NCBI GenBank assembly: GCA_051866635.1
Contig: JBJDXJ010000046.1
Location: forward strand, 31,518 to 95,517
Source of the DNA: Clostridia bacterium
Lineage (GTDB): Bacteria > Bacillota > Clostridia > UMGS1883
Length of the DNA: 64,000 nt
Direction of reading: 5' to 3'
Below are positions 1 through 64,000 of the stretch, one piece after another; the stretch's first letter is position 1; each line of letters starts with the position of its first letter. The position numbers and the translations under genes were made by a program. Below the pieces are notes generated by a model. That model made no database searches and was not told where the DNA came from. It saw nothing but the letters and a program-made list of their open reading frames with translations.

Positions 1-1052
1 TAGCAGTTCTCTTCTCCATCTTTACACTCTTTGCTTCCTTCGGTATAGGTGCAATGGGTCAGATTAACAAAATCGTTGTAAATATCGAATCTGCGTTTAA
101 GATTAATGCACTTTCCAATATTGAGCTTTATGAAGGCGTAACAGCATATTCCGTAATTTTAGGTGCAGTTCTTGTTATTATTGCCGCACTTATCACTCTT
201 GGTGGTCTTAAGAGAATTGCCGCCTTCGCAGAAAAAGTTGTTCCCTTCATGGTTGTGCTTTTCGTTACAGGCAGTATTTTATTAATCGGTATTAACTATG
301 CCTCCATTATTCCTGCATTTAAGGCAATCTTCACAACAGCTTTGGGTATTGATGCAGTTGCCGGCGGTACTGTAGGTGTTGTAGTTTCCAAGGTTGTTCA
401 GCAGGGCTTCAAGCGTGGCGTATTCAGTAACGAAGCAGGTTTAGGTTCCTCCGTTATGGTACACTCCAACTCCAACATTAAAGAACCTGTTAAGCAGGGT
501 ATGTGGGGTATATTCGAAGTATTTGCCGACACAATGGTAGTTTGTACAATGACAGCTCTCGTTGTTCTTACATCAGGTCTTTACAGCCTTGATACATTTA
601 CTCTTGCTGAAGGCGTTACAGATGCTACACTTGTTGCACAGGCGTTCAACTCTGTATTCAGCTACGCCGGTATCGGTGCTAAGTTTATTGCAATTGCAAT
701 TGCACTCTTTGCCTTCACAACAGTTCTCGGTTGGGACCACTATGGTTCTAAGGCTTGGGAATATCTTTTCGGTACAAAGTCCGTTCCCGTTTATAAGGTT
801 ATCCACCTTGTAACTATTATGTTCGGTGCTCTCCTTACATCCTCCCTTGCTTGGGATATATCCGATACATTCAACGGTTTGATGATGATTCCCAACCTTA
901 TCGGTGTAATTGTTCTTTCAGGCACTGTTTATAAGATTACAAAGAACTATATCGACAGAGAAGTTAAGCATAAGGATGTAAAGCCTATGCTCTCCGCCTT
1001 TGAAGATGTTCAGTCCCAGCAGGAAAAAGAATTAGAAAAAACTTCAAAGTAA
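1..1052 (+). CDS. Alanine/glycine:cation symporter (AlsT/AgcS family), 5'-truncated by window edge
   Basis: Frame is open from position 3 (AVLFSIFTLFASFGIGAM...); family motifs RGVFSNEAGLGS, FADTMVVCTMTALVVL, FNGLMMIPNLIG. Confidence 0.93.
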   Translation, partial: AVLFSIFTLFASFGIGAMGQINKIVVNIESAFKINALSNIELYEGVTAYSVILGAVLVIIAALITLGGLKRIAAFAEKVVPFMVVLFVTGSILLIGINYASIIPAFKAIFTTALGIDAVAGGTVGVVVSKVVQQGFKRGVFSNEAGLGSSVMVHSNSNIKEPVKQGMWGIFEVFADTMVVCTMTALVVLTSGLYSLDTFTLAEGVTDATLVAQAFNSVFSYAGIGAKFIAIAIALFAFTTVLGWDHYGSKAWEYLFGTKSVPVYKVIHLVTIMFGALLTSSLAWDISDTFNGLMMIPNLIGVIVLSGTVYKITKNYIDREVKHKDVKPMLSAFEDVQSQQEKELEKTSK

Positions 1053-1061
1053 TTTAATACA

Positions 1062-1103
1062 AAAAGAAACGCTCTAAAATTCTGAATTTTAGGGCGTTTT
1101 TTT
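1062..1103. terminator. Probable bidirectional intrinsic terminator
   Basis: AAACGCTCTAAAATTC-T-GAATTTTAGGGCGTTT hairpin with A and T tracts between convergent genes. Confidence 0.7.
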
Positions 1104-1418
1104 GTATTGAATAGAATTTTCCAAATAAGCCAGATTAGAAATATTGTCCATCAAAACAAAGTTCTCTTTGCCTACCGAATACTGAGAATTTATATAGTCG
1201 TACAAAGGTCTGTATTCAAGCAGATGGTCAAACTCCGGCAAGTTAAAATTGATTTGAATAATATTGTGATCGGGTACATTTTGTTCAACATAATTTCTAT
1301 ATGCTTCCAGTAGCTTCGATTTTCCACTACGGCGAACACCGGTAATGACCTTGATATCCGGAGTACCGATTACACTGATTAGTTTGTCTAAATACTGATT
1401 TCGAGTAATAAGTTTCAT
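1089..1418 (-). pseudogene. Truncated AAA_14-type ATP-binding protein (N-terminal fragment)
   Basis: Typical start ITRNQYLDKL...IKVITGVRRSGKS (Walker A); ORF ends shortly after the Walker B strand (FVLMD) at 109 aa, far shorter than the family norm. Confidence 0.75.
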
Positions 1419-1511
1419 TATTCTTCACCTCTCTGTACAGTATTATATCACAAATACTTTCCATTTTCAATGAATTCTCAAAAATGGTAAATAGAATTTT
1501 TAAATATTACG

Positions 1512-3014
1512 TTAATTCCGCAAATCTTTTCTTTCGTATAAGAAATATGTTCTGTCCTTTCCTTCAAAATAGAAGGATTCCTGTGCTACCACTTCGTACC
1601 CACATCCTATTACAAAATCATCTTGCTTGTCCTGACGCTTAACAACAAAGTCAACCTTTTTATCACGTATCAGGCTCTTCTGTTCATCATCCATACCGGG
1701 AACAAGAAGATTTGAACGGTAGAAGTATTTATTTATAGGTTTTATATCTGCCGCAAAATAAAAACCGCCATCTAAGAACTGATAATTCAAAAGGGTGGGA
1801 TTTTCCACCGAGTTTATTATTTTCGCAAATTTATACTGGGGCATATCCTCTTTTTTGTAGTCCATAAGATACACATTACTGCTTAAATTAAAGCACATAA
1901 CAAAACAGACAACCACACTTATAACAGGTAATATACACATGGAATAATCTTCTTTTTGCTTTTCTTCTTTCTCTTGCACATAAAAAAGGTTCAAACACTC
2001 ATCTGTCAAGCCAATGCTTAAAAATGCGAATACAGCTATTATCATAGCATAATATGAAAGGTAGCCCCCAAAATATATACCAAAGACTGCAGTTGTAAAC
2101 GATGCTAAAATAAGAGAGGCTTCCTTTGCCTTGCCCTTAAAAAGGTACACAGCAACGGCCACATAAATGGGAATAACAAGGGCATTGTTGTAATATGTCA
2201 TGTTCAAAACCCTTGTGTGTACATTTTTGAGTTTCTCGCCTAATGATGCTTCATCACCGTAAAGGAAAATATTGTCGTAAAAGTAAACTTCCCACAAGTC
2301 TTTTAAGGCACCGTTCACCATGAAGTACACAAAAACAGGCAAACTGACAATAAGAAAACCTGCAATATTCCAAAGTATATCAAAAACACACTGTTCTTTT
2401 TCTTTCTTATAAAGCCTGTAAATGATACAAGTCAGATACGCACCAATATAAAAGCCAACCATTGTGAACTTCATCCAGAAAACCACACCAACGCATGCAC
2501 CTGCAATTATATGTCCGGTCTTTGAAAGTTTCTCATCCTTCATTATGCGAAGAAAATAATAAAGGCTGTAGCTTAAGGGCAATAGTGCCAATTCCTCACA
2601 GCTTCCGCCATGTGTAAATGCTTTTGTCGTTAAAATAATAAGTGCTTGCACTGGCATCAATGTGTAAATGACCCACTTGTTTTTTATAAAAAGCTTTGCA
2701 CTTTGCATGGAGAAAAACAACAGCCCTGAAATGCTTATTATTTCAAAAAGCCATACCCCAATAAATGAAGTGGAGGATATAAACGATGAAAGCATAAATA
2801 TAAAATATAACCAAGGTCCCTTGTGGTCAAATATATCCTTGTATAAAACTGCACCATCGCCCATTGATTTGCCTACCGTAAAAATACAGTCCGTGTCCAC
2901 CCAGTCATTCATGGGGTACAATGGTGAGCTTTTAGAGCATACAAGTAAAAATAAAATTGCCACAACTAAGGAAAAGCCTGCTTCTAATAATGTTATCTTT
3001 TTATTTTTGCACAT
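1512..3014 (-). CDS. Polytopic GT-C fold glycosyltransferase (GtrC/ArnT-like)
   Basis: About 12 hydrophobic segments; LYKDIFDHKGP motif in the first external loop; follows GT2 and GtrA genes; RBS GAGGTG before ATG 3014. Confidence 0.8.
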   Translation of the reverse strand: MCKNKKITLLEAGFSLVVAILFLLVCSKSSPLYPMNDWVDTDCIFTVGKSMGDGAVLYKDIFDHKGPWLYFIFMLSSFISSTSFIGVWLFEIISISGLLFFSMQSAKLFIKNKWVIYTLMPVQALIILTTKAFTHGGSCEELALLPLSYSLYYFLRIMKDEKLSKTGHIIAGACVGVVFWMKFTMVGFYIGAYLTCIIYRLYKKEKEQCVFDILWNIAGFLIVSLPVFVYFMVNGALKDLWEVYFYDNIFLYGDEASLGEKLKNVHTRVLNMTYYNNALVIPIYVAVAVYLFKGKAKEASLILASFTTAVFGIYFGGYLSYYAMIIAVFAFLSIGLTDECLNLFYVQEKEEKQKEDYSMCILPVISVVVCFVMCFNLSSNVYLMDYKKEDMPQYKFAKIINSVENPTLLNYQFLDGGFYFAADIKPINKYFYRSNLLVPGMDDEQKSLIRDKKVDFVVKRQDKQDDFVIGCGYEVVAQESFYFEGKDRTYFLYERKDLRN

Positions 3015-3420
3015 TTTTTCCACCTCTGAACACAATAAACTTGCTTAAAACATAATTTATTATAATTACAATCACATTTGTAAAAAGTTTCATATAAGTT
3101 CCGTTGAAATGAAAAATGTCCACCAAAAGCCACATCATCCCCACTTCTATGACGCCTGTGCCTATTCTGCACAGAAAAAAGTTTACCGCTTCGCCTAAAG
3201 CTTCTTTATTTTTCTTTTTGCTTTCAAACACAAACAGCTTATTTGTTACAAAAGCAAAGGTAACTGCAATAACCCATGCAATGACTGTGCTTACAACATT
3301 AATTATATGTAATTTGTCATATGCAATGTGGTAGGAAATAACGTTTATAACAGTTGTCATTACTCCGAAAACCAAATATAAAATTATACCTTTATACCTT
3401 TTCAGTAACTCTTTAATCAT
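3001..3420 (-). CDS. GtrA family flippase
   Basis: YLVFGVMTTVIN, FAFVTNKLFVF, NYVLSKFIVF motifs; 4 TM helices. Confidence 0.92.
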   Translation of the reverse strand: MIKELLKRYKGIILYLVFGVMTTVINVISYHIAYDKLHIINVVSTVIAWVIAVTFAFVTNKLFVFESKKKNKEALGEAVNFFLCRIGTGVIEVGMMWLLVDIFHFNGTYMKLFTNVIVIIINYVLSKFIVFRGGKNVQK

Positions 3421-3436
3421 TTTTTGTCTGCTCCCA

Positions 3437-4156
3437 TTAAATATCGTCAAGTGTTTTATTTATCTTAATAAAATCCACCACAGCTTTTTCCCCGATTTTG
3501 AAGATTTTGGGCAGATTAATGGAATTTACCCCACCTTGCCTGGGGCGGAATGTTATGGGGATAAACTTAACCTTAAGCTTCTTTTTTACATATATAACAG
3601 ACAAAATCACATTTGACAGATTAAATCCCTCAGGTATATATTTTATGTATTTGCCAAGGGTATCTGCCTTCATCAATCTAAAAGGAGTGTTTGCATCCGT
3701 AACTGTTACACCAAAACATATTTTTAAAACTGCCTTTAACACAAAGGTAACCATTTTTCGTGACAAACCGTCCTCACGCTTATTACGGTTACCTATGACC
3801 AAATCATAATCATACCTTAAATCCCAGAACTTATGAAATTCAGAAGATAAAGTCTGCCCATCGGAATCTGTCTGGAAAATAAAATCTGCCCCATTTTCAA
3901 GGGCGTAATTATATCCGTACAAAAGGGTTGCACCATGCCCTCCGTTTTCCTTTGTAAGCGGCAAAAAAAGAGGCTTGTCCTTCCCGTATTCGCACATTAT
4001 CTCATAAGTATCGTCACGACTGCCATCGTTTATTATAACAAGCCTTGATTGCCCGCCACAGTTGTATTTTTCCACAATGGGGTACCAGTCAGCAATAACC
4101 GATTTTATATTTTCCCTTTCGTTATATGCCGGAATAATTATGTATAATTTATCCAT
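3437..4156 (-). CDS. Glycosyltransferase family 2 (polyprenyl-phosphate glycosyltransferase, GtrB/DPM1-like)
   Basis: IIIPAYNE, INDGSRD, NGGHG, QTDSDGQ motifs. Confidence 0.92.
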   Translation of the reverse strand: MDKLYIIIPAYNERENIKSVIADWYPIVEKYNCGGQSRLVIINDGSRDDTYEIMCEYGKDKPLFLPLTKENGGHGATLLYGYNYALENGADFIFQTDSDGQTLSSEFHKFWDLRYDYDLVIGNRNKREDGLSRKMVTFVLKAVLKICFGVTVTDANTPFRLMKADTLGKYIKYIPEGFNLSNVILSVIYVKKKLKVKFIPITFRPRQGGVNSINLPKIFKIGEKAVVDFIKINKTLDDI

Positions 4157-4245
4157 GTTAACACCTTCTTTTACTCATGGACTATATTCTACCATATAAT
4201 ATACGTAAGTGCAAATGTTTTTATAGAATTTATACTATATTATGC

Positions 4246-4274
4246 TTGACAACTTTTTCTGCATATGATAGTAT
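4246..4274 (+). promoter_or_regulatory. SigA-type promoter
   Basis: TTGACA-17 nt-TAGTAT with extended -10 TG. Confidence 0.6.
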
Positions 4275-4311
4275 AAAATTACAAAATATTACAAATTCAG
4301 GAGGGTATTTT

Positions 4312-4926
4312 ATGGACAGAGTTACATTGAAGAAAACTGCGTTGGAACAGATTAAGGGCAAAATAGGACTTTTGTTCCTTATTGGGCTTATTCAAGTGGG
4401 ATTTTCGATAGTTTTATCGTTTATTCCTGTGGTGGGAAATATCGTGTACAGCTTTGTTTTTGCACCTGCGTTCTTTCTTTCCGAGGCAATAATTTATTTA
4501 AAGCTTGTTAATGGGGAAGCATTTTCCGTGTCAGATGTTTTCGCAGGCTTTTATGATTTGTGGTCTGCTATAAAGGTTAGCTTTTTTATTACACTTTTTA
4601 CATTTTTGTGGAGCCTTCTTTTCTTCATTCCCGGTATAATTAAGGGTATATCATACTCCATGTCTATGTATATTTTAGCTGAAAATAAAGGCATGGGTGC
4701 CCTTGAAGCAATTAGCCGTTCCAAGAAAATGATGCACGGTCATAAGATGGATTTCTTCGTTCTCCGGCTTTCTTTCTTAGGTTGGATAATTTTAGGTATT
4801 TTCACACTGGGTATTCTTTACATCTGGCTTGTCCCCTATATGAATGCAGCTTATCTTAACTTCTACAACAGCATTAAGCCTCACAACGAAACTCAGAGCG
4901 TTAATGACGATTTTATCAGGGAATAA
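4312..4926 (+). CDS. DUF975 family membrane protein
   Basis: LWSLLFFIPGIIKGISYSM, SRSKKMMHGHKMDFF, WLVPY motifs; RBS GGAGGG before ATG 4312. Confidence 0.88.
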   Translation: MDRVTLKKTALEQIKGKIGLLFLIGLIQVGFSIVLSFIPVVGNIVYSFVFAPAFFLSEAIIYLKLVNGEAFSVSDVFAGFYDLWSAIKVSFFITLFTFLWSLLFFIPGIIKGISYSMSMYILAENKGMGALEAISRSKKMMHGHKMDFFVLRLSFLGWIILGIFTLGILYIWLVPYMNAAYLNFYNSIKPHNETQSVNDDFIRE

Positions 4927-4938
4927 AAGTGAATGGTA

Positions 4939-4980
4939 GAAAAAAACGACAACTTTCGAAATAAAGTTGTCGTTTTTTTT
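4939..4980 (+). terminator. Intrinsic terminator
   Basis: AAAACGACAACTTT-loop-AAAGTTGTCGTTTTTTTT. Confidence 0.75.
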
Positions 4981-5046
4981 GTAAAAGCCAAACAATTTAG
5001 TTATCCGTGTTATTTATTAGATTATGCTATAAATTTATCTTCATTA

Positions 5047-5144
5047 GCGAAATATGCCTTTTACATTTGCGAAGCAAATATTTCACAACGAAGTTATTTC
5101 ACAATGCGTTAGCATTATTTCACACGCCGTAAGGCGTATTTCGT
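5047..5144. repeat. Array of four short hairpins separated by ATTTCAC, enclosed by 14-bp imperfect inverted repeats
   Basis: ATTTGCGAAGCAAAT-ATTTCAC-AACGAAGTT-ATTTCAC-AATGCGTTAGCATT-ATTTCAC-ACGCCGTAAGGCGT-ATTTC; ends GCGAAATATGCCTT / AAGGCGTATTTCGT. Confidence 0.8.
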
Positions 5145-5345
5145 TAAAAAAATGACTTGTCGAAACAAGTCGTTTTTTCTGGTGGATCTTTAGTTCGTAC
5201 GTTAAGAAAACAGTCCGGTGGACTGTTTTTAGTCCGAAGTCCCTGCGTGCTGAAAACGAGCAACTCTTTGCGATGTTTGAAGCCGCCCGAAGGGAAGATT
5301 CACCAAAAAATGCCCTTTTGCATTGGCATGCAAAAGGGCATTTTT

Positions 5346-5422
5346 TGGTGGATCTTCAGGGACTCGAACCCCGGACCGACCGGTTATGAGCCGGTAGCTC
5401 TAACCAACTGAGCTAAAGATCC
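5346..5422 (-). tRNA. tRNA-Ile2 (CAT anticodon, lysidine type); tRNA-Met less likely
   Basis: Reverse complement GGATCTTTAGCTCAGTTGGTTAGAGC...CTCATAA...GTTCGAGTCCCTGAAGATCCACCA; resembles Firmicute tRNA-Ile2. Confidence 0.93.
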
Positions 5423-5424
5423 GT

Positions 5425-5500
5425 TGGCTCCTCCAGCTGGACTTGAACCAGCGACATCATGATTAACAGTCATGCGCTCTACCGACTGAGCTATAGAGGA
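5425..5500 (-). tRNA. tRNA-Asn (GTT)
   Basis: Reverse complement TCCTCTATAGCTCAGTCGGTAGAGCGCATGACTGTTAATCATG...GTTCAAGTCCAGCTGGAGGAGCCA. Confidence 0.96.
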
Positions 5501-5522
5501 ATATTATTAAATCAGCTTTTTT

Positions 5523-5551
5523 ATTATAATACCATCAATAGATTTTGTCAA
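5523..5551 (-). promoter_or_regulatory. Consensus SigA promoter for the tRNA pair
   Basis: Reverse complement TTGACA-17 nt-TATAAT. Confidence 0.8.
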
Positions 5552-5683
5552 GGGGAAATGTTAAATTTTTTAGTAAATTTTTTAAATTTTCACCAAACTT
5601 TAACTTTACTTTTGCTTCAGTCGGTGTTATAATTCATTTTTGGTGTAGGACACCATATATTTTATTATAAGGAAGCGATCAAA

Positions 5684-6976
5684 ATGTCAAGTATTTTATT
5701 ATCTGTTTCCATTGCCCTCTTGGGCGGTCTTTTGATGACTCGTGCGTTTAAGCCTTTGAAATTACCTTCTGTAACGGCATATCTTATTGCCGGTGTCCTT
5801 ATAGGACCTTATTGCATAGGCAGAATCGGTATTTCCGGTATCGGCTTTAACACAATGGAGGCTGTAGAAGCTTTAGGTATTATCTCCGAAGTTGCATTAG
5901 GCTTTATTGCCTTTTCAATCGGTAGTGAGTTCAGATTAAATGATTTGAAGAAAACAGGTAAGCAGGCAGTTGTAATAGGTATTTTTCAGGCTGTAGCTGC
6001 AACTATTTTAGTTGATTTAGCTCTTTATGTACTGTATCTTTTAATTCTGGGTGCGATTACTGTTCCCCAGCTTTTGACTTTAGGTGCAATCGCTACTGCA
6101 ACAGCACCTGCGGCAACACTTATGGTTGTAAGACAGTACAAGGCAAAGGGTCCTTTGACAAACCTTCTTTTGCCCATCGTTGCATTGGACGATGCTGTTG
6201 GTCTTGTAGTATTTGCCGTATCCTTCGGCATTGCAAAAACACTTATTTCAGGCACTGTTGACATGGTTTCTATCATTGTTAACCCCTTGGTTGAAATTGT
6301 TGCATCTCTCCTTTTAGGTTCTGTTATGGGTTGGCTTCTTACTCAGCTTGAAAAGATGTTCAACTCCAACACAAACAGACTTAACATGACAATTGCTTTT
6401 GTTATGATGACAGTTGCACTTTCCAAGTTGGAGTTTCATATAGGACCTGTACACATAGCATTTTCTTCACTTCTTGTATGTATGATGCTCGGTACAATTT
6501 TCTGCAACATCTGTCCCCTTTCTCATGATTTAATGGGCAGATCCGATAAGTGGACATCTCCTCTTTCCGCACTTTTCTTTGTTATCAGCGGTGCAGAATT
6601 GGAACTTAGTGTATTTACAAGTGCAATCGTTGTTTTAATCGGCGTTGTTTATATTGTATTCCGTTCCTTGGGTAAATATTTTGGTTCTTTTGTAAGTGCA
6701 AAGTTTACAAAGTGTGAACCTAATATATGCAAGTACTTAGGTATTACACTTCTTCCCCAGGCAGGTGTGGCATTGGGTATGTGCACATTGGCGGCAGAAG
6801 GACTTGGTGCAGATGGTACTCTTGTTCGTAACATAACACTTTTTGCAGTTCTTGTTTATGAACTTGTCGGTCCTTTGTTGACCCGTATGGCACTTACAGC
6901 CGCAGGTGATATTAAGCCCATGAGCGAAGAAGTAAAGATGAGAAGACATAACATGTTAAAAGAAGTAAATAAGTAA
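5684..6976 (+). CDS. Cation:proton antiporter (Na_H_Exchanger superfamily)
   Basis: ATATAPAAT, IVALDDAVG, LLPQAGVALG motifs; about 12 TM helices. Confidence 0.9.
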   Translation: MSSILLSVSIALLGGLLMTRAFKPLKLPSVTAYLIAGVLIGPYCIGRIGISGIGFNTMEAVEALGIISEVALGFIAFSIGSEFRLNDLKKTGKQAVVIGIFQAVAATILVDLALYVLYLLILGAITVPQLLTLGAIATATAPAATLMVVRQYKAKGPLTNLLLPIVALDDAVGLVVFAVSFGIAKTLISGTVDMVSIIVNPLVEIVASLLLGSVMGWLLTQLEKMFNSNTNRLNMTIAFVMMTVALSKLEFHIGPVHIAFSSLLVCMMLGTIFCNICPLSHDLMGRSDKWTSPLSALFFVISGAELELSVFTSAIVVLIGVVYIVFRSLGKYFGSFVSAKFTKCEPNICKYLGITLLPQAGVALGMCTLAAEGLGADGTLVRNITLFAVLVYELVGPLLTRMALTAAGDIKPMSEEVKMRRHNMLKEVNK

Positions 6977-7133
6977 TTATTCTGAGCTGTTGCAGAGAAG
7001 ATTTCATAATTCTCGGTAGCAGCTCAATTTCTTTCTTTTAAAATTTTTATTTACATTTTAATTCTTTTATAGTATAATTACTTTGCATTTAAATATAGAA
7101 AAACATCTGACTCTTTAAAATTGGAGGTTTGTT

Positions 7134-8900
7134 ATGGACATATTCTCAATACTTACACTTGCCGGGGGTCTGGCATTGTTTTTGTACGGTATGGACGTAA
7201 TGACAGACAGTCTGAAAAAGTTAGCAGGCGGTAAGCTTGAGTTGATTCTTTCAAAGCTTACTTCAAACAGGTTCATCGGTTTCCTGCTGGGCTTTTTTGT
7301 AACTGCCGTTATTCAGTCTTCCTCTGCCACAACGGTTATGTTAGTTGGTTTTGTAAACTCAGGTATTATGAAGTTAGGGCAGACTATTTCCGTTATCATG
7401 GGTGCCAACGTAGGTACTACCGTTACATCCTGGCTTTTAAGTTTGTCAGGTATTGGAGGTTCAGGTCCTTTATGGCTTCAGCTTTTAAAGCCTTCTTCAT
7501 TTACACCTGTACTTATCGTAATCGGTGTAATAATGCTTATGACTTGTAAGTCCGACAAAAAGAAAAACATTGCAACTATTTTAGTAGGTTTTTCCGTTCT
7601 TATGTTCGGTATGGAAATGATGAGCGATGCAATGAGCGGTTTAAAGGACAGCGAGGCTTTCCGTAACCTTCTTATCACATTTGAAAATCCCATTCTTGCA
7701 ATTTTAGCCGGTACTTTGCTCACTGCTGTAATTCAGTCATCTTCCGCATCTATCGGTATTTTGCAGGCATTGGCACTTTCCTGTGATATACCCTTTGCTG
7801 TTGCCGTTCCCATTATCTTAGGTCAGAACATAGGCACAACAATTACGCCTATTCTTTCATCAATTACAGGTAATACCGAGTCAAAGCGTGTTGCAACCGC
7901 CTGTCTTTACATAAAGATTTTAGGCGTTGGCATTGTTTACACATTGTTCTGTATCCTTAACGGTATTTTTGATTTTTCCTTTATGTCAGGCAATGCTACC
8001 ATTGCAAGTATCGCTGTTATACACACATCCTTCAACGTTATTTCTTCATTCATTCTTATCTTCTTCTGTAAGCCTATTGAAATGCTTTCAATTAAGACTA
8101 TCAGATCCAGAAAGGTTGAAGAAGTTTCCGAGTTTGGCATTCTGGATGATAGATTTCTTTCTATCCCCTCCTTCGCTGTTGAAAAGTGTCGTGAGATGGT
8201 TTGCGAAATGTCAAACAAAGCAAAGGATGCCGTTATCAATGCAACAAGTTTAATTGAGAATTACGAAAAAGAACGTGTTGAAAAAATTATCGAAAGTGAA
8301 AACCTTATCGACGTTTATGAAGATAAAATCAGCACATATCTTGTTAAAATCGCAAAATCTGACCTTTCTTCAAAAGACAGTAAGACAACAACAGAGCTTC
8401 TTCAATGTATAAGTGATATTGAGCGTATTTCTGACTATGCGGCTATTATTTCCGGAAACATTGATGAAATTAACAGAAACCACTTAAAGTTTTCCGATTC
8501 TGCAATGTTTGAGCTTAAGACTATTGCTTCCGCAGTAACAGAGCTTTTAGGTTATACTCACAATGCACTTTTAAATAATGACCTTGAAGTAGCAAGAGAA
8601 GTTGAACCCTTGAGACAGGTTGTTGACAGGTTAAAGGTTAAGATTAAGACAAATCATGTTGTACGCCTTCAGGAAGGAAAATGTTCCATTGAAATGGGTC
8701 TTATCCTTTCCGACCTTTTGAACAACTATTCCCGTATTGCGGACCACTGTTCAAATGTTGCGGTCTGCCTTTTGGAAAGTGCCCGCGGCAGTATGGAAGC
8801 ACACGGTTATCTTAACACTGTTGTTAACTCCGATGAGGACAAGTTCTTTACAGAAAAGTACAGACATTACAAGGATAAGTATTCAATAACAGCTAACTAA
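7134..8900 (+). CDS. Na/Pi cotransporter family protein with C-terminal PhoU-like domains
   Basis: Duplicated TAVIQSSSA motifs, GANVGTT and GQNIGTT; DIERISDY and RIADHCSNVA PhoU-like repeats. Confidence 0.93.
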   Translation: MDIFSILTLAGGLALFLYGMDVMTDSLKKLAGGKLELILSKLTSNRFIGFLLGFFVTAVIQSSSATTVMLVGFVNSGIMKLGQTISVIMGANVGTTVTSWLLSLSGIGGSGPLWLQLLKPSSFTPVLIVIGVIMLMTCKSDKKKNIATILVGFSVLMFGMEMMSDAMSGLKDSEAFRNLLITFENPILAILAGTLLTAVIQSSSASIGILQALALSCDIPFAVAVPIILGQNIGTTITPILSSITGNTESKRVATACLYIKILGVGIVYTLFCILNGIFDFSFMSGNATIASIAVIHTSFNVISSFILIFFCKPIEMLSIKTIRSRKVEEVSEFGILDDRFLSIPSFAVEKCREMVCEMSNKAKDAVINATSLIENYEKERVEKIIESENLIDVYEDKISTYLVKIAKSDLSSKDSKTTTELLQCISDIERISDYAAIISGNIDEINRNHLKFSDSAMFELKTIASAVTELLGYTHNALLNNDLEVAREVEPLRQVVDRLKVKIKTNHVVRLQEGKCSIEMGLILSDLLNNYSRIADHCSNVAVCLLESARGSMEAHGYLNTVVNSDEDKFFTEKYRHYKDKYSITAN

Positions 8901-8912
8901 TACTAATAATTC

Positions 8913-8949
8913 AAACACCTCAAAGTTTTCCGCTTTGAGGTGTTTTTTT
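8913..8949 (+). terminator. Intrinsic terminator
   Basis: AAACACCTCAAAG-loop-CTTTGAGGTGTTTTTTT. Confidence 0.75.
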
Positions 8950-9065
8950 CCTTAGATTTATATAAAAAATTTACTTTTTTACAAAAAATTCATTATATTT
9001 AACTTGCAGGTTGTATATATTTCTGTTAAAATTACTATTAGTGTATTAAGTTAGGAGATAAAAAT

Positions 9066-10028
9066 ATGGCTAAAGATAAATGTGAAAAATCCTGTCATAT
9101 AACGTCCATCGGCGGCAGTGCCGTTATGGAAGGCGTTATGATGAAGGGACCCAAGGAAATTGCTACTGCAGTACGAAAGCCTGACGGTGAAATCATTATT
9201 GATAAAAAGCCCGTAGGCAGTCTTGTTACAAAATATCACGTTAATAAAATTCCCATTGTACGTGGTATTTTCGCCTTTTTTGACTCTATGGTTTCCTCAA
9301 TGAAGGCACTTATGTTCAGTGCTGAATTTGTTGATTTGGAAGGCGAAGAGGATGAAATGGGGAAATTTGAAAAATGGCTTACAAATAAGTTAGGTGACAA
9401 AATGAAGGATGCGGTAATTTACTTTTCTGTAGTTATTGCTGTTATTTTCTCAATCGGACTTTTCATGCTTCTTCCCCATGCGTTAGGCATGCTGGCAGGC
9501 ATTTTTATAAAAAACACCATGGTGCTTACCTTAATTGAAAGCGTTGTTAAAATTATTATTTTCTTAGGATACATTTTGCTTATTTCCCAGATGGAGGATA
9601 TTAAAAGGGTGTTCCAGTACCACGGTGCAGAGCATAAAACAATCGCCTGTTATGAACATGGTATGGAGCTTACACCGGAAAACGCCGCCAAGTGTTCACG
9701 CCTTCATCCCCGTTGCGGCACCAGCTTTTTAGTGTTTGTTATAGTTATAAGCATTATTCTTTTCGCACTTGTGTCACGCTATTCCTGGGGTAATTACTTC
9801 GTAGGCTTAGGCATCAGGCTTTTGCTTTTACCTGTTGTTTCAGGTCTTTCTTACGAGGTTATCCGCTGGGCAGGCAAAAGTCAGAATGAATGTGTTGCAC
9901 TTCTCTCAAAGCCCGGTATGTGGATGCAGAAGATTACAACACGCGAGCCCGATGAAAAACAGTTAGAAGTTGCAATTGCCTCCATGAAAGCTGTTCTTAC
10001 AGACAATAAAGAGGATGATAAGTGGTGA
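9066..10028 (+). CDS. DUF1385 family membrane protein
   Basis: IGGSAVMEGVMM, FQYHGAEHKTI, RLHPRCGTSF, TTREPD motifs; upstream of prmC as in Clostridia. Confidence 0.92.
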   Translation: MAKDKCEKSCHITSIGGSAVMEGVMMKGPKEIATAVRKPDGEIIIDKKPVGSLVTKYHVNKIPIVRGIFAFFDSMVSSMKALMFSAEFVDLEGEEDEMGKFEKWLTNKLGDKMKDAVIYFSVVIAVIFSIGLFMLLPHALGMLAGIFIKNTMVLTLIESVVKIIIFLGYILLISQMEDIKRVFQYHGAEHKTIACYEHGMELTPENAAKCSRLHPRCGTSFLVFVIVISIILFALVSRYSWGNYFVGLGIRLLLLPVVSGLSYEVIRWAGKSQNECVALLSKPGMWMQKITTREPDEKQLEVAIASMKAVLTDNKEDDKW

Positions 10029-10831
10029 GTTTAGTAAATAAATACTACAAATTATTGTCAGGCTATTCTGATTCGCCCTTGCAGGATGCGAGGGCGTTTT
10101 TGTCATATGTGCTTCAAGCAGACCCACTTCTTATATGGCGTGAGCTTACAGAGGAAGAAGAGGGGAAAATTCTTGACTGTATTGAAAAACGCAAAAGCGG
10201 AATTCCCGTTGCCTATATAACAGGAGAGAAGGAATTTATGGCTCTCCCCTTTTTTGTTGATGAATCCACCTTAATCCCACGGCCTGATACTGAAACAATA
10301 GTTGAAACGCTGATGGAAGAAAACCCTTTCAAAAGCCCTGTTATAACGGACCTTTGCTGTGGCAGTGGGTGCATTGGAATTTCCCTTGCCCACTATATAA
10401 AAGATGCCACAGTTACAATGTGGGATATTTCAGAAGGGGCAATTAACATTGCAAACAAAAACATTAAAAGAAACAATCTTACAAGCCGTGTAACAGTAGC
10501 TTACGGCAATGTTTTAGAGGATGATTATCCCGAAAGTGATATTATCGTTTCAAACCCCCCATATATTGCAAATGATATTGTAGATACTCTGGAGGTTTCA
10601 AAATTTGAACCTCACCTTGCATTAAAGGGCGGTGTAGATGGGCTGGATTTTTACCGTACAATGATACCTAAGGCTTATAAAGCATTAAACCCCAACGGTA
10701 TTTTAGCCTTTGAAATAGGTTATGACCAGGGTAAAGAGGTAAAAGAGCTTATGGAGGGGTATTTTTCCCATGTTAAAGTAAAAAAAGATTATCAACATAA
10801 CGATCGTATGGTTTACGGATATAAAAGATAG
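10022..10831 (+). CDS. prmC: Release factor glutamine methyltransferase
   Basis: TLIPRPDTE, DLCCGSGCIG, IVSNPPYI motifs. Confidence 0.95.
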   Translation: MVSLVNKYYKLLSGYSDSPLQDARAFLSYVLQADPLLIWRELTEEEEGKILDCIEKRKSGIPVAYITGEKEFMALPFFVDESTLIPRPDTETIVETLMEENPFKSPVITDLCCGSGCIGISLAHYIKDATVTMWDISEGAINIANKNIKRNNLTSRVTVAYGNVLEDDYPESDIIVSNPPYIANDIVDTLEVSKFEPHLALKGGVDGLDFYRTMIPKAYKALNPNGILAFEIGYDQGKEVKELMEGYFSHVKVKKDYQHNDRMVYGYKR

Positions 10832-10890
10832 TTGAAATAAGCTATTTTTTGTGTTATTATATACAAAGAATATGTTAGGAGTTGAAAACA

Positions 10891-12048
10891 ATGACCACAA
10901 TTACAAACGATATCAAATATGTAGGCGTAGATGATTATAAAATTGACCTTTTTGAAGGGCAGTATAAAGTTCCTCACGGTATGTGCTACAATTCATACCT
11001 TATCTTGGATGAAAAAACAGCTGTTATGGACACAGTTGACATTAATTTCACCGAAGAATGGCTTAATAATATTGATTCTTTTTTAAGCGGCAAGGCACCT
11101 GATTATCTTATAGTACAGCATATGGAGCCTGACCATTCCGCAAATATTTTAAACTTTGCAAACCGTTATCCCGATGCAAAAATTGTGTCATCTCAAAAAG
11201 CATTTGCAATGATGAAGGGATTTTTCGGAACTGACTTTTCGGACAGAGGCGTTGTTGTGGGCGAAGGTGACAGTCTTTCCCTCGGAAAACACAACCTTAC
11301 CTTTGTAACTGCACCCATGGTTCACTGGCCTGAAGTAATTGTAACATATGACAAAACTGACAAGGTTCTTTTCTCTGCTGACGGCTTTGGCAAATTTGGC
11401 AATATTGATGCCAAGGAGGATTGGGCAGATGAGGCAAGAAGGTATTACATCGGCATTGTAGGAAAATACGGTATGCAGGTTCAGGCACTTTTGAAAAAGG
11501 CGGCAAATCTTGATATTGAGATTATATGCCCTCTTCACGGACCTGTGCTCAGCGAAAACTTAGGCTATTATATTAACCTTTATGATATATGGTCAAGCTA
11601 CAGAAGCGAAGAGGATGGCGTTGTGATTGCCTACACTTCCGTTTACGGAAACACAAAGAAGGCAGCCTTGTACCTTTCAGAGCATCTTTTGGAAAAGGGA
11701 TGTAAAAATGTTAAGGTATACGACCTTGCAAGGTGTGATATGGCACAGGCAGTTGCAGACACATTTAAGTACAGCAAGACAGTTTTTGCAACAACAACTT
11801 ATAATGGTGATATCTTCCCCTTTATGAAGGAGTTTATCAATCACCTTACAGAGCGTAATTTCCAAAATAAAACCGTTTCCTTTATTGAAAACGGAACATG
11901 GGCGCCTGTTGCCGCAAAGGTTATGAAATCTATGCTTGAAAAGAGCAAGAATTTAACATATGCGGAAAATGAAGTTAAAATCATGTCAGGCTTGAATGAA
12001 GAAAGCAAAAAACAGCTTAATGCCTTAGCTGACGAGCTGTGCAAATAA
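10891..12048 (+). CDS. FprA family flavodiiron (A-type) flavoprotein
   Basis: HMEPDHS, HWPE, FSADGFG, PLHG metallo-beta-lactamase diiron ligands plus flavodoxin domain (YTSVYGNT). Confidence 0.93.
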   Translation: MTTITNDIKYVGVDDYKIDLFEGQYKVPHGMCYNSYLILDEKTAVMDTVDINFTEEWLNNIDSFLSGKAPDYLIVQHMEPDHSANILNFANRYPDAKIVSSQKAFAMMKGFFGTDFSDRGVVVGEGDSLSLGKHNLTFVTAPMVHWPEVIVTYDKTDKVLFSADGFGKFGNIDAKEDWADEARRYYIGIVGKYGMQVQALLKKAANLDIEIICPLHGPVLSENLGYYINLYDIWSSYRSEEDGVVIAYTSVYGNTKKAALYLSEHLLEKGCKNVKVYDLARCDMAQAVADTFKYSKTVFATTTYNGDIFPFMKEFINHLTERNFQNKTVSFIENGTWAPVAAKVMKSMLEKSKNLTYAENEVKIMSGLNEESKKQLNALADELCK

Positions 12049-12076
12049 TTTAAAACTACTAAGGAGGAACAACACT

Positions 12077-12424
12077 ATGGAACAGAAGCTTTATATCTGT
12101 GAACATTGCGGACAAATTATTATTAAAGTTAAGGATAAAGGCGTACCTGTAATGTGCTGCGGTGAACCCATGAAGGAATATGTTCCCGAAGCGGCACCTG
12201 TTTGCGACCTTAAGCCCGTTAACACAAAGTCAAACGAAGATTATATTGTATGTAAATGCAATAATGTAAGCTATTTTGATATTTTAGATGCAGTTCAGTC
12301 ACATAACAACTTTGATGACCTTATGAAAGTTTTTGGCGATGTTAAAAACACCACAAAATGCTCCACAGGTTGCGGTGGCTGTTACGATAAGGTAATCGAA
12401 ATCATATCTGCAAGTATGCACTGA
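12077..12424 (+). CDS. Desulforedoxin-domain / BFD-like [2Fe-2S] domain fusion protein
   Basis: N-terminal YICEHCG...MCCGEPM; C-terminal IVCKCNNVS...CSTGCGGC. Confidence 0.8.
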   Translation: MEQKLYICEHCGQIIIKVKDKGVPVMCCGEPMKEYVPEAAPVCDLKPVNTKSNEDYIVCKCNNVSYFDILDAVQSHNNFDDLMKVFGDVKNTTKCSTGCGGCYDKVIEIISASMH

Positions 12425-12484
12425 TAAAAATACATTTTTCCGGCAAAAAAAGAGACTGTAAAAAAGTCTCGAAAGAAATAAGTT

Positions 12485-12562
12485 AAGACCATTTGGGACA
12501 GTCCCCCTTATGGCAAATTGGGAAACAATTTGTCATAAGGGGGACTGTCCCGAAATGGTCTT
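12485..12562. repeat. Long (~36-bp arm) inverted repeat, REP-like
   Basis: AAGACCATTTGGGACAGTCCCCCTTATGGCAAATTG-GGAAA-CAATTTGTCATAAGGGGGACTGTCCCGAAATGGTCTT. Confidence 0.8.
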
Positions 12563-12598
12563 TTTGTTATATCAGAGCCACTTTTTGTTTGCTTTATT

Positions 12599-13216
12599 TT
12601 AAAATTCAATACTTAATGCTCTTTTTGCAATAATCAATGCTTCCTGTACTGTGCAGTTGCCTAAGGGGTTAATCTTGTTTTCGTCAGTACCCTTTATAAG
12701 CTCTGCCATCACCATAAACTTTACAGCGTCCTCTGCCCAATCGCTTACCTCACTACCGTCTGCAAATTCAGAAAGTGAAGGAAGATACGATGAAAAATCA
12801 ACATCTTCGGGAATAAATTTATCAGCAATTCTGTAAAGCATCACACAAATCTGCTCACGTGTTACAGATAAATCGGGGGCAAACTCTGTTTCGCTTACAC
12901 CCTTTACCAAGCCTAAACCGTATGCAGTTACAACAAAAGGATTATTGCAGTCTGTAAATGGGTTAGAAACGCTCATTTTCGGTATTTCCATATTAGACAT
13001 GGATGCATAAATATAAAGTGCTATCACGGCAAATTCTTCTCGGGTGATTTCCTTTTTGTAGTCTATCTCACTTTTAATTACACTTTTAAGAAATCTTGCC
13101 CCTTGATAATCAACTTCAGCAGCTGCCCATTCATCAGGCTCACTTTGTGCAAAAACTGCCATGCTAACAGAAAACGCCATCGAAATAACAAGTAACAATG
13201 CTACAACCTTTTTCAT
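12599..13216 (-). CDS. S-layer homology (SLH) domain protein
   Basis: Signal peptide; ITREEFA, GLVKGVSETEFAPDLSVTREQ, FADGSEVSDWA SLH motifs. Confidence 0.9.
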   Translation of the reverse strand: MKKVVALLLVISMAFSVSMAVFAQSEPDEWAAAEVDYQGARFLKSVIKSEIDYKKEITREEFAVIALYIYASMSNMEIPKMSVSNPFTDCNNPFVVTAYGLGLVKGVSETEFAPDLSVTREQICVMLYRIADKFIPEDVDFSSYLPSLSEFADGSEVSDWAEDAVKFMVMAELIKGTDENKINPLGNCTVQEALIIAKRALSIEF

Positions 13217-13231
13217 TATCTCATCCCCTAA

Positions 13232-14344
13232 TTATTCGTTATTTTGAGAAGAATATCTCAAATATTCATTTATAAAACCGTCTATATCCCCGTCCATAGT
13301 TGCACCGATATTACCAACTTCATAGTTTGTACGGTGGTCCTTAACCATGGTGTAGGGATGGAACACATAAGAACGAATTTGACTACCCCATGCGATTTCC
13401 TTCTGAACGCCCTTTATGTCTTCAATCTTTTCCTTATGTTCTGCTTCTGCAATTTCAGCAAGTTTTGCCTTAAGCATCTTCATACACATATCCTTGTTCT
13501 GGAACTGGCTTCTTTCATTCTGGCATGCAACAGTAACACCTGTGGGAATATGTGTAAGTCTTACCGCAGAAGATGTTTTGTTTACGTGCTGACCGCCTGC
13601 ACCGCTTGCCCTGAACACGTCCATCTTAATATCTTCAGGTCTTATATTAACCTCAATTGTGTCGTCAATGTCGGGCATTACTTCAACAGATGCAAAGGAT
13701 GTGTGCCTTCTTCCTGCCGAGTCAAAGGGAGAAATTCTAACGAGTCTGTGGATACCCTTTTCACACTTGGCATATCCGTATGCGTTATCCCCTTCAATAA
13801 GGATGGTAGCACCCTTTATGCCGGCTTCATCACCGTCAAGATAATCAATTGTAGATACGGAAAATCCACGTTTTTCAGCCCACATCTGATACATACGAAG
13901 AAGCATACTGCACCAGTCCTGAGCTTCTGTTCCGCCTGCACCGGCATGGAGAGTTATAATTGCATCGTTTTTGTCGTAGGGACCTGACAAAAGTGTTTCA
14001 AGTTTTGTGGTTTCAATGTTATTAACTAAGCCTTCAACGCCTGCTTTAACTTCATCAAGGAAACTTAAATCATCCTCTTCCTCCGCAAGCTCAATAATTG
14101 TAAGAAGGTCCTCACGTTCACTTTTGATTTTTTCAAAGTGTTCAATCTTGCCCTTAAGCTGTTTAAGCTGTTTTAAAACCTTCTGGCTTTTATCCATGTC
14201 AGAATAAAAGTCAGGGTTCATTGTTTCCTGCTCTAAAGTTTCTGCCTGCTTTTTAACGCCTTCAATGCCCAGTGACTTACCAAGCTCCTCAATTTCCCCG
14301 GCAAGAGCGTTAAGATTTAATTTATACTGATCGTATTCAACCAT
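13232..14344 (-). CDS. prfB: Peptide chain release factor 2 (continuous ORF, no programmed frameshift)
   Basis: HRLVRISPFD (SPF), GAGGQHVN, WGSQIRSYV; directly downstream of secA. Confidence 0.97.
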   Translation of the reverse strand: MVEYDQYKLNLNALAGEIEELGKSLGIEGVKKQAETLEQETMNPDFYSDMDKSQKVLKQLKQLKGKIEHFEKIKSEREDLLTIIELAEEEDDLSFLDEVKAGVEGLVNNIETTKLETLLSGPYDKNDAIITLHAGAGGTEAQDWCSMLLRMYQMWAEKRGFSVSTIDYLDGDEAGIKGATILIEGDNAYGYAKCEKGIHRLVRISPFDSAGRRHTSFASVEVMPDIDDTIEVNIRPEDIKMDVFRASGAGGQHVNKTSSAVRLTHIPTGVTVACQNERSQFQNKDMCMKMLKAKLAEIAEAEHKEKIEDIKGVQKEIAWGSQIRSYVFHPYTMVKDHRTNYEVGNIGATMDGDIDGFINEYLRYSSQNNE

Positions 14345-14394
14345 TTTGCAACATTCCTTTCGCTGTAGATATATTTAGTTCAACTAAAAACCTA

Positions 14395-17196
14395 TCAGGG
14401 ATTTTCATTCAATCCACAGCACTGCTTGTATTTTTTACCGCTTCCGCAGGGGCAAGGGTCATTACGTCCAATCTTAGGTTCCAATCTTCTTACAGGCTGT
14501 TTTTTCACACTGCCATCACTGCCACCGGAGGCTACCGCTTTCTTCAAATCGGGGCCCTTCATTAATGAAGGTGCTTTTTCGCCGCCCATTTTTGCGTTCT
14601 TTTCGGCAACCGCATCTGCCACCCTTACATTCATGGCAGGCACAACGCCCATTACATATTTTACAGTATCCTCCTGCATAAGGTCAACCATTTCTTCGAA
14701 CATATCAAAACCAACCATCTTGTATTCGTTCACTATGTCGTGGTTACCGTAAGCACGGAGTCTGATTTCGTTTTTAAGCTGATCCATTGCATCCACATGT
14801 TCAATCCAGTGGTTGTCAACAGATTTAAGCATAATCTTTCTTTCGATTTCCCTCATTCTTTCTTCGCCGAATACATTTTCCTGCTCTTTATACCTTATTT
14901 GAGCATTCTTAATTACTTCATCGCGAATTTTTTCACGTGTAACCTTATTTATATCCATTGCAGAAATATCGATAAAGTTCTTTTTGTGGAAAATCTGTTC
15001 GCAGTAGCTTTCAAATTCAGCTATAAGCCAGTAGTCGGGATAATCTGCGTTAAGGAATTTTGTTATTGCGTTATCAGTAAGCTTTTCAATCATCTTTTCG
15101 ATGGCAGGCTTAATATTTTCACCGTCTAAAACCTGTCGTCTCTGCTTGTAGATAATTTCACGCTGTGTATTTACAACATCATCAAACTGCAACACATTTT
15201 TACGCATGTCGTAGTTTCTGCCTTCAATATTCTTCTGGGCGTTTTCAATTACACCCGATAAAATCTTTTCGTCTATTACATCGTCCTCGTCAATCTTCAT
15301 TGTGGACAAAAGTCTCTTAACTCTGTCACCGCCGAAAAGACGAAGAAGGTCATCTTCAAAGGAAACATAGAACTTTGCCTTACCGGGGTCACCCTGTCTG
15401 CCGCTTCGACCCTGGAGCTGGTTGTCAATTCGCCTTGATTCGTGGCGTTCCGTACCGATTACATACAAACCGCCTGCCTTAACAACTTCTTCCCTTTCAG
15501 GTTCAATTTCCTTCTTATATTCTTCATAATATTTTGCATATGTTGCTCTTGCATCAATGATTTCCTGATCTTCTGTTTCAGCATAGCCTGTTGCTTCCAC
15601 AATCAAGTCTTCACTGTAGCCTTCCTTCTGCATTCTGCTTTTTGCCATATATTCAGCATTACCGCCCAAAAGGATATCCGTACCACGTCCTGCCATGTTT
15701 GTGGCAATTGTAACGGCACCTTTTTTACCTGCCTGTGCAATAATCTGTGCTTCTGCTTCGTGATACTTGGCGTTAAGCACTCTATGTGTTACACCTTCAC
15801 GCTTTAAAGCACGGGATAATTCTTCACTGCTGTCAATAGTTGCGGTACCTACCAACACAGGTCTGCCCACAGCGTGTGCCGCCTTAATTTCGTTTACAAT
15901 AGCTTTTATCTTAGCGTTATGAGTCATGTAAACAGCATCGTTGGCATCCTCACGTATAACGGGAGAATTTGTAGGTATTGCCACAACGTCAAGGGCATAA
16001 GTACCCCTGAATTCGTCCTCTTCAGTTAAGGCTGTACCTGTCATACCGGAAAGCTTCTTGTACATTCTGAAATAGTTCTGAACTGTAATTGTAGCAACAG
16101 TTTTGCTTTCGTTCTTTACCTTTAAGCCTTCCTTCATTTCGATAGCCTGATGAAGACCGTTGGAATATCTTCTTCCCACAGCAATACGGCCTGTAAAGCT
16201 GTCAACAATAAGAACTTCCCCGTCCTTTACAACATAGTCATCGTCCTTTTTCATAACACCGTGAGCCTTAAGGGCAATGTTAATGTGATGAACAATACTC
16301 ATGTTATTGGGATCGGAAAGGTTTTCAATATTGAAAAACTGTTCGGCTTTCTTTGTACCACGTTCTGTAAGTGTGGCATTCTTCGCTTTTTCGTCCACAA
16401 TAAAGTCACAGTCAAGGTTGACACTTTCTTCCTTGCTGTCAAAGGACTCAACCTTTAACATTTTTAATGTTCTTACAAATCTGTCTGCCACCATGTAAAG
16501 GGCATCAGCCTCTGAATCGGGACAGCTGATTATATGAGGTGTTCTCGCTTCGTCAATTAAAATTGAGTCAACTTCATCCACGATGGCATAATTGTGCTTA
16601 CGCTGAACAACCTGGGATTTTTCTGTTCTGAGGTTATCCCACAAATAGTCAAAGGCAAATTCGCTGTTTGTACCGTAAGTTATGTCAGCGGCATATGCAA
16701 CATGCTTTTCTTCCTGTGTTCCCTGAGGGATAATAAGCCCTACAGTAAGACCAAGGTAACGGTACACCTTTCCCATCCATTCGCTGTCACGCTTTGCAAG
16801 ATATTCGTTGGCAGTTACAATATGCACACCATTACCCTCAATAGCATTAAGGTATGCAGGAAGTGTTGCAACAAGTGTCTTACCTTCACCTGTTTTCATT
16901 TCGGCAATTCTGCCCTGATGAAGGATAATACCGCCTATAATCTGCACGGGGAAATGCTTCATCCCCAAAACTCTCCAGCTGGCTTCTCTGACAGTTGCAA
17001 AAGCCTCGGGAAGTATGTCGTCCAAGGTTTCACCCTTTTTAAGTCTCTGGCGGAACTGTTCCGTTTTACCCTTAAGCTCATCTTCACTTAATTGCGAATA
17101 TTCCTCCTCAAGGGAAAGGACCTTTTCCTTCAAGGGTTGTATTTTTTTTACTTCTTTAGTTGAATAATCACCAAAAATTTTTGAAAAAAGACCCAT
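14395..17196 (-). CDS. secA: Preprotein translocase subunit SecA
   Basis: [35 protein letters not shown]-terminal [15 protein letters not shown]. Confidence 0.98.
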
Positions 17197-17294
17197 CTGT
17201 ATCACCATTTTCTATTTATTACCGAGCATACAAAAACTCATTATATAATATTGTACCACATAATAATAACCATGTCAAATTAATAAACAGTTAA

Positions 17295-19061
17295 TTATAT
17301 TGCCTTTGTTTCATTTAAAAGCCACGCTCTTTCATCTTCCGACAAATAAGGCGACAGTTTTTCGTAAACCTTTTCATGAAAATCATTTAACCACTTAATT
17401 TCATCATCTGTTAAAAGGTTCTTATCAACAGCCCTTGTATCGATAGGACAGTATGAAATCATTTCAAACTGATAAAACTCACCATCGGAATTTTGGGTAA
17501 AAGGAACAACTATAACATCGTTTTCAATTCTTATACCGTATTTCCCCTCTTTGTAAACGCCGGGTTCAACGGTAACATTCATACCTAATTCCAAAGGTGC
17601 AGTATATCTCATCCTCGGTCCGAAGCCCTGAGGGCCTTCGTGAACATTTAAAAGATAGCCTACACCGTGACCTGTTCCGCACTTATAGTCAATGCCTTCA
17701 TTCCACAAAAACTGACGGGCAAGAACATCAAGACAACTTCCCGTTGCACCCTTCAAGAATTTTGCTCTACAAAGGGCAATGTTACCTTTAAGTGTTAATG
17801 TATAAGCCTTCTTTTCTTCATCTGAAATTTTGCCTAATATAAGTGTACGTGTAATATCCGTTGTGCCGTCATAATACTGACCGCCTGAGTCAATTAAAAG
17901 CATACCGCTTTTTTCTATAACCGCACTATTATTTTCATTGGGGGAATAGTGCATCATTGCCGCATTAGATTTATAAGCCGCAATAGTATCAAAACTTGCA
18001 CCTAAGTTTCCTTCCTGCTTTCCTCTTTCCTCCAAAAGTATGTCGCATACATCCTTTTCTCTCATACTTCCGCTTTCGGCATTATAAATTTTATAAAAAC
18101 CTTTCACCAGTGCAACACAGTCTTTTATATAGGCATTTTTTAAATTCTCGTTTTCAACCTCGTTTTTAACAGCCTTCATTTTTTCAATAAAGTTTGCGGT
18201 TTCCTTAACTTCACAGCCTGCCGCCTTAAATAGCATGTAATTTGTATCGGCTCCGTTTAAGGCAATCTTGCCTGTGTTTAAAGCGGCAAGGTCACTGTAA
18301 ATTTCGTCATACTCCTTAACAGTAACGCCGTTTTTATCAAGGTAAGCTTTTACCTCATCTGTCATCTGTTTTCCCGATACGTAAAAAATCGCTTCGTTTT
18401 CTGTTATTAAAGCGTAGCTCAATGCAAAGGGACAGCAATGAACATCGTTTGCACGAACATTGTAAAGCCACATTACCGCATCTAATGTGCCTGTGGCATA
18501 GTAGTCAACCTTTTCCTTACGCATATTTTCACGAAGCCTGTTAACCTTACTTTCTGCACTTTCGCCTGTGTATTTTTCATCATGCAAGAAGAGCTTTGTA
18601 TATGGAAGTGAATCCCTTCTCTCCCATATATAAGACAAATCCATGTCAACTACAAGCTCAATACCCTTTTCGTTAAACTTTTTCTGCATATTTGTAACTG
18701 CATTTTTAGAAAAAAGTTTACCGTCTATACCTACACGGTCACCTTCCCGAAGTTCTTCGCAGAAAAATTCAATATAACTTATAACATTCGGTTCATATGC
18801 ACGGTATAGTACAATTTCACTGCCTGAAAGCTCAATTTCTGCCTGAATGTAATATCTTCCATCTGTCCACAGACCGCTTTTTTTATCGGTCAATGCGAAG
18901 GTACCGGCACTTCCCGTAAAGCCTGAAATCCATCTGCGGAACCTGTAAAAATCTGCCACATATTCAGAAATATGAGGATCCCCTGTAGGTATGATATATC
19001 CCTTTAAATTATTTTTATCCATTTCGTTTCTTAAAAGAGCAACCTTTTCATTTGTTGTCAT
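17295..19061 (-). CDS. Aminopeptidase P family (M24B) protein
   Basis: SGFTGSAG, WTDGRY, DSGGQYYDGTTDITRT, GTGHGVG..NVHEGP, GIRIEN. Confidence 0.93.
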   Translation of the reverse strand: MTTNEKVALLRNEMDKNNLKGYIIPTGDPHISEYVADFYRFRRWISGFTGSAGTFALTDKKSGLWTDGRYYIQAEIELSGSEIVLYRAYEPNVISYIEFFCEELREGDRVGIDGKLFSKNAVTNMQKKFNEKGIELVVDMDLSYIWERRDSLPYTKLFLHDEKYTGESAESKVNRLRENMRKEKVDYYATGTLDAVMWLYNVRANDVHCCPFALSYALITENEAIFYVSGKQMTDEVKAYLDKNGVTVKEYDEIYSDLAALNTGKIALNGADTNYMLFKAAGCEVKETANFIEKMKAVKNEVENENLKNAYIKDCVALVKGFYKIYNAESGSMREKDVCDILLEERGKQEGNLGASFDTIAAYKSNAAMMHYSPNENNSAVIEKSGMLLIDSGGQYYDGTTDITRTLILGKISDEEKKAYTLTLKGNIALCRAKFLKGATGSCLDVLARQFLWNEGIDYKCGTGHGVGYLLNVHEGPQGFGPRMRYTAPLELGMNVTVEPGVYKEGKYGIRIENDVIVVPFTQNSDGEFYQFEMISYCPIDTRAVDKNLLTDDEIKWLNDFHEKVYEKLSPYLSEDERAWLLNETKAI

Positions 19062-19093
19062 AATACATTTCATCCTTTCAGTTTAATTAACCC

Positions 19094-20092
19094 TCAGTCC
19101 AATCTGAGATTTGGAACTGCGTTAAGTGATAAATCACCACGTACGCCCTTTACATAATTAAGATATCCCGCACAGGAAATCATGGCTCCGTTGTCAGTAC
19201 ATAATTCAATAGGAGGGCAATAAAATTCCATCTTGTTTTTCTTTGCACTCTCCTCCATTTGTTTGCGTAAAAAGGTGTTTGCGGCAACGCCTCCTGCAAG
19301 TGCAATTTTATTGCATCCTACACTTTTTGCCGCATCGACGGTGTTCTCAACCAAAACATCGCACACTGCACTTTGGAAAGAAGCCGCCACATCTGCCTTA
19401 TTTATTTCTCTGCCCGCCTGTTCTTCCTTGTGAACATAGTTTATAACAGCTGTTTTCACACCGGAAAAACTAAAGTCAAAACCGCTTTTCGGTCTGGGGA
19501 ATTTAATCGCATCACAATTTCCTTCTTCGGCTAACTTATTAACCTTAGGTCCGCCGGGGTATCCTAAGCCTAAAACCCTTGCAACCTTGTCAAAGGCTTC
19601 CCCCGCCGCATCGTCATGGGTCTGACCTAATATTTCAAAATCATGATAGTCCTTCATGTGAAGTATGTGACTGTGGCCCCCCGATGCCACAAGGCACACA
19701 AAGGGCGGTTCCAAAGTCTTATGTGCTATATAATTTGCCGCAATGTGACCTTGTATGTGATTAACGGGAATATTGGGCTTGCCTAAGCCATAGGCAAAGG
19801 CCTTTGCCGCAGATACACCTACCAAAAGTGCACCTACAAGACCGGGAGAATATGTTACCGCAACTCCGTCAAGCTCTTCTTTTGTAATTTTTGCTTCTTT
19901 TAAAGCTTCATCAATAACCCATATGATTTTATCTATATGCTTTCTTGATGCTATTTCAGGCACCACACCACCATAGAGCGTATGTATATCAATCTGCGAA
20001 TAAACAACATTGCTTAAAACTTCTCGCCCGTCACGTGTTACCGATGCCGCCGTTTCGTCACAGGAGGTTTCTATACCTAATATATATGCCAT
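19094..20092 (-). CDS. tsaD: tRNA N6-adenosine threonylcarbamoyltransferase
   Basis: [49 protein letters not shown]. Confidence 0.97.
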
Positions 20093-20096
20093 GTTA

Positions 20097-20537
20097 TCAA
20101 TCCTTTCCAAAACATAAATCCATAAGCACCCCGTCACAAACAGGGTTACTGTAGTAATTTTTTCGAATTCCCACCTTTTTGAACCCCAACGATTCATAAA
20201 GGGCAATGGCAGGGTAATTGTTCGCTCTTACTTCCAGGGTAAAAAACTTAACTGAGTCATTTTTTGCAATTTCAATAACCCTTTCAAAAAGCTCTTTCCC
20301 GTAACCTTTTCGTCTGTAATCCGGATGAACTGCCACAGAAATAATCTGCCCTTCGTCAAGTACCTTTTCATAGCATAAAAACGCCACAAAATCCCCATCA
20401 AAAAGCCCGTAACAATAGTAGCTTTCCCTTTTAAGGTCACTTATCATGGTTTCTTTTTTCAATGGGTCCGAAAAAGACTTAACTTCTATATCATATATTT
20501 TATCAATATCTTCTGATGTACATCTTTTTACTATCAT
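20097..20537 (-). CDS. rimI: Ribosomal protein S18-alanine N-acetyltransferase
   Basis: [34 protein letters not shown]; adjacent to tsaD. Confidence 0.9.
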
Positions 20538-20950
20538 TTCAATTTCTCAACTATTTTTTCAATATAACCGTATAACTCTTTTGCACATTTGTCATATACT
20601 TCCTGACTTTTGCCATATGGGTCAGAAATATCCTCTCCGTCTGCATATTCCCCGATTGTAAACACATTTGCATCAGCTACAGCGGACAAAATTGCATCTT
20701 TATGGCTTTTTGTCATGGTAAGAATTAAATCAGCACTTTCCACATCTTCTTTTGTCAGTTGCCTTGACACATGACCTGTTATATCAATTCCCATTTTTTC
20801 CATGGCTTTAACAGCCTTTTCACTTGCAGGATTTCCCTCCTCTGCCATAAGACCACGGGATGCGGCACCTTGTGAGAAGAAGTTAAAAATCCCTTCTGCC
20901 ATAGGACTGCGGCATGTATTGCCTGTGCATACAAATAAAACTCTTTTCAC
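20534..20950 (-). CDS. ywlE: Low molecular weight protein-arginine phosphatase
   Basis: FVCTGNTCRSPMAE (Thr-type P-loop), DISDPYG; near sua5. Confidence 0.8.
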   Translation of the reverse strand: MKRVLFVCTGNTCRSPMAEGIFNFFSQGAASRGLMAEEGNPASEKAVKAMEKMGIDITGHVSRQLTKEDVESADLILTMTKSHKDAILSAVADANVFTIGEYADGEDISDPYGKSQEVYDKCAKELYGYIEKIVEKLK

Positions 20951-21151
20951 GTCTATCAAAACCCCTTATTTATCGGATTTTCTTCCTTTAATCTCTTTCT
21001 TTTATTATAAGTATAACCCATAATTTTACACGTAATTTCTTCTTCCTTCATAAAAAGAAGCTTTAGTGCAACAACAGTATAATATCACACATAAAGCATT
21101 TTTTCCACATTTATTTTGTTTTTCTTTAAATTTATATTCCGCAGTTGTCAA

Positions 21152-21277
21152 TGATATACTCCCATTAGAGTAGACACTTGAAATAACAAAAAGATTTCAA
21201 GACTATTCTAAGGGGAGTATATCAAAATGAGCAAGGGTCAATACTTAAGAAATATTAAAAATGGTAAATATAGATAG
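21152..21277 (+). mobile_element. IS3-family (IS150-like) left-end remnant with truncated orfA start
   Basis: TGATATACTCCC...AGTAGACAC end-like sequence; internal inverted copy GGGGAGTATATCA covers the RBS before ATG 21227; ORF stops after 16 codons. Confidence 0.5.
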
Positions 21278-21284
21278 GGATTAT

Positions 21285-21320
21285 AAAAGACTTCGGAGAA
21301 TTTTTCCGAAGTCTTTTCTT
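21285..21320. terminator. Intrinsic terminator-like hairpin
   Basis: AAAAGACTTCGGA-GAATTTT-TCCGAAGTCTTTT. Confidence 0.65.
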
Positions 21321-21691
21321 TTAATCACTATCCTTTTTCTTTTTCCATAACGATATCGCCATTACAATGTGGATGTGCCTATTTTTTTAGCAAAAAGAAA
21401 TAACCGCCCAAGTGACCAAACATTCAAGTGTAATCATTGCAGTTATACTTATACTTAGTAGCGATTTTTAATAGGGGAGAGAGCATAACAAAAGAGCCGG
21501 TCAAACGACTGACTCTTGGTGTTTATGTTTACCTACCATACTCCTTATCCACAATTTGTACCTCCTAATTTAAAATTATTTAAGTTGCCAATCTATATAG
21601 ATTTTGGTATATTTTTCTGGTTTTTTTAATTAGTATAGACAAAAAGAAGCACCCACGGAGGAAATTTAATCCTTTTTGGGTGCTTTTGCTT

Positions 21692-22030
21692 TTAAATCAT
21701 TTCAATAAATGAGTAAACCATATCAACCACTTCCAGAAGTTTATCATCAGGCAGCTTTTCAATAAATGCTGCCTGTCGTGCCGTTGCATCAAGCATTTTT
21801 GCTTGTTCACACAATATAACACCTGTTGTCTTTGTCCTGTTGTCTAACTCAACGTGAAAGGGGTGACTTTTGTTGGTGCTAGTTATCGGGCACAGCATAA
21901 GCATAGCACTTAACCTGTTAAAAGTATTATTGCTTATAACCACAGCGGGTCTTCTTCCCATTTGCTCATGCCCTGCTTGAGGGTTTAGTGTAATATACAC
22001 AATATCGCCTTGCTCAAATATATTTACCAT
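21692..22030 (-). CDS. mazF: Type II toxin, PemK/MazF family endoribonuclease
   Basis: QGDIVYITLNPQAGHEQMGRRPAVVISNNTFN, CPITS. Confidence 0.93.
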   Translation of the reverse strand: MVNIFEQGDIVYITLNPQAGHEQMGRRPAVVISNNTFNRLSAMLMLCPITSTNKSHPFHVELDNRTKTTGVILCEQAKMLDATARQAAFIEKLPDDKLLEVVDMVYSFIEMI

Positions 22031-22293
22031 ACTTCTTCACCCACAGGACTACCTGTGTCAATCTCTTCTGGCTGCTCTACTGAGCCGATTTGTTCTATTG
22101 GCTTACCGTAAAATGCTTCAAGACGGTCTTGCAGAGTGATATGCTTATGCTTTTCTGCCTTTCTCAGTATTATGCAATCTTCGGAAGCTATCACTTCAAC
22201 CTTGTCATTCTCTTTAAAGTTCAACTGGTCAAGGATTATTTTCGGAATTCTTATCCCTTGTGAGTTCCCCCACTTTTGTATTGTTGCGTTCAT
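22024..22293 (-). CDS. mazE: AbrB/MazE family antitoxin
   Basis: IQKWGNSQGIRIPK; C-terminal EIDTGSPVGEEVW; overlaps toxin start; RBS AAGGAG. Confidence 0.93.
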   Translation of the reverse strand: MNATIQKWGNSQGIRIPKIILDQLNFKENDKVEVIASEDCIILRKAEKHKHITLQDRLEAFYGKPIEQIGSVEQPEEIDTGSPVGEEVW

Positions 22294-22314
22294 ACTATCA
22301 ACTCCTTTAATGTA

Positions 22315-22343
22315 AGTATATACAAAGTTTATACACCTGTCAA
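22315..22343 (-). promoter_or_regulatory. mazEF promoter with overlapping operator-like repeats
   Basis: Reverse complement TTGACA-17 nt-TATACT; GTATAAAC-TTT-GTATATAC repeats overlap the spacer and -10. Confidence 0.7.
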
Positions 22344-22541
22344 TAGTAATATTCAAAAATAGCTCAATTCTTTCACTCAATAACAATAAAAACACCCTCA
22401 ACCGTTCAAAGTTAAGGATGCTTATTTTAGCTAAATTATTTCCATTAATTCTTATATTTATTTATGTTCTCCAAACCCTTTTGACACAAAATCACAGGAG
22501 GACTTTTTGTGACTATTTCTGTCGGAAGGGCACAACTATTT

Positions 22542-23531
22542 TTATATTACCTTTCCGCCTGCCGATTTTAAAAGCCTGTTACGTACCGCCACACCTATTC
22601 CCTTATTTTCGGGAAGTGTGGCGTAGATTTTTTCTATGCCTTCATCATCTGCTTTCCGAAGGAGATAAAAAAGCCTTGCGGCATAGTCCTTATCTGTGGC
22701 ACCTGCGGAATAAAAGCGGGCGTTTTTAGCATAGCTCTTAAACATATCGTAAGTTATAACAGCAGTTTTCCCATCATCGGGAATTGTGATGCTTTTAATA
22801 TCATTAACAGCAACAACATCTGCCTTAGGACTGTAATGGGTATATTTCATGCCGGGACACTTGGGAGCATCCGAATATTCGCCCCCGTAAATACAATCAC
22901 CGCATACATTTTCGATATCTTCCCTCGTAATTGCACCGGGACGCAGAATAACGGGCACTTCACCTGTCATGTCAACCACCGTGGACTCAACCCCTATAGT
23001 GCATTCGCCCCCGTCAATTATCATGTCTACCCTTCCATCCATATCTTGTTTGCAATGTAAAAATGTAGTAGGACTTGGGCTTCCCGACAAATTGGCAGAA
23101 GGAGCCGCAATAGGGGTGCCTGATAGTCGTATAAGTGCATTTGCAACGGGATGTGACGGCATCCTTACAGAAACGGTATCCAAATTAGCAGATACTATAT
23201 CGGGAACATTATCTTTTCTTTTTAATATGATTGTCAACGGTCCGCCCCAATACTCCTCCATAAGGTTCTTTGCCTTTTTGGGCACCTCCCTTGCCAGCAT
23301 ATTAACAGAGTCAATATCGGCAATATGTGAAATCAAAGGATTGTCAGAGGGTCTGCCCTTTGCCTTGTATATGTTTCCCACAGCCTGAGAGTTAAAGGTA
23401 TCTGCCCCCAAGCCATACACAGTTTCAGTGGGAAAAGCCACCAATCCCCCCTTTTTTATACACTCTGCCGCTTCCTTAAGAACGCTTTCGTCAAAGGATA
23501 AGGGGTTTACTTTTACATAAACAGTTTTCAT
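22542..23531 (-). CDS. sua5: L-threonylcarbamoyladenylate synthase (Sua5/YwlC)
   Basis: AFPTETVYGLG, KGRPSDNPLI, APSANLSG, PGMKYTHYSP plus SUA5 domain. Confidence 0.95.
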   Translation of the reverse strand: MKTVYVKVNPLSFDESVLKEAAECIKKGGLVAFPTETVYGLGADTFNSQAVGNIYKAKGRPSDNPLISHIADIDSVNMLAREVPKKAKNLMEEYWGGPLTIILKRKDNVPDIVSANLDTVSVRMPSHPVANALIRLSGTPIAAPSANLSGSPSPTTFLHCKQDMDGRVDMIIDGGECTIGVESTVVDMTGEVPVILRPGAITREDIENVCGDCIYGGEYSDAPKCPGMKYTHYSPKADVVAVNDIKSITIPDDGKTAVITYDMFKSYAKNARFYSAGATDKDYAARLFYLLRKADDEGIEKIYATLPENKGIGVAVRNRLLKSAGGKVI

Positions 23532-23552
23532 AAAACTAACCTTCTATACTCA

Positions 23553-23591
23553 AAAAGAAGTATCAATCAGGATAATTGATACTTCTTCTTT
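23553..23591 (-). terminator. Intrinsic terminator after the tyrosine kinase gene
   Basis: AGAAGTATCAAT-loop-ATTGATACTTCT hairpin with flanking A and T tracts. Confidence 0.65.
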
Positions 23592-23608
23592 ATTTTTGTA
23601 CAATGCAT

Positions 23609-25054
23609 TTATTCAACTCTGCCGTAGCCATAATAAGAATAGTTATACTTCTTACTGTATCCGCCGGGCAGGATTGATGTGTCTGTAACATTGTTGAATA
23701 CAAAACCGATAAGTTCAGCATTTGACTGGCTCACATCATTTGCAACGGAAATGACATCTTCTATATTCGCACTGTTTTGTCTTACAACCAGAATTGCCGC
23801 ATCCGTATATTCCGTTATAATAACAGCATCTGTAAATAGCTGTGAGGGAGGTGTATCAACAATAATGTAATCGTAGATTTCCCTTAATGCATCCATAGTC
23901 TTTTTAAGACCGGAGGTTGAAAGCACTTCCGAAGAATTGCCCACAGGCTTACCGCCGCAGATAAGGTCAACCTTTAAATTAGGTGTCTTTACAATAGCTT
24001 GTTCAACGCTTGCCTTTCCTGTAATTACATCCAATACAGAATACTTTACTTCTTCCTTTACATCAAGAATTTTAGCTACGGCAGGCTTTCTGAGGTCACA
24101 GTCAATCATAATAACCTTGTTATTATTCTGTGCCAAGGAAAGTGCAATGTTTGCCGCAACAGTAGTTTTGCCTTCATTTTCAAGGGCACTTGTTACCAGA
24201 ATTGTCTTAGCGTTATTTTTCTTCGAATATCTTTCAATCTTTGTTCTCATAGACTTATAAGTTTCGCTGAAAACAAAGCCTGTTTTCTTATTTGTAACAA
24301 GCATGGGTTCATGAGTATCTTTTCCGCCATTCTTGCCATTTTTACCCTTCTTGCCTTTGTTTATTTCAACATGGGGAACAGATCCGATATACTTAATATC
24401 AATTTTACTTGTAAGTGCGTTAGGTGTCATAACAGGTTCTTTAATAAGCTGTATTACAACAATAGCCGCCACTGCAAGAAAAGCACCTATTATAATGCCC
24501 AAAAGCCCCATCTTAATAAGGTTTCTGTTGGCATCGGGCATAACAGCCTTTATTGGTGTTTCCAACGCCTCCAGACTGCCTGAACGTACAGTTTCCTTTG
24601 CTTTTTCAGGAAGATAAGTGTTAATCGCCTCTGCAATGCGGTAAGTCACATCAGCATCAGGTGTTCGTACCGTTATCCTCATAATGTTGGAGTTTTCCAC
24701 CAAACTTGAAGAAATATAACTGTTAATATCCTCTTCGTAACCTGTTTCAGCCTTTATCCTCTGCACAAAGTCACGGCTCTTTATTAAATAAGAGTATGTA
24801 TTTGCCAGGTATTCGGCTACAATGAATTCATTTTGTGTAAGACTGCCGTCTGTATTAGTTTTTGAATTAATTACATAACTTATTGTGGAGGTATAACTCG
24901 GCACATAAGTAACCGCCGCAAAAATAATGCCAAGCAAAGCACATATAAGTGCACATGCTGCAACACTTTTCCATTTTTCAAGAACACACTTTATAAGTAT
25001 AGTTATTTCAATACGGCTTTCATTTTCTTCATTCATGGCTTTTTCGTAAGTCAC
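23609..25054 (-). CDS. Fused Wzz/CapA modulator and BY-kinase (polysaccharide biosynthesis tyrosine autokinase)
   Basis: Two TM segments flanking an external domain, then Walker A ENEGKTT, A' IDCDLRKP, B IIVDTPP and a C-terminal Tyr cluster; RBS GGAGG before GTG 25054. Confidence 0.9.
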   Translation of the reverse strand: MTYEKAMNEENESRIEITILIKCVLEKWKSVAACALICALLGIIFAAVTYVPSYTSTISYVINSKTNTDGSLTQNEFIVAEYLANTYSYLIKSRDFVQRIKAETGYEEDINSYISSSLVENSNIMRITVRTPDADVTYRIAEAINTYLPEKAKETVRSGSLEALETPIKAVMPDANRNLIKMGLLGIIIGAFLAVAAIVVIQLIKEPVMTPNALTSKIDIKYIGSVPHVEINKGKKGKNGKNGGKDTHEPMLVTNKKTGFVFSETYKSMRTKIERYSKKNNAKTILVTSALENEGKTTVAANIALSLAQNNNKVIMIDCDLRKPAVAKILDVKEEVKYSVLDVITGKASVEQAIVKTPNLKVDLICGGKPVGNSSEVLSTSGLKKTMDALREIYDYIIVDTPPSQLFTDAVIITEYTDAAILVVRQNSANIEDVISVANDVSQSNAELIGFVFNNVTDTSILPGGYSKKYNYSYYGYGRVE

Positions 25055-25172
25055 TTTATCTCCTCCCGTTACTACATATCTATTGTATCTTATTCTAAGT
25101 ATATCTTTTTTTTCTTCCAAAGTCAAGCACAACCGATATTTAGACATATCTTTTTTATTGCCAACAAAATCT

Positions 25173-25224
25173 ATACAATATATTGTATTTTGTTATTGAC
25201 ATCGCTACAATATTTGTGTATAAT
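25173..25224 (+). promoter_or_regulatory. nrdD promoter with tandem NrdR boxes
   Basis: ATACAATATATTGTAT (25173-88) and CTACAATATTTGTGTA (25205-20), 32 bp apart, overlapping TTGACA-17 nt-TATAAT. Confidence 0.85.
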
Positions 25225-25261
25225 GATGTTGTCTAAATTATGAACTTTTGGAGGATTGAAA

Positions 25262-27388
25262 ATGAAAGTTATAAAGAGAGATGGCTCTACTGTGGACTTT
25301 GACCGCAGTAAAATAGTTATTGCCATAAAAAAAGCCAACGCCGCTGTTGAAGAATCCAGTCGCATCGCCGAAGACAAAATAGAAGAAATTGTTTCACACA
25401 TTGAAAGTATTCACCGCCAGAGGGTTCTGGTTGAAGATATACAAGATATGGTGGAATCTCATCTTATGGAGGCAGGTAAGTACGATTTGGCAAAAACGTA
25501 CATTATCTACCGCTATAACCGTGCCTTAGTAAGAAAGGCAAACACAACAGACGAATCTATTCTTACATTGATTAAAAACTCAAACAAAGACCTTATGGAG
25601 GAAAATTCAAACAAAAATGCAATTATGGCGGCAACTCAGCGTGACCTTATTGCAGGTGAAGTGTCAAAGGATTTAACAAAGAGGCTCCTTCTTCCCGATC
25701 ATATTTCAAAAGCTCACGAGGAAGGTGCAATCCATTTCCATGACGCCGATTATTTCCTTCAGCCCATATTCAACTGTTGCCTTATAAACATAGGCGATAT
25801 GCTTGACAATGGCACCGTTATGAACGGAAAGCTTATTGAAAGCCCCAAGAGCTTCCAGGTTGCATGTACTATCATGACACAGATTATTGCTTCTGTTGCC
25901 TGCGGTCAGTACGGCGGACAGAGCGTTGATGTATCACACTTAGGCAAGTACCTTCGTAAGAGTAAGGACAAATTCTCTGCCCAGCTTACAAAGGAGTTTG
26001 GCGGTACTCTTTCTCCTGAAATCATTGAAAAGATTGTTGAACAAAGACTTCGTGATGAACTTAAAAGTGGTGTTCAGACAATTCAGTACCAGATAAATAC
26101 CCTTATGACTACAAACGGTCAGTCCCCCTTTGTTACTCTTTTCCTTAACCTTAAGGCAGACGATGAGTACATCGAAGAAAACGCAATGATTATCGAAGAA
26201 ATTCTCCGTCAGAGATATGAGGGTATAAAGAACGAGTGCGGTGTGTATGTAACGCCTGCATTTCCCAAGCTTATTTACGTTTTGGACGAATACAACTGCT
26301 TAAATGGCGGTAAGTACGACTATATTACACGGCTTGCGGTAAAGTGTTCCGCAAAGCGTCTTTACCCCGACTATATTTCCGCAAAGAAGATGCGTGAAAA
26401 CTATGAAAACAATGTATTCTCCCCTATGGGATGCCGTAGTTTCCTTTCTCCCTGGAAGGACGAGGACGGAAATTATAAATTTGAAGGCAGATTTAACCAG
26501 GGCGTTGTTTCACTTAACCTTCCTCAGATTGGTATTCTTGCCAAAGGAGACGAGGACAAATTCTGGGAAATCTTAAACGACAGGTTAAAGCTTTGCTTTG
26601 AAGCACTTATGTGCCGCCATCAGGCATTGGAAGGCACAATTTCCGATACAAGTCCCGTTCACTGGCAGTACGGTGCAATTGCAAGGCTTGAAAAGGGAGA
26701 AACCATTGACAAATACCTTCATGACGGTTATTCAACCATTTCTTTAGGCTATATCGGTCTTTATGAAGTTACAAAGCTTATGAAGGGTACAAGCCATACG
26801 GAGGGTGAAGGCAAGGAATTTGCCTTAAACCTTATGAAACGTCTCCGTGCACAGTGTGAGGAATGGAAAAAGGAAACAGGTATCGGTTTCGGTCTGTACG
26901 GAACACCTGCCGAAAGTCTTTGCTATCGTTTCGCACGCATTGATAAGGAACGCTTCGGTACAATCAAAGATGTTACCGATAAGGGTTATTACACAAATTC
27001 CTACCATGTTGATGTCCGTGAAAATATTGATGCATTTTCCAAGTTTGAATTTGAAAGCCAGTTCCAGAAGATTTCTTCCGGTGGTGCTATAAGCTATATT
27101 GAAATTCCCAACATGCGTCACAACCTTCCCGCACTGGAGGCACTTGTAAAGTTTATTTATGAAAACATCCAGTACGCTGAATTTAACACAAAGAGTGACT
27201 ACTGCCATGTTTGCGGTTATGACGGCGAAATACTTATTAACGATGACCTTGAGTGGGAATGTCCCGCATGCCACAACAAAGACCAGAAGAAGATGAATGT
27301 AACACGCCGCACTTGCGGATATTTGGGTGAAAATTTCTGGAATGTAGGTAAAACAAAAGAAATTAAGTCCCGTGTTCTTCACTTGTAA
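25262..27388 (+). CDS. nrdD: Anaerobic ribonucleoside-triphosphate reductase with ATP cone
   Basis: VIKRDGS ATP cone, FNCCL, MGCRS, YTNSYH, CHVC/CPAC, glycyl-radical motif RTCGYL. Confidence 0.98.
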   Translation: MKVIKRDGSTVDFDRSKIVIAIKKANAAVEESSRIAEDKIEEIVSHIESIHRQRVLVEDIQDMVESHLMEAGKYDLAKTYIIYRYNRALVRKANTTDESILTLIKNSNKDLMEENSNKNAIMAATQRDLIAGEVSKDLTKRLLLPDHISKAHEEGAIHFHDADYFLQPIFNCCLINIGDMLDNGTVMNGKLIESPKSFQVACTIMTQIIASVACGQYGGQSVDVSHLGKYLRKSKDKFSAQLTKEFGGTLSPEIIEKIVEQRLRDELKSGVQTIQYQINTLMTTNGQSPFVTLFLNLKADDEYIEENAMIIEEILRQRYEGIKNECGVYVTPAFPKLIYVLDEYNCLNGGKYDYITRLAVKCSAKRLYPDYISAKKMRENYENNVFSPMGCRSFLSPWKDEDGNYKFEGRFNQGVVSLNLPQIGILAKGDEDKFWEILNDRLKLCFEALMCRHQALEGTISDTSPVHWQYGAIARLEKGETIDKYLHDGYSTISLGYIGLYEVTKLMKGTSHTEGEGKEFALNLMKRLRAQCEEWKKETGIGFGLYGTPAESLCYRFARIDKERFGTIKDVTDKGYYTNSYHVDVRENIDAFSKFEFESQFQKISSGGAISYIEIPNMRHNLPALEALVKFIYENIQYAEFNTKSDYCHVCGYDGEILINDDLEWECPACHNKDQKKMNVTRRTCGYLGENFWNVGKTKEIKSRVLHL

Positions 27389-27425
27389 TTTAATAGAGCT
27401 TACAGGGCGGATTTTATCCGCCTAC

Positions 27426-27655
27426 AGACTGTCGATAAACTTATTTTTATTCAGTCGCAAGGGGTTTGGGGAGTAAGGCTCCCCAAATAAAATAGGAGAC
27501 GGAAATCGCATTTTCGGCTCCGAAAGTGGTGATTTTAGCATGTCTAGACCCCTTGCACGAGAAATTGCCACTTTGTTCCTTAAAATTACAGACCTCAAAG
27601 TGCTGAAGGACGTAGTCCGCCTTTGAGGTCGCGTGTTGACTCTTTTCGACACGCT
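27426..27655 (+). mobile_element. ~230-bp MITE-like structured repeat, copy 1
   Basis: Aligns end to end with 56713-56941; imperfect TIR AGACTGTCGATAAA / TTTTCGACACGCT; flanked by 19-bp direct repeat AGGGCGGATTTTATCCGCC (27404-22, 27656-74). Confidence 0.8.
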
Positions 27656-27696
27656 AGGGCGGATTTTATCCGCCCATGCTTTTAGGAGGGTATGAT

Positions 27697-28281
27697 ATGA
27701 ATTATGCAACAATAAAGAAACATGACATTGCAAACGGTCTCGGGGTACGTGTTTCCCTTTTTGTATCAGGCTGTACTCATCACTGCAAAGGTTGTTTTAA
27801 CCCCGAAACATGGGATTTTAATTATGGAAAGGAATTTACGAAGGCAGTTGAGGCGGAAATCATTGATTCCTTATCTCACGATTACATTTCCGGGCTTTCA
27901 CTTTTGGGCGGTGAACCTTTTGAGCCTGACAACCAGGCAGTTCTGGCACCTTTTCTTACAAAAGTAAAAAAGCTTTTTCCCAATAAGGATATATGGTGCT
28001 ATTCAGGCTACAACTTTGAAACAGATATGCTCACAGGCAAACTTGGAGACAGCTCTGTTACAGATGAAATGCTCAAAAACATTGATATTCTTGTAGACGG
28101 TGAATTTGTGGAAGCATTAAAGGATATATCCCTTCGCTTTAAAGGCTCGTCAAATCAGCGTATTATTGATGTACAGCGTTCATTGGAGGAAGATCATCTC
28201 ATTCTTTGGGATGGGGAAAGTAATATTGACCGCAAGGATGTATCGGGGGAAACTGTCCACTGTCCCTCCTGCGGAGAATAA
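27697..28281 (+). CDS. nrdG: Anaerobic ribonucleotide reductase activating radical SAM enzyme
   Basis: DIANGLGVRVSLFVSGCTHHCKGCFN, LGGEP, LVDGEF, FKGSSNQRII. Confidence 0.96.
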   Translation: MNYATIKKHDIANGLGVRVSLFVSGCTHHCKGCFNPETWDFNYGKEFTKAVEAEIIDSLSHDYISGLSLLGGEPFEPDNQAVLAPFLTKVKKLFPNKDIWCYSGYNFETDMLTGKLGDSSVTDEMLKNIDILVDGEFVEALKDISLRFKGSSNQRIIDVQRSLEEDHLILWDGESNIDRKDVSGETVHCPSCGE

Positions 28282-28294
28282 GAAAGGATTTACC

Positions 28295-28732
28295 ATGACA
28301 AACGTGAATATTAAAAAACTTAACCCAAACGCAATAATCCCCACATACGGAAGTGAATATGCCGCAGGATGTGACCTTTACGCATGTCTTTCAGAGCCTG
28401 TTACAATCTTACCTCACGAAACAGTGCTTATAAAAACAGGTATTGCTTTGGAAGTTCCTGTAGGCTATGCAGGGCTTATTTATGCAAGAAGCGGACTTGC
28501 TTCAAAGAGAAATCTTGCACCTGCCAACAAAGTAGGTGTTGTTGATTCTGATTACCGTGGCGAAGTTATGGTTGCACTCCATAACCACGGCACAACAGTG
28601 CAAACTGTAGAACACGGAGAAAGGATTGCACAGATGGTTATTGCCCCCTTCCTTACTGCAAACTTTGTGGAAGTTAATGAACTTTCAGATACTGTACGTG
28701 GCGAAGGCGGTTTTGGTTCAACTGGCAAATAA
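28295..28732 (+). CDS. dut: dUTP diphosphatase
   Basis: AGCDL, RSGL, GVVDSDYRGE, RIAQ, RGEGGFGSTG. Confidence 0.97.
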   Translation: MTNVNIKKLNPNAIIPTYGSEYAAGCDLYACLSEPVTILPHETVLIKTGIALEVPVGYAGLIYARSGLASKRNLAPANKVGVVDSDYRGEVMVALHNHGTTVQTVEHGERIAQMVIAPFLTANFVEVNELSDTVRGEGGFGSTGK

Positions 28733-28799
28733 GCTGATTGACAAAAGACGTATTTCATTATAAAATATAGTCATAAATTACAGAAAGGACTTGTTAAAC

Positions 28800-29438
28800 A
28801 TGAAAATTGCACTTATTAACGAAAACAGCCAGGCGGCTAAAAACGCTCTTATCGAAGCTACACTTAAGAAGGTTGTTGAACCTCTCGGTCACGAAGTTTT
28901 CAACTATGGTATGTACTCCGCTGAAGATACTGCACAGCTTACATATGTTCAGATTGGTATTCTTGCCGCTATCCTTCTTAACTCCGGTGCGGCTGACCTT
29001 GTAATCACAGGTTGCGGTACAGGTGAAGGTGCTATGCTTGCTTGCAACAGCTTCCCCGGTGTTCTTTGCGGTCATGTTGTTGACCCCACAGATGCTTATC
29101 AGTTCACACAGGTTAACAACGGCAACGCTATTGCTCTTCCCTTTGCAAAGGGTTGGGGCTGGGGTTGCGAATTAAACCTTCAGTATGTATTTGAAAAGCT
29201 CTTTGTTGAAGAATGGGGCGGTGGCTATCCTAAGGAAAGAGCAGTTCCCGAACAGAGAAACAAGAAAATTCTTGACGAAGTTAAGAAGGTTACTCATCAG
29301 GATATGTTCTACATTCTTGAAAACATTGACCAGGACCTTTTAAAGGGTGCAATTGCAGGCGAAAAGTTCCAAGAATTATTCTTCGCTAACTGCAAGTGTG
29401 ACAAGATGGCAGAAGTTATCAAATCCAAGCTTGCATAA
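28800..29438 (+). CDS. RpiB/LacA/LacB family isomerase, long DhuI-like type
   Basis: MKIALINENSQAAKN, TGCGTGEGAM, GWGWGCELNL, GGGYP; own promoter TTGACA-17 nt-TAAAAT at 28738-28766. Confidence 0.88.
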   Translation: MKIALINENSQAAKNALIEATLKKVVEPLGHEVFNYGMYSAEDTAQLTYVQIGILAAILLNSGAADLVITGCGTGEGAMLACNSFPGVLCGHVVDPTDAYQFTQVNNGNAIALPFAKGWGWGCELNLQYVFEKLFVEEWGGGYPKERAVPEQRNKKILDEVKKVTHQDMFYILENIDQDLLKGAIAGEKFQELFFANCKCDKMAEVIKSKLA

Positions 29439-29454
29439 ATAAAGCACAATAGAA

Positions 29455-29490
29455 AAAACCTTTGCAGATAAAACTGCAAAGGTTTTTCTT
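29455..29490 (+). terminator. Intrinsic terminator
   Basis: AAAACCTTTGCAG-ATAAAA-CTGCAAAGGTTTTT. Confidence 0.75.
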
Positions 29491-29662
29491 TTTACATTAT
29501 AGGAAATTTTTGATTTCCCATAATGTAAAAAAATTTTGATTTTATTGCCGTACGAGAATTTCCTCGCAAAGAGGAAAACGCACATGGCGTAACAAAGTGT
29601 TTTCTCCTCTGTTCATTTTAGAGGCAAATATTGCCAAAAGCGAGGAGACACTTTGTTCTTTA

Positions 29663-30880
29663 TTATTCCCTTATTTCTCCTGCCCATTTAAAGGCATATT
29701 TCGCAATTAACACAGCAATGATTTCATTTATAATAGCCGCCGCAACAATAGTGCCCGATATAACTGATGCTGAAGAAGGGTCTACTCTGTTCAAGGTTGT
29801 TACCGCTATTCCCGTAAAAACAAGGGAAACACCTGAATGAGGCAAAAGTGTCAAACCAAGGTATTTTGTAACCGTGGGTTCTGCTTTTGTTATTTTTCCG
29901 CCCAGATACGCACCGCCTATTTTACCTAAAGCACGGGAAATAATATACGTTGCCGTAAACACCCCTGCTCCGGCAATAAGTCTGTAGTCCAAGGGCATAC
30001 CCAGGTTGGCAATGACCACAACTAAAGAAAGGCTAAGCAAAGGGTTGTACAAAGACAATATGTTTTCGGTTTTATCTTCCGGCATAAGATTAACCGCAGT
30101 TCCACTGTATGCCATACCAATCAGCAAATAATTAAGGGTAAATGAACCGTAAACTTTTAAATCTATTAAAAGTCCCATAGCTCCCGATAAAATCAAAAAG
30201 GAAACAAACACCATAAAGCAGGGAATTTTTTTGTTAATCCTATTAATTATAAACGATGCAATTATACCGCTTATAATACCGATTACAAAGGGTATAACTA
30301 CTATACCTATAACCGAAGCTAACGAGGTATTGGCATTTCCGCCTGTTCCTTCCACAATAGAAATCACCGTAAAGAACACAATCACACCGATAACATCGTC
30401 AATTGCCGCCAAAGGGATAAGAGTGTTTGTTACCGCTCCACGTGTCTTGTACTCGTTCACAATGGACAATGCCGGTGCCGGAGCTGTTGCCAGAGCAATG
30501 CCGCCAAAAATAAAAGCGAGATACACAGGCAAACCACAAACTGCCAACACAACAGAAAATACAAGGCTTACGAATAAGAATGTTCCTATGGACTGAATAA
30601 AGGTTATCCCTATAATCTGTTTTCCCGAGGATGCAAGTTTTTTCAGTATTATTTCCCTGCCTATCATAACACCTGCAATGGCCTCAAAAAACTTAATTAC
30701 AATTTTGTACCATACTGCATCAGTAATATCCAAAGTAACGACTTGTGCCAAATATGGTCCAAATACTATACCTGCAACAAGCCATCCCAATATTGCCGGA
30801 AGATGCAGCTTAGCTGAAAGTTTTCCACATATTATTGCCGTACATATAAGTGCAAAAACTCTCAATATTGAAATAATCAT
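29663..30880 (-). CDS. Cation:proton antiporter (second homolog)
   Basis: LATAPAPAL, AAIDDVIG, LLPHSGVS motifs; polytopic. Confidence 0.88.
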   Translation of the reverse strand: MIISILRVFALICTAIICGKLSAKLHLPAILGWLVAGIVFGPYLAQVVTLDITDAVWYKIVIKFFEAIAGVMIGREIILKKLASSGKQIIGITFIQSIGTFLFVSLVFSVVLAVCGLPVYLAFIFGGIALATAPAPALSIVNEYKTRGAVTNTLIPLAAIDDVIGVIVFFTVISIVEGTGGNANTSLASVIGIVVIPFVIGIISGIIASFIINRINKKIPCFMVFVSFLILSGAMGLLIDLKVYGSFTLNYLLIGMAYSGTAVNLMPEDKTENILSLYNPLLSLSLVVVIANLGMPLDYRLIAGAGVFTATYIISRALGKIGGAYLGGKITKAEPTVTKYLGLTLLPHSGVSLVFTGIAVTTLNRVDPSSASVISGTIVAAAIINEIIAVLIAKYAFKWAGEIRE

Positions 30881-30908
30881 AATACTTTCACCAGCTTTTT
30901 AACTACTT

Positions 30909-31469
30909 TTACTCTGTAACGTCTTCTCCCAACCAGTCGTAGTAGAAGTAGCCGTTATCATCATTTAATTCGTTAATATATTCATTCCCGCTTTCGCCCT
31001 TGAAATAGAACACATCATTTTCAATCTGTTCTACCTCTACAATAGTGTCTTGAAACAGATTAAGCTGTCTGCCTTCAACCATATCAATCTTATAGGTAAT
31101 CATGTTTCCGACCTTATTGTCTTCGCTTTGGTAATAAATCCATCTGCCCTTTGCCCCAATAATTTCACCGTTGCCGAATTTATGAATTTTCTTACCGTCT
31201 AAAGTAATCTGCATTGCACCGTCTGTGGTGTTAACATACAAATATTCACCAAGTGCGAAAAGGTTATAGTTTTTAATGTTGTCAAATTCACAGATAATTT
31301 CGTTATCCCGTGTGACATAGTTGTTTTCAATTGTGTATACACTGCCGCCTTTTGTTACCTGCCATGTACCATTGCCGATAATTTCTTCATTTTCGTCTAA
31401 GTTAACACCGCAAGATGCAAATGAAAGGCACAAACACATCATAAGAATTACAGATATAAATTTTTTCAC
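30909..31469 (-). CDS. Hypothetical lipoprotein (beta-rich)
   Basis: Signal peptide with lipobox FASC; closely follows the UPF0182 gene. Confidence 0.7.
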   Translation of the reverse strand: MKKFISVILMMCLCLSFASCGVNLDENEEIIGNGTWQVTKGGSVYTIENNYVTRDNEIICEFDNIKNYNLFALGEYLYVNTTDGAMQITLDGKKIHKFGNGEIIGAKGRWIYYQSEDNKVGNMITYKIDMVEGRQLNLFQDTIVEVEQIENDVFYFKGESGNEYINELNDDNGYFYYDWLGEDVTE

Positions 31470-31473
31470 TCTA

Positions 31474-34134
31474 TTACCTCATTTCACCAATTGCCAAGTC
31501 CATTTCGCCCATGGCATCACCAAAGGCTGACCAATCGCCGTTTTTAAACGCACTTTGCATTTTATCATAAGCTTCAATAACCTTTTCTGCCGCAGATTGT
31601 GCAATCTCCACATCTGTATTTGTAACAGGAGGCGTAACTTCACCTGATGCATCAGAACCGAAAAGCACATTGAAACATTCATCCAAAGTTTCTCGCATTA
31701 CAATTTGGTCGCCGTAGGATACTATTATACGCTTAACCTCTGGTACAGCCGCATTATTTGATGTTGTTATATATACAGGTTCAACATAAATTATAGAATC
31801 TGCAATAGGTATAACAAGCACATTTCCTCTTAACACCTGACTTCCGCCCTGATTCCAAAGGGATAATTCCTTTGAAATATCAGCATCCGCATCAATACGG
31901 TTTTCAATATGAAGGGTACCGTAAACTGTTCTTCCCGAGGGGAATTTATAGCTTATAAGGTTGCCGTAACTGTCTGCCGCAAGCCATCCCACAAGATTTT
32001 CCTTATTTGCCGGCACAAAAGGCATCATAAGCACAAGCTGGGCACCGTCTCTGCCGAAATCTTCAACTGACAGAAGATTATAATAAGGCTGAACATCAAC
32101 GGCATTTTCGCCACGGTACTTTTCCTTTGCACGCATCCACAAATCGGAGTTTGAGTAGAATATTTCAGGGTCGTTCATATGATAGCGAAGGTATACTTCA
32201 CTTTGCAAGTTAAATATATATTCGGGATAGCGGATATGACTTTGTAAATCTTTCGGAAGTCCTCCCTTTTCAAATACGCCGGGATATATCTTGTCATATG
32301 TCATAACCACACAATCGGTTTCATCAGTTATATAAACCTTGACTGTACCTTCGTATGCATCTACAACAGCCTTTGCACTGTTACGGATATAATTTACACC
32401 ACCGTAGTTTTTAGAATAGGGCATATTTCGTGAATATGTGTACAAATCAACAACCCATACAAGCTTGCCTTCATCTGTTATAAGAATATAAGGGTCAGAG
32501 TCAATTGCCATAAAGGGAACTGCCTTATTTACTCTTTCAAGTATATTTCTGTTTGTAAGAAGTCTGCTGGAGGAGTTTATATAACCTGATACAAGCATTG
32601 TGTAATCAGCGTATTTTGCACTAAAAAGCAAACGGTTGAACATATTCATTTCAATGCCGGACTTTTCGCCTTCATAGTTTGCTTCCACGTTTTCGTTATT
32701 AAGTGCATAGTCAAACTCGTCAATATCTGTATTAACTATACAGTAATTATTTGTTTTTTCACCGTAATAAATTCTCGGCTGAGTTACATTTGGTGCACCC
32801 GAGACACTTGAAATAGGCATATCGCCTATTATAAAGTCAGGCTGGCCTTCCCTGTTCACGCTGTTTACCGCATTCATGGTAATACCGTAGCCGTGTGTAT
32901 ATTTGAAGGTTCGGTTAATGTAATTATTTGCATTTGTGTCAAGCTTTGTCACATCCATTTCACGGACCGCAACATTGACTGCTGTATTTTTTCCGTCTAC
33001 TTCATATTCCACAATATCGGAATCGTTAAACACGTAATAATTACGAATACTCTTTGTGGAGTTTAACACATCCTCTGTGGCACGTGGGTCTGTGATTCGT
33101 ATATTGTTTATTATGTCGCTTTTTTCGTTTAACACTTCACGTGTCAAATTATTCTCTGCCGGGAATGTCCGTTCAGTAACATTATCAAGCCTAAAGCCGA
33201 TTTTTGTGTACTCAATACTGTTTTTTATATAAGGTGATTCAAGCGTTGTTTCGTTAGGTGATACATGAAGCTCGTCAACACATACAGCCACAATATTCAT
33301 CCCTATAAGAAGTACGGGGAATATGAGAATTGTCACAACAGTCTGTTTAAACTTTTTTGCAAAAAGGAAAATGGATGCCAAAAGGGAAAGTGCAAAAAGT
33401 ATATAAGGTGCCATAGTATAGAATGGCAAACGTATGTTAACATCCACATATCCTGCCCCGGCAAATGTGTGGGACTGGTCCAAAAGAGTGCCCTGACCTT
33501 TGAAATAATAGGTAAAGCCTACTACAACACAAAGGATTATGGCATTTACTGCCAAATGGATAAATACACCGCTGTTTGAAATCACCTGTCCTATTTCCGC
33601 CTTGTCGCCTTTTGCAAGAAGTACAATATATATGATAAGGCTTATTATAACAGCAAGGACAAAGACAGTAATCAAATTATCTGCCGCACTTTGGAGAAAT
33701 TCCCTTTTGAAAAAGTAATAGCTTAAATCAAGATTGAACACAGGGTCTTTTATAGTGCTGTTAACACTGTTTTTAAAAAGAAGGTATTTACCGTAAAGTG
33801 ATTGGGCAAATGCTCCTGCACCTATCACTGCCGGGATAAGAGACAGAGCAAAAATCCACTTTCTTTTAAAAAATGGAATGGTTTCATCCTTTAAAGACAA
33901 AACGTTACGCCTTATGACAAGAAGGTTAATTGCACTTACCCCATAGACAACGGCAAATATTATTATAAACATTTCAACACGGGCAAAAATGTCCACAAAG
34001 AACACCTTTGTATATTCTTTGCCGATTTCCAAAATCTCAAGATATTCCGAATAAAATCCCAAAAACACAATTGAAGCTATAAGAATAACTAAAACTACAC
34101 TCAAAAGTTTAAATAGCCAATGCTTTTTCTTCAT
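31474..34134 (-). CDS. UPF0182 family membrane protein
   Basis: KDPVFNLDLSYYFF, YTHGYG, QPRIYYGE, NYIRNSAK, HIRYPE, RGNVLVIP..YVEPVY. Confidence 0.93.
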   Translation of the reverse strand: MKKKHWLFKLLSVVLVILIASIVFLGFYSEYLEILEIGKEYTKVFFVDIFARVEMFIIIFAVVYGVSAINLLVIRRNVLSLKDETIPFFKRKWIFALSLIPAVIGAGAFAQSLYGKYLLFKNSVNSTIKDPVFNLDLSYYFFKREFLQSAADNLITVFVLAVIISLIIYIVLLAKGDKAEIGQVISNSGVFIHLAVNAIILCVVVGFTYYFKGQGTLLDQSHTFAGAGYVDVNIRLPFYTMAPYILFALSLLASIFLFAKKFKQTVVTILIFPVLLIGMNIVAVCVDELHVSPNETTLESPYIKNSIEYTKIGFRLDNVTERTFPAENNLTREVLNEKSDIINNIRITDPRATEDVLNSTKSIRNYYVFNDSDIVEYEVDGKNTAVNVAVREMDVTKLDTNANNYINRTFKYTHGYGITMNAVNSVNREGQPDFIIGDMPISSVSGAPNVTQPRIYYGEKTNNYCIVNTDIDEFDYALNNENVEANYEGEKSGIEMNMFNRLLFSAKYADYTMLVSGYINSSSRLLTNRNILERVNKAVPFMAIDSDPYILITDEGKLVWVVDLYTYSRNMPYSKNYGGVNYIRNSAKAVVDAYEGTVKVYITDETDCVVMTYDKIYPGVFEKGGLPKDLQSHIRYPEYIFNLQSEVYLRYHMNDPEIFYSNSDLWMRAKEKYRGENAVDVQPYYNLLSVEDFGRDGAQLVLMMPFVPANKENLVGWLAADSYGNLISYKFPSGRTVYGTLHIENRIDADADISKELSLWNQGGSQVLRGNVLVIPIADSIIYVEPVYITTSNNAAVPEVKRIIVSYGDQIVMRETLDECFNVLFGSDASGEVTPPVTNTDVEIAQSAAEKVIEAYDKMQSAFKNGDWSAFGDAMGEMDLAIGEMR

Positions 34135-34155
34135 TATGTTCACTCCCTCTTTATT

Positions 34156-35259
34156 TTAGTAGAACAAGGCGTCTGCAAATTCCTGTGCATTGAATGGTTG
34201 CAAATCGTCAATTCCTTCTCCAACACCTACAAACTTCACGGGTATTCCTAACTTTTCACGTATTGTAATTACAATACCGCCCTTTGCAGTACCGTCCAGC
34301 TTTGTAAGCACTATACCTGTAATCTGTGCCGCATTGTTGAATTCCTCTGCCTGAATGACAGCATTCTGTCCCGTTGTGGCATCAAGAACCAATAAAACTT
34401 CCTTTCTTGCACCGGGAAGCTCACGTTCAATAACCCGGTAAATCTTTTTAAGTTCGTCCATAAGGTTTTTCTTGTTGTGTAATCTTCCTGCCGTATCGCA
34501 GATAAGGACATCTGCACCCTTTTGTCTGGCACTTACACAGCCGTCAAAAATAACTGCCGCAGGGTCTGCTCCCTCCTGCAGGCGGACTATCCTTACATCG
34601 TTTCTCTCTGCCCAAATCTCCAGCTGGTCTGCCGCCGCCGCACGGAAGGTATCTGCCGCCGCAAGTACAACCTCCTTGCCTTCAGCCTTAAGCTTTGATG
34701 CCAATTTGCCGATTGTTGTGGTTTTACCTACACCGTTAACGCCTATAACCAAAATTACAGTGGGCTTTGTGTCAAGCATAAGTTTACAAGAGTCACTTTC
34801 AAGTATTTCTGCAACAATATCACGAAGCTCTTTTTTAACCTCTTCTTCCTCGTGAAGGTGCTTTTCCTTAACTCTTTGGCGAAGTCTTTCAACAATTTCA
34901 ATACTTGTTGTCATACCTATATCGGCTAAAATCAAGGCTTCTTCAAGTTCTTCGTAAAATTCATCGTCAATTTTTTTGAATGATTTAAAAACATCATTAA
35001 CCTTGTCGGAAATTGATTCTCTTGTCTTATCCAAGCCACTGCGGAGACGGGCAAAAAAGCCCTTCTTTTCTTTTGGTTCTTCTTCAATTTCTTCTGCGGT
35101 TTCTTTAATTTCTTCTATAACTTCTTCAATTTTTTCTTCTGCCGCTTCCTTAATTTCTTCTACAGCTTCTTCAATTTCCTCCTCAATTTCTTCTACTGTC
35201 TCCCTGATTTCTTCTACAGCTTCTTGTACTTCTTCTTTCTTTTTCTTCCAAAAAAGCAT
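34156..35259 (-). CDS. ftsY: Signal recognition particle receptor FtsY
   Basis: Acidic N-terminal repeats, GVNGVGKTT, DTFRAAA, DTAGR, TKLDGTAKGG. Confidence 0.97.
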   Translation of the reverse strand: MLFWKKKKEEVQEAVEEIRETVEEIEEEIEEAVEEIKEAAEEKIEEVIEEIKETAEEIEEEPKEKKGFFARLRSGLDKTRESISDKVNDVFKSFKKIDDEFYEELEEALILADIGMTTSIEIVERLRQRVKEKHLHEEEEVKKELRDIVAEILESDSCKLMLDTKPTVILVIGVNGVGKTTTIGKLASKLKAEGKEVVLAAADTFRAAAADQLEIWAERNDVRIVRLQEGADPAAVIFDGCVSARQKGADVLICDTAGRLHNKKNLMDELKKIYRVIERELPGARKEVLLVLDATTGQNAVIQAEEFNNAAQITGIVLTKLDGTAKGGIVITIREKLGIPVKFVGVGEGIDDLQPFNAQEFADALFY

Positions 35260-35274
35260 CTGAATCATCCTTTC

Positions 35275-38200
35275 TTAAACTTCCTCATATTCTTTTACAT
35301 CCTGAAGTGACATGGATAAAAGTTTACTTACACCCTTTTCCTGCATTGTTACACCGTAAAGCAAATCGGCAGATTCCATTGTTCCTCGGCGATGTGTAAT
35401 AACGATAAACTGTGTTGTATCTGTGCGATTACGCATATAATTTGCAAAACGGTAAACATTTATATCGTCAAGCGCCGCTTCGATTTCGTCAAGCACAACA
35501 AAGGGAGACGGTGACACCTTCATAAGTGCAAAGAGCAGTGCAATTGCAGTAAGTGCCCTTTCACCACCTGACAAAAGGTTTATTGACAAAAGCTTCTTGC
35601 CCGGAGGCTGAACGTCTATTTCAATACCGCTTTCCAGTATGTTTTCCTTGTCCATAAGTGAAACAGAAGCCTTACCGCCGCCGAAAAGCTCTATAAATAT
35701 TTCTCCGAAATACTTATTTATAACAACAAACTTTTCTTGGAATATGTCCTTCATGACAACAGTGATTTCACGTATCAGCTTTTCAAGGGAAGTTTTTCCT
35801 TCCTCCAAATCCTTCACCTGAGAAGATAAAAATTCATAGCGTTCCTTAACTGAGTTATATTCTTCAATAGCATCAACGTTTACGTTGCCCAGTGCCCTTA
35901 TGTAGCCCTTTAATGAAGCAATCTTCTTCTGTGCCTCCTGAATTGATTCAATAGGTACATAACATTCCTTTGCGGCAGAGTATGACAGTTCATATTCGTC
36001 CCACAGCCTGTTGACTGCATTTTCAATATTATAGTCAATCTTGCTCTTCCCGCTTTCAAGTCTTACATTTTCATTCTGAAGGGCATATATGGTGTCGTTA
36101 AGTTTTCTTATAATTTCCCTTAACTCGCCCACTCTTTCATCGGTACCTGTTTTACCCTGTGCCGAGGCAATAAGCTTTCCTTCAATATCTTCAATTTCAA
36201 GTTTCAAAGCATCCTTATCTTTTTCAATGCCTGTTATAACTTCCTTAGTATTTACAATATTCTGCTCAATTGCTTTCTTTGCTTTTTCCTTTGCTTCGTT
36301 TTCCAAGTTTATGGCATTAATCCTTGAAATTGTATTTTCCATCTTTTCGGCATTTACGTCAATATCCTTTGTAATGGTTGTAACTTCAAGCCTTTTTTCA
36401 AAAATTCTTGCGGAGAAAGCATCCTTTTTTTCCATTGCAAGAGATAATAAATTCTGCTTTTCGTCTAATTCCCTTTCAGCCTTTTCAAGCTCTGCCTTTG
36501 CACTCTCAATTTCAAGAAGGTAACTACGCTTTAATTCTTCGTTGTTCATTATTTTAAAGGCAATTTCGCTTTTTTCTTTATCAAGACGGTCAAGGCGGTC
36601 TCTTTCTTCTCTAAGTCTTTCATCTACCGCATTTTTTTCCGCCTGGAGACGGGAAAGCACAATATCCTTTTCGGAAAGGGTTCTTCTTAATTCCTCCCTG
36701 TCATAAATAAGATCTTTTGTCTTTTCAGAAAGTGTATCAATTTCATCCTCCGCCTTTTCAGACAAATGAGAAAGTCTTTTAATTTCCTTTTTAAGCTCTT
36801 CTATTTCCTCACCTCTGCCAAGCACACTGCCGGCACGGTTTAAGCTACCGCCTGTAATTGAACCGCCAACCTGAAACACTTCGCCTGTCAGTGTTACAAT
36901 CTTAAACTTGTATTTGTATGCCTTTGCAAGGCGGATTGCGTTGTCCTGATTGTCCGTTACAACAACTCTGCCTAAAAGTGACTGAACAGTATTGTCAAGA
37001 TAGCTTTCCCTTTCAACCAAATCAGCGGCAATTCCTATTACGCCTCTCTCCGACAAAACCTTTGTTTCGTTGTCAAGCCGTCTTTTTTCCTGGCTTGATA
37101 AGGGAAGAAACGTAACTCTGCCCAGCTTATGCTCCTTCAAGTAGTTTACAGCCTCTTTTGCATCCTGCTCGTCAGGCACAACCACATTCTGCATAGCACC
37201 GCCCAGGGCAACCTCTATTGCGGTGCTGTATTCCTTAGGCACAGTAATAAGCTTTGAGAAAATACCCGTAATATTACCTCTGTACCGTCCGTCCTTATGT
37301 GCATTAATCAAGTCCTTAACGCTTCTTTGGTAGCCTTCCAAGGCTCTTTCCATTTCTTCAAGCATTTTAAGTCTGCCCTGTTTTTCACCTATACGGGCAC
37401 TTAACTGATTAAATTCTTCCTTTTTGTCCTCCGTTTGCTTTGAGAAATTTTCAGCATCACTTTGCAACTTTAAAAAGGACTTATTCAACTCAATTTTGTC
37501 CTCACGGGCAACTAAAATATCCTTTTCCAAAAGTGAGGACTGCTCATAAAGCCTTTTTTCATTGTCACGGCTGTTTGTAATGTCAACCTCGATGGAAAAA
37601 CGCCTTGTTTCAATGCCTTCCTTCAATGCATCAAGACTGCTTGTTTTGTTTTCGCCCTCCATAATGGCACGCTCGGAGGCACGTATCCTTGTACGCACTT
37701 CTTCCAATATAACGCCCTTTTTCGCCATATCATCGGAAGCAACGCTTCCTTCCTGTTCCATCTCACTAAGCTCTTTTTGTGTCTTTTCAAGTTTAATTCG
37801 AAGCTCTTCCCCCTCATTTTTTATTTTTTCAAGGTTTAAAAGACTTTCATTTTTAAGTTTTTCGTTTGCATTAATTTCCGCTTCTGAGGTTAATATATTA
37901 TTCTTATAGTTTTCAATATTGTTATTTAAAATCTTCACTTCATTTTCAGCCTGGGAAAACTTTTCCTTTGTGCTGTCAAGAATTTCTCGCAATTCGCTTG
38001 TTTTTTCGTCGTTTTCCTTAAGGAGTGCATAAAGTGCATCGCTTTCCTTTTCGGCTTCTTCAAGATTTTTCTTTTCTCTTTCCAGATCTTCTGCGGCAGT
38101 TTTAATAAGCTCTTCAAATTTTTGAAGCTCTTCACGGTTTTTGTCAATAATATCAACAGATGCACTTACCTCTATGCCTTTAAGCTCTTCACGGTAAGAA

Positions 38201-38847
38201 AGGTACTTTTTCGCCTTTTCGCTCTGCCGCTGCAGTGGCCCTACTCTGCTTTCCAATTCCTGCAATACGTCACGTACCCTCACAAGGTTTTCTTCGGTTT
38301 TTTCAAGCTTTCTTTCTGCCTCATCCTTACGGTGGCGGTATTTTGAAATACCTGCCGCTTCTTCAAATACCTGACGGCGGTTTTCAGCCTTTGCACTGAG
38401 AAGCTCATCAATTTTTCCCTGTCCCACAACACTGTAACCCTCTCTGCCCAAGCCTGTATCCATAAAAAGCTCATGAATATCCTTTAACCTTACCTGTGCA
38501 CCGTTTATAAGATATTCACTTTCACCGCTTCTGAACACACGCCTTGTAACGGCAATTTCATTGTAGTCAGACTGGAAAAAGTGCGTTTCATTGTCCAAAA
38601 CCAAGGTAACCTCCGCAAAGGACATGGGCTTACGTTTTTGCGTGCCGTTGAAGATAACATCCTGCATGTTACCGCTTCTAAGGCTTTTGGCACTCATTTC
38701 GCCCATTACCCAGCGAAGGGCATCGGAAATGTTACTTTTACCTGAACCGTTAGGTCCCACAATGCCCGTAACACCATTACCCACATCTATAGAAATTTTA
38801 TCAGCAAAGGACTTAAAGCCCTGCATCTCTATTCTCTTTAAATACAT
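35275..38847 (-). CDS. smc: Chromosome segregation protein SMC
   Basis: GFKSFAD, GPNGSGKSN, hinge GRVTFLPL, LSGGE, LDEIEAALD. Confidence 0.98.
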   Translation of the reverse strand: MYLKRIEMQGFKSFADKISIDVGNGVTGIVGPNGSGKSNISDALRWVMGEMSAKSLRSGNMQDVIFNGTQKRKPMSFAEVTLVLDNETHFFQSDYNEIAVTRRVFRSGESEYLINGAQVRLKDIHELFMDTGLGREGYSVVGQGKIDELLSAKAENRRQVFEEAAGISKYRHRKDEAERKLEKTEENLVRVRDVLQELESRVGPLQRQSEKAKKYLSYREELKGIEVSASVDIIDKNREELQKFEELIKTAAEDLEREKKNLEEAEKESDALYALLKENDEKTSELREILDSTKEKFSQAENEVKILNNNIENYKNNILTSEAEINANEKLKNESLLNLEKIKNEGEELRIKLEKTQKELSEMEQEGSVASDDMAKKGVILEEVRTRIRASERAIMEGENKTSSLDALKEGIETRRFSIEVDITNSRDNEKRLYEQSSLLEKDILVAREDKIELNKSFLKLQSDAENFSKQTEDKKEEFNQLSARIGEKQGRLKMLEEMERALEGYQRSVKDLINAHKDGRYRGNITGIFSKLITVPKEYSTAIEVALGGAMQNVVVPDEQDAKEAVNYLKEHKLGRVTFLPLSSQEKRRLDNETKVLSERGVIGIAADLVERESYLDNTVQSLLGRVVVTDNQDNAIRLAKAYKYKFKIVTLTGEVFQVGGSITGGSLNRAGSVLGRGEEIEELKKEIKRLSHLSEKAEDEIDTLSEKTKDLIYDREELRRTLSEKDIVLSRLQAEKNAVDERLREERDRLDRLDKEKSEIAFKIMNNEELKRSYLLEIESAKAELEKAERELDEKQNLLSLAMEKKDAFSARIFEKRLEVTTITKDIDVNAEKMENTISRINAINLENEAKEKAKKAIEQNIVNTKEVITGIEKDKDALKLEIEDIEGKLIASAQGKTGTDERVGELREIIRKLNDTIYALQNENVRLESGKSKIDYNIENAVNRLWDEYELSYSAAKECYVPIESIQEAQKKIASLKGYIRALGNVNVDAIEEYNSVKERYEFLSSQVKDLEEGKTSLEKLIREITVVMKDIFQEKFVVINKYFGEIFIELFGGGKASVSLMDKENILESGIEIDVQPPGKKLLSINLLSGGERALTAIALLFALMKVSPSPFVVLDEIEAALDDINVYRFANYMRNRTDTTQFIVITHRRGTMESADLLYGVTMQEKGVSKLLSMSLQDVKEYEEV

Positions 38848-38961
38848 TATTTCACCTACTTGTGTAGTTTTTTCACGTGTATACACTATATCTATATTAT
38901 TATACCTTAAAATCCTACTGATTTCAAGGTATAATTTCTCAGTCACAGCTTAATATATTAT

Positions 38962-39870
38962 TTAGTCTGCACTTTCCAGCAAACGGATATAATGATTTGC
39001 CTCACGCAGAACGTGATCGGCAAGCAATGGCAAAATTACAGACTCTATACTGCAGTTTTGAATACCCATAGCTCCCGCCTGCTTAAAATCCCTAAACCGC
39101 AGTGTTTCCTCAAGGGAAGATTGTTTCAAATCGGACAAAGTCAAATCATTCTGTGTCCGGGCACTTTTTAAAAGAGAGTCATATTCTTCGGCAAAGCTGT
39201 CGGCAGTGTCGATAAGTGCATTTTCAGAGGGGTCTAACAGTCCGCGGATAAACATTGCATGTTCCATCATAATCCTGTTCCAGAAGCGTTCTGTGTCTTT
39301 CATGCAAGTATCGCAAAAAGTGCCGTTTTCAAGTTCGGTTACAAAGCTTCGGTACAGCTTTGCTTCACGTAAAATATGCTCAATCAGAAGAGGATAATTC
39401 ATTGTAAACATATTACAACTGCGTACATTTTTCAGTATACTTTCCTTAAATTCAATAAGAGCGTTTAAAAGCCTCATGGCAGTGCGGTTTAACATGCTGA
39501 CACGGCTGTATAGCAGGGAATTTGGATTGTGAAAATCTCTCCTTCCTTTGAGACGGGCTGTATTACGGGTAATATTGGTGTCAATTCCGATACCTGTAAA
39601 CTGTGCCGTCTGTCTTTCGGCATTAAGGGTAAATTCTGTAATTACTTCCCCTGAGTCGAGAACCTTCTGCCGCACTGTGTTTTGAGCAAGCTGCACCGTT
39701 TCCGCCAGCAGTTTTTCAAATTGCAGTTTAAACCATTCCGCCTTTTTTGCAAAGGAAGCGTTTGGCGGGGTAAAGCCTGCTTCCAAAAACAGAGAATGTT
39801 CCTTCATTATCCTTGCAAAAAACAGATGCAGCTCCAGTGATTGCACAATATATTTATTTTTGTCCATCAT
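38962..39870 (-). CDS. DUF2935 domain protein
   Basis: Repeated FFARIMKEH / FWNRIMMEH and PLLIEHILRE / PLLADHVLRE motifs. Confidence 0.85.
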   Translation of the reverse strand: MMDKNKYIVQSLELHLFFARIMKEHSLFLEAGFTPPNASFAKKAEWFKLQFEKLLAETVQLAQNTVRQKVLDSGEVITEFTLNAERQTAQFTGIGIDTNITRNTARLKGRRDFHNPNSLLYSRVSMLNRTAMRLLNALIEFKESILKNVRSCNMFTMNYPLLIEHILREAKLYRSFVTELENGTFCDTCMKDTERFWNRIMMEHAMFIRGLLDPSENALIDTADSFAEEYDSLLKSARTQNDLTLSDLKQSSLEETLRFRDFKQAGAMGIQNCSIESVILPLLADHVLREANHYIRLLESAD

Positions 39871-39908
39871 TTTAATTCCTTTCATTTTTTAAATTCATTC
39901 CGCTAAAC

Positions 39909-39936
39909 ATTGTATGTAGAAATATAAAATACGTGC
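39909..39936 (-). promoter_or_regulatory. Possible SigK/SigE sporulation promoter
   Basis: Reverse complement GCAC-16 nt-CATACAAT. Confidence 0.45.
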
Positions 39937-40012
39937 TTGCAGTGATATTTTCATTTTTCCTATTGCCTAAATTAAATGTTAGTATTATAATTTTACGAAA
40001 GGAGGCAATGAA

Positions 40013-42142
40013 ATGATTTGTTTTAAAGATAATTACTTCTTTTTGGAAGGAAAAGATATTAGCTACATATTCCGCATCAGCTCACAAGGTTATTTAGTTA
40101 ACTGCTACTTTGGGAAAAAAATAAAAATGCACCCTACCTATATTGTACCTGAAAGGTTTTACTGCTGGCACTCATGGGGCGAGGACGGTGTGAAACTTGA
40201 CGAAATACCACAGGAGTGTCCCACCTACGGCCACACTGACCTTCGTAGACCCATGGTAAGCTTTAAAGGGGATATTTCTGTTTTAAAATACAAATCTCAT
40301 GAAATATACAAAGGGAAAAAGCCCCTTAACAATCTGCCCTCATCTATTGACGAAAAAGGAGAAGCCGAAACATTGGAGGTTTTACTTTACGACGATGTTC
40401 AAAATATTGAAGTAAAGCTTTTTTACACAGTATTTGAAACAAAAAATACTATTGCACGCCATGTGGAAATCACAAATAAGGCACAAAAGGATTTAACAAT
40501 TGACCAATGCTATTCAATGTGTCTTGACTTTGAGTATTCCGACTTTTCGGAAACACATTTTGCAGGCAGATGGGGCTTTGAGCGTGAAAAGATTACGGGA
40601 AAGGTAGTACGTGGTACACTTGACATAAACAACGCCCGTGGTGGCTCAGGGCATTTTATGAACCCTTATGTTATGCTCCATTCTCCCCATGCCACAGAAA
40701 CAAGCGGAGATGTATATTCCTTTATGCTTGTTTATTCAGGCAACCACTCCACAGTAATAGACACCGACCAAAGAATGCGTACAAGGGTGCTTCAGGGCAT
40801 TAACCCCTTCGGTTTTGAATGGACATTAAAGGAAAATGAAACCTTTACATCACCTGAATCACTTTTAACCTTTTCACACTGCGGATTCACAGGTGCCTCG
40901 CAAGCAATCCACAATTTTATAAAGGAAAACATAGTCCGTGGCTATTGGAAGGATAAGCCCAGACCGATTTTGATAAACAACTGGGAAGCTACATACATGA
41001 ACTTTAACGAGGAAAAAATTCTTTCCATCGCTTCCCTTGCCAAGGATTTGGGTATTGAATTATTTGTCCTTGACGACGGATGGTTCGGTAAAAGAAATAA
41101 CGATGACTGTTCCCTTGGGGACTGGTATGTAAATTATGAAAAACTTCCATCCGGCATTGAGGGTATTGCCGAAAAGGTTACTGACATGGGTATTAAATTC
41201 GGATTGTGGTTTGAACCTGAAATGGTTAACCCCGACAGCGATTTATACCGTGCCCACCCCGACTGGGCAATACATGCAGAGGGCATATCCCCTGCACTTT
41301 CTCGAAACCAGCTTGTTTTGGATATGTCACGCAAGGATGTACAGGACTACGTTATTGAAAGCGTTGTTTCTATACTGAAAAGGGCAAAGATAAGCTATGT
41401 AAAGTGGGACTATAACCGTTATATTACAGATATGCCGTATTTGGGCTACAACCATGCATACACACTTGGTATGTACCGTGTAACAGAGGAAATAACCCGG
41501 GCGGTACCCGAAGTTTTATTTGAAGGTTGCAGTGGCGGTGGCGGAAGATTTGATGCAGGCATACTCTGCTATATGCCGCAAATCTGGACAAGCGACAATA
41601 CAGACCCTGTTGAACGCATTTTTATCCAATATGGTACAAGCTTCGGCTACCCGACAAGTACAATGGGCTCCCATGTTACCGCATCTCCCAACCACTACAC
41701 GGGAAGAAAAACAAGTATGAAAACACGTGGCGACATTGCACTTTCAGGCAATTTCGGTTATGAGCTTGATATTACAACACTTCCCAAAGAGGACTTGGAC
41801 CAAATAAAATTACAAGTTGAGGAATGTAAAAAGATACGCTCACTTGTTCAGTACGGTGATTTTTACCGTTTATCAGACCCCTTTGAAGGAAATATAGCTG
41901 CTTGGCAGATAGTAAATTCAGATAAAACAGAAAGCTTTTTCTGTGGGGCAAGAATTCTTTTTAAGTCAAACGTATATTTCCCCGTAATAAAACTCAGGGG
42001 ACTTGAAGAAGGCGCTTTGTATAAGGACGAACACACAGGCAAAATTTACTCCGCAGATGAGCTGATGTACCGTGGATTATTTATTGACTTCCCCCACGGA
42101 GATTTTGCAACTTATACAATGCATTTAACTAAGATTGTATAA
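40013..42142 (+). CDS. Alpha-galactosidase, GH36
   Basis: NNWEATY, LFVLDDGWFG, FGLWFEPEMV, YVKWDYNR, CSGGGGRFD, WTSDNTD. Confidence 0.96.
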   Translation: MICFKDNYFFLEGKDISYIFRISSQGYLVNCYFGKKIKMHPTYIVPERFYCWHSWGEDGVKLDEIPQECPTYGHTDLRRPMVSFKGDISVLKYKSHEIYKGKKPLNNLPSSIDEKGEAETLEVLLYDDVQNIEVKLFYTVFETKNTIARHVEITNKAQKDLTIDQCYSMCLDFEYSDFSETHFAGRWGFEREKITGKVVRGTLDINNARGGSGHFMNPYVMLHSPHATETSGDVYSFMLVYSGNHSTVIDTDQRMRTRVLQGINPFGFEWTLKENETFTSPESLLTFSHCGFTGASQAIHNFIKENIVRGYWKDKPRPILINNWEATYMNFNEEKILSIASLAKDLGIELFVLDDGWFGKRNNDDCSLGDWYVNYEKLPSGIEGIAEKVTDMGIKFGLWFEPEMVNPDSDLYRAHPDWAIHAEGISPALSRNQLVLDMSRKDVQDYVIESVVSILKRAKISYVKWDYNRYITDMPYLGYNHAYTLGMYRVTEEITRAVPEVLFEGCSGGGGRFDAGILCYMPQIWTSDNTDPVERIFIQYGTSFGYPTSTMGSHVTASPNHYTGRKTSMKTRGDIALSGNFGYELDITTLPKEDLDQIKLQVEECKKIRSLVQYGDFYRLSDPFEGNIAAWQIVNSDKTESFFCGARILFKSNVYFPVIKLRGLEEGALYKDEHTGKIYSADELMYRGLFIDFPHGDFATYTMHLTKIV

Positions 42143-42243
42143 TTTTTTAAAAAAAATTACACTTTTTTCAAAAAAGTACTGGATTTTTTTCAAAAAAAGT
42201 AGCATAATGTATTACAATATGAAATTTTAAGGAGATGTTCATA

Positions 42244-43311
42244 ATGGAACTGAAAATTACAAAAACAACTGCACCTAAAGCAAAACCCGTTGATGAATCA
42301 AATCTTCCTTTTGGCAAGACCTTCACCGACCATATGTTAATTATCGATTATACAGACGGCATCGGCTGGCATGACGGACGAATTGTACCCTACGGTCCCA
42401 TTGAAATGGACCCTGCAACAACAACACTTCATTACGGTCAGGCTGTATTTGAAGGTTTAAAGGCTTACAACTGCCCCGACGGTAAAATCAGAATGTTCCG
42501 TCCCGACAGAAACATGGCTCGTCTTAATGTTTCAAACGACCGTCTTTGTATTCCTCAGATTGATGAAGAAGAATTCACAAAGGCTATTATCGAGCTTGTA
42601 AATGTTGAACGTGACTGGGTTCCCTCTGCTCCTAACACTTCTCTTTACATCCGTCCCTTCATTTTTGCAACAGATGTATTTTTAGGTGTTCATCCTTCTC
42701 ATACATATAAGTTCATGGTTATCCTTTCTCCCGTAGGTCCTTATTATGCAGAAGGTTTAAACCCTGTAAAGATTTACGTAGAGGATGAATATGTCCGTGC
42801 CGTTCGTGGCGGTATGGGCTTTGCAAAGGCTGCCGGCAACTATGCAGTAAGCTTAAAGGGTCAGGTAGTGGCAGACGAGAAGGGTTATTCACAGGTTCTT
42901 TGGCTTGACGGTATCGAAAGAAAGTACATCGAAGAAGTTGGCGCAATGAATATATTCTTTAAAATAAACGGTGAAGTTTTAACACCTGCTTTAAACGGCA
43001 GTATTCTTCCCGGTATTACACGTGACAGCGTTATAAATGTACTTAAGTCTAAAAATATTCCCGTAAGCGAAAGACGAATTTCCATTGATGAAATTATTGA
43101 AGCATACGATAAAGGTACATTGGAGGAAGTATTCGGCACAGGTACAGCCGCTGTTATCTCACCTGTAGGTGAGCTTTGCCACAAGGGCAAGAAAATGGTA
43201 ATCAACAACGGTGCAATCGGTGAAATTTCTCAGATGCTTTATGACACAATCACAGGAATTCAGTCAGGTGTTATCGAAGATACATTCGGCTGGACAACAG
43301 TAGTTGAGTAA
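42244..43311 (+). CDS. ilvE: Branched-chain amino acid aminotransferase
   Basis: [43 protein letters not shown]. Confidence 0.96.
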
Positions 43312-43364
43312 TATAATCAACAATTATTCTCAATTGTTCAATATTCATTTGTCTATTTTACAGT

Positions 43365-43398
43365 AGGCGGTGCAGTTTATGTCTGCACCGCCTTTTTT
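43365..43398 (+). terminator. Intrinsic terminator
   Basis: AGGCGGTGCAG-loop-CTGCACCGCCTTTTTT. Confidence 0.8.
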
Positions 43399-43494
43399 GA
43401 CAGAAATTTAACAATTTTAAATGCTGTTTTCTATGGACATTTGTACAATTTGCTGATATAATTATCTTAGATTAATATGTTTAGGAAGATGGTT

Positions 43495-46335
43495 ATGAAT
43501 TTCAATAAAAAAGCTTTGGCGTTTTTTATATTTTTTATATACAGCTTTTCATTTCTTCCCGTAATTTCCTTTGGTGAAGATAATGATAATCTTATTAATT
43601 CAGGTGATTTTGAAAGTGATGGTTATGCCGATTACTGGTCGGGTGGTGTACGGGATAGCATGTGTGCCTATGAAGGTGAATACGGCATGCAGATTGTAAA
43701 TCCTTTCGGTGACATTAACTCACCTGTTTTTGGTCATTTTTTGGAATATAACGGCACAATCACACTTGAAAAGGATAAATTCTACACCTTTTCGGCATAT
43801 GTGATGAACCCCATGGCATCTAATGATTACACGCCTTCAGTTACCGCCTACTTAGGCAGAGGTGACCGTGCACTTTTTATCGACATCGGCAATGTGGGCG
43901 AAAACTGGGTTTATGTTACGGCATCATTTATGGCAACGGAGGATACTGACTGTACTCCCATCATTTCCATTTCGGGCGGTGACGCTGACATAGGGTTTTT
44001 CATCGACTGCATTTCAATTACACCTGAAACACGTGTTCCCAAATACACTGTAATCGAAGGGCCTGACAGTTTGTATATCCCCGACAATGACTTTGTTGAT
44101 TACCGTTACAGCATTGTAACATATGACAATACAGATACTCCCATAAATATATTGTTAAGCGATTATAATTTCGGAGTTGATATTCTCCCGGAGGGTGTTG
44201 AATTTAACAGTGAGGACGGAACTGTAAGGGTTCATTCCTCTGCTTTGCCCGAGGCAGTATTTACCCTTTCCTTTTCTGCCACGGCAGGTATAACACTTGA
44301 GAATTCCGAAAAGAAAATCACCGTTACAAAAAATCTTCTTTCCGATTCGGACTTTGAAAATGGCGAGGAAAACTGGATAAGCAGTGATTCTATCAATTAT
44401 ACAGACGGCTCAATTTCCCTTTATGCCTCAAATGACGGCGATTACGGCAAATATACCGATATAACATATACAGAGCAATTATTTTTGATGGAAGGAAAAA
44501 TGTACGTATTCAAAGCAGATGTACGAAGCGATGATGAGTATCCACCCTCTTCTGTATATATTTCCAATTTGTCCTTCGCATCTTCAGGCTATGCTGAAAT
44601 TAATATAACGGGCATCGGCGGCGGATGGAGCAGGGTTACAAGTGCATTTTACATTGAAGATACAGGTCTTTATGACCTTACAATTAATCTTTATGCTCCC
44701 ACAGAACGGCCTATATATGTTGACAACGTATACTTAGGTGCGGAAGAAGAAGCACCCACTTCCATTGCAATTCACGCACCGGGAAATATTGCCGTTCCCA
44801 CAGAAGCAATCAACCTTCCCTGTTATGCATCTGTTTTAGACCAGATGGGCAACACAATGGAAGACTATGACGCAACTCTTACCATTTATCCCGAAAGAGA
44901 TGGCGTTTACCTCTCTGACGGCGAAATCGTTGTTGAAAGCGGTGCCAAATGTGACATATACACCGTTAAGGCAACCTTCGGCAATATTGAATCCACCCTT
45001 GAAATTTCAGTAAGCAATGACTTTATCGGTGACGGCAGCTTTGAAGTGAAGCAGGCGAACGAATGGTGGACAGCATCTGACGGGTCTTTCTTTTCAATTA
45101 TTGACTACAACGGCGAAAAAGCAGGTCATGTTTACTCCCCTGATTCCTCCTGTCTTGTTGTGAATAACTCCTATATGGAGCTAATAGAAGATGAATATTA
45201 TGTTTATAACGCATCGGCAGGCGTTGGTGAAGGTATTGTAACGGCATTTATTGCAGATGCAGTTACAGGAGAATATGTACCATTTGCACAGTATGACCCC
45301 ACAGAGGAAACAATAATTCCCTTCACGGTTGACGAAACGGTTATGGGACGGCTTGTTCTATATATCGAATCTGACACAACCGTAGGTTTAATTTTTGATA
45401 ATATTTCCATAGTCCCCGCAGAGCTTTCCGCAACGGAAATTTCTGTTACAGGCGGTGAATACGGTGAATTTCTCCGTGGCTCCTACAATTATGTAAACAA
45501 TATGTCAAATGAAGCTGATTCTGATATAAGCACCACACGCTGGTATATTTCATCCTCCTATGATGGTCATTATGAACCTATAGGTATTCCCAATCAAAAC
45601 TATCTGGAATTTACCGAGGATATGGCAGGTCAGTATGTTGTTTTTGAAGTGACACCAATCTGTGCATACACCGGTCTTGTAGGTGAAAGCCTCCGTTCCC
45701 TTCCTGTGCATCTGGGAACAAAGGACCCTGACAATAATGTTTCAGATACAACCCTTTCCGACATGACACCTATCGAGCTTGAAAACTCCACCGTTCACAG
45801 CTTTACAGACATTACATCACACTGGGCTGAAAACATGATTTCATCACTTTGTGCTTCAGGTATAGTTTCAGGTAAAACAAAAACAAAGTTCTATCCCGAG
45901 CATTACGTTACAAGGGCGGAATTTACTGCTATGGTTGTCCGTGCCTTCAATCTTGTATCCATCCCTTATTCAGGTAGGTTTGAAGATGTGGACGAAAGCC
46001 ATTGGTCCGCAGGTTATATTGAAGCGGCATACAGACGAGGCATTGTAAAGGGTGTTTCCGAAACCCTCTTTGCACCTGAAGAATATATCACACGTGAGGA
46101 AATGGCAACAATTATATACCGTGCATATCTTCTTGCAGAAGGTCCCATGCCCTATGATTTAGATTTAAGGTATGACGATGCATACATGATACAATCATGG
46201 AGCTATGATGCAGTAAAAACAACTACAAACCTTAACATTTTCAAAGGCAAGGACATGAACCTTTTTAAACCCGGGGATAACGCAACACGTGCCGAAGCGG
46301 CATCGGCGGTTTATCGCACATTAAAGTGTTTCTAA
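43495..46335 (+). CDS. Cell-surface protein with three CBM4/9-like modules, Ig-like spacers and three C-terminal SLH domains
   Basis: Signal peptide; NLINSGDFE, NLLSDSDFE and FIGDGSFE module starts; FTDITSHWA..VTRAEF, ITREEMA, ATRAEAA SLH repeats; start may instead be 43477. Confidence 0.85.
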   Translation: MNFNKKALAFFIFFIYSFSFLPVISFGEDNDNLINSGDFESDGYADYWSGGVRDSMCAYEGEYGMQIVNPFGDINSPVFGHFLEYNGTITLEKDKFYTFSAYVMNPMASNDYTPSVTAYLGRGDRALFIDIGNVGENWVYVTASFMATEDTDCTPIISISGGDADIGFFIDCISITPETRVPKYTVIEGPDSLYIPDNDFVDYRYSIVTYDNTDTPINILLSDYNFGVDILPEGVEFNSEDGTVRVHSSALPEAVFTLSFSATAGITLENSEKKITVTKNLLSDSDFENGEENWISSDSINYTDGSISLYASNDGDYGKYTDITYTEQLFLMEGKMYVFKADVRSDDEYPPSSVYISNLSFASSGYAEINITGIGGGWSRVTSAFYIEDTGLYDLTINLYAPTERPIYVDNVYLGAEEEAPTSIAIHAPGNIAVPTEAINLPCYASVLDQMGNTMEDYDATLTIYPERDGVYLSDGEIVVESGAKCDIYTVKATFGNIESTLEISVSNDFIGDGSFEVKQANEWWTASDGSFFSIIDYNGEKAGHVYSPDSSCLVVNNSYMELIEDEYYVYNASAGVGEGIVTAFIADAVTGEYVPFAQYDPTEETIIPFTVDETVMGRLVLYIESDTTVGLIFDNISIVPAELSATEISVTGGEYGEFLRGSYNYVNNMSNEADSDISTTRWYISSSYDGHYEPIGIPNQNYLEFTEDMAGQYVVFEVTPICAYTGLVGESLRSLPVHLGTKDPDNNVSDTTLSDMTPIELENSTVHSFTDITSHWAENMISSLCASGIVSGKTKTKFYPEHYVTRAEFTAMVVRAFNLVSIPYSGRFEDVDESHWSAGYIEAAYRRGIVKGVSETLFAPEEYITREEMATIIYRAYLLAEGPMPYDLDLRYDDAYMIQSWSYDAVKTTTNLNIFKGKDMNLFKPGDNATRAEAASAVYRTLKCF

Positions 46336-46372
46336 TTTTTAGAAAATATATAAAAATGAAAGGATGAGTGAA

Positions 46373-48799
46373 ATGAAGAAATTTATTTCAATTGCACTTT
46401 GCTTGATGTTAACTCTTGCAAGTGTGTCCGCTTTAGCGGAAAACATTATGGTAACAGTTACTTTAGACGGTAACACCGTTACAGAAAATGCCTATCTTAA
46501 AGGCTGGACTACCTACGCCGCGTTAAATGAACTTGAAGAAAGTGACGAGGCAACAGAAACTGCAGTACGTAAGTATTACGAGGATAAGGGTCTTACAGTT
46601 GACTGGGACCAGGAAAACTACACTGTTTTAGTTTCCACACCCGTAGCCCAAGAAACTCTTTTTAACAAATACTACCGTATTGTCAACAAGGCTACAGGCA
46701 ATGTTATTGTTGCAGAAGATTACAGCAGTGAAGTTCTTGCAAAAATCGTAACAGAACCTAAGGATGAAGGAAACCGCAACCAGATTTACCGTTTTGCATA
46801 TATTGACGGCGAATACGGCTACTTTGTAAATATGCTTTCTGCATGTTCTCTTGACGTTCCCGATGCTAAAACAGACGAAGGTGTACAGCTTATTCAGTAC
46901 ACATACTATTCCAATAAACAGCAGAAGATGCTTCTCACGGAAACTGAGGACGGTTACTACACCATCTCCCCCATGCACTGTGACCTTGTATTGACCGAAA
47001 AGGACGGAATGGTTGTACAAACAAGTGATATTGACTCTGATGCATCTAAGTGGACTTTGGAATATGTATCAGGTTCTCTTGTAAGCCAGATAAAGGACAC
47101 AGAGGGCTATAAAATCCTTGACGAAAGACTCCGGCGTGCCGCTGACGAATATTTTACAGATAAAATCTGGATTACAAAGCAGGCAATGTCCAACGCTGAA
47201 AATAAATTTGCCGCGGCAGATTTTCTTAATCTTTCAGCCGAAGAACAGGCAGATATTATTAAGGATTGCCTGAACTACACATCATCCTATCAGGTAGGCG
47301 GCACACTCCAGTCCGACTATGTTGCAAAGTATAAAATTATTTCCAAAACATACGACGAAGCATTTGATATTTGGCGTGGTCACAAGTGCCCCTGCTGGAT
47401 TTATGAAGTTGAAATTGAAGGCGATGTAGAAGGTCAGGTACATAAGCTTAGATTTGTTTCCAACGAAGAAGATGTTCCCATGGTTGAGAGGTCAATAGAA
47501 GCTATCGCAAGAACACCTTACGCTATCCGCCAGTACGTTCATAACCTTTACTGGAAGGCAGGCGATGGTGCCAACAGCTTTAACGGTGGTGGCGACTCTA
47601 TCTGGATTCGTCTTAATTATGAGCCTCAAACAAGCCAGCAGATTACAAGCACGCTCTGCCATGAATTAGGTCATATCCTTGACTCCAACGTACTCCCCAA
47701 CAACGATGTATGGAGCTACGCAGAAAGTATAGATGCTATTCCCATTTCAGGCTATGGTGCTTCTAACCAGGCAGAAGACCTTGCAGAATTTAACAAGCTC
47801 TACTTTATGAGCCGTGATACAGAGGCATTTGAACACTTGGAAGAAATTTACCCCAACCGTTTTGCAGTATTGTCAGAAATGCTCTACCGTGCCGACAAGG
47901 ACTATTTCGCTGAAAACGAAAAGTATGTTGGTACAATAGAAAAGATTGAAAACATTATTGCCAACAAAACAGAAGGCAGTATTGCTTCTGAAATCGACGA
48001 TTCTATGTATTATGTTGTTAAGGATGTTGAAACAGGAAAAGTATGGACCGTTACAGATGCATCGCTGGACAACGAAGTTCCCGTTATTTTGAAAGACTAT
48101 GAAGAAGGTAACGCAAGCCAGCTTTTTGCAATTGAAAAGTACACAGATACAATCCGTTTCTTTGCTAAACATTCCGCATCTTCCCTTCAGCTTGACGATT
48201 CAGGTCTTCCCACAAAAACTGTTAACCAGTACGGCGGTACATGGGCAATTGACGAACGCTTTGCAGTATATGAAAAAGACGGCGGCTACACCTTTGAAAG
48301 TGAAAGATATTCTCTTTCAATAGCTAAAAAGGGTGACAATGTTGTTTCAGGTATTGAAAATATGGGTGCTGTATGGGTTCTTGAACCTGTTGAAAAGAAC
48401 ACAAGTAACCTTGACTACATAATTAAGGTTAACGGCGCAGATATGTTCCTTAACGCAGTTGACGGCGAAAAGTATATGACAGTAACAGCTTCTAAAGAAG
48501 GTGCAAGTTGGAAGATTAAGGATATGGGCAACGATGTATATACTCTTATATATTCCGCTACAGGCAACCTTATCGACATATTAGACCTTTCCACAGAGGA
48601 AGGCAAGGCGGCAATTCTTTGGAGTGCAACAGGTGCCGACAATCAGATGTTTGTCCGTGAAGCTGTAGATGACGGCGTAATGTTCAAGGCAGCTCACTCC
48701 GAGCTTTACCTTACTGTAAATGATGACGGAACTGTTACACAGGAAAAGAAAGACAGTGCTAAAAATCAGGTATTCACAGTTACAGCAGTTGAAAAATAA
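46373..48799 (+). CDS. Secreted ricin-B lectin-domain protein with central HEXXH zinc metallopeptidase
   Basis: Signal peptide; short stalk-like segment (VDWDQENYTV); ricin-like NQIYRF, SQLFA, NQMF, NQVF repeats; CHELGHILD...YG...EDLAE. Confidence 0.8.
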   Translation: MKKFISIALCLMLTLASVSALAENIMVTVTLDGNTVTENAYLKGWTTYAALNELEESDEATETAVRKYYEDKGLTVDWDQENYTVLVSTPVAQETLFNKYYRIVNKATGNVIVAEDYSSEVLAKIVTEPKDEGNRNQIYRFAYIDGEYGYFVNMLSACSLDVPDAKTDEGVQLIQYTYYSNKQQKMLLTETEDGYYTISPMHCDLVLTEKDGMVVQTSDIDSDASKWTLEYVSGSLVSQIKDTEGYKILDERLRRAADEYFTDKIWITKQAMSNAENKFAAADFLNLSAEEQADIIKDCLNYTSSYQVGGTLQSDYVAKYKIISKTYDEAFDIWRGHKCPCWIYEVEIEGDVEGQVHKLRFVSNEEDVPMVERSIEAIARTPYAIRQYVHNLYWKAGDGANSFNGGGDSIWIRLNYEPQTSQQITSTLCHELGHILDSNVLPNNDVWSYAESIDAIPISGYGASNQAEDLAEFNKLYFMSRDTEAFEHLEEIYPNRFAVLSEMLYRADKDYFAENEKYVGTIEKIENIIANKTEGSIASEIDDSMYYVVKDVETGKVWTVTDASLDNEVPVILKDYEEGNASQLFAIEKYTDTIRFFAKHSASSLQLDDSGLPTKTVNQYGGTWAIDERFAVYEKDGGYTFESERYSLSIAKKGDNVVSGIENMGAVWVLEPVEKNTSNLDYIIKVNGADMFLNAVDGEKYMTVTASKEGASWKIKDMGNDVYTLIYSATGNLIDILDLSTEEGKAAILWSATGADNQMFVREAVDDGVMFKAAHSELYLTVNDDGTVTQEKKDSAKNQVFTVTAVEK

Positions 48800-48815
48800 T
48801 TAGTATTGCAACGCT

Positions 48816-48850
48816 TAAAGGGTATGCATCACATGGGTGCATACCCTTTC
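48816..48850 (+). terminator. Intrinsic terminator
   Basis: AAAGGGTATGCA-loop-TGCATACCCTTT. Confidence 0.7.
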
Positions 48851-48919
48851 TTGTATTGACTTATGTGTACTTGTGGTGTATACTAATCCTTGGATTATAA
48901 ACAGGAAGGAAATTGAAAA

Positions 48920-50296
48920 ATGAACTTTATTACAGAAGTTATAAACTTTTTGTACTACATTTTCTGGGATGAAAAGTTTATAACATTAACTCTGCCTGGG
49001 AATTTCACCATGGGCATACCCCTACTGGCACTTCTCCTTATCCCCATGGGCATATATTTTACAATTAAAACAAAATGCCTCATTGTACGTTATTTCCCCG
49101 AAATGCTCCGTATAACTATAGATAAAAAAGCATCGGGTGATAAAAACAGTCTTTCAGGGCTTCAGGCACTTATCGTTTCCACCGCAACAAGGGTTGGCAT
49201 GGGCAATCTTGTAGGCGTTGTGGCGGCAATCAGTGCAGGTGGTGCCGGTGCCGTTTTCTGGATGTGGGTTACGGCTATTTTAGGCTCTGCCACAGCCTAT
49301 GTGGAAGCTGTTTTAGCTCAGCTTTATAAAGAAAAAGACCCACTCTACGGTGGATTCCGTGGCGGTCCTGCATATTATATACACGGTTTATTTTCCAAGA
49401 AAGGGAAAAAATCGGTTATTGCAATTTTATTCGCAGTTTCGGCACTTATATGTTGGGGCGGGGTAAGTCAGGTCATAGGTAACAGCGTGTCCTCCTCCTT
49501 TTCTACCACGTTTAACATTCCCACTTTGTACACAACTATAGCTTTGGTTCTTATCTGTGCAGTTATAGTTATGAGGAAAAATGCAACAGTAAAGGTATTG
49601 GATGTTATAGTTCCCGTTATGGCGGCTGTTTACTTTATAATAACAATTGTTATTATCGCAATTAATATTACTCAAATTCCTGCCATATTCGACCGTATTT
49701 TTTCCGAGGCCTTTGGTCTTAGACAAGCGGCTGGCGGTGCGTTAGGTGCTGTAATATCAAAAGGTGCACAACGAGGCTTATTTTCAAACGAAGCAGGCAG
49801 TGGTTCTGCCCCCTGTGCGGCGGCGGCAGCAGATACGGACAACCCCGTTAAAAGCGGTCTTTTACAATCTTTCGGTGTATTTATCGACACTATTGTTATA
49901 TGTACTTGCACCGCAATGCTCATTTTAATAGCAAATCCCCCCCAAAACAGTGACCCTATGATTATGCTTAACAATGCCATGAACATTCATATGGGCTATT
50001 TCGGTCAGGTGTTTGTAACTGTTATCCTTGCACTTTTCTGCATTTCCACTTTCCTTGGAATTCTTTTTTACGCAAGGAGCAATATTGCATATATTTTCGG
50101 TGACAACTGGACAAGTCAGAGCTTATACAAAGTATTTGCACTGTGTATGCTTTTTGTGGGCGGTATAGCTAAGGTTGACTCGGTATGGGCACTTGCAGAT
50201 GTGGGTATTGCCCTTATGACAATTTTTAACCTTACGGCATTATTGCCATTGTCCTATAAGCCCTTATCACTTCTTAAAGATTATACGAAAAAATAG
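48920..50296 (+). CDS. Alanine/glycine:cation symporter family protein (second homolog)
   Basis: TRVGMGN, GGAGAVFWMW, GGPAYY, RGLFSNEAGSGS, FIDTIVICT. Confidence 0.93.
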   Translation: MNFITEVINFLYYIFWDEKFITLTLPGNFTMGIPLLALLLIPMGIYFTIKTKCLIVRYFPEMLRITIDKKASGDKNSLSGLQALIVSTATRVGMGNLVGVVAAISAGGAGAVFWMWVTAILGSATAYVEAVLAQLYKEKDPLYGGFRGGPAYYIHGLFSKKGKKSVIAILFAVSALICWGGVSQVIGNSVSSSFSTTFNIPTLYTTIALVLICAVIVMRKNATVKVLDVIVPVMAAVYFIITIVIIAINITQIPAIFDRIFSEAFGLRQAAGGALGAVISKGAQRGLFSNEAGSGSAPCAAAAADTDNPVKSGLLQSFGVFIDTIVICTCTAMLILIANPPQNSDPMIMLNNAMNIHMGYFGQVFVTVILALFCISTFLGILFYARSNIAYIFGDNWTSQSLYKVFALCMLFVGGIAKVDSVWALADVGIALMTIFNLTALLPLSYKPLSLLKDYTKK

Positions 50297-50363
50297 TTGA
50301 TTTAAAAATCCTTTAGGAATATAATATTCCCAAAGGATTTATTTTTTGAAAGGCGGTTTTTTT

Positions 50364-50984
50364 ATGAAAGTATTATTAGTTAACGGCAGTCCCCATAAGG
50401 AAGGCTGTACATATACGGCACTTTCCGTTGTTGCAGAAGCTCTTAATAAAGAAGGTGTAGAAACGGAAATTGTAAATGTGGGCAACACAAAAGGAGGTTG
50501 CATGGGCTGTGGTTATTGTGCAAAAATGGGCAAATGCGTGAACGACTCTGACTGTGTAAATGAAATTCTTGCAATACTACCCGAATTTGACGGCTTTGTT
50601 TTCGGTTCACCTGTTCATTATGCATCTGCGTCAGGTGCAATAACCTCCTTTATGGACAGACTTTTCTGTGCCGGTGGCAAAAACCTTAGGTATAAGGTAG
50701 GTGCCGTAGTTGCATCTGCACGCCGTGGCGGTACAACGGCAACGCTTGATCAGCTTTCCAAGCACCTTACAATTTCCAATATGCCCGTTGTTTCCTCCTG
50801 TTATTGGAACATGGTTCACGGTGCAACAGCCGAGGATGTGTTGCGTGATGAAGAAGGTGTGCAGACAATGCGTACCTTAGGTAAAAACATGGCATGGCTT
50901 TTAAAATGTATTGCTCTGGGCAAAGAAAATGGCATTGATATTCCAGAAAGCGAACAAAAAATAAAAACAAACTTTATAAGATAA
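50364..50984 (+). CDS. Iron-sulfur flavoprotein (flavodoxin / FMN reductase family)
   Basis: VNGSPHKEGCT, CMGCGYC...C, GSPVHY, RRGG, YWNMVHG. Confidence 0.9.
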   Translation: MKVLLVNGSPHKEGCTYTALSVVAEALNKEGVETEIVNVGNTKGGCMGCGYCAKMGKCVNDSDCVNEILAILPEFDGFVFGSPVHYASASGAITSFMDRLFCAGGKNLRYKVGAVVASARRGGTTATLDQLSKHLTISNMPVVSSCYWNMVHGATAEDVLRDEEGVQTMRTLGKNMAWLLKCIALGKENGIDIPESEQKIKTNFIR

Positions 50985-50985
50985 A

Positions 50986-51025
50986 AAACACGCACTATTT
51001 GATTTTACTCAGATAGTGCGTTTTC
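50986..51025. terminator. Probable bidirectional terminator
   Basis: ACGCACTAT...ATAGTGCGT hairpin between convergent genes. Confidence 0.6.
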
Positions 51026-51028
51026 ATT

Positions 51029-52462
51029 TTACATAGTTACTGCATCAACAGCATCCTTGATTGACTTTTCCATGGCTTCTCTTCCGTACTTGTCAACCTC
51101 CATCTTATTCTTCACATCGCTGTGTGTAAGACATCCGGCACCGTTAATACATCCGCCTACACAGCACATACCTTCAATGAAGTTATAATCAGGTTTCTGC
51201 CCCGCCTTAAGCTTTTTAGATGCCATCATCAAAGTTTTCATACATTCTTCAATACCGTCACAGACAACGCCCTTAACTTCAAAATCAATGTTCTGTTCAC
51301 GCATAGCCTGAGTCGCCGCTTCGCTTAATCCGCCGCTTCTTGCAAAAATTCTGCCGTAGTATGATGCATTATCCAAAATGCCCTCTTCAAGATTTTCAAG
51401 TTCAATATCACGGCTGTCAAAAAGTGCCTGTAATTCTTCAAAGGTAAGGACTTCGTCAATATAAGGTCTGCTCTTTTCAAGCTTTGCCTCGCCCTTTTTA
51501 GCAGTACAAGGTCCGATAAACACCGTTCTTGCAGAAGGGTCTGTTTCTTTAATAAACTTTGAAATTTCAACCATGGGAGAATAGTTATGTGAAATATGCT
51601 CTGCCATATCGGGAACTGCGGATTTTATATATGACACAAAGGCAGGACAGCATGAAGATGTCAAAAAGCCTTTTTCGCTAAGCTCTCTACTTTCCTTCAA
51701 AGCAACCATATCGGCACCTAATGCCACCTCTACAACAGTATGGAAGCCCAAAGTTTTAAGACCTGTCACAACCTGACCTAACTTTGCATATTTAAACTGG
51801 CTGTAGATAGCAGGGGCAACAATGGCATATACCTTGTTTTCCTTCTTTTTTAACATATCAATTACGTTAAGTATATAGCTTTTGTCTGTAATTGCACCGA
51901 AAGGACACTTGTAAACACAGGCACCGCACTGTACACATTTACTGTTATCAATAGACGCACTCTTTCCGCCTTCTGCCTGAATGGCTTTAACCTTGCATGC
52001 TTTAACACAAGGCCTTTCACGCTTTACTATTGCAGAGAATGAACAATTACTTGCACACATACCACAGTTCTTGCACTTTTCCTTGTCAATATGTGCGTGA
52101 TGGCTGTGGTCAAAATAAATTGCACCAAACTTACAGGACTCCTCACAGCTATGTGCCAGACAGTTACGGCAACTGTCTGCAACAACTTCATAACCGCTGG
52201 CAGGGCATTTATCACAGGCACTTTTAATAACCTCAATATTGTTGGGATTATCAATATCACCGCCCATAGCCATCTTTACTCTTTCAAAAAGAATTGCTCT
52301 TTCCTTGTTAATACAACAACGCATTGTTGCTTCTTCACCGGGCACGATAATTTTGGGGATTTCAGAAAACTTCTCAAGAAGGGTGTCGTCCCATGCCTGT
52401 CTTGCCACCTCTCTGAGAACCTTATATTTCAAATGCTGTACCTTTGTATCAAACTTTCTCAT
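51029..52462 (-). CDS. Monomeric [FeFe] hydrogenase with N-terminal 4Fe-4S domains (HfsD-position)
   Basis: H-cluster motifs TSSCCPAF, GPCTAKKGE, EGMCCVGGCING; several CxxCxxCxxxC motifs. Confidence 0.9.
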   Translation of the reverse strand: MRKFDTKVQHLKYKVLREVARQAWDDTLLEKFSEIPKIIVPGEEATMRCCINKERAILFERVKMAMGGDIDNPNNIEVIKSACDKCPASGYEVVADSCRNCLAHSCEESCKFGAIYFDHSHHAHIDKEKCKNCGMCASNCSFSAIVKRERPCVKACKVKAIQAEGGKSASIDNSKCVQCGACVYKCPFGAITDKSYILNVIDMLKKKENKVYAIVAPAIYSQFKYAKLGQVVTGLKTLGFHTVVEVALGADMVALKESRELSEKGFLTSSCCPAFVSYIKSAVPDMAEHISHNYSPMVEISKFIKETDPSARTVFIGPCTAKKGEAKLEKSRPYIDEVLTFEELQALFDSRDIELENLEEGILDNASYYGRIFARSGGLSEAATQAMREQNIDFEVKGVVCDGIEECMKTLMMASKKLKAGQKPDYNFIEGMCCVGGCINGAGCLTHSDVKNKMEVDKYGREAMEKSIKDAVDAVTM

Positions 52463-52473
52463 ACTTTGTCTCC

Positions 52474-53646
52474 TTAAAAATAACTAACTTTAATCCGTTT
52501 TCCCATCTGCCTTAAACTTTTGGAAAGCTGTTCAACCAAATTCATTTTTATATTAAAATTAATAGGCAAATCCGGGTTCTGGTGAGCCGGGTTAATAGCT
52601 CTGCCCACATAGAAATTAATATCCGTGGCTTCTTCAAACAATAGTCTGCTTATGAGTGATGCTCCGTCATGACCGAAATTCCACTGTTCGTAAAGCTTGT
52701 TTTCGCCTAAATAATCTATTGCATATTCCACAACGCGGTTTATGGTTATAACACCTTCGGTAACAAGATCCACACCTTCAATTTCCGCAATTGGCGGAAT
52801 GTCGGACTGTTCAAAATTCAAACTTGCCTTTATTGGTTTATTTAAGTATTTTGCAACAATGGAGCTTGTTGTGCCGCCGCATACAATATGCTTACCTTCC
52901 TTTGAAAAGAAAAGTGCCATCATCCTTCCCGAATCGTCACGGTTAAAGGGCGGACCAAACAAAAGGTTCATAGGTTCACGTTTTCTTACTCTTACAACGC
53001 AAGCGGTTGTATCGTCCCCCGGCTTATTTCCGTAAAGCTTATTGCACTCATCCACCAGAATAGTAGACAGATTTTTTGCCGTGTAACCGCACACGCTCAT
53101 CATTTCCATAAATTCTATAATTTCTTCCCGTTTCCATCCGAAATTATATGCCATACCTATTCCCGCATGGGGACAACCGTCGCTCATCGCAATGATTAAG
53201 TCATCCTCGCAAAGCTTTATTGTGGACTTATATATTTTTTTACCGCCTATGTTCATTTCTGTTTTGGCATAATCGTAATTTTTGCCGTTTCTGAGTACAA
53301 TAACCTGTGGATTATCATACTGGATAATATCTGCACTTTCGTTATCTAACAGATGGATAATTGTAAAGGTTGAATATGCAACACCACGGACAGAGCAAAC
53401 GGGAAGTGTTGCCGCAATAGTTTCAACACATTCCTCTATCTTAAGTCCTGCCGCCATCATGGTTGAAATAATTTTTGATGTAATGGTTGACAAAATACTT
53501 GCCTTTACGCCGCTTCCCAATCCGTCCGCAAGAACAATGACAGTAGAGTTTTCATCCTGTTCCACAACATCAACATGGTCACCGCAGAGTTCTTCGCCAT
53601 AATGATTTATACTTTTATATCCGATTTCAGCACACAAATCATTCAT
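52474..53646 (-). CDS. SpoIIE/PP2C family Ser/Thr phosphatase (HfsC-like)
   Basis: ELCGDH, LADGLGSGVKA, MSDG, PGDDTT. Confidence 0.92.
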   Translation of the reverse strand: MNDLCAEIGYKSINHYGEELCGDHVDVVEQDENSTVIVLADGLGSGVKASILSTITSKIISTMMAAGLKIEECVETIAATLPVCSVRGVAYSTFTIIHLLDNESADIIQYDNPQVIVLRNGKNYDYAKTEMNIGGKKIYKSTIKLCEDDLIIAMSDGCPHAGIGMAYNFGWKREEIIEFMEMMSVCGYTAKNLSTILVDECNKLYGNKPGDDTTACVVRVRKREPMNLLFGPPFNRDDSGRMMALFFSKEGKHIVCGGTTSSIVAKYLNKPIKASLNFEQSDIPPIAEIEGVDLVTEGVITINRVVEYAIDYLGENKLYEQWNFGHDGASLISRLLFEEATDINFYVGRAINPAHQNPDLPINFNIKMNLVEQLSKSLRQMGKRIKVSYF

Positions 53647-55315
53647 CAGCAATCGACTCCTTTAATTTAGTAAGAGCAATTTTAGTTTCTGCCGCTGTTT
53701 CACCAAGGAGCGATGCAATTTCCTGAACAATTCTCATCTGCTTTTCAACAACCTTGTCAGCAACCTCAACTGTCTGACGGCTTATGTTTTCCTTTCTTTC
53801 ACGAACACTCTCTTCATCGGTTACATCACGAAGTATACCTACAAGCATCCTGGAATCCTTATCGTGGACAACAGTCATGTCAACATAACGCTTATATTCC
53901 GCCAGATAAATCCTGCTGTTTTTAACATCCTTTCCCGTCTGGAGCACACTTAAGAATATCTTCGGGTCCAAAATTCTCACAATGGGTTCACCCAAAACAT
54001 CGGAAGCATTACGTAAATTCATAATCTTCCTTGCCGCTTCGTTTATCTGCTGAACCTCCAAACTTTCATTAAGTGCAATAAGACCGTTAGGTGTATTTTT
54101 TACAATTGTGTCGGAAAAACTTTCTGCCTTATCCTTTAAAAATGGCAGACACATGCTGATTTCCGCTTTTCCCTGGCATACGGCAACTGCCTTGTCACGG
54201 CAGGTCGTATAACCGCACAGACCGCAGTTAAGCTCATCTGCCGCCTTAAACTTGCCCATTTGCCTTAATACATTTTCTATTTCAATATCATCAGGCATTT
54301 TAAGTCTGATTTCAATAGGTTCAAACACCTTCGCCAAATCAATGGGCTGAGGCTGTGTTACTTTAAAATCTTCCTCGCCGGCATAGTTTTTAACCTTTAA
54401 GTAATCTGCAACGGGCATCCTTTGTTTATTGCCCATGGCAGGGCCTTCTATACAACTGCCTTCACAGGCTGACATTTCAATAAAGCATTTATGTATGCTT
54501 CCTTTTTCAATTTCCTTTAATGCCTCCATGCATTTTTCCACACCGTCCAAGGCTACATACTCATAACCTTCCTCATCACAGACCATAGTTTTCAATATAC
54601 CGCCTGTAGTGGGGAAAAACCTTGCTTTTGATTCTACCGCACTGTCCCTCTTATGTTCAATTTCAATTTTTTCTTCCATAAGCCAGTTTTCCAGTTCTTC
54701 AAAGGTAAGCACTGCATCTGCAAAGCCTTCATAGTGTTCGGCTTCGTCTTTTTTTGAAATACAAGGCCCTATAAACACAACCTTAGCTTCAGGGTATCTT
54801 TTTTTAATATCTCTGCAGTGTGCCTGCATTGGGCTTAAAACATCGGCTAAGTAAGGAAGTGCCTTGGGAAAATATTTTTGTATAAGTAAATTAATTGAAT
54901 GACAACAGGAGGAGATAACAACGTCCCTATTTCCTTCATGAAGTATTCTTTCGTATTCTTTTTTTACTATAGTTGCACCGATTGCAGTTTCTTCCGCAAA
55001 GGCAAATCCCAACTTTTTAAGGGCTTCTCCCATTGCCTCTATGCCCGTATTTTCAAATTTTGAAATAAAGGAGGGTGCTAAGCTTACTGCCACAGTAGAG
55101 CCTCCCTGTATAAGCACCTTCGCCTTTTCAACCTCGTTTACAACCTCTTTTGCATTCTGGGGACAAACCACATAACACTTTCCGCACAAAATACATTCAT
55201 TGCCGATAATGTGTGCCTGATTACCCGAAAAACGGATAGCTTTCACAGGGCAATGACGTATACATTTATAGCAGTTTTTACAGTTTGATTTTTTAGAAGT
55301 CAGACAACTTGCCAT
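53639..55315 (-). CDS. PAS-domain sensory [FeFe] hydrogenase (HydS/HfsB-like)
   Basis: 2x4Fe-4S N-terminus, SSCCHS, GPCISKKDE, EMSACEGSC, FeS motif NCGLCGYTTC, C-terminal PAS domain and QEIASLLGET tail. Confidence 0.92.
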   Translation of the reverse strand: MASCLTSKKSNCKNCYKCIRHCPVKAIRFSGNQAHIIGNECILCGKCYVVCPQNAKEVVNEVEKAKVLIQGGSTVAVSLAPSFISKFENTGIEAMGEALKKLGFAFAEETAIGATIVKKEYERILHEGNRDVVISSCCHSINLLIQKYFPKALPYLADVLSPMQAHCRDIKKRYPEAKVVFIGPCISKKDEAEHYEGFADAVLTFEELENWLMEEKIEIEHKRDSAVESKARFFPTTGGILKTMVCDEEGYEYVALDGVEKCMEALKEIEKGSIHKCFIEMSACEGSCIEGPAMGNKQRMPVADYLKVKNYAGEEDFKVTQPQPIDLAKVFEPIEIRLKMPDDIEIENVLRQMGKFKAADELNCGLCGYTTCRDKAVAVCQGKAEISMCLPFLKDKAESFSDTIVKNTPNGLIALNESLEVQQINEAARKIMNLRNASDVLGEPIVRILDPKIFLSVLQTGKDVKNSRIYLAEYKRYVDMTVVHDKDSRMLVGILRDVTDEESVRERKENISRQTVEVADKVVEKQMRIVQEIASLLGETAAETKIALTKLKESIADE

Positions 55316-55329
55316 AATTAACTCCCCTT

Positions 55330-55575
55330 TTATTCATTCAAAATATGTTTTGCGAAAAACATTTCAAAGCCTTCCGGTGTAACGCCTGTGAAAACTTCGT
55401 CGTCAACCATTATTGTAACGCCGTCACGGTTACACTGTCCTGTACAGAAACTGCCTGCCAGTGTCACATCATCTTCAAGCCTTTTTTCTGCAATTGCTTT
55501 CTTAAAAAGCTCCACAATTTCATAAGAACCTTTTAAATAGCAGGAACTTCCCACACAAATCTGAACTATTTTCAT
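55330..55575 (-). CDS. Thioredoxin-like [2Fe-2S] protein (HfsA-like), copy 2
   Basis: ICVGSSCYLKGS...FCTGQC. Confidence 0.9.
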   Translation of the reverse strand: MKIVQICVGSSCYLKGSYEIVELFKKAIAEKRLEDDVTLAGSFCTGQCNRDGVTIMVDDEVFTGVTPEGFEMFFAKHILNE

Positions 55576-55811
55576 AATGCGTTCAATACTTCCTTTCGGA
55601 AAAATTCTTCAACGCTGTCACTTGTTACAGAGTAATAATTATCACCTATGGAAACACTTACACCATCGTGACATTTTCCCATGCAAAAGGTTCCTGCAAG
55701 TTCCACCTTGTCACTTACACCGTTTTCCGAAATCAATTTTTGCAGTTCGTCAACCACCTGTTTTGACCCCTTAATATGGCACGAAGACCCTACACATACT
55801 GTTATCTTCAT
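55572..55811 (-). CDS. Thioredoxin-like [2Fe-2S] protein (HfsA-like), copy 1
   Basis: VCVGSSCHIKGS...FCMGKC. Confidence 0.9.
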   Translation of the reverse strand: MKITVCVGSSCHIKGSKQVVDELQKLISENGVSDKVELAGTFCMGKCHDGVSVSIGDNYYSVTSDSVEEFFRKEVLNAL

Positions 55812-55835
55812 TTTTCTTCTCCTTTTATATGTTAT

Positions 55836-56582
55836 TTAAAAATCTCTGTTTTTAACCCATTCGATAAGCCTGTCGCCATCTTCTTCACATACATCAACGC
55901 TTAATGCCGCCGCAACTATGGGGAACCATTTTGCAACGTAATCCTTTTCAATACCGCTTTTTTCAACGTACAAATCAAGATAATCCTTTGCCATTTGTTC
56001 ATTTCCCGACAAACGGAGAAGGAGGCATGTTTTTACAACATCCGCTGAAGCGTTACCCTGTGCCGCATGTGACCAGTCTATAATATATAACTTGCCGTCC
56101 TCTGCTACTGCTACATTTGCAGGGGTAAAGTCACCGTGACAGATTTTTGAACGGGAAGGCATTTCAAGTATGCGTCTGTGAAGATTGAACCTTGTCACCG
56201 CATCAAGTTTACTTGCCATAATCTTACTTGTGAGCTTGTCGTTTAATCTGTTTAAAATTTTACAAGGCTTTCCCAAAACATCAATATGTAAATCTACCAT
56301 CATTTCAAGGTATTCTTTTGTTTTATCGGGGTTTTCCTCCATAAGCTGTGCAATAGTTTTTCCCTCGATATATTCCGACACAATACCCCACTTCCCATCA
56401 AATTGTTCAACGGAAAGTATCTTTGGAATATTAAGCCCCGTTTCTTCAACCCTTGACTGATTTAAGGCTTCGTTTAACACATCAGCCTTGGAAAAGCTTT
56501 CATCAAAAATCTTTGCCTTTTTATTACCGTCACGGTAAATAATTTTCCTATCTCTTTGGGCAATTACTTTTTCCAGTTTCAT
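55836..56582 (-). CDS. APH/choline-kinase-like phosphotransferase
   Basis: AKIF...EA (Lys-Glu pair), SEYIEG hinge, CHGDFTPAN catalytic loop, IIDW. Confidence 0.9.
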   Translation of the reverse strand: MKLEKVIAQRDRKIIYRDGNKKAKIFDESFSKADVLNEALNQSRVEETGLNIPKILSVEQFDGKWGIVSEYIEGKTIAQLMEENPDKTKEYLEMMVDLHIDVLGKPCKILNRLNDKLTSKIMASKLDAVTRFNLHRRILEMPSRSKICHGDFTPANVAVAEDGKLYIIDWSHAAQGNASADVVKTCLLLRLSGNEQMAKDYLDLYVEKSGIEKDYVAKWFPIVAAALSVDVCEEDGDRLIEWVKNRDF

Positions 56583-56635
56583 ACCTTTCTCTCCTTCTTG
56601 AAAGTATTTTTTTGCTACAAATGTATTTATTATTT

Positions 56636-56664
56636 ATTTTACCATACACCGAAGCTGTTTTCAA
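56636..56664 (-). promoter_or_regulatory. SigA-type promoter for the kinase-hydrogenase operon
   Basis: Reverse complement TTGAAA-17 nt-TAAAAT with extended TG. Confidence 0.55.
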
Positions 56665-56712
56665 TGATATTTTCTTTACTTAAACAGAAAAAACTGCAAA
56701 AATTGCAGTTAT

Positions 56713-56941
56713 AGGCTGTGTATAAACTTATTCCTCGCACAATCGCGAAGGGGTCGGGAAAGAAGGTTTCCCGAATAAAATCGGTGGGGTTAATCGCATT
56801 CACCCCACCGAAAGTGGCGATTTTAGGGGGTCAAGACCCCTTGCACGAGAAATCGCCACTTTGTACCTCAAAATATACAGACCTCAAAGTGCACAAGGAC
56901 GTAGTCCGCCTTTGAGGTCGCGTGTCTCTTTTAGACACGCT
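56713..56941 (+). mobile_element. ~230-bp MITE-like structured repeat, copy 2
   Basis: Homologous to 27426-27655; ends AGGCTGTGTATAAA / TTTTAGACACGCT; flanked by 13-bp direct repeat AAAAATTGCAGTT (56698-710, 56942-954) from a terminator-like palindrome. Confidence 0.8.
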
Positions 56942-56954
56942 AAAAATTGCAGTT

Positions 56955-57710
56955 TTATCTGTAAATTATATTTTCCTGTCCGTCAACACTTTTACACATA
57001 TATTTTTCCAGTGAGAAAATATCCTTGGGGATTGTGCTTTCTGCAAAATCTTTCGCTGTACCTTCAAAAACTTTTCTGCCTTTATCCATAACGATAATCT
57101 TGTCCGCTATTTCTATGGCATGGTTTATATCGTGCAACACCATAACTACAGTATCATTTGCATTTTTTCGTTCAATAAGAACATTTGTTAAATGCTTTGT
57201 ATATTCGCTGTCCAAATTTGCCGTAGGCTCGTCAAGAAGGATAACAGACGCACCTTGGCAAAGCATCATTGCAAAAAAAGCCTTACGCCTCTCTCCCCCT
57301 GATATTTTGTCAACCCTTCTTTCGGCAATGTTTTCTATTTTCACTTTTTTTATACATTCAGAAGTAATTTTCTTATCTTCTTCCGACAAAATCCCCGTCA
57401 CACCCGTATAAGGGAAACGACCAAAGGACACCAGTTTTTCAACCGTCACCTGGGGCTTTGGCAAGTTTTGTACCATTGATGCAATTTTTTTGCCTATATG
57501 TTTTCCCGAAAACTTTTTTATATTTTCGCCTTCTAAATAAATATCACCCTCATAGGAACAGTTTAACGTTATACACCTTAAAACGGTTGTCTTTCCCGAA
57601 CCGTTTTTGCCTAAAATTACGGTAATTTCCCCTTCATTTGCAGTAAAGGACACGTTATCCAGTAAAGCTCTGTTCTTTGTTTTTACACTGATATTCCTAC
57701 ATTCAATCAT
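56955..57710 (-). CDS. Iron-chelate/cobalamin ABC transporter ATP-binding protein (FecE/BtuD-like)
   Basis: GKNGSGKT, GRFPY, ISGGE, LLDEPT, VLHDIN. Confidence 0.92.
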   Translation of the reverse strand: MIECRNISVKTKNRALLDNVSFTANEGEITVILGKNGSGKTTVLRCITLNCSYEGDIYLEGENIKKFSGKHIGKKIASMVQNLPKPQVTVEKLVSFGRFPYTGVTGILSEEDKKITSECIKKVKIENIAERRVDKISGGERRKAFFAMMLCQGASVILLDEPTANLDSEYTKHLTNVLIERKNANDTVVMVLHDINHAIEIADKIIVMDKGRKVFEGTAKDFAESTIPKDIFSLEKYMCKSVDGQENIIYR

Positions 57711-58692
57711 GGCTTAACCTGCCCTTCAGAAGAAGATACAAAAAGAATGGAGCACCTAAAAATGACATAATTATCCCTGCCGGCAACTCTGTAGGTGCAA
57801 AGAAAAACCGTCCTGCCCAGTCGGAAAAAATGACAATAATTGCACCTGCCAGTGCTGAAAATAAAATGTTATACCTATTGTCATTTCCGCATATTTTTCT
57901 CACTGCGTTGGGCACAATAAGTCCCACAAAGCCTAAAAGCCCTGCAAAACTCACTGCCGCCGCACAAAGTGCCGCAGAAAATATAATAGATATAATCCTT
58001 ACCCTCTTTACATTAACGCCTAAGTTTTTCGCAATTTCATCACCAAGGCACAAAAGGTTTATTTTTGCCGCCATAATCTGAAGAACAACAGTGCTTAAAA
58101 GCACGATAACAAAGGGCAAAAGAATATCCTTTAAAGCCACATCCGAAAAACCGCCCACACTAAAGGCAGTGTAGCTTGTCAATACATCAGGGTATCTTAA
58201 GGACAAAAATGAAATCCCTCCGCTTAAAATGGAGCTTACTGCAACACCTGACAGAACAATGGTGCCGGTGCTTGTTTTCCTTCCCCCTGCAAATGATACG
58301 CCCATAACAACACCTGTTGACAAAAGTGCACCTACAAATGCCGCCAAGGGAACAATCATCCACAAAGAAGGGAAAAGGCAAAGAGTTAATATAACTGCAA
58401 AACCCGCACCTGAATTTACCCCGATTATGTTAGGGGCACATAAAGGGTTATTTGTCACCGCTTGCAAAACACATCCCGCAACAGCAAGTGCCCAACCTGC
58501 AAGAGAGGCACCCAGTACCCTAGGAAGGCGTATCTTTGTAAGAATTATGTAGAGGGCTTCATCCTTTCTTGTAAACCCTTCTACCAAATCCCTTATATTC
58601 ATTTTTACACTGCCCGTACAAAGAGCAAGGGCAATCGCCCCTAAAAGGACCATTGCCGCAATTAAATAGTATGAAATATACTTTTTATTCAT
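57703..58692 (-). CDS. FecCD/BtuC family ABC permease
   Basis: IRLPR, QAVTNNPL, LGDEIAKNLGV, GFVGLIVP, GAPFF. Confidence 0.93.
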   Translation of the reverse strand: MNKKYISYYLIAAMVLLGAIALALCTGSVKMNIRDLVEGFTRKDEALYIILTKIRLPRVLGASLAGWALAVAGCVLQAVTNNPLCAPNIIGVNSGAGFAVILTLCLFPSLWMIVPLAAFVGALLSTGVVMGVSFAGGRKTSTGTIVLSGVAVSSILSGGISFLSLRYPDVLTSYTAFSVGGFSDVALKDILLPFVIVLLSTVVLQIMAAKINLLCLGDEIAKNLGVNVKRVRIISIIFSAALCAAAVSFAGLLGFVGLIVPNAVRKICGNDNRYNILFSALAGAIIVIFSDWAGRFFFAPTELPAGIIMSFLGAPFFLYLLLKGRLSHD

Positions 58693-59623
58693 GAATTCGC
58701 TCCGGATAAAGAATATTTGCAAGATATTTATACGCTTCTGCCCATCTTTGGTTTGGTTTATAGTGGAACAAGTCTTTGGGAAGAAAATGCACATTTCCTG
58801 TCTTTACCGCAGTAAGATGGCTCCAGCCATCCTCCTGTAAAAGGCTTGTCATATATTCCTTTGCCGCATCTTCGTCACCCATTGTTGAAATAAAGATATG
58901 CTCCGGGTCCTCTTTAATAATTTCCTCAATGCTTAATCCGTCCAATAGCACAGGTGCATTTTCGGCAATATTGTACGTGTTCAATTCATAAAGCATCTGA
59001 CAGACAAAATTATCATCCTTCGTTTTTGCCTTTGTGCTTCGTGCGGCAGAGCCTGCCCTTACAAAAAGGATTTTTTGCGTATCTTCAATATCGTCAAGAA
59101 GTGCTTTAAGTTCAATAATGTCGTTTTCTATAGCCTCGCCGTACACTTCATAATTTCCCCGGCATCCTGTAATACGGGTGCAAATATCAAGCATATTAAG
59201 ATAGTCGCTATAGCACTCCACCTTAAAAAGTGCAACGGGAATTCCCGCCTCACGGCAAATGTCTGCCGTTTCACGCTGAATATCGTAATCTGCTGTGGCA
59301 ATAACAAAATCAGGCTTATTTGCAATCAATATTTCAGTGTCGATATGTGTGTGTCCGCTCTTATCGTCCACCAATATTACATCGTCCTTGGCAAAGCCTC
59401 TTTCAACAGCCTCAGAAACGGTTATATCTATCTCTCCTCCTGCCAAACTCCATACCTCTGCATATGATGAAAACAAAATTGCCACCTTTTCGGGCTTTTT
59501 CTCAAGACTCACCGTGTAACCTGTATCATCAGTAAATTCCATATAAACTTCCGTCTTAGCCGTTTCACTTGTACAGCCCGAAAACATTAAAAGAGCAAGT
59601 AATACACAAATTAGTTTTTTCAT
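58685..59623 (-). CDS. Iron-chelate/cobalamin ABC substrate-binding lipoprotein
   Basis: Lipobox FSGC; FTDDTG..V..KPEKV, EILIANKPD, SIEEIIKEDP, LTAVKTGNV. Confidence 0.9.
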   Translation of the reverse strand: MKKLICVLLALLMFSGCTSETAKTEVYMEFTDDTGYTVSLEKKPEKVAILFSSYAEVWSLAGGEIDITVSEAVERGFAKDDVILVDDKSGHTHIDTEILIANKPDFVIATADYDIQRETADICREAGIPVALFKVECYSDYLNMLDICTRITGCRGNYEVYGEAIENDIIELKALLDDIEDTQKILFVRAGSAARSTKAKTKDDNFVCQMLYELNTYNIAENAPVLLDGLSIEEIIKEDPEHIFISTMGDEDAAKEYMTSLLQEDGWSHLTAVKTGNVHFLPKDLFHYKPNQRWAEAYKYLANILYPERIHE

Positions 59624-60504
59624 TCTTCAATACCCTCTATGATTTTCTTTTCAACATAATCCATGCCTAATCTTGCAATTGTATCGGAAAATCTTTCGCC
59701 CTTAATTCCCTCGTCACGGAATAAAAACATTGCATTTTCTGTTGCCTTGATAACTTCTTCTTCATTTTTAAGAATACGGCTCAAAGCATTTCCCTGTGCA
59801 ATCTTCTTTCCCCATCTGCCGCCTACATACATCTTGTAACCTACAAATTCTTCTTCTATTGCACCAAAGGGGCACTTAGGCACACATCTGCCGCAGTTAT
59901 TACATTCAGCCTGTCTTCTTACTGCCTTTTTATCAACCATATCAATAACCTTAATGGGGCAATTCTTCGCACAAAGAGAACAGCCTCTGCACTTTTCCTC
60001 ATTTATTTTAGACACCTTCTGACCAACAATACCAACATCGTTTAAGTCGGGCTTTACGCAGTTGTTGGGGCATCCGCCTACAGCAATCTTAAACTTATGT
60101 GGAAGCTTCACATCACTGTATCCCTTATAGAACACTTCATGCATCTTTTCGGAAAGGGCAAAAGTGTCAATTAAACCGTACTGACATGTTGTACCCTTAC
60201 ATGAAACAACAGGACGCACCTTTGCACCTGTACCGCCTGTTTCAAGACCTCTTTCGTTTAAAAATGCAAACAATGCATCTAAATCCTCATATTTAACTCC
60301 CTGAATTTCCTGGGTAAGACGCACGGTCATAGTAATTTCGCCACTGCCGAACTTGTCTGCCGCTTCGGCAACAATTCTCTGTTGCTCACTTGTTATCTTC
60401 CCGTTACGTGTAATCACACGCACATTGAATATATCATCATACCTTTTATCCTGCAAACAACCCTTTGCTTTAACCTGTTTAATTTCATCTGCTGTAAGTT
60501 TCAT
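59620..60504 (-). CDS. Nitrite/sulfite reductase-family siroheme protein with ferredoxin insert (AsrC-like)
   Basis: SCKGTTCQYG and LPHKFKIAVGGCPNNC siroheme-[4Fe-4S] motifs; CRGCSLC..CP, CNNCGRC..CP; GERF. Confidence 0.88.
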   Translation of the reverse strand: MKLTADEIKQVKAKGCLQDKRYDDIFNVRVITRNGKITSEQQRIVAEAADKFGSGEITMTVRLTQEIQGVKYEDLDALFAFLNERGLETGGTGAKVRPVVSCKGTTCQYGLIDTFALSEKMHEVFYKGYSDVKLPHKFKIAVGGCPNNCVKPDLNDVGIVGQKVSKINEEKCRGCSLCAKNCPIKVIDMVDKKAVRRQAECNNCGRCVPKCPFGAIEEEFVGYKMYVGGRWGKKIAQGNALSRILKNEEEVIKATENAMFLFRDEGIKGERFSDTIARLGMDYVEKKIIEGIEE

Positions 60505-60531
60505 AATTATCCTCCTCATATCTTTTTCTTA

Positions 60532-60600
60532 TTGATTATATCATATTTATATGCTATAATTAATTATCAGTCATTATTGATTGATAATATTTATTTATCA
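60532..60600 (+). promoter_or_regulatory. lysR promoter and probable LysR operator
   Basis: TTGATT-17 nt-TATAAT (extended TG); dyad TGATAA-TATTTAT-TTATCA. Confidence 0.55.
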
Positions 60601-60787
60601 AGGCTATAACGTGAAAGTTCCTTTCACGTTATAGCCTCCGGCGGATTTTGTGCACTGCCTTAGTTTCGCACATACAGTGCGAAACGGCAATGTGCATAAT
60701 AATCTCTTATCATTCCATTGCCTTGCTGATAAGAGACTAATTTAATTACTATTTGTGTCGAAGCAAGGCGGCGGAATGGAGATTATT

Positions 60788-61636
60788 ATGTTAAACTATC
60801 GTATAAAAACATTTTTAACGCTTTATGAAATCCTTAACTATCGGGAAACTGCGGAAAAACTTAACCTTACCCAGCCTGCCGTCACGCAACATATACAGGC
60901 ATTGGAAAATGAATACGGTTGCAAGCTTTTTGTATATGACCATAAAAAGCTCCACAAAACAGAAAGTGCCGACAAATTGGCACTTTACGCCAGAAGTATG
61001 CTTTATAATGACAAAAAGCTACGGGAGGATTTAAAGGAAAACAAGCCGAAAATCCTTCGCATCGGTGCAACAAAAACAATCGGTGAATATGTGATATGTG
61101 AACAAGTGTCAAATTACCTTTCAAATCCGTCAAACACACTGTCGCTGACTGTTGACAACACAAAAAACCTTTTACAAAAACTTGAAAACGATGAAATTGA
61201 CTTTGCTCTTGTTGAAGGCAATTTTGACAAAAACCGTTACGGGTATAAAACCTTTTTGAGTGAGCCTTTTGTGGGCATATGTTCCTCCGACCACCCTTTT
61301 TCAGGCAAGGAAATTGAAATTGAAAGCATTTTTGACAACACCGTTATACTACGTGAAGAAGGCAGCGGCACACGCTCAATACTTGATTATATACTAACTG
61401 ACTCAGGGTATTGTGAAGAAAACTTCAAACGATGTGTTTATATAAGCAATTTCACAATGATTTGCTCTCTTGTAAGGGAAAACACGGGCATTTCTTTTGC
61501 ATATAAAGCCGTTGCGGACTCATCTGCCGGTATTTCCACCTTTACCATAAAAAATAACCCCATAACACACGATTTTAACTTTGTATTTTTAAAGCATACG
61601 GAAGCAAACAAGTTGATAGATAAATTTTTAAAATAA
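60788..61636 (+). CDS. LysR family transcriptional regulator (CysL-like)
   Basis: TAEKLNLTQPAVTQHIQALE HTH; IGATKTIGEY, ALVEG, REEGSGTR. Confidence 0.93.
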   Translation: MLNYRIKTFLTLYEILNYRETAEKLNLTQPAVTQHIQALENEYGCKLFVYDHKKLHKTESADKLALYARSMLYNDKKLREDLKENKPKILRIGATKTIGEYVICEQVSNYLSNPSNTLSLTVDNTKNLLQKLENDEIDFALVEGNFDKNRYGYKTFLSEPFVGICSSDHPFSGKEIEIESIFDNTVILREEGSGTRSILDYILTDSGYCEENFKRCVYISNFTMICSLVRENTGISFAYKAVADSSAGISTFTIKNNPITHDFNFVFLKHTEANKLIDKFLK

Positions 61637-61691
61637 TAATTAACCCCAAAGGCAAGATAAATTCTGCGCATTGGGGTTATGTTTTTTTCGT

Positions 61692-62435
61692 TTATTTCCT
61701 TTTATTTTTCTGTGCCGCCGCACTTATTTCTTTCCATCCTGACAAACCTGAACTGCAAAGTGCAGTAAACAGCCTTTGTCTAAAGCCGGGGTATTTGCCT
61801 TCCATTTCATAAATGAGTTTTTTTATTTCTTCACGCATGGTATTACCATCGGCAGTGCATTTATTTTTAACTATGGGAAGATTTTCCCTTTCCGCAAAAC
61901 TTTTTACATACCATTCGGGCATATAAATCATGGGACGGATAACAGTGACCTCTTTCCTGTCAAGGTATGTAACAGGGGAAAAACAGCCAAGTCTTCCTTC
62001 AAAAATCTGATTCATCCAAAATGTTTCAATAACATCGTCATAATGATGTCCCAAAGCGACCTTGTCGCTTCCTATTGATTTTGCCGCCTCGTTAAGAGCA
62101 CCTCGACGCATATTTGCACAAAGAGAGCAAGGATTTTTCTCCTTCCGCACATCAAAAATGATTTCACGTATGTCTGTCTTCTTTATATAATAAGGCACAC
62201 CTAAATTTCCGCATAATTCTTCAATGGGGGAATAATCCATCCCATCAAAGCCCATATCAATGCTTATGGCAGAGAGTGTAAACCTTTTGGGGTAAAACCT
62301 TTTCAATGCATTTAAAACCGTAAGAAGCATCAAACTGTCCTTACCGCCTGAAACGCCTACAGTAATGTGGTCACCTTCGTTTATCATGCTGTAATCTTCA
62401 ACTGCTTTACGTACATAACTTAACGCTTTTCTCAT
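61692..62435 (-). CDS. ttcA: tRNA 2-thiocytidine biosynthesis TtcA family protein
   Basis: PP-loop VSGGKDS, PCSLCANMRRG, ALGHHYDD, VIRPM. Confidence 0.85.
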   Translation of the reverse strand: MRKALSYVRKAVEDYSMINEGDHITVGVSGGKDSLMLLTVLNALKRFYPKRFTLSAISIDMGFDGMDYSPIEELCGNLGVPYYIKKTDIREIIFDVRKEKNPCSLCANMRRGALNEAAKSIGSDKVALGHHYDDVIETFWMNQIFEGRLGCFSPVTYLDRKEVTVIRPMIYMPEWYVKSFAERENLPIVKNKCTADGNTMREEIKKLIYEMEGKYPGFRQRLFTALCSSGLSGWKEISAAAQKNKRK

Positions 62436-62588
62436 ATTTATCACCAACTTTTCTTCATTATACACATAATCATAGGTTTCTGCAACATATTTTTTAAAAT
62501 TGCCATTCGAGAAAACAAGAGAAAATAAAAGAAAACAAGAGAAAGCGAGAGTAAACACCAAACTTTTTATTTTTTTAACAAAAAAGTG

Positions 62589-62617
62589 TTGACTTTTTTT
62601 CTCTGATAGGTTAGAAT
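62589..62617 (+). promoter_or_regulatory. rplM-rpsI promoter
   Basis: TTGACT-17 nt-TAGAAT. Confidence 0.7.
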
Positions 62618-62686
62618 ACATCATGCTGAAAGAAAAACCCGTGAAATTACGGTTAAATTTCAAATATATGAACGGAGGATTTCAAC

Positions 62687-63124
62687 ATGAAAAGCTATAT
62701 GGAAAATGCCGGCACAGTTAAAAGAAGCTGGTATATAATCGATGCAACAGGCAAAAGCTTAGGACGCGTTGCTGCAGAAGCTGCAAGCATCCTTCGCGGT
62801 AAGAATAAGCCCACATTTACACCTCACGCAGATTGCGGTGACCACGTAATCATCGTAAACTGTGATGCAGCTGTACTTACAGGCAACAAGCTTAGCCAGA
62901 AGATGTACCGTCACCACACAGGTTGGGTTGGCGGCCTTAAGGAAGTATCCGCTAAGGATATGATGGCTAAGCATTCTGACAGAGCTATGTACCTTGCAGT
63001 AAAGGGTATGCTCCCCAAGACAACACTTGGTGCTAAGGCACTTACTCGTCTCAGAGTTTACAAGGGTGCAGAACACACACACGCAGCTCAGATGCCAGAA
63101 GTATGGTCCGGCGAAATTAAGTAA
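62687..63124 (+). CDS. rplM: 50S ribosomal protein L13
   Basis: WYIIDA...LGR, LRGKNKPTFTPH, AVKGMLPK. Confidence 0.98.
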   Translation: MKSYMENAGTVKRSWYIIDATGKSLGRVAAEAASILRGKNKPTFTPHADCGDHVIIVNCDAAVLTGNKLSQKMYRHHTGWVGGLKEVSAKDMMAKHSDRAMYLAVKGMLPKTTLGAKALTRLRVYKGAEHTHAAQMPEVWSGEIK

Positions 63125-63139
63125 GGGAGGTAATTAACA

Positions 63140-63535
63140 ATGGCAGTAACACAGTATTTCGGTACAGGTAGAAGAAAGAAGTCCGTTGCAAGAGTACGTC
63201 TTGTTCCCGGCACAGGTAATATCGTAATCAACAAGAGAAGCATTGATGATTACTTTGGTCTTGAAACACTTAAGGTTATTATCCGTCAGCCTCTCGTACT
63301 TACAAACACACTCGATAAGTTCGATGTAATTTGTAATGTTCAGGGTGGCGGCTTTACAGGTCAGGCAGGTGCTATCCGTCACGGTGTAGCTCGTGCACTC
63401 CTTAAAGTAGACGAAGAAGCATACCGTTCCGACCTCAAGAAGGCTGGTTTCTTAACAAGAGACCCCAGAATGAAGGAAAGAAAGAAGTACGGTTTGAAGG
63501 CAGCTCGTCGTGCTCCTCAGTTCTCAAAGAGATAA
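63140..63535 (+). CDS. rpsI: 30S ribosomal protein S9
   Basis: [39 protein letters not shown]. Confidence 0.98.
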
Positions 63536-63609
63536 ATTTTATCTACTATACCCCGAAAACAAGCCGTTTTCGGGGGTTTATTTTTGGCGTCTTTAGGCGT
63601 GGAAATAAA

Positions 63610-63948
63610 CCCCCAGTTCAACTGGGGGAAGATAAAAAGTTTTAGCAAAAGAAAACCTCCATGATATAATAGTAAATGGTTTGGCGACCGCGTTACTAAA
63701 TAAAATATCATGGAGGTTTTACACAATGGGAAAAGATACGATAAATGAGATAAAAAGCACAGCTCATTCAAGTTACAGGTGTCAATACTACATAGTATTT
63801 GCACCAAAATACAGAAGAAAAGAAATATATGGTCAGTTGAGAAAAGATATAGGATAAATATTAAGAAAGCTTTGTGACCAAAAGAAAATGGAGATAATAG
63901 AAGCCGAAGCATGTATTGACCATATACATATGCTTGTAAGTATTCCAC
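63610..63948 (+). pseudogene. tnpA: IS200/IS605-family element with inactivated tnpA (Y1 HUH transposase)
   Basis: From ATG 63726: ...CQYYIVFAPKYRRKEIYGQLRKDIG*ILRKLC...DHIHMLVSIP (TAA at 63855); left-end hairpin CCCCCAGTTCAACTGGGGG and an RBS-occluding hairpin at 63652-63720. Confidence 0.9.
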
Positions 63949-64000
63949 GAGATTGTAAAATAAAGTGTGTAAGTTAGAAAAAAGCTTGCACACTTTTTGC
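63949..64000. mobile_element. Probable IS256-family terminal inverted repeat interrupting tnpA
   Basis: tnpA similarity stops abruptly at GAGATTGTAAAATAAAGTGTGTAA, which resembles IS256-family ends; runs off the window. Confidence 0.55.

Follow-up and report, generated by a model that had tools for sequence, protein, structure and literature searches.

Classical bacterial MITEs have short fixed target duplications (2-9 bp) and interiors that are often IS deletion remnants. REPINs, palindromes of 20-40 nt, are processed in single-stranded form by an HUH (Y1) enzyme and are not known to duplicate their target. The element described here is like the classical MITEs (Correia/NEMIS, ERIC, RUP and MITEAba12) in its terminal inverted repeats, its target duplication, its non-coding sequence and its apparent dependence on a resident IS, and unlike them in that what it duplicates is the target palindrome (12-53 nt) and its interior has no relation to the IS. 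It is like REP/REPIN with RAYT, described in the consulted part of PMC3337134 as intergenic 3' hairpin repeats that are moved in trans and keep their stems by compensatory change, but its partner is a DDE transposase and it has inverted repeats and long duplications. Another short non-autonomous Firmicutes repeat, bcr1 (group A repeats of the Bacillus cereus group), is likewise mobile between strains and shows compensatory changes at the RNA level; in the sections of PMC3184786 consulted it is ~155 bp long, with two stem-loops and fixed 5-bp direct repeats, is transcribed, and is given no named partner. The element here has 232 bp, five to six helices, palindrome-length duplications and an identified partner IS family.

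That partner family contains IS1272 and TnSha1 of staphylococci, which belong to the same transposase family (NF033551), target terminator-like hairpins without a consensus or sequence specificity, and insert just 3' of genes (consulted parts of PMC4923244 and PMC5678879). As far as those parts go, IS1272 and TnSha1 delete or replace the stem-loop without duplicating it, whereas here the whole palindrome is duplicated; one branch of the IS1272 model in PMC5678879 draws a joining at the 5' feet by which the stem-loop would be duplicated. The element here further differs from both in being non-autonomous and in carrying a folded cargo instead of a gene.

Within these sources, structured MITEs that keep their folds by compensatory change (bcr1, PMC3184786) and hairpin-hunting IS1182-family elements are known. 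In the literature searched, neither this element nor any MITE that combines a link to IS1182 with a folded interior is described, and new within that literature are a MITE tied to IS1182, whole-terminator duplication in dozens of insertions, and a five-to-six-helix cargo whose strand-specific fold tracks the propagating lineage. In a 64,000-nt stretch of a Clostridia genome (the window), we describe what is probably a ~232-bp MITE moved in trans by an IS1182-family DDE transposase, duplicating terminators as it goes, with a folded cargo that is kept for propagation.

Copies and boundaries of the element

The window carries two copies of the repeat on the + strand, at ~27425-27656 and 56714-56941. 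Copy 1, the 232-nt MITE at 27425..27656 between nrdD and nrdG, was delimited by BLAST against its own genome, by a 244-bit covariance-model match and by the boundaries of the flank duplication, base 27656 being ambiguous as either the last of the copy or the first of the duplication. Copy 2 was placed by model match and flank comparison, and a 13-nt duplication around it (56698-56710 / 56942-56954) covers part of a terminator hairpin. The aligned copies begin ~30 nt 5' of position 27457, where the preliminary description had the repeat start, and stop just past the last hairpin (H5); the earlier start was too late and overlooked the left ~30 bases, including the terminal repeat.

Invariant alignment columns mark the left terminal inverted repeat and conserved terminus (CAGACTGTCGATAAAC, 27425..27440, + strand). 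With the ends read by eye, the left terminus CAGACTGTCGA agrees at 9/11 positions with the reverse complement of the G-ending right ends, CAGCGTGTCGA, and at 8/11 in copy 1, which ends in A, making the terminal inverted repeats imperfect. Across 91 copies the element reads CA...GCT plus one variable base (C 39, G 19, A 18, T 15).

BLAST of the 2.33-Mb draft genome that holds the window returned 24 matches: 21 near-full copies (80-93% identity), two fragments and one copy that runs off the end of a contig. Element length is mostly 209-254 nt across copies. Variants of at least 300 nt carry ~100 nt of extra structured hairpins, placed within H3 either at its apex or in its internal loop (L120-L122 in G017; L048, L126 and L127 in G024 and G022), with L126 counted among them although incomplete at 254 nt. 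Near-full open frames occur on the - strand in 24/80 copies and on the + strand in 15/80; a small-protein reading was set aside on these few frames and on length differences that are not multiples of 3. The repeat is thus short, non-coding, dispersed in many copies and bounded by terminal inverted repeats. Elsewhere in the window, 34939-35237 holds imperfect 9-12-nt periodic TTC-rich repeats, probably low-complexity acidic or lysine-rich coding sequence on the - strand.

Distribution among genomes

A covariance model built from the alignment of the 21 own-genome copies matched in 10/10 genomes of the genus, with 6-69 matches per genome. BLAST found the element in 0/54 genomes from six other genera of the family, and the model, run on 87 genomes of the order, gave only two weak single matches beyond the genus, both in one sister genus and both with the same termini and H5 and a different interior. 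A progenitor RNA gene outside the genus was accordingly dropped as a candidate. At one sister-genus locus (L146, G059:C39, 1501-1715), a 215-nt element combines this left terminus and H5 with a GC-richer, different interior; the element ends appear to be a platform able to carry different cargos.

When 185,579 species, each represented by one genome, were scanned for an exact pattern, 38 stretches were returned, all within seven metagenome bins; by their titles these are uncultured Oscillospiraceae or Clostridia of the gut of goat, water buffalo and roe deer. Plasmid and phage collections gave no match to the element. Copies lie nearest to copies of their own genome: 21/21 in the window genome (G000), 15/15 in G023, 14/15 in G017 and 9/11 in G020. 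Within-genome nearest-neighbour identity reaches at most 0.93 in the window genome versus 0.98-0.99 in G020, G023 and G017, and by this measure the window genome's copies are the older ones. One of the three high-identity, high-copy genomes (G020) carries the IS described below.

Secondary structure and covariation

All five hairpins of the preliminary description were found in copy 1, on the + strand, and RNAalifold on the 21 own-genome copies gave the same helices (H1-H5) with a small helix at the H3 apex, 61 pairs in total, 16 of them with both-side changes. For a larger alignment, 100 loci chosen for holding a copy yielded 100 model matches in 10 genomes, 91 of them distinct (identical rows counted once). 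In this alignment, both-side changes occur in 5/8 pairs of H1 (27465..27487; 93.2% of cells pair) and in 8/11 pairs of H2 (27495..27521; 94.3%), which has a conserved AATCGCATT tip. H3 (27523..27574) is a long hairpin of two helices with a conserved internal loop, CTTGCACGAGAAAT; these helices (3 and 4) show both-side changes in 4/14 and 6/8 pairs and pair in 97.8% and 97.6% of cells, and the apical one (27536-27554) is degenerate in copy 1. H4 (27591..27630), which encloses a small inner hairpin and is the most variable module of the family, has both-side changes in 9/12 and 3/3 pairs. The palindrome H5 (27631..27654), whose 3' arm is the right terminal inverted repeat and whose right end was aligned to the IS terminus, has them in 5/5.

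Over the 91 distinct copies, 95.9% of cells pair versus 83.6% in shuffles, and both-side changes affect 40/61 pairs in 641 cells, in an alignment that was fitted to the model and so leans towards the structure, and among copies that are kin, so that cell counts overstate independent events. None of 500 shuffles reached any of the five measures used, and pairing fell to only 42-53% in a control with partners slid by 1-3 columns. Even so, many pairs alternate between two or three Watson-Crick types in large numbers, for example CG 48/UA 40 or UA 41/AU 26/GC 20. The compensatory changes proposed earlier therefore recur, clearly above shuffles, in the larger alignment, which supports a conserved secondary structure by covariation.

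Copy 1 folds with z = -7.5, and 0/200 shuffles fold as well; its minimum-energy fold adds a left-end hairpin in a region that aligns poorly across copies. The unpaired motifs (H2 tip, H3 internal loop and helix junctions) are constant across 10 species; for scale, nrdD DNA is 81-85% identical between the window genome and the 8 relatives holding nrdD. Modules H1, H2 and H4 each exist in a small number of distinct forms, combined differently from copy to copy.

A pseudoknot between the segment before H1 and the H3 loop had also been proposed, and of this the complementarity stood and the covariation did not. In the better register 91.7% of cells are complementary, but 442/500 shuffles pair as well and a single cell is changed on both sides. 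In the other register 81.5% of cells pair (54/500 shuffles pair as well); the covariation score is reached by only 2/500 shuffles and the 16 both-side cells by 15/500. This signal is weak, and one pair accounts for most of it. The 3' partner of the pseudoknot doubles as the 3' strand of the H3 apical helix, a competing local helix that covaries (6/8 pairs), and when this shared strand changes the 5' pseudoknot segment does not follow. The pseudoknot looked attractive in copy 1 because the H3 apical helix is degenerate there. A short constant pairing between the two segments may nevertheless exist.

The folded strand

Non-Watson-Crick cells at paired positions were counted as G-U or A-C, the latter being cells that would be G-U on the opposite strand. 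G-U cells number 488 versus 48 A-C cells, so the + strand is the folded one. Counting by position, used to lessen the weight of kinship, shows G-U reaching 5% or more at 18 pair positions and A-C at 1. In 75/80 copies the + strand folds more stably than the - strand, with RNA as well as DNA parameters. The earlier remark that G-U pairs favour the + strand holds by all three counts, and strong covariation together with the 18 versus 1 positions bears out the proposal that selection acts on a single-stranded fold of that strand.

This asymmetry bears on a passive MITE in which the palindromes are fossils and the compensatory look comes from template-switch correction and subfamily recombination, not from selection. 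Template-switch correction of imperfect inverted repeats is a known mutation path in bacteria; the element targets and duplicates palindromes and hence has a way to accumulate them; H1, H2 and H4 exist as a few reshuffled variants; and the copies are kin, so a few double-change events are counted many times. Template switching, however, gives perfect Watson-Crick arms and cannot yield 18 G-U versus 1 A-C positions, and on this 18:1 strand asymmetry a purely mutational origin fails. The constancy of the unpaired H2 tip, H3 internal loop and junctions over species whose nrdD DNA is only 81-85% identical speaks against it as well, as do rare private variants, which are left uncorrected and in 53/80 cases break a pair (see below). 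We regard this passive origin as quite unlikely.

Duplication of target hairpins

Copy 1 is bracketed by two identical copies of a 19-nt target hairpin at 27404..27422, followed by TA and then the element, and at 27656..27674, where it is terminator-like also when read on the + strand (L001; left-flank -23 to -4 equals right-flank 0 to 19). The nrdD-nrdG gap is 13-15 nt long and hairpin-free in 7/8 relatives; in the eighth, one lone hairpin akin to the duplicated one stands there. In this region (window 25256-28281) copy 1 splits nrdD (NRDD and glycine-radical domains) from the activase gene nrdG; the two genes share one ribosome-binding region in 7/8 relatives, and in the window genome nrdG follows two terminator copies and has a new AGGAGG-like site of its own at ~27686-27692.

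Flank duplication was assessed by comparing 80 nt on the left with 80 nt on the right of the 86 copies with both flanks, against a null of 2000 mismatched flank pairs. A direct flank repeat exceeds the 99th percentile in 43/86 copies and the 95th in 47; the other half (43/86) has no significant flank duplication at the former level. The duplicated piece is nearly always a whole terminator-like palindrome with A and T runs, abutting the element and usually 22-35 nt long (range 12-53); it stops two bases before GACTG on the left and begins one base after GCT on the right. The target palindromes are unrelated in sequence. Both target-site duplications and empty sites are thus found for this element.

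Crude ORF calls around the 51 copies with enough flank gave 18 convergent, 31 tandem and 1 divergent setting, and 1 copy without a called 3'-side gene. In tandem settings 13 copies are co-oriented with the genes and 18 opposed, with no orientation bias; relative to the 5' gene overall the count is 31 versus 20. The survey of neighbouring genes suggested in the preliminary description gave this: the 42 ORFs next to the 21 copies are unrelated ordinary genes without a recurrent partner, and 0/42 match a transposase or nuclease family in Pfam.

Several loci depart from the simple arrangement. In L134 (G023:C3:22630-23860), ~1071-1170 reads right end, 7 nt and a new left end, which are head-to-tail copies, and the outward TCGACA and the next GATAAA stand 18 nt apart at this junction, like a weak junction promoter. 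Two solo left-end motifs abut terminator hairpins and lead into non-MITE interiors (window genome contig 29, near 11663 on the + strand and 18807 on the - strand; L055 1164 and 8201-8321); one of them runs into short GC-rich hairpins, one of which also lies, reversed, beside the contig-51 copy. These solo left ends may belong to another repeat family that uses the same terminus. A 7-kb transposon between the inverted contig-29 left ends was considered and rejected, the enclosed genes being ordinary and the motifs solo or degenerate ends. A search for an autonomous copy by way of orphan left ends likewise gave 14 stretches in three genomes, all of them contig-end, internally deleted or truncated copies.

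A probable IS1182-family partner

Since the IS1272 literature describes IS1182-family elements that target hairpins without sequence preference, the genus was searched for that DDE domain. PF13751 was found in 1/10 genomes (G020), in a complete 1576-bp IS (L145, G020:C3:1-2545, ~566-2141) with a perfect 12-bp inverted repeat that starts like the MITE; the first 12 nt of the MITE are this inverted repeat. Its 491-aa transposase scores 415.9 bits against NF033551 IS1182 (cut-off 270), with Pfam DUF772 and DDE_Tnp_1_6, and a duplicated whole hairpin of 29 nt flanks the IS on both sides. An autonomous element with the same ends, a transposase above its family cut-off and insertion into palindromic hairpin targets are thus all present in the genus. 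Read by eye, the left end of the IS carries a terminator-like hairpin and a strong extended -10 promoter; an internal terminator-like hairpin also lies beside each end.

The MITE subfamily of G020 has its first 18 nt in common with the IS, and the remaining matches are chance words of at most 9 nt; because only these 18 terminal nt are common, the interior is foreign cargo. The transposase has relatives in 19/300 sampled genomes of the class, and of 7 related complete IS copies examined in 4 genomes, 6 have a whole palindrome of 24-54 nt duplicated at their flanks. Direct repeats of the IS1182 family in ISfinder range from 0 to 60 bp. The cargo model gave nothing convincing on 24 loci holding related IS copies; derivation of the cargo from such an IS was rejected there, the single 22.5-bit match overlapping an IS end and its duplicated hairpin. 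The window genome assembly has no IS1182-type transposase by tblastn (best E 0.49), these genomes being draft metagenome bins, which may lose IS copies. With the transposase absent from the own assembly and present in 1/10 genus genomes, mobilisation is argued from the shared ends and not seen directly.

The preliminary description had set the repeat apart from a passive MITE. A contrast with MITEs is not supported: terminal inverted repeats, target duplications, empty sites and a terminus shared with an IS1182-family element that duplicates its targets in like manner identify the element as a MITE. The same features weigh on the proposal of a mobile guide RNA or ribozyme, be it an omega-RNA or bridge-RNA left over from IS200/IS605 or IS110 or an RNA that cleaves itself, which the element resembles in outline by its ~200 nt, several hairpins and possible long-range pairing. 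To our knowledge IS200/IS605 and IS110 make no such target duplications. IS200/IS605 PATEs and IS110 are recognised by absence of target duplication and a guide-read, sequence-specific target, neither of which is seen here; the targets are palindromes of unrelated sequence, which a fixed guide cannot specify, and the ends are those of a DDE element with whose sequence the interior shares only chance words. A guide role thus does not fit. Searches of Rfam 15, with the HEARO and self-cleaving classes included, found no family near its gathering score and no known ribozyme or other RNA family matching the element, either with copy 1 (E up to 10) or with 8 diverged copies (E up to 1). Together with the 0/42 neighbouring ORFs of transposase or nuclease type, this makes a guide RNA or ribozyme extremely improbable. 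The sole strong Rfam row was RNase P RNA (RF00010), in a flank: the beginning of a bacterial RNase P RNA gene at L128 398-468, ~50 nt 3' of a MITE copy in G024 and cut by the locus end.

Probable selection on the propagating lineage

Variation was divided by how widely it is shared among copies. Rare variants (present in at most 2 copies) that face the common partner break the pair in 53/80 cases, with 15 G-U versus 13 A-C; shared variation is the opposite, pair-preserving and G-U-rich (488 versus 48 over all cells). Rare variants occur at 0.93 per paired and 1.17 per unpaired column, ~20% fewer in stems, the counts being small. H3 is missing from three copies, each with its own deletion breakpoint, in an alignment of 17 rows that also includes contig-cut and 3'-truncated copies; since the breakpoints differ, none of the three founded a subfamily.

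Orthologous old insertions were sought as a test of decay after insertion, and the pairs that came into question seem to have struck one terminator independently. Where the same orthologous terminator was hit in two species, each copy is closer to paralogues of its own genome, and in 2/5 candidate pairs both copies duplicate their own species' version of the hairpin, so that same-site copies look like independent hits and not like inheritance. As copies also cluster by genome, the family seems to persist by continued copying.

Because private mutations break stems and shared variation keeps them, selection seems to act on the propagating lineage. At this lineage level it would act on source copies, the fold helping the element to multiply or at least marking the copies able to do so; individual inserted copies would decay neutrally, and the fold, kept in copying lineages, most likely serves the element's own propagation.

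These observations set that reading against an RNA useful to the host at each locus, as a 3'-end stabiliser, gene insulator or small regulatory RNA of the kind proposed for bcr1, ERIC and REP. Copies do sit at gene 3' ends (only 1/51 lies between divergent genes), with terminators on both sides, and bcr1 is, in the consulted part of PMC3184786, a transcribed structured MITE with compensatory changes. Yet no orientation preference accompanies a one-stranded fold (13 same versus 18 opposite in tandem; 31 versus 20 relative to the 5' gene), stems are broken by private mutations at roughly the chance rate, same-terminator copies in two species look independently inserted, and copy number runs from 6 to 69 between sister species. 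Orientation and the neutral decay of copies defeat a function for the host at each locus, which we hold to be very unlikely.

Proposed mechanism and role of the fold

In the mechanism we propose, the IS1182-family DDE transposase would mobilise the MITE in trans and would recognise palindromic terminator-like DNA by shape and not by sequence. In a cruciform joining geometry, the element would be joined at the two outer feet of the palindrome, and gap repair would then double the whole hairpin, a duplication by which each neighbouring gene is left with a terminator. MITE and IS have nothing in common but their two termini: on the left the inverted repeat, on the right H5, which carries the other inverted repeat in its 3' arm. 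What lies between, ~190 nt with H1-H4, is cargo of separate origin and keeps a conserved fold of several hairpins on the + strand. This fold would serve the propagation of the element and not a host function at each locus.

Among the possible roles of the fold we favour, tentatively, that it acts as a transcript of the + strand. G-U pairs act as stepping stones between GC and AU, loops and junctions are constant, and insertion itself places a terminator copy just 3' of the element, all of which point to RNA. Against RNA, a terminator copy also lies 5' of many copies, and tandem settings show no orientation bias. Promoter-like sites starting at most 10 nt from the left terminus were found in at most 4/78 copies, with no conserved promoter of the element's own. 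At the other end, 11 promoter-like sites (in at most 11/78 copies) start in the last 20-30 nt, with TCGACA of the right end as -35 and a -10 provided by the flank, and the right end may drive outward transcription at some loci.

Our second choice, on balance unlikely, is that the fold works as single-stranded DNA of the + (top) strand during transposition, either as a priming or assembly site on a displaced copy-out strand or as hairpins that attract the structure-specific transposase to an element that encodes none. DDE transposases of this superfamily are known to act on double-stranded ends, which counts against single-stranded DNA, and strand-specific single-stranded DNA transposons are biased in orientation relative to replication. 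The copies have no such bias relative to tandem genes (13 versus 18), a rough proxy for replication direction. Extruding a cruciform takes both strands, and the - strand would be weakened by A-C mismatches at 18 positions; frequent fixed G-U-type pairs are more typical of RNA. On the other side, H5 holds the right inverted repeat within a hairpin in which 5/5 pairs covary, the ends are unequal (9/11 at best; last base C in 39/91 and G in 19/91) and could make one strand active, the + strand is more stable in 75/80 copies also with DNA parameters, and no promoter was found for an RNA. The transposase family is moreover reported, in the part of PMC4923244 consulted, to recognise DNA secondary structure, which the palindrome duplications fit.

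More doubtful still is that the + strand fold, whether RNA or top-strand DNA, is a cofactor needed or preferred by the shape-reading IS1182-family transposase acting in trans. If so, the non-autonomous passenger of a DDE transposon would compete for the enzyme through a structured nucleic acid, which would explain why only fully folded copies found lineages.

Significance

The 43 MITE and 6 IS insertions with whole-palindrome duplication form a large natural data set on a poorly understood target choice, and they follow a path that one paper drew as a hypothetical branch for IS1272, which IS1272 itself has never been seen to take. That each side of an insertion receives a terminator copy may explain how genomes of 2 Mb carry dozens of copies and show little damage. 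In the cargo, a fold that covaries and is confined to one strand can be seen cleanly, and selection on it apparently acts through the propagating lineage and not through single copies. The old question of why some bacterial MITEs keep an RNA-like structure is now testable with one transposase gene and one 232-bp substrate.
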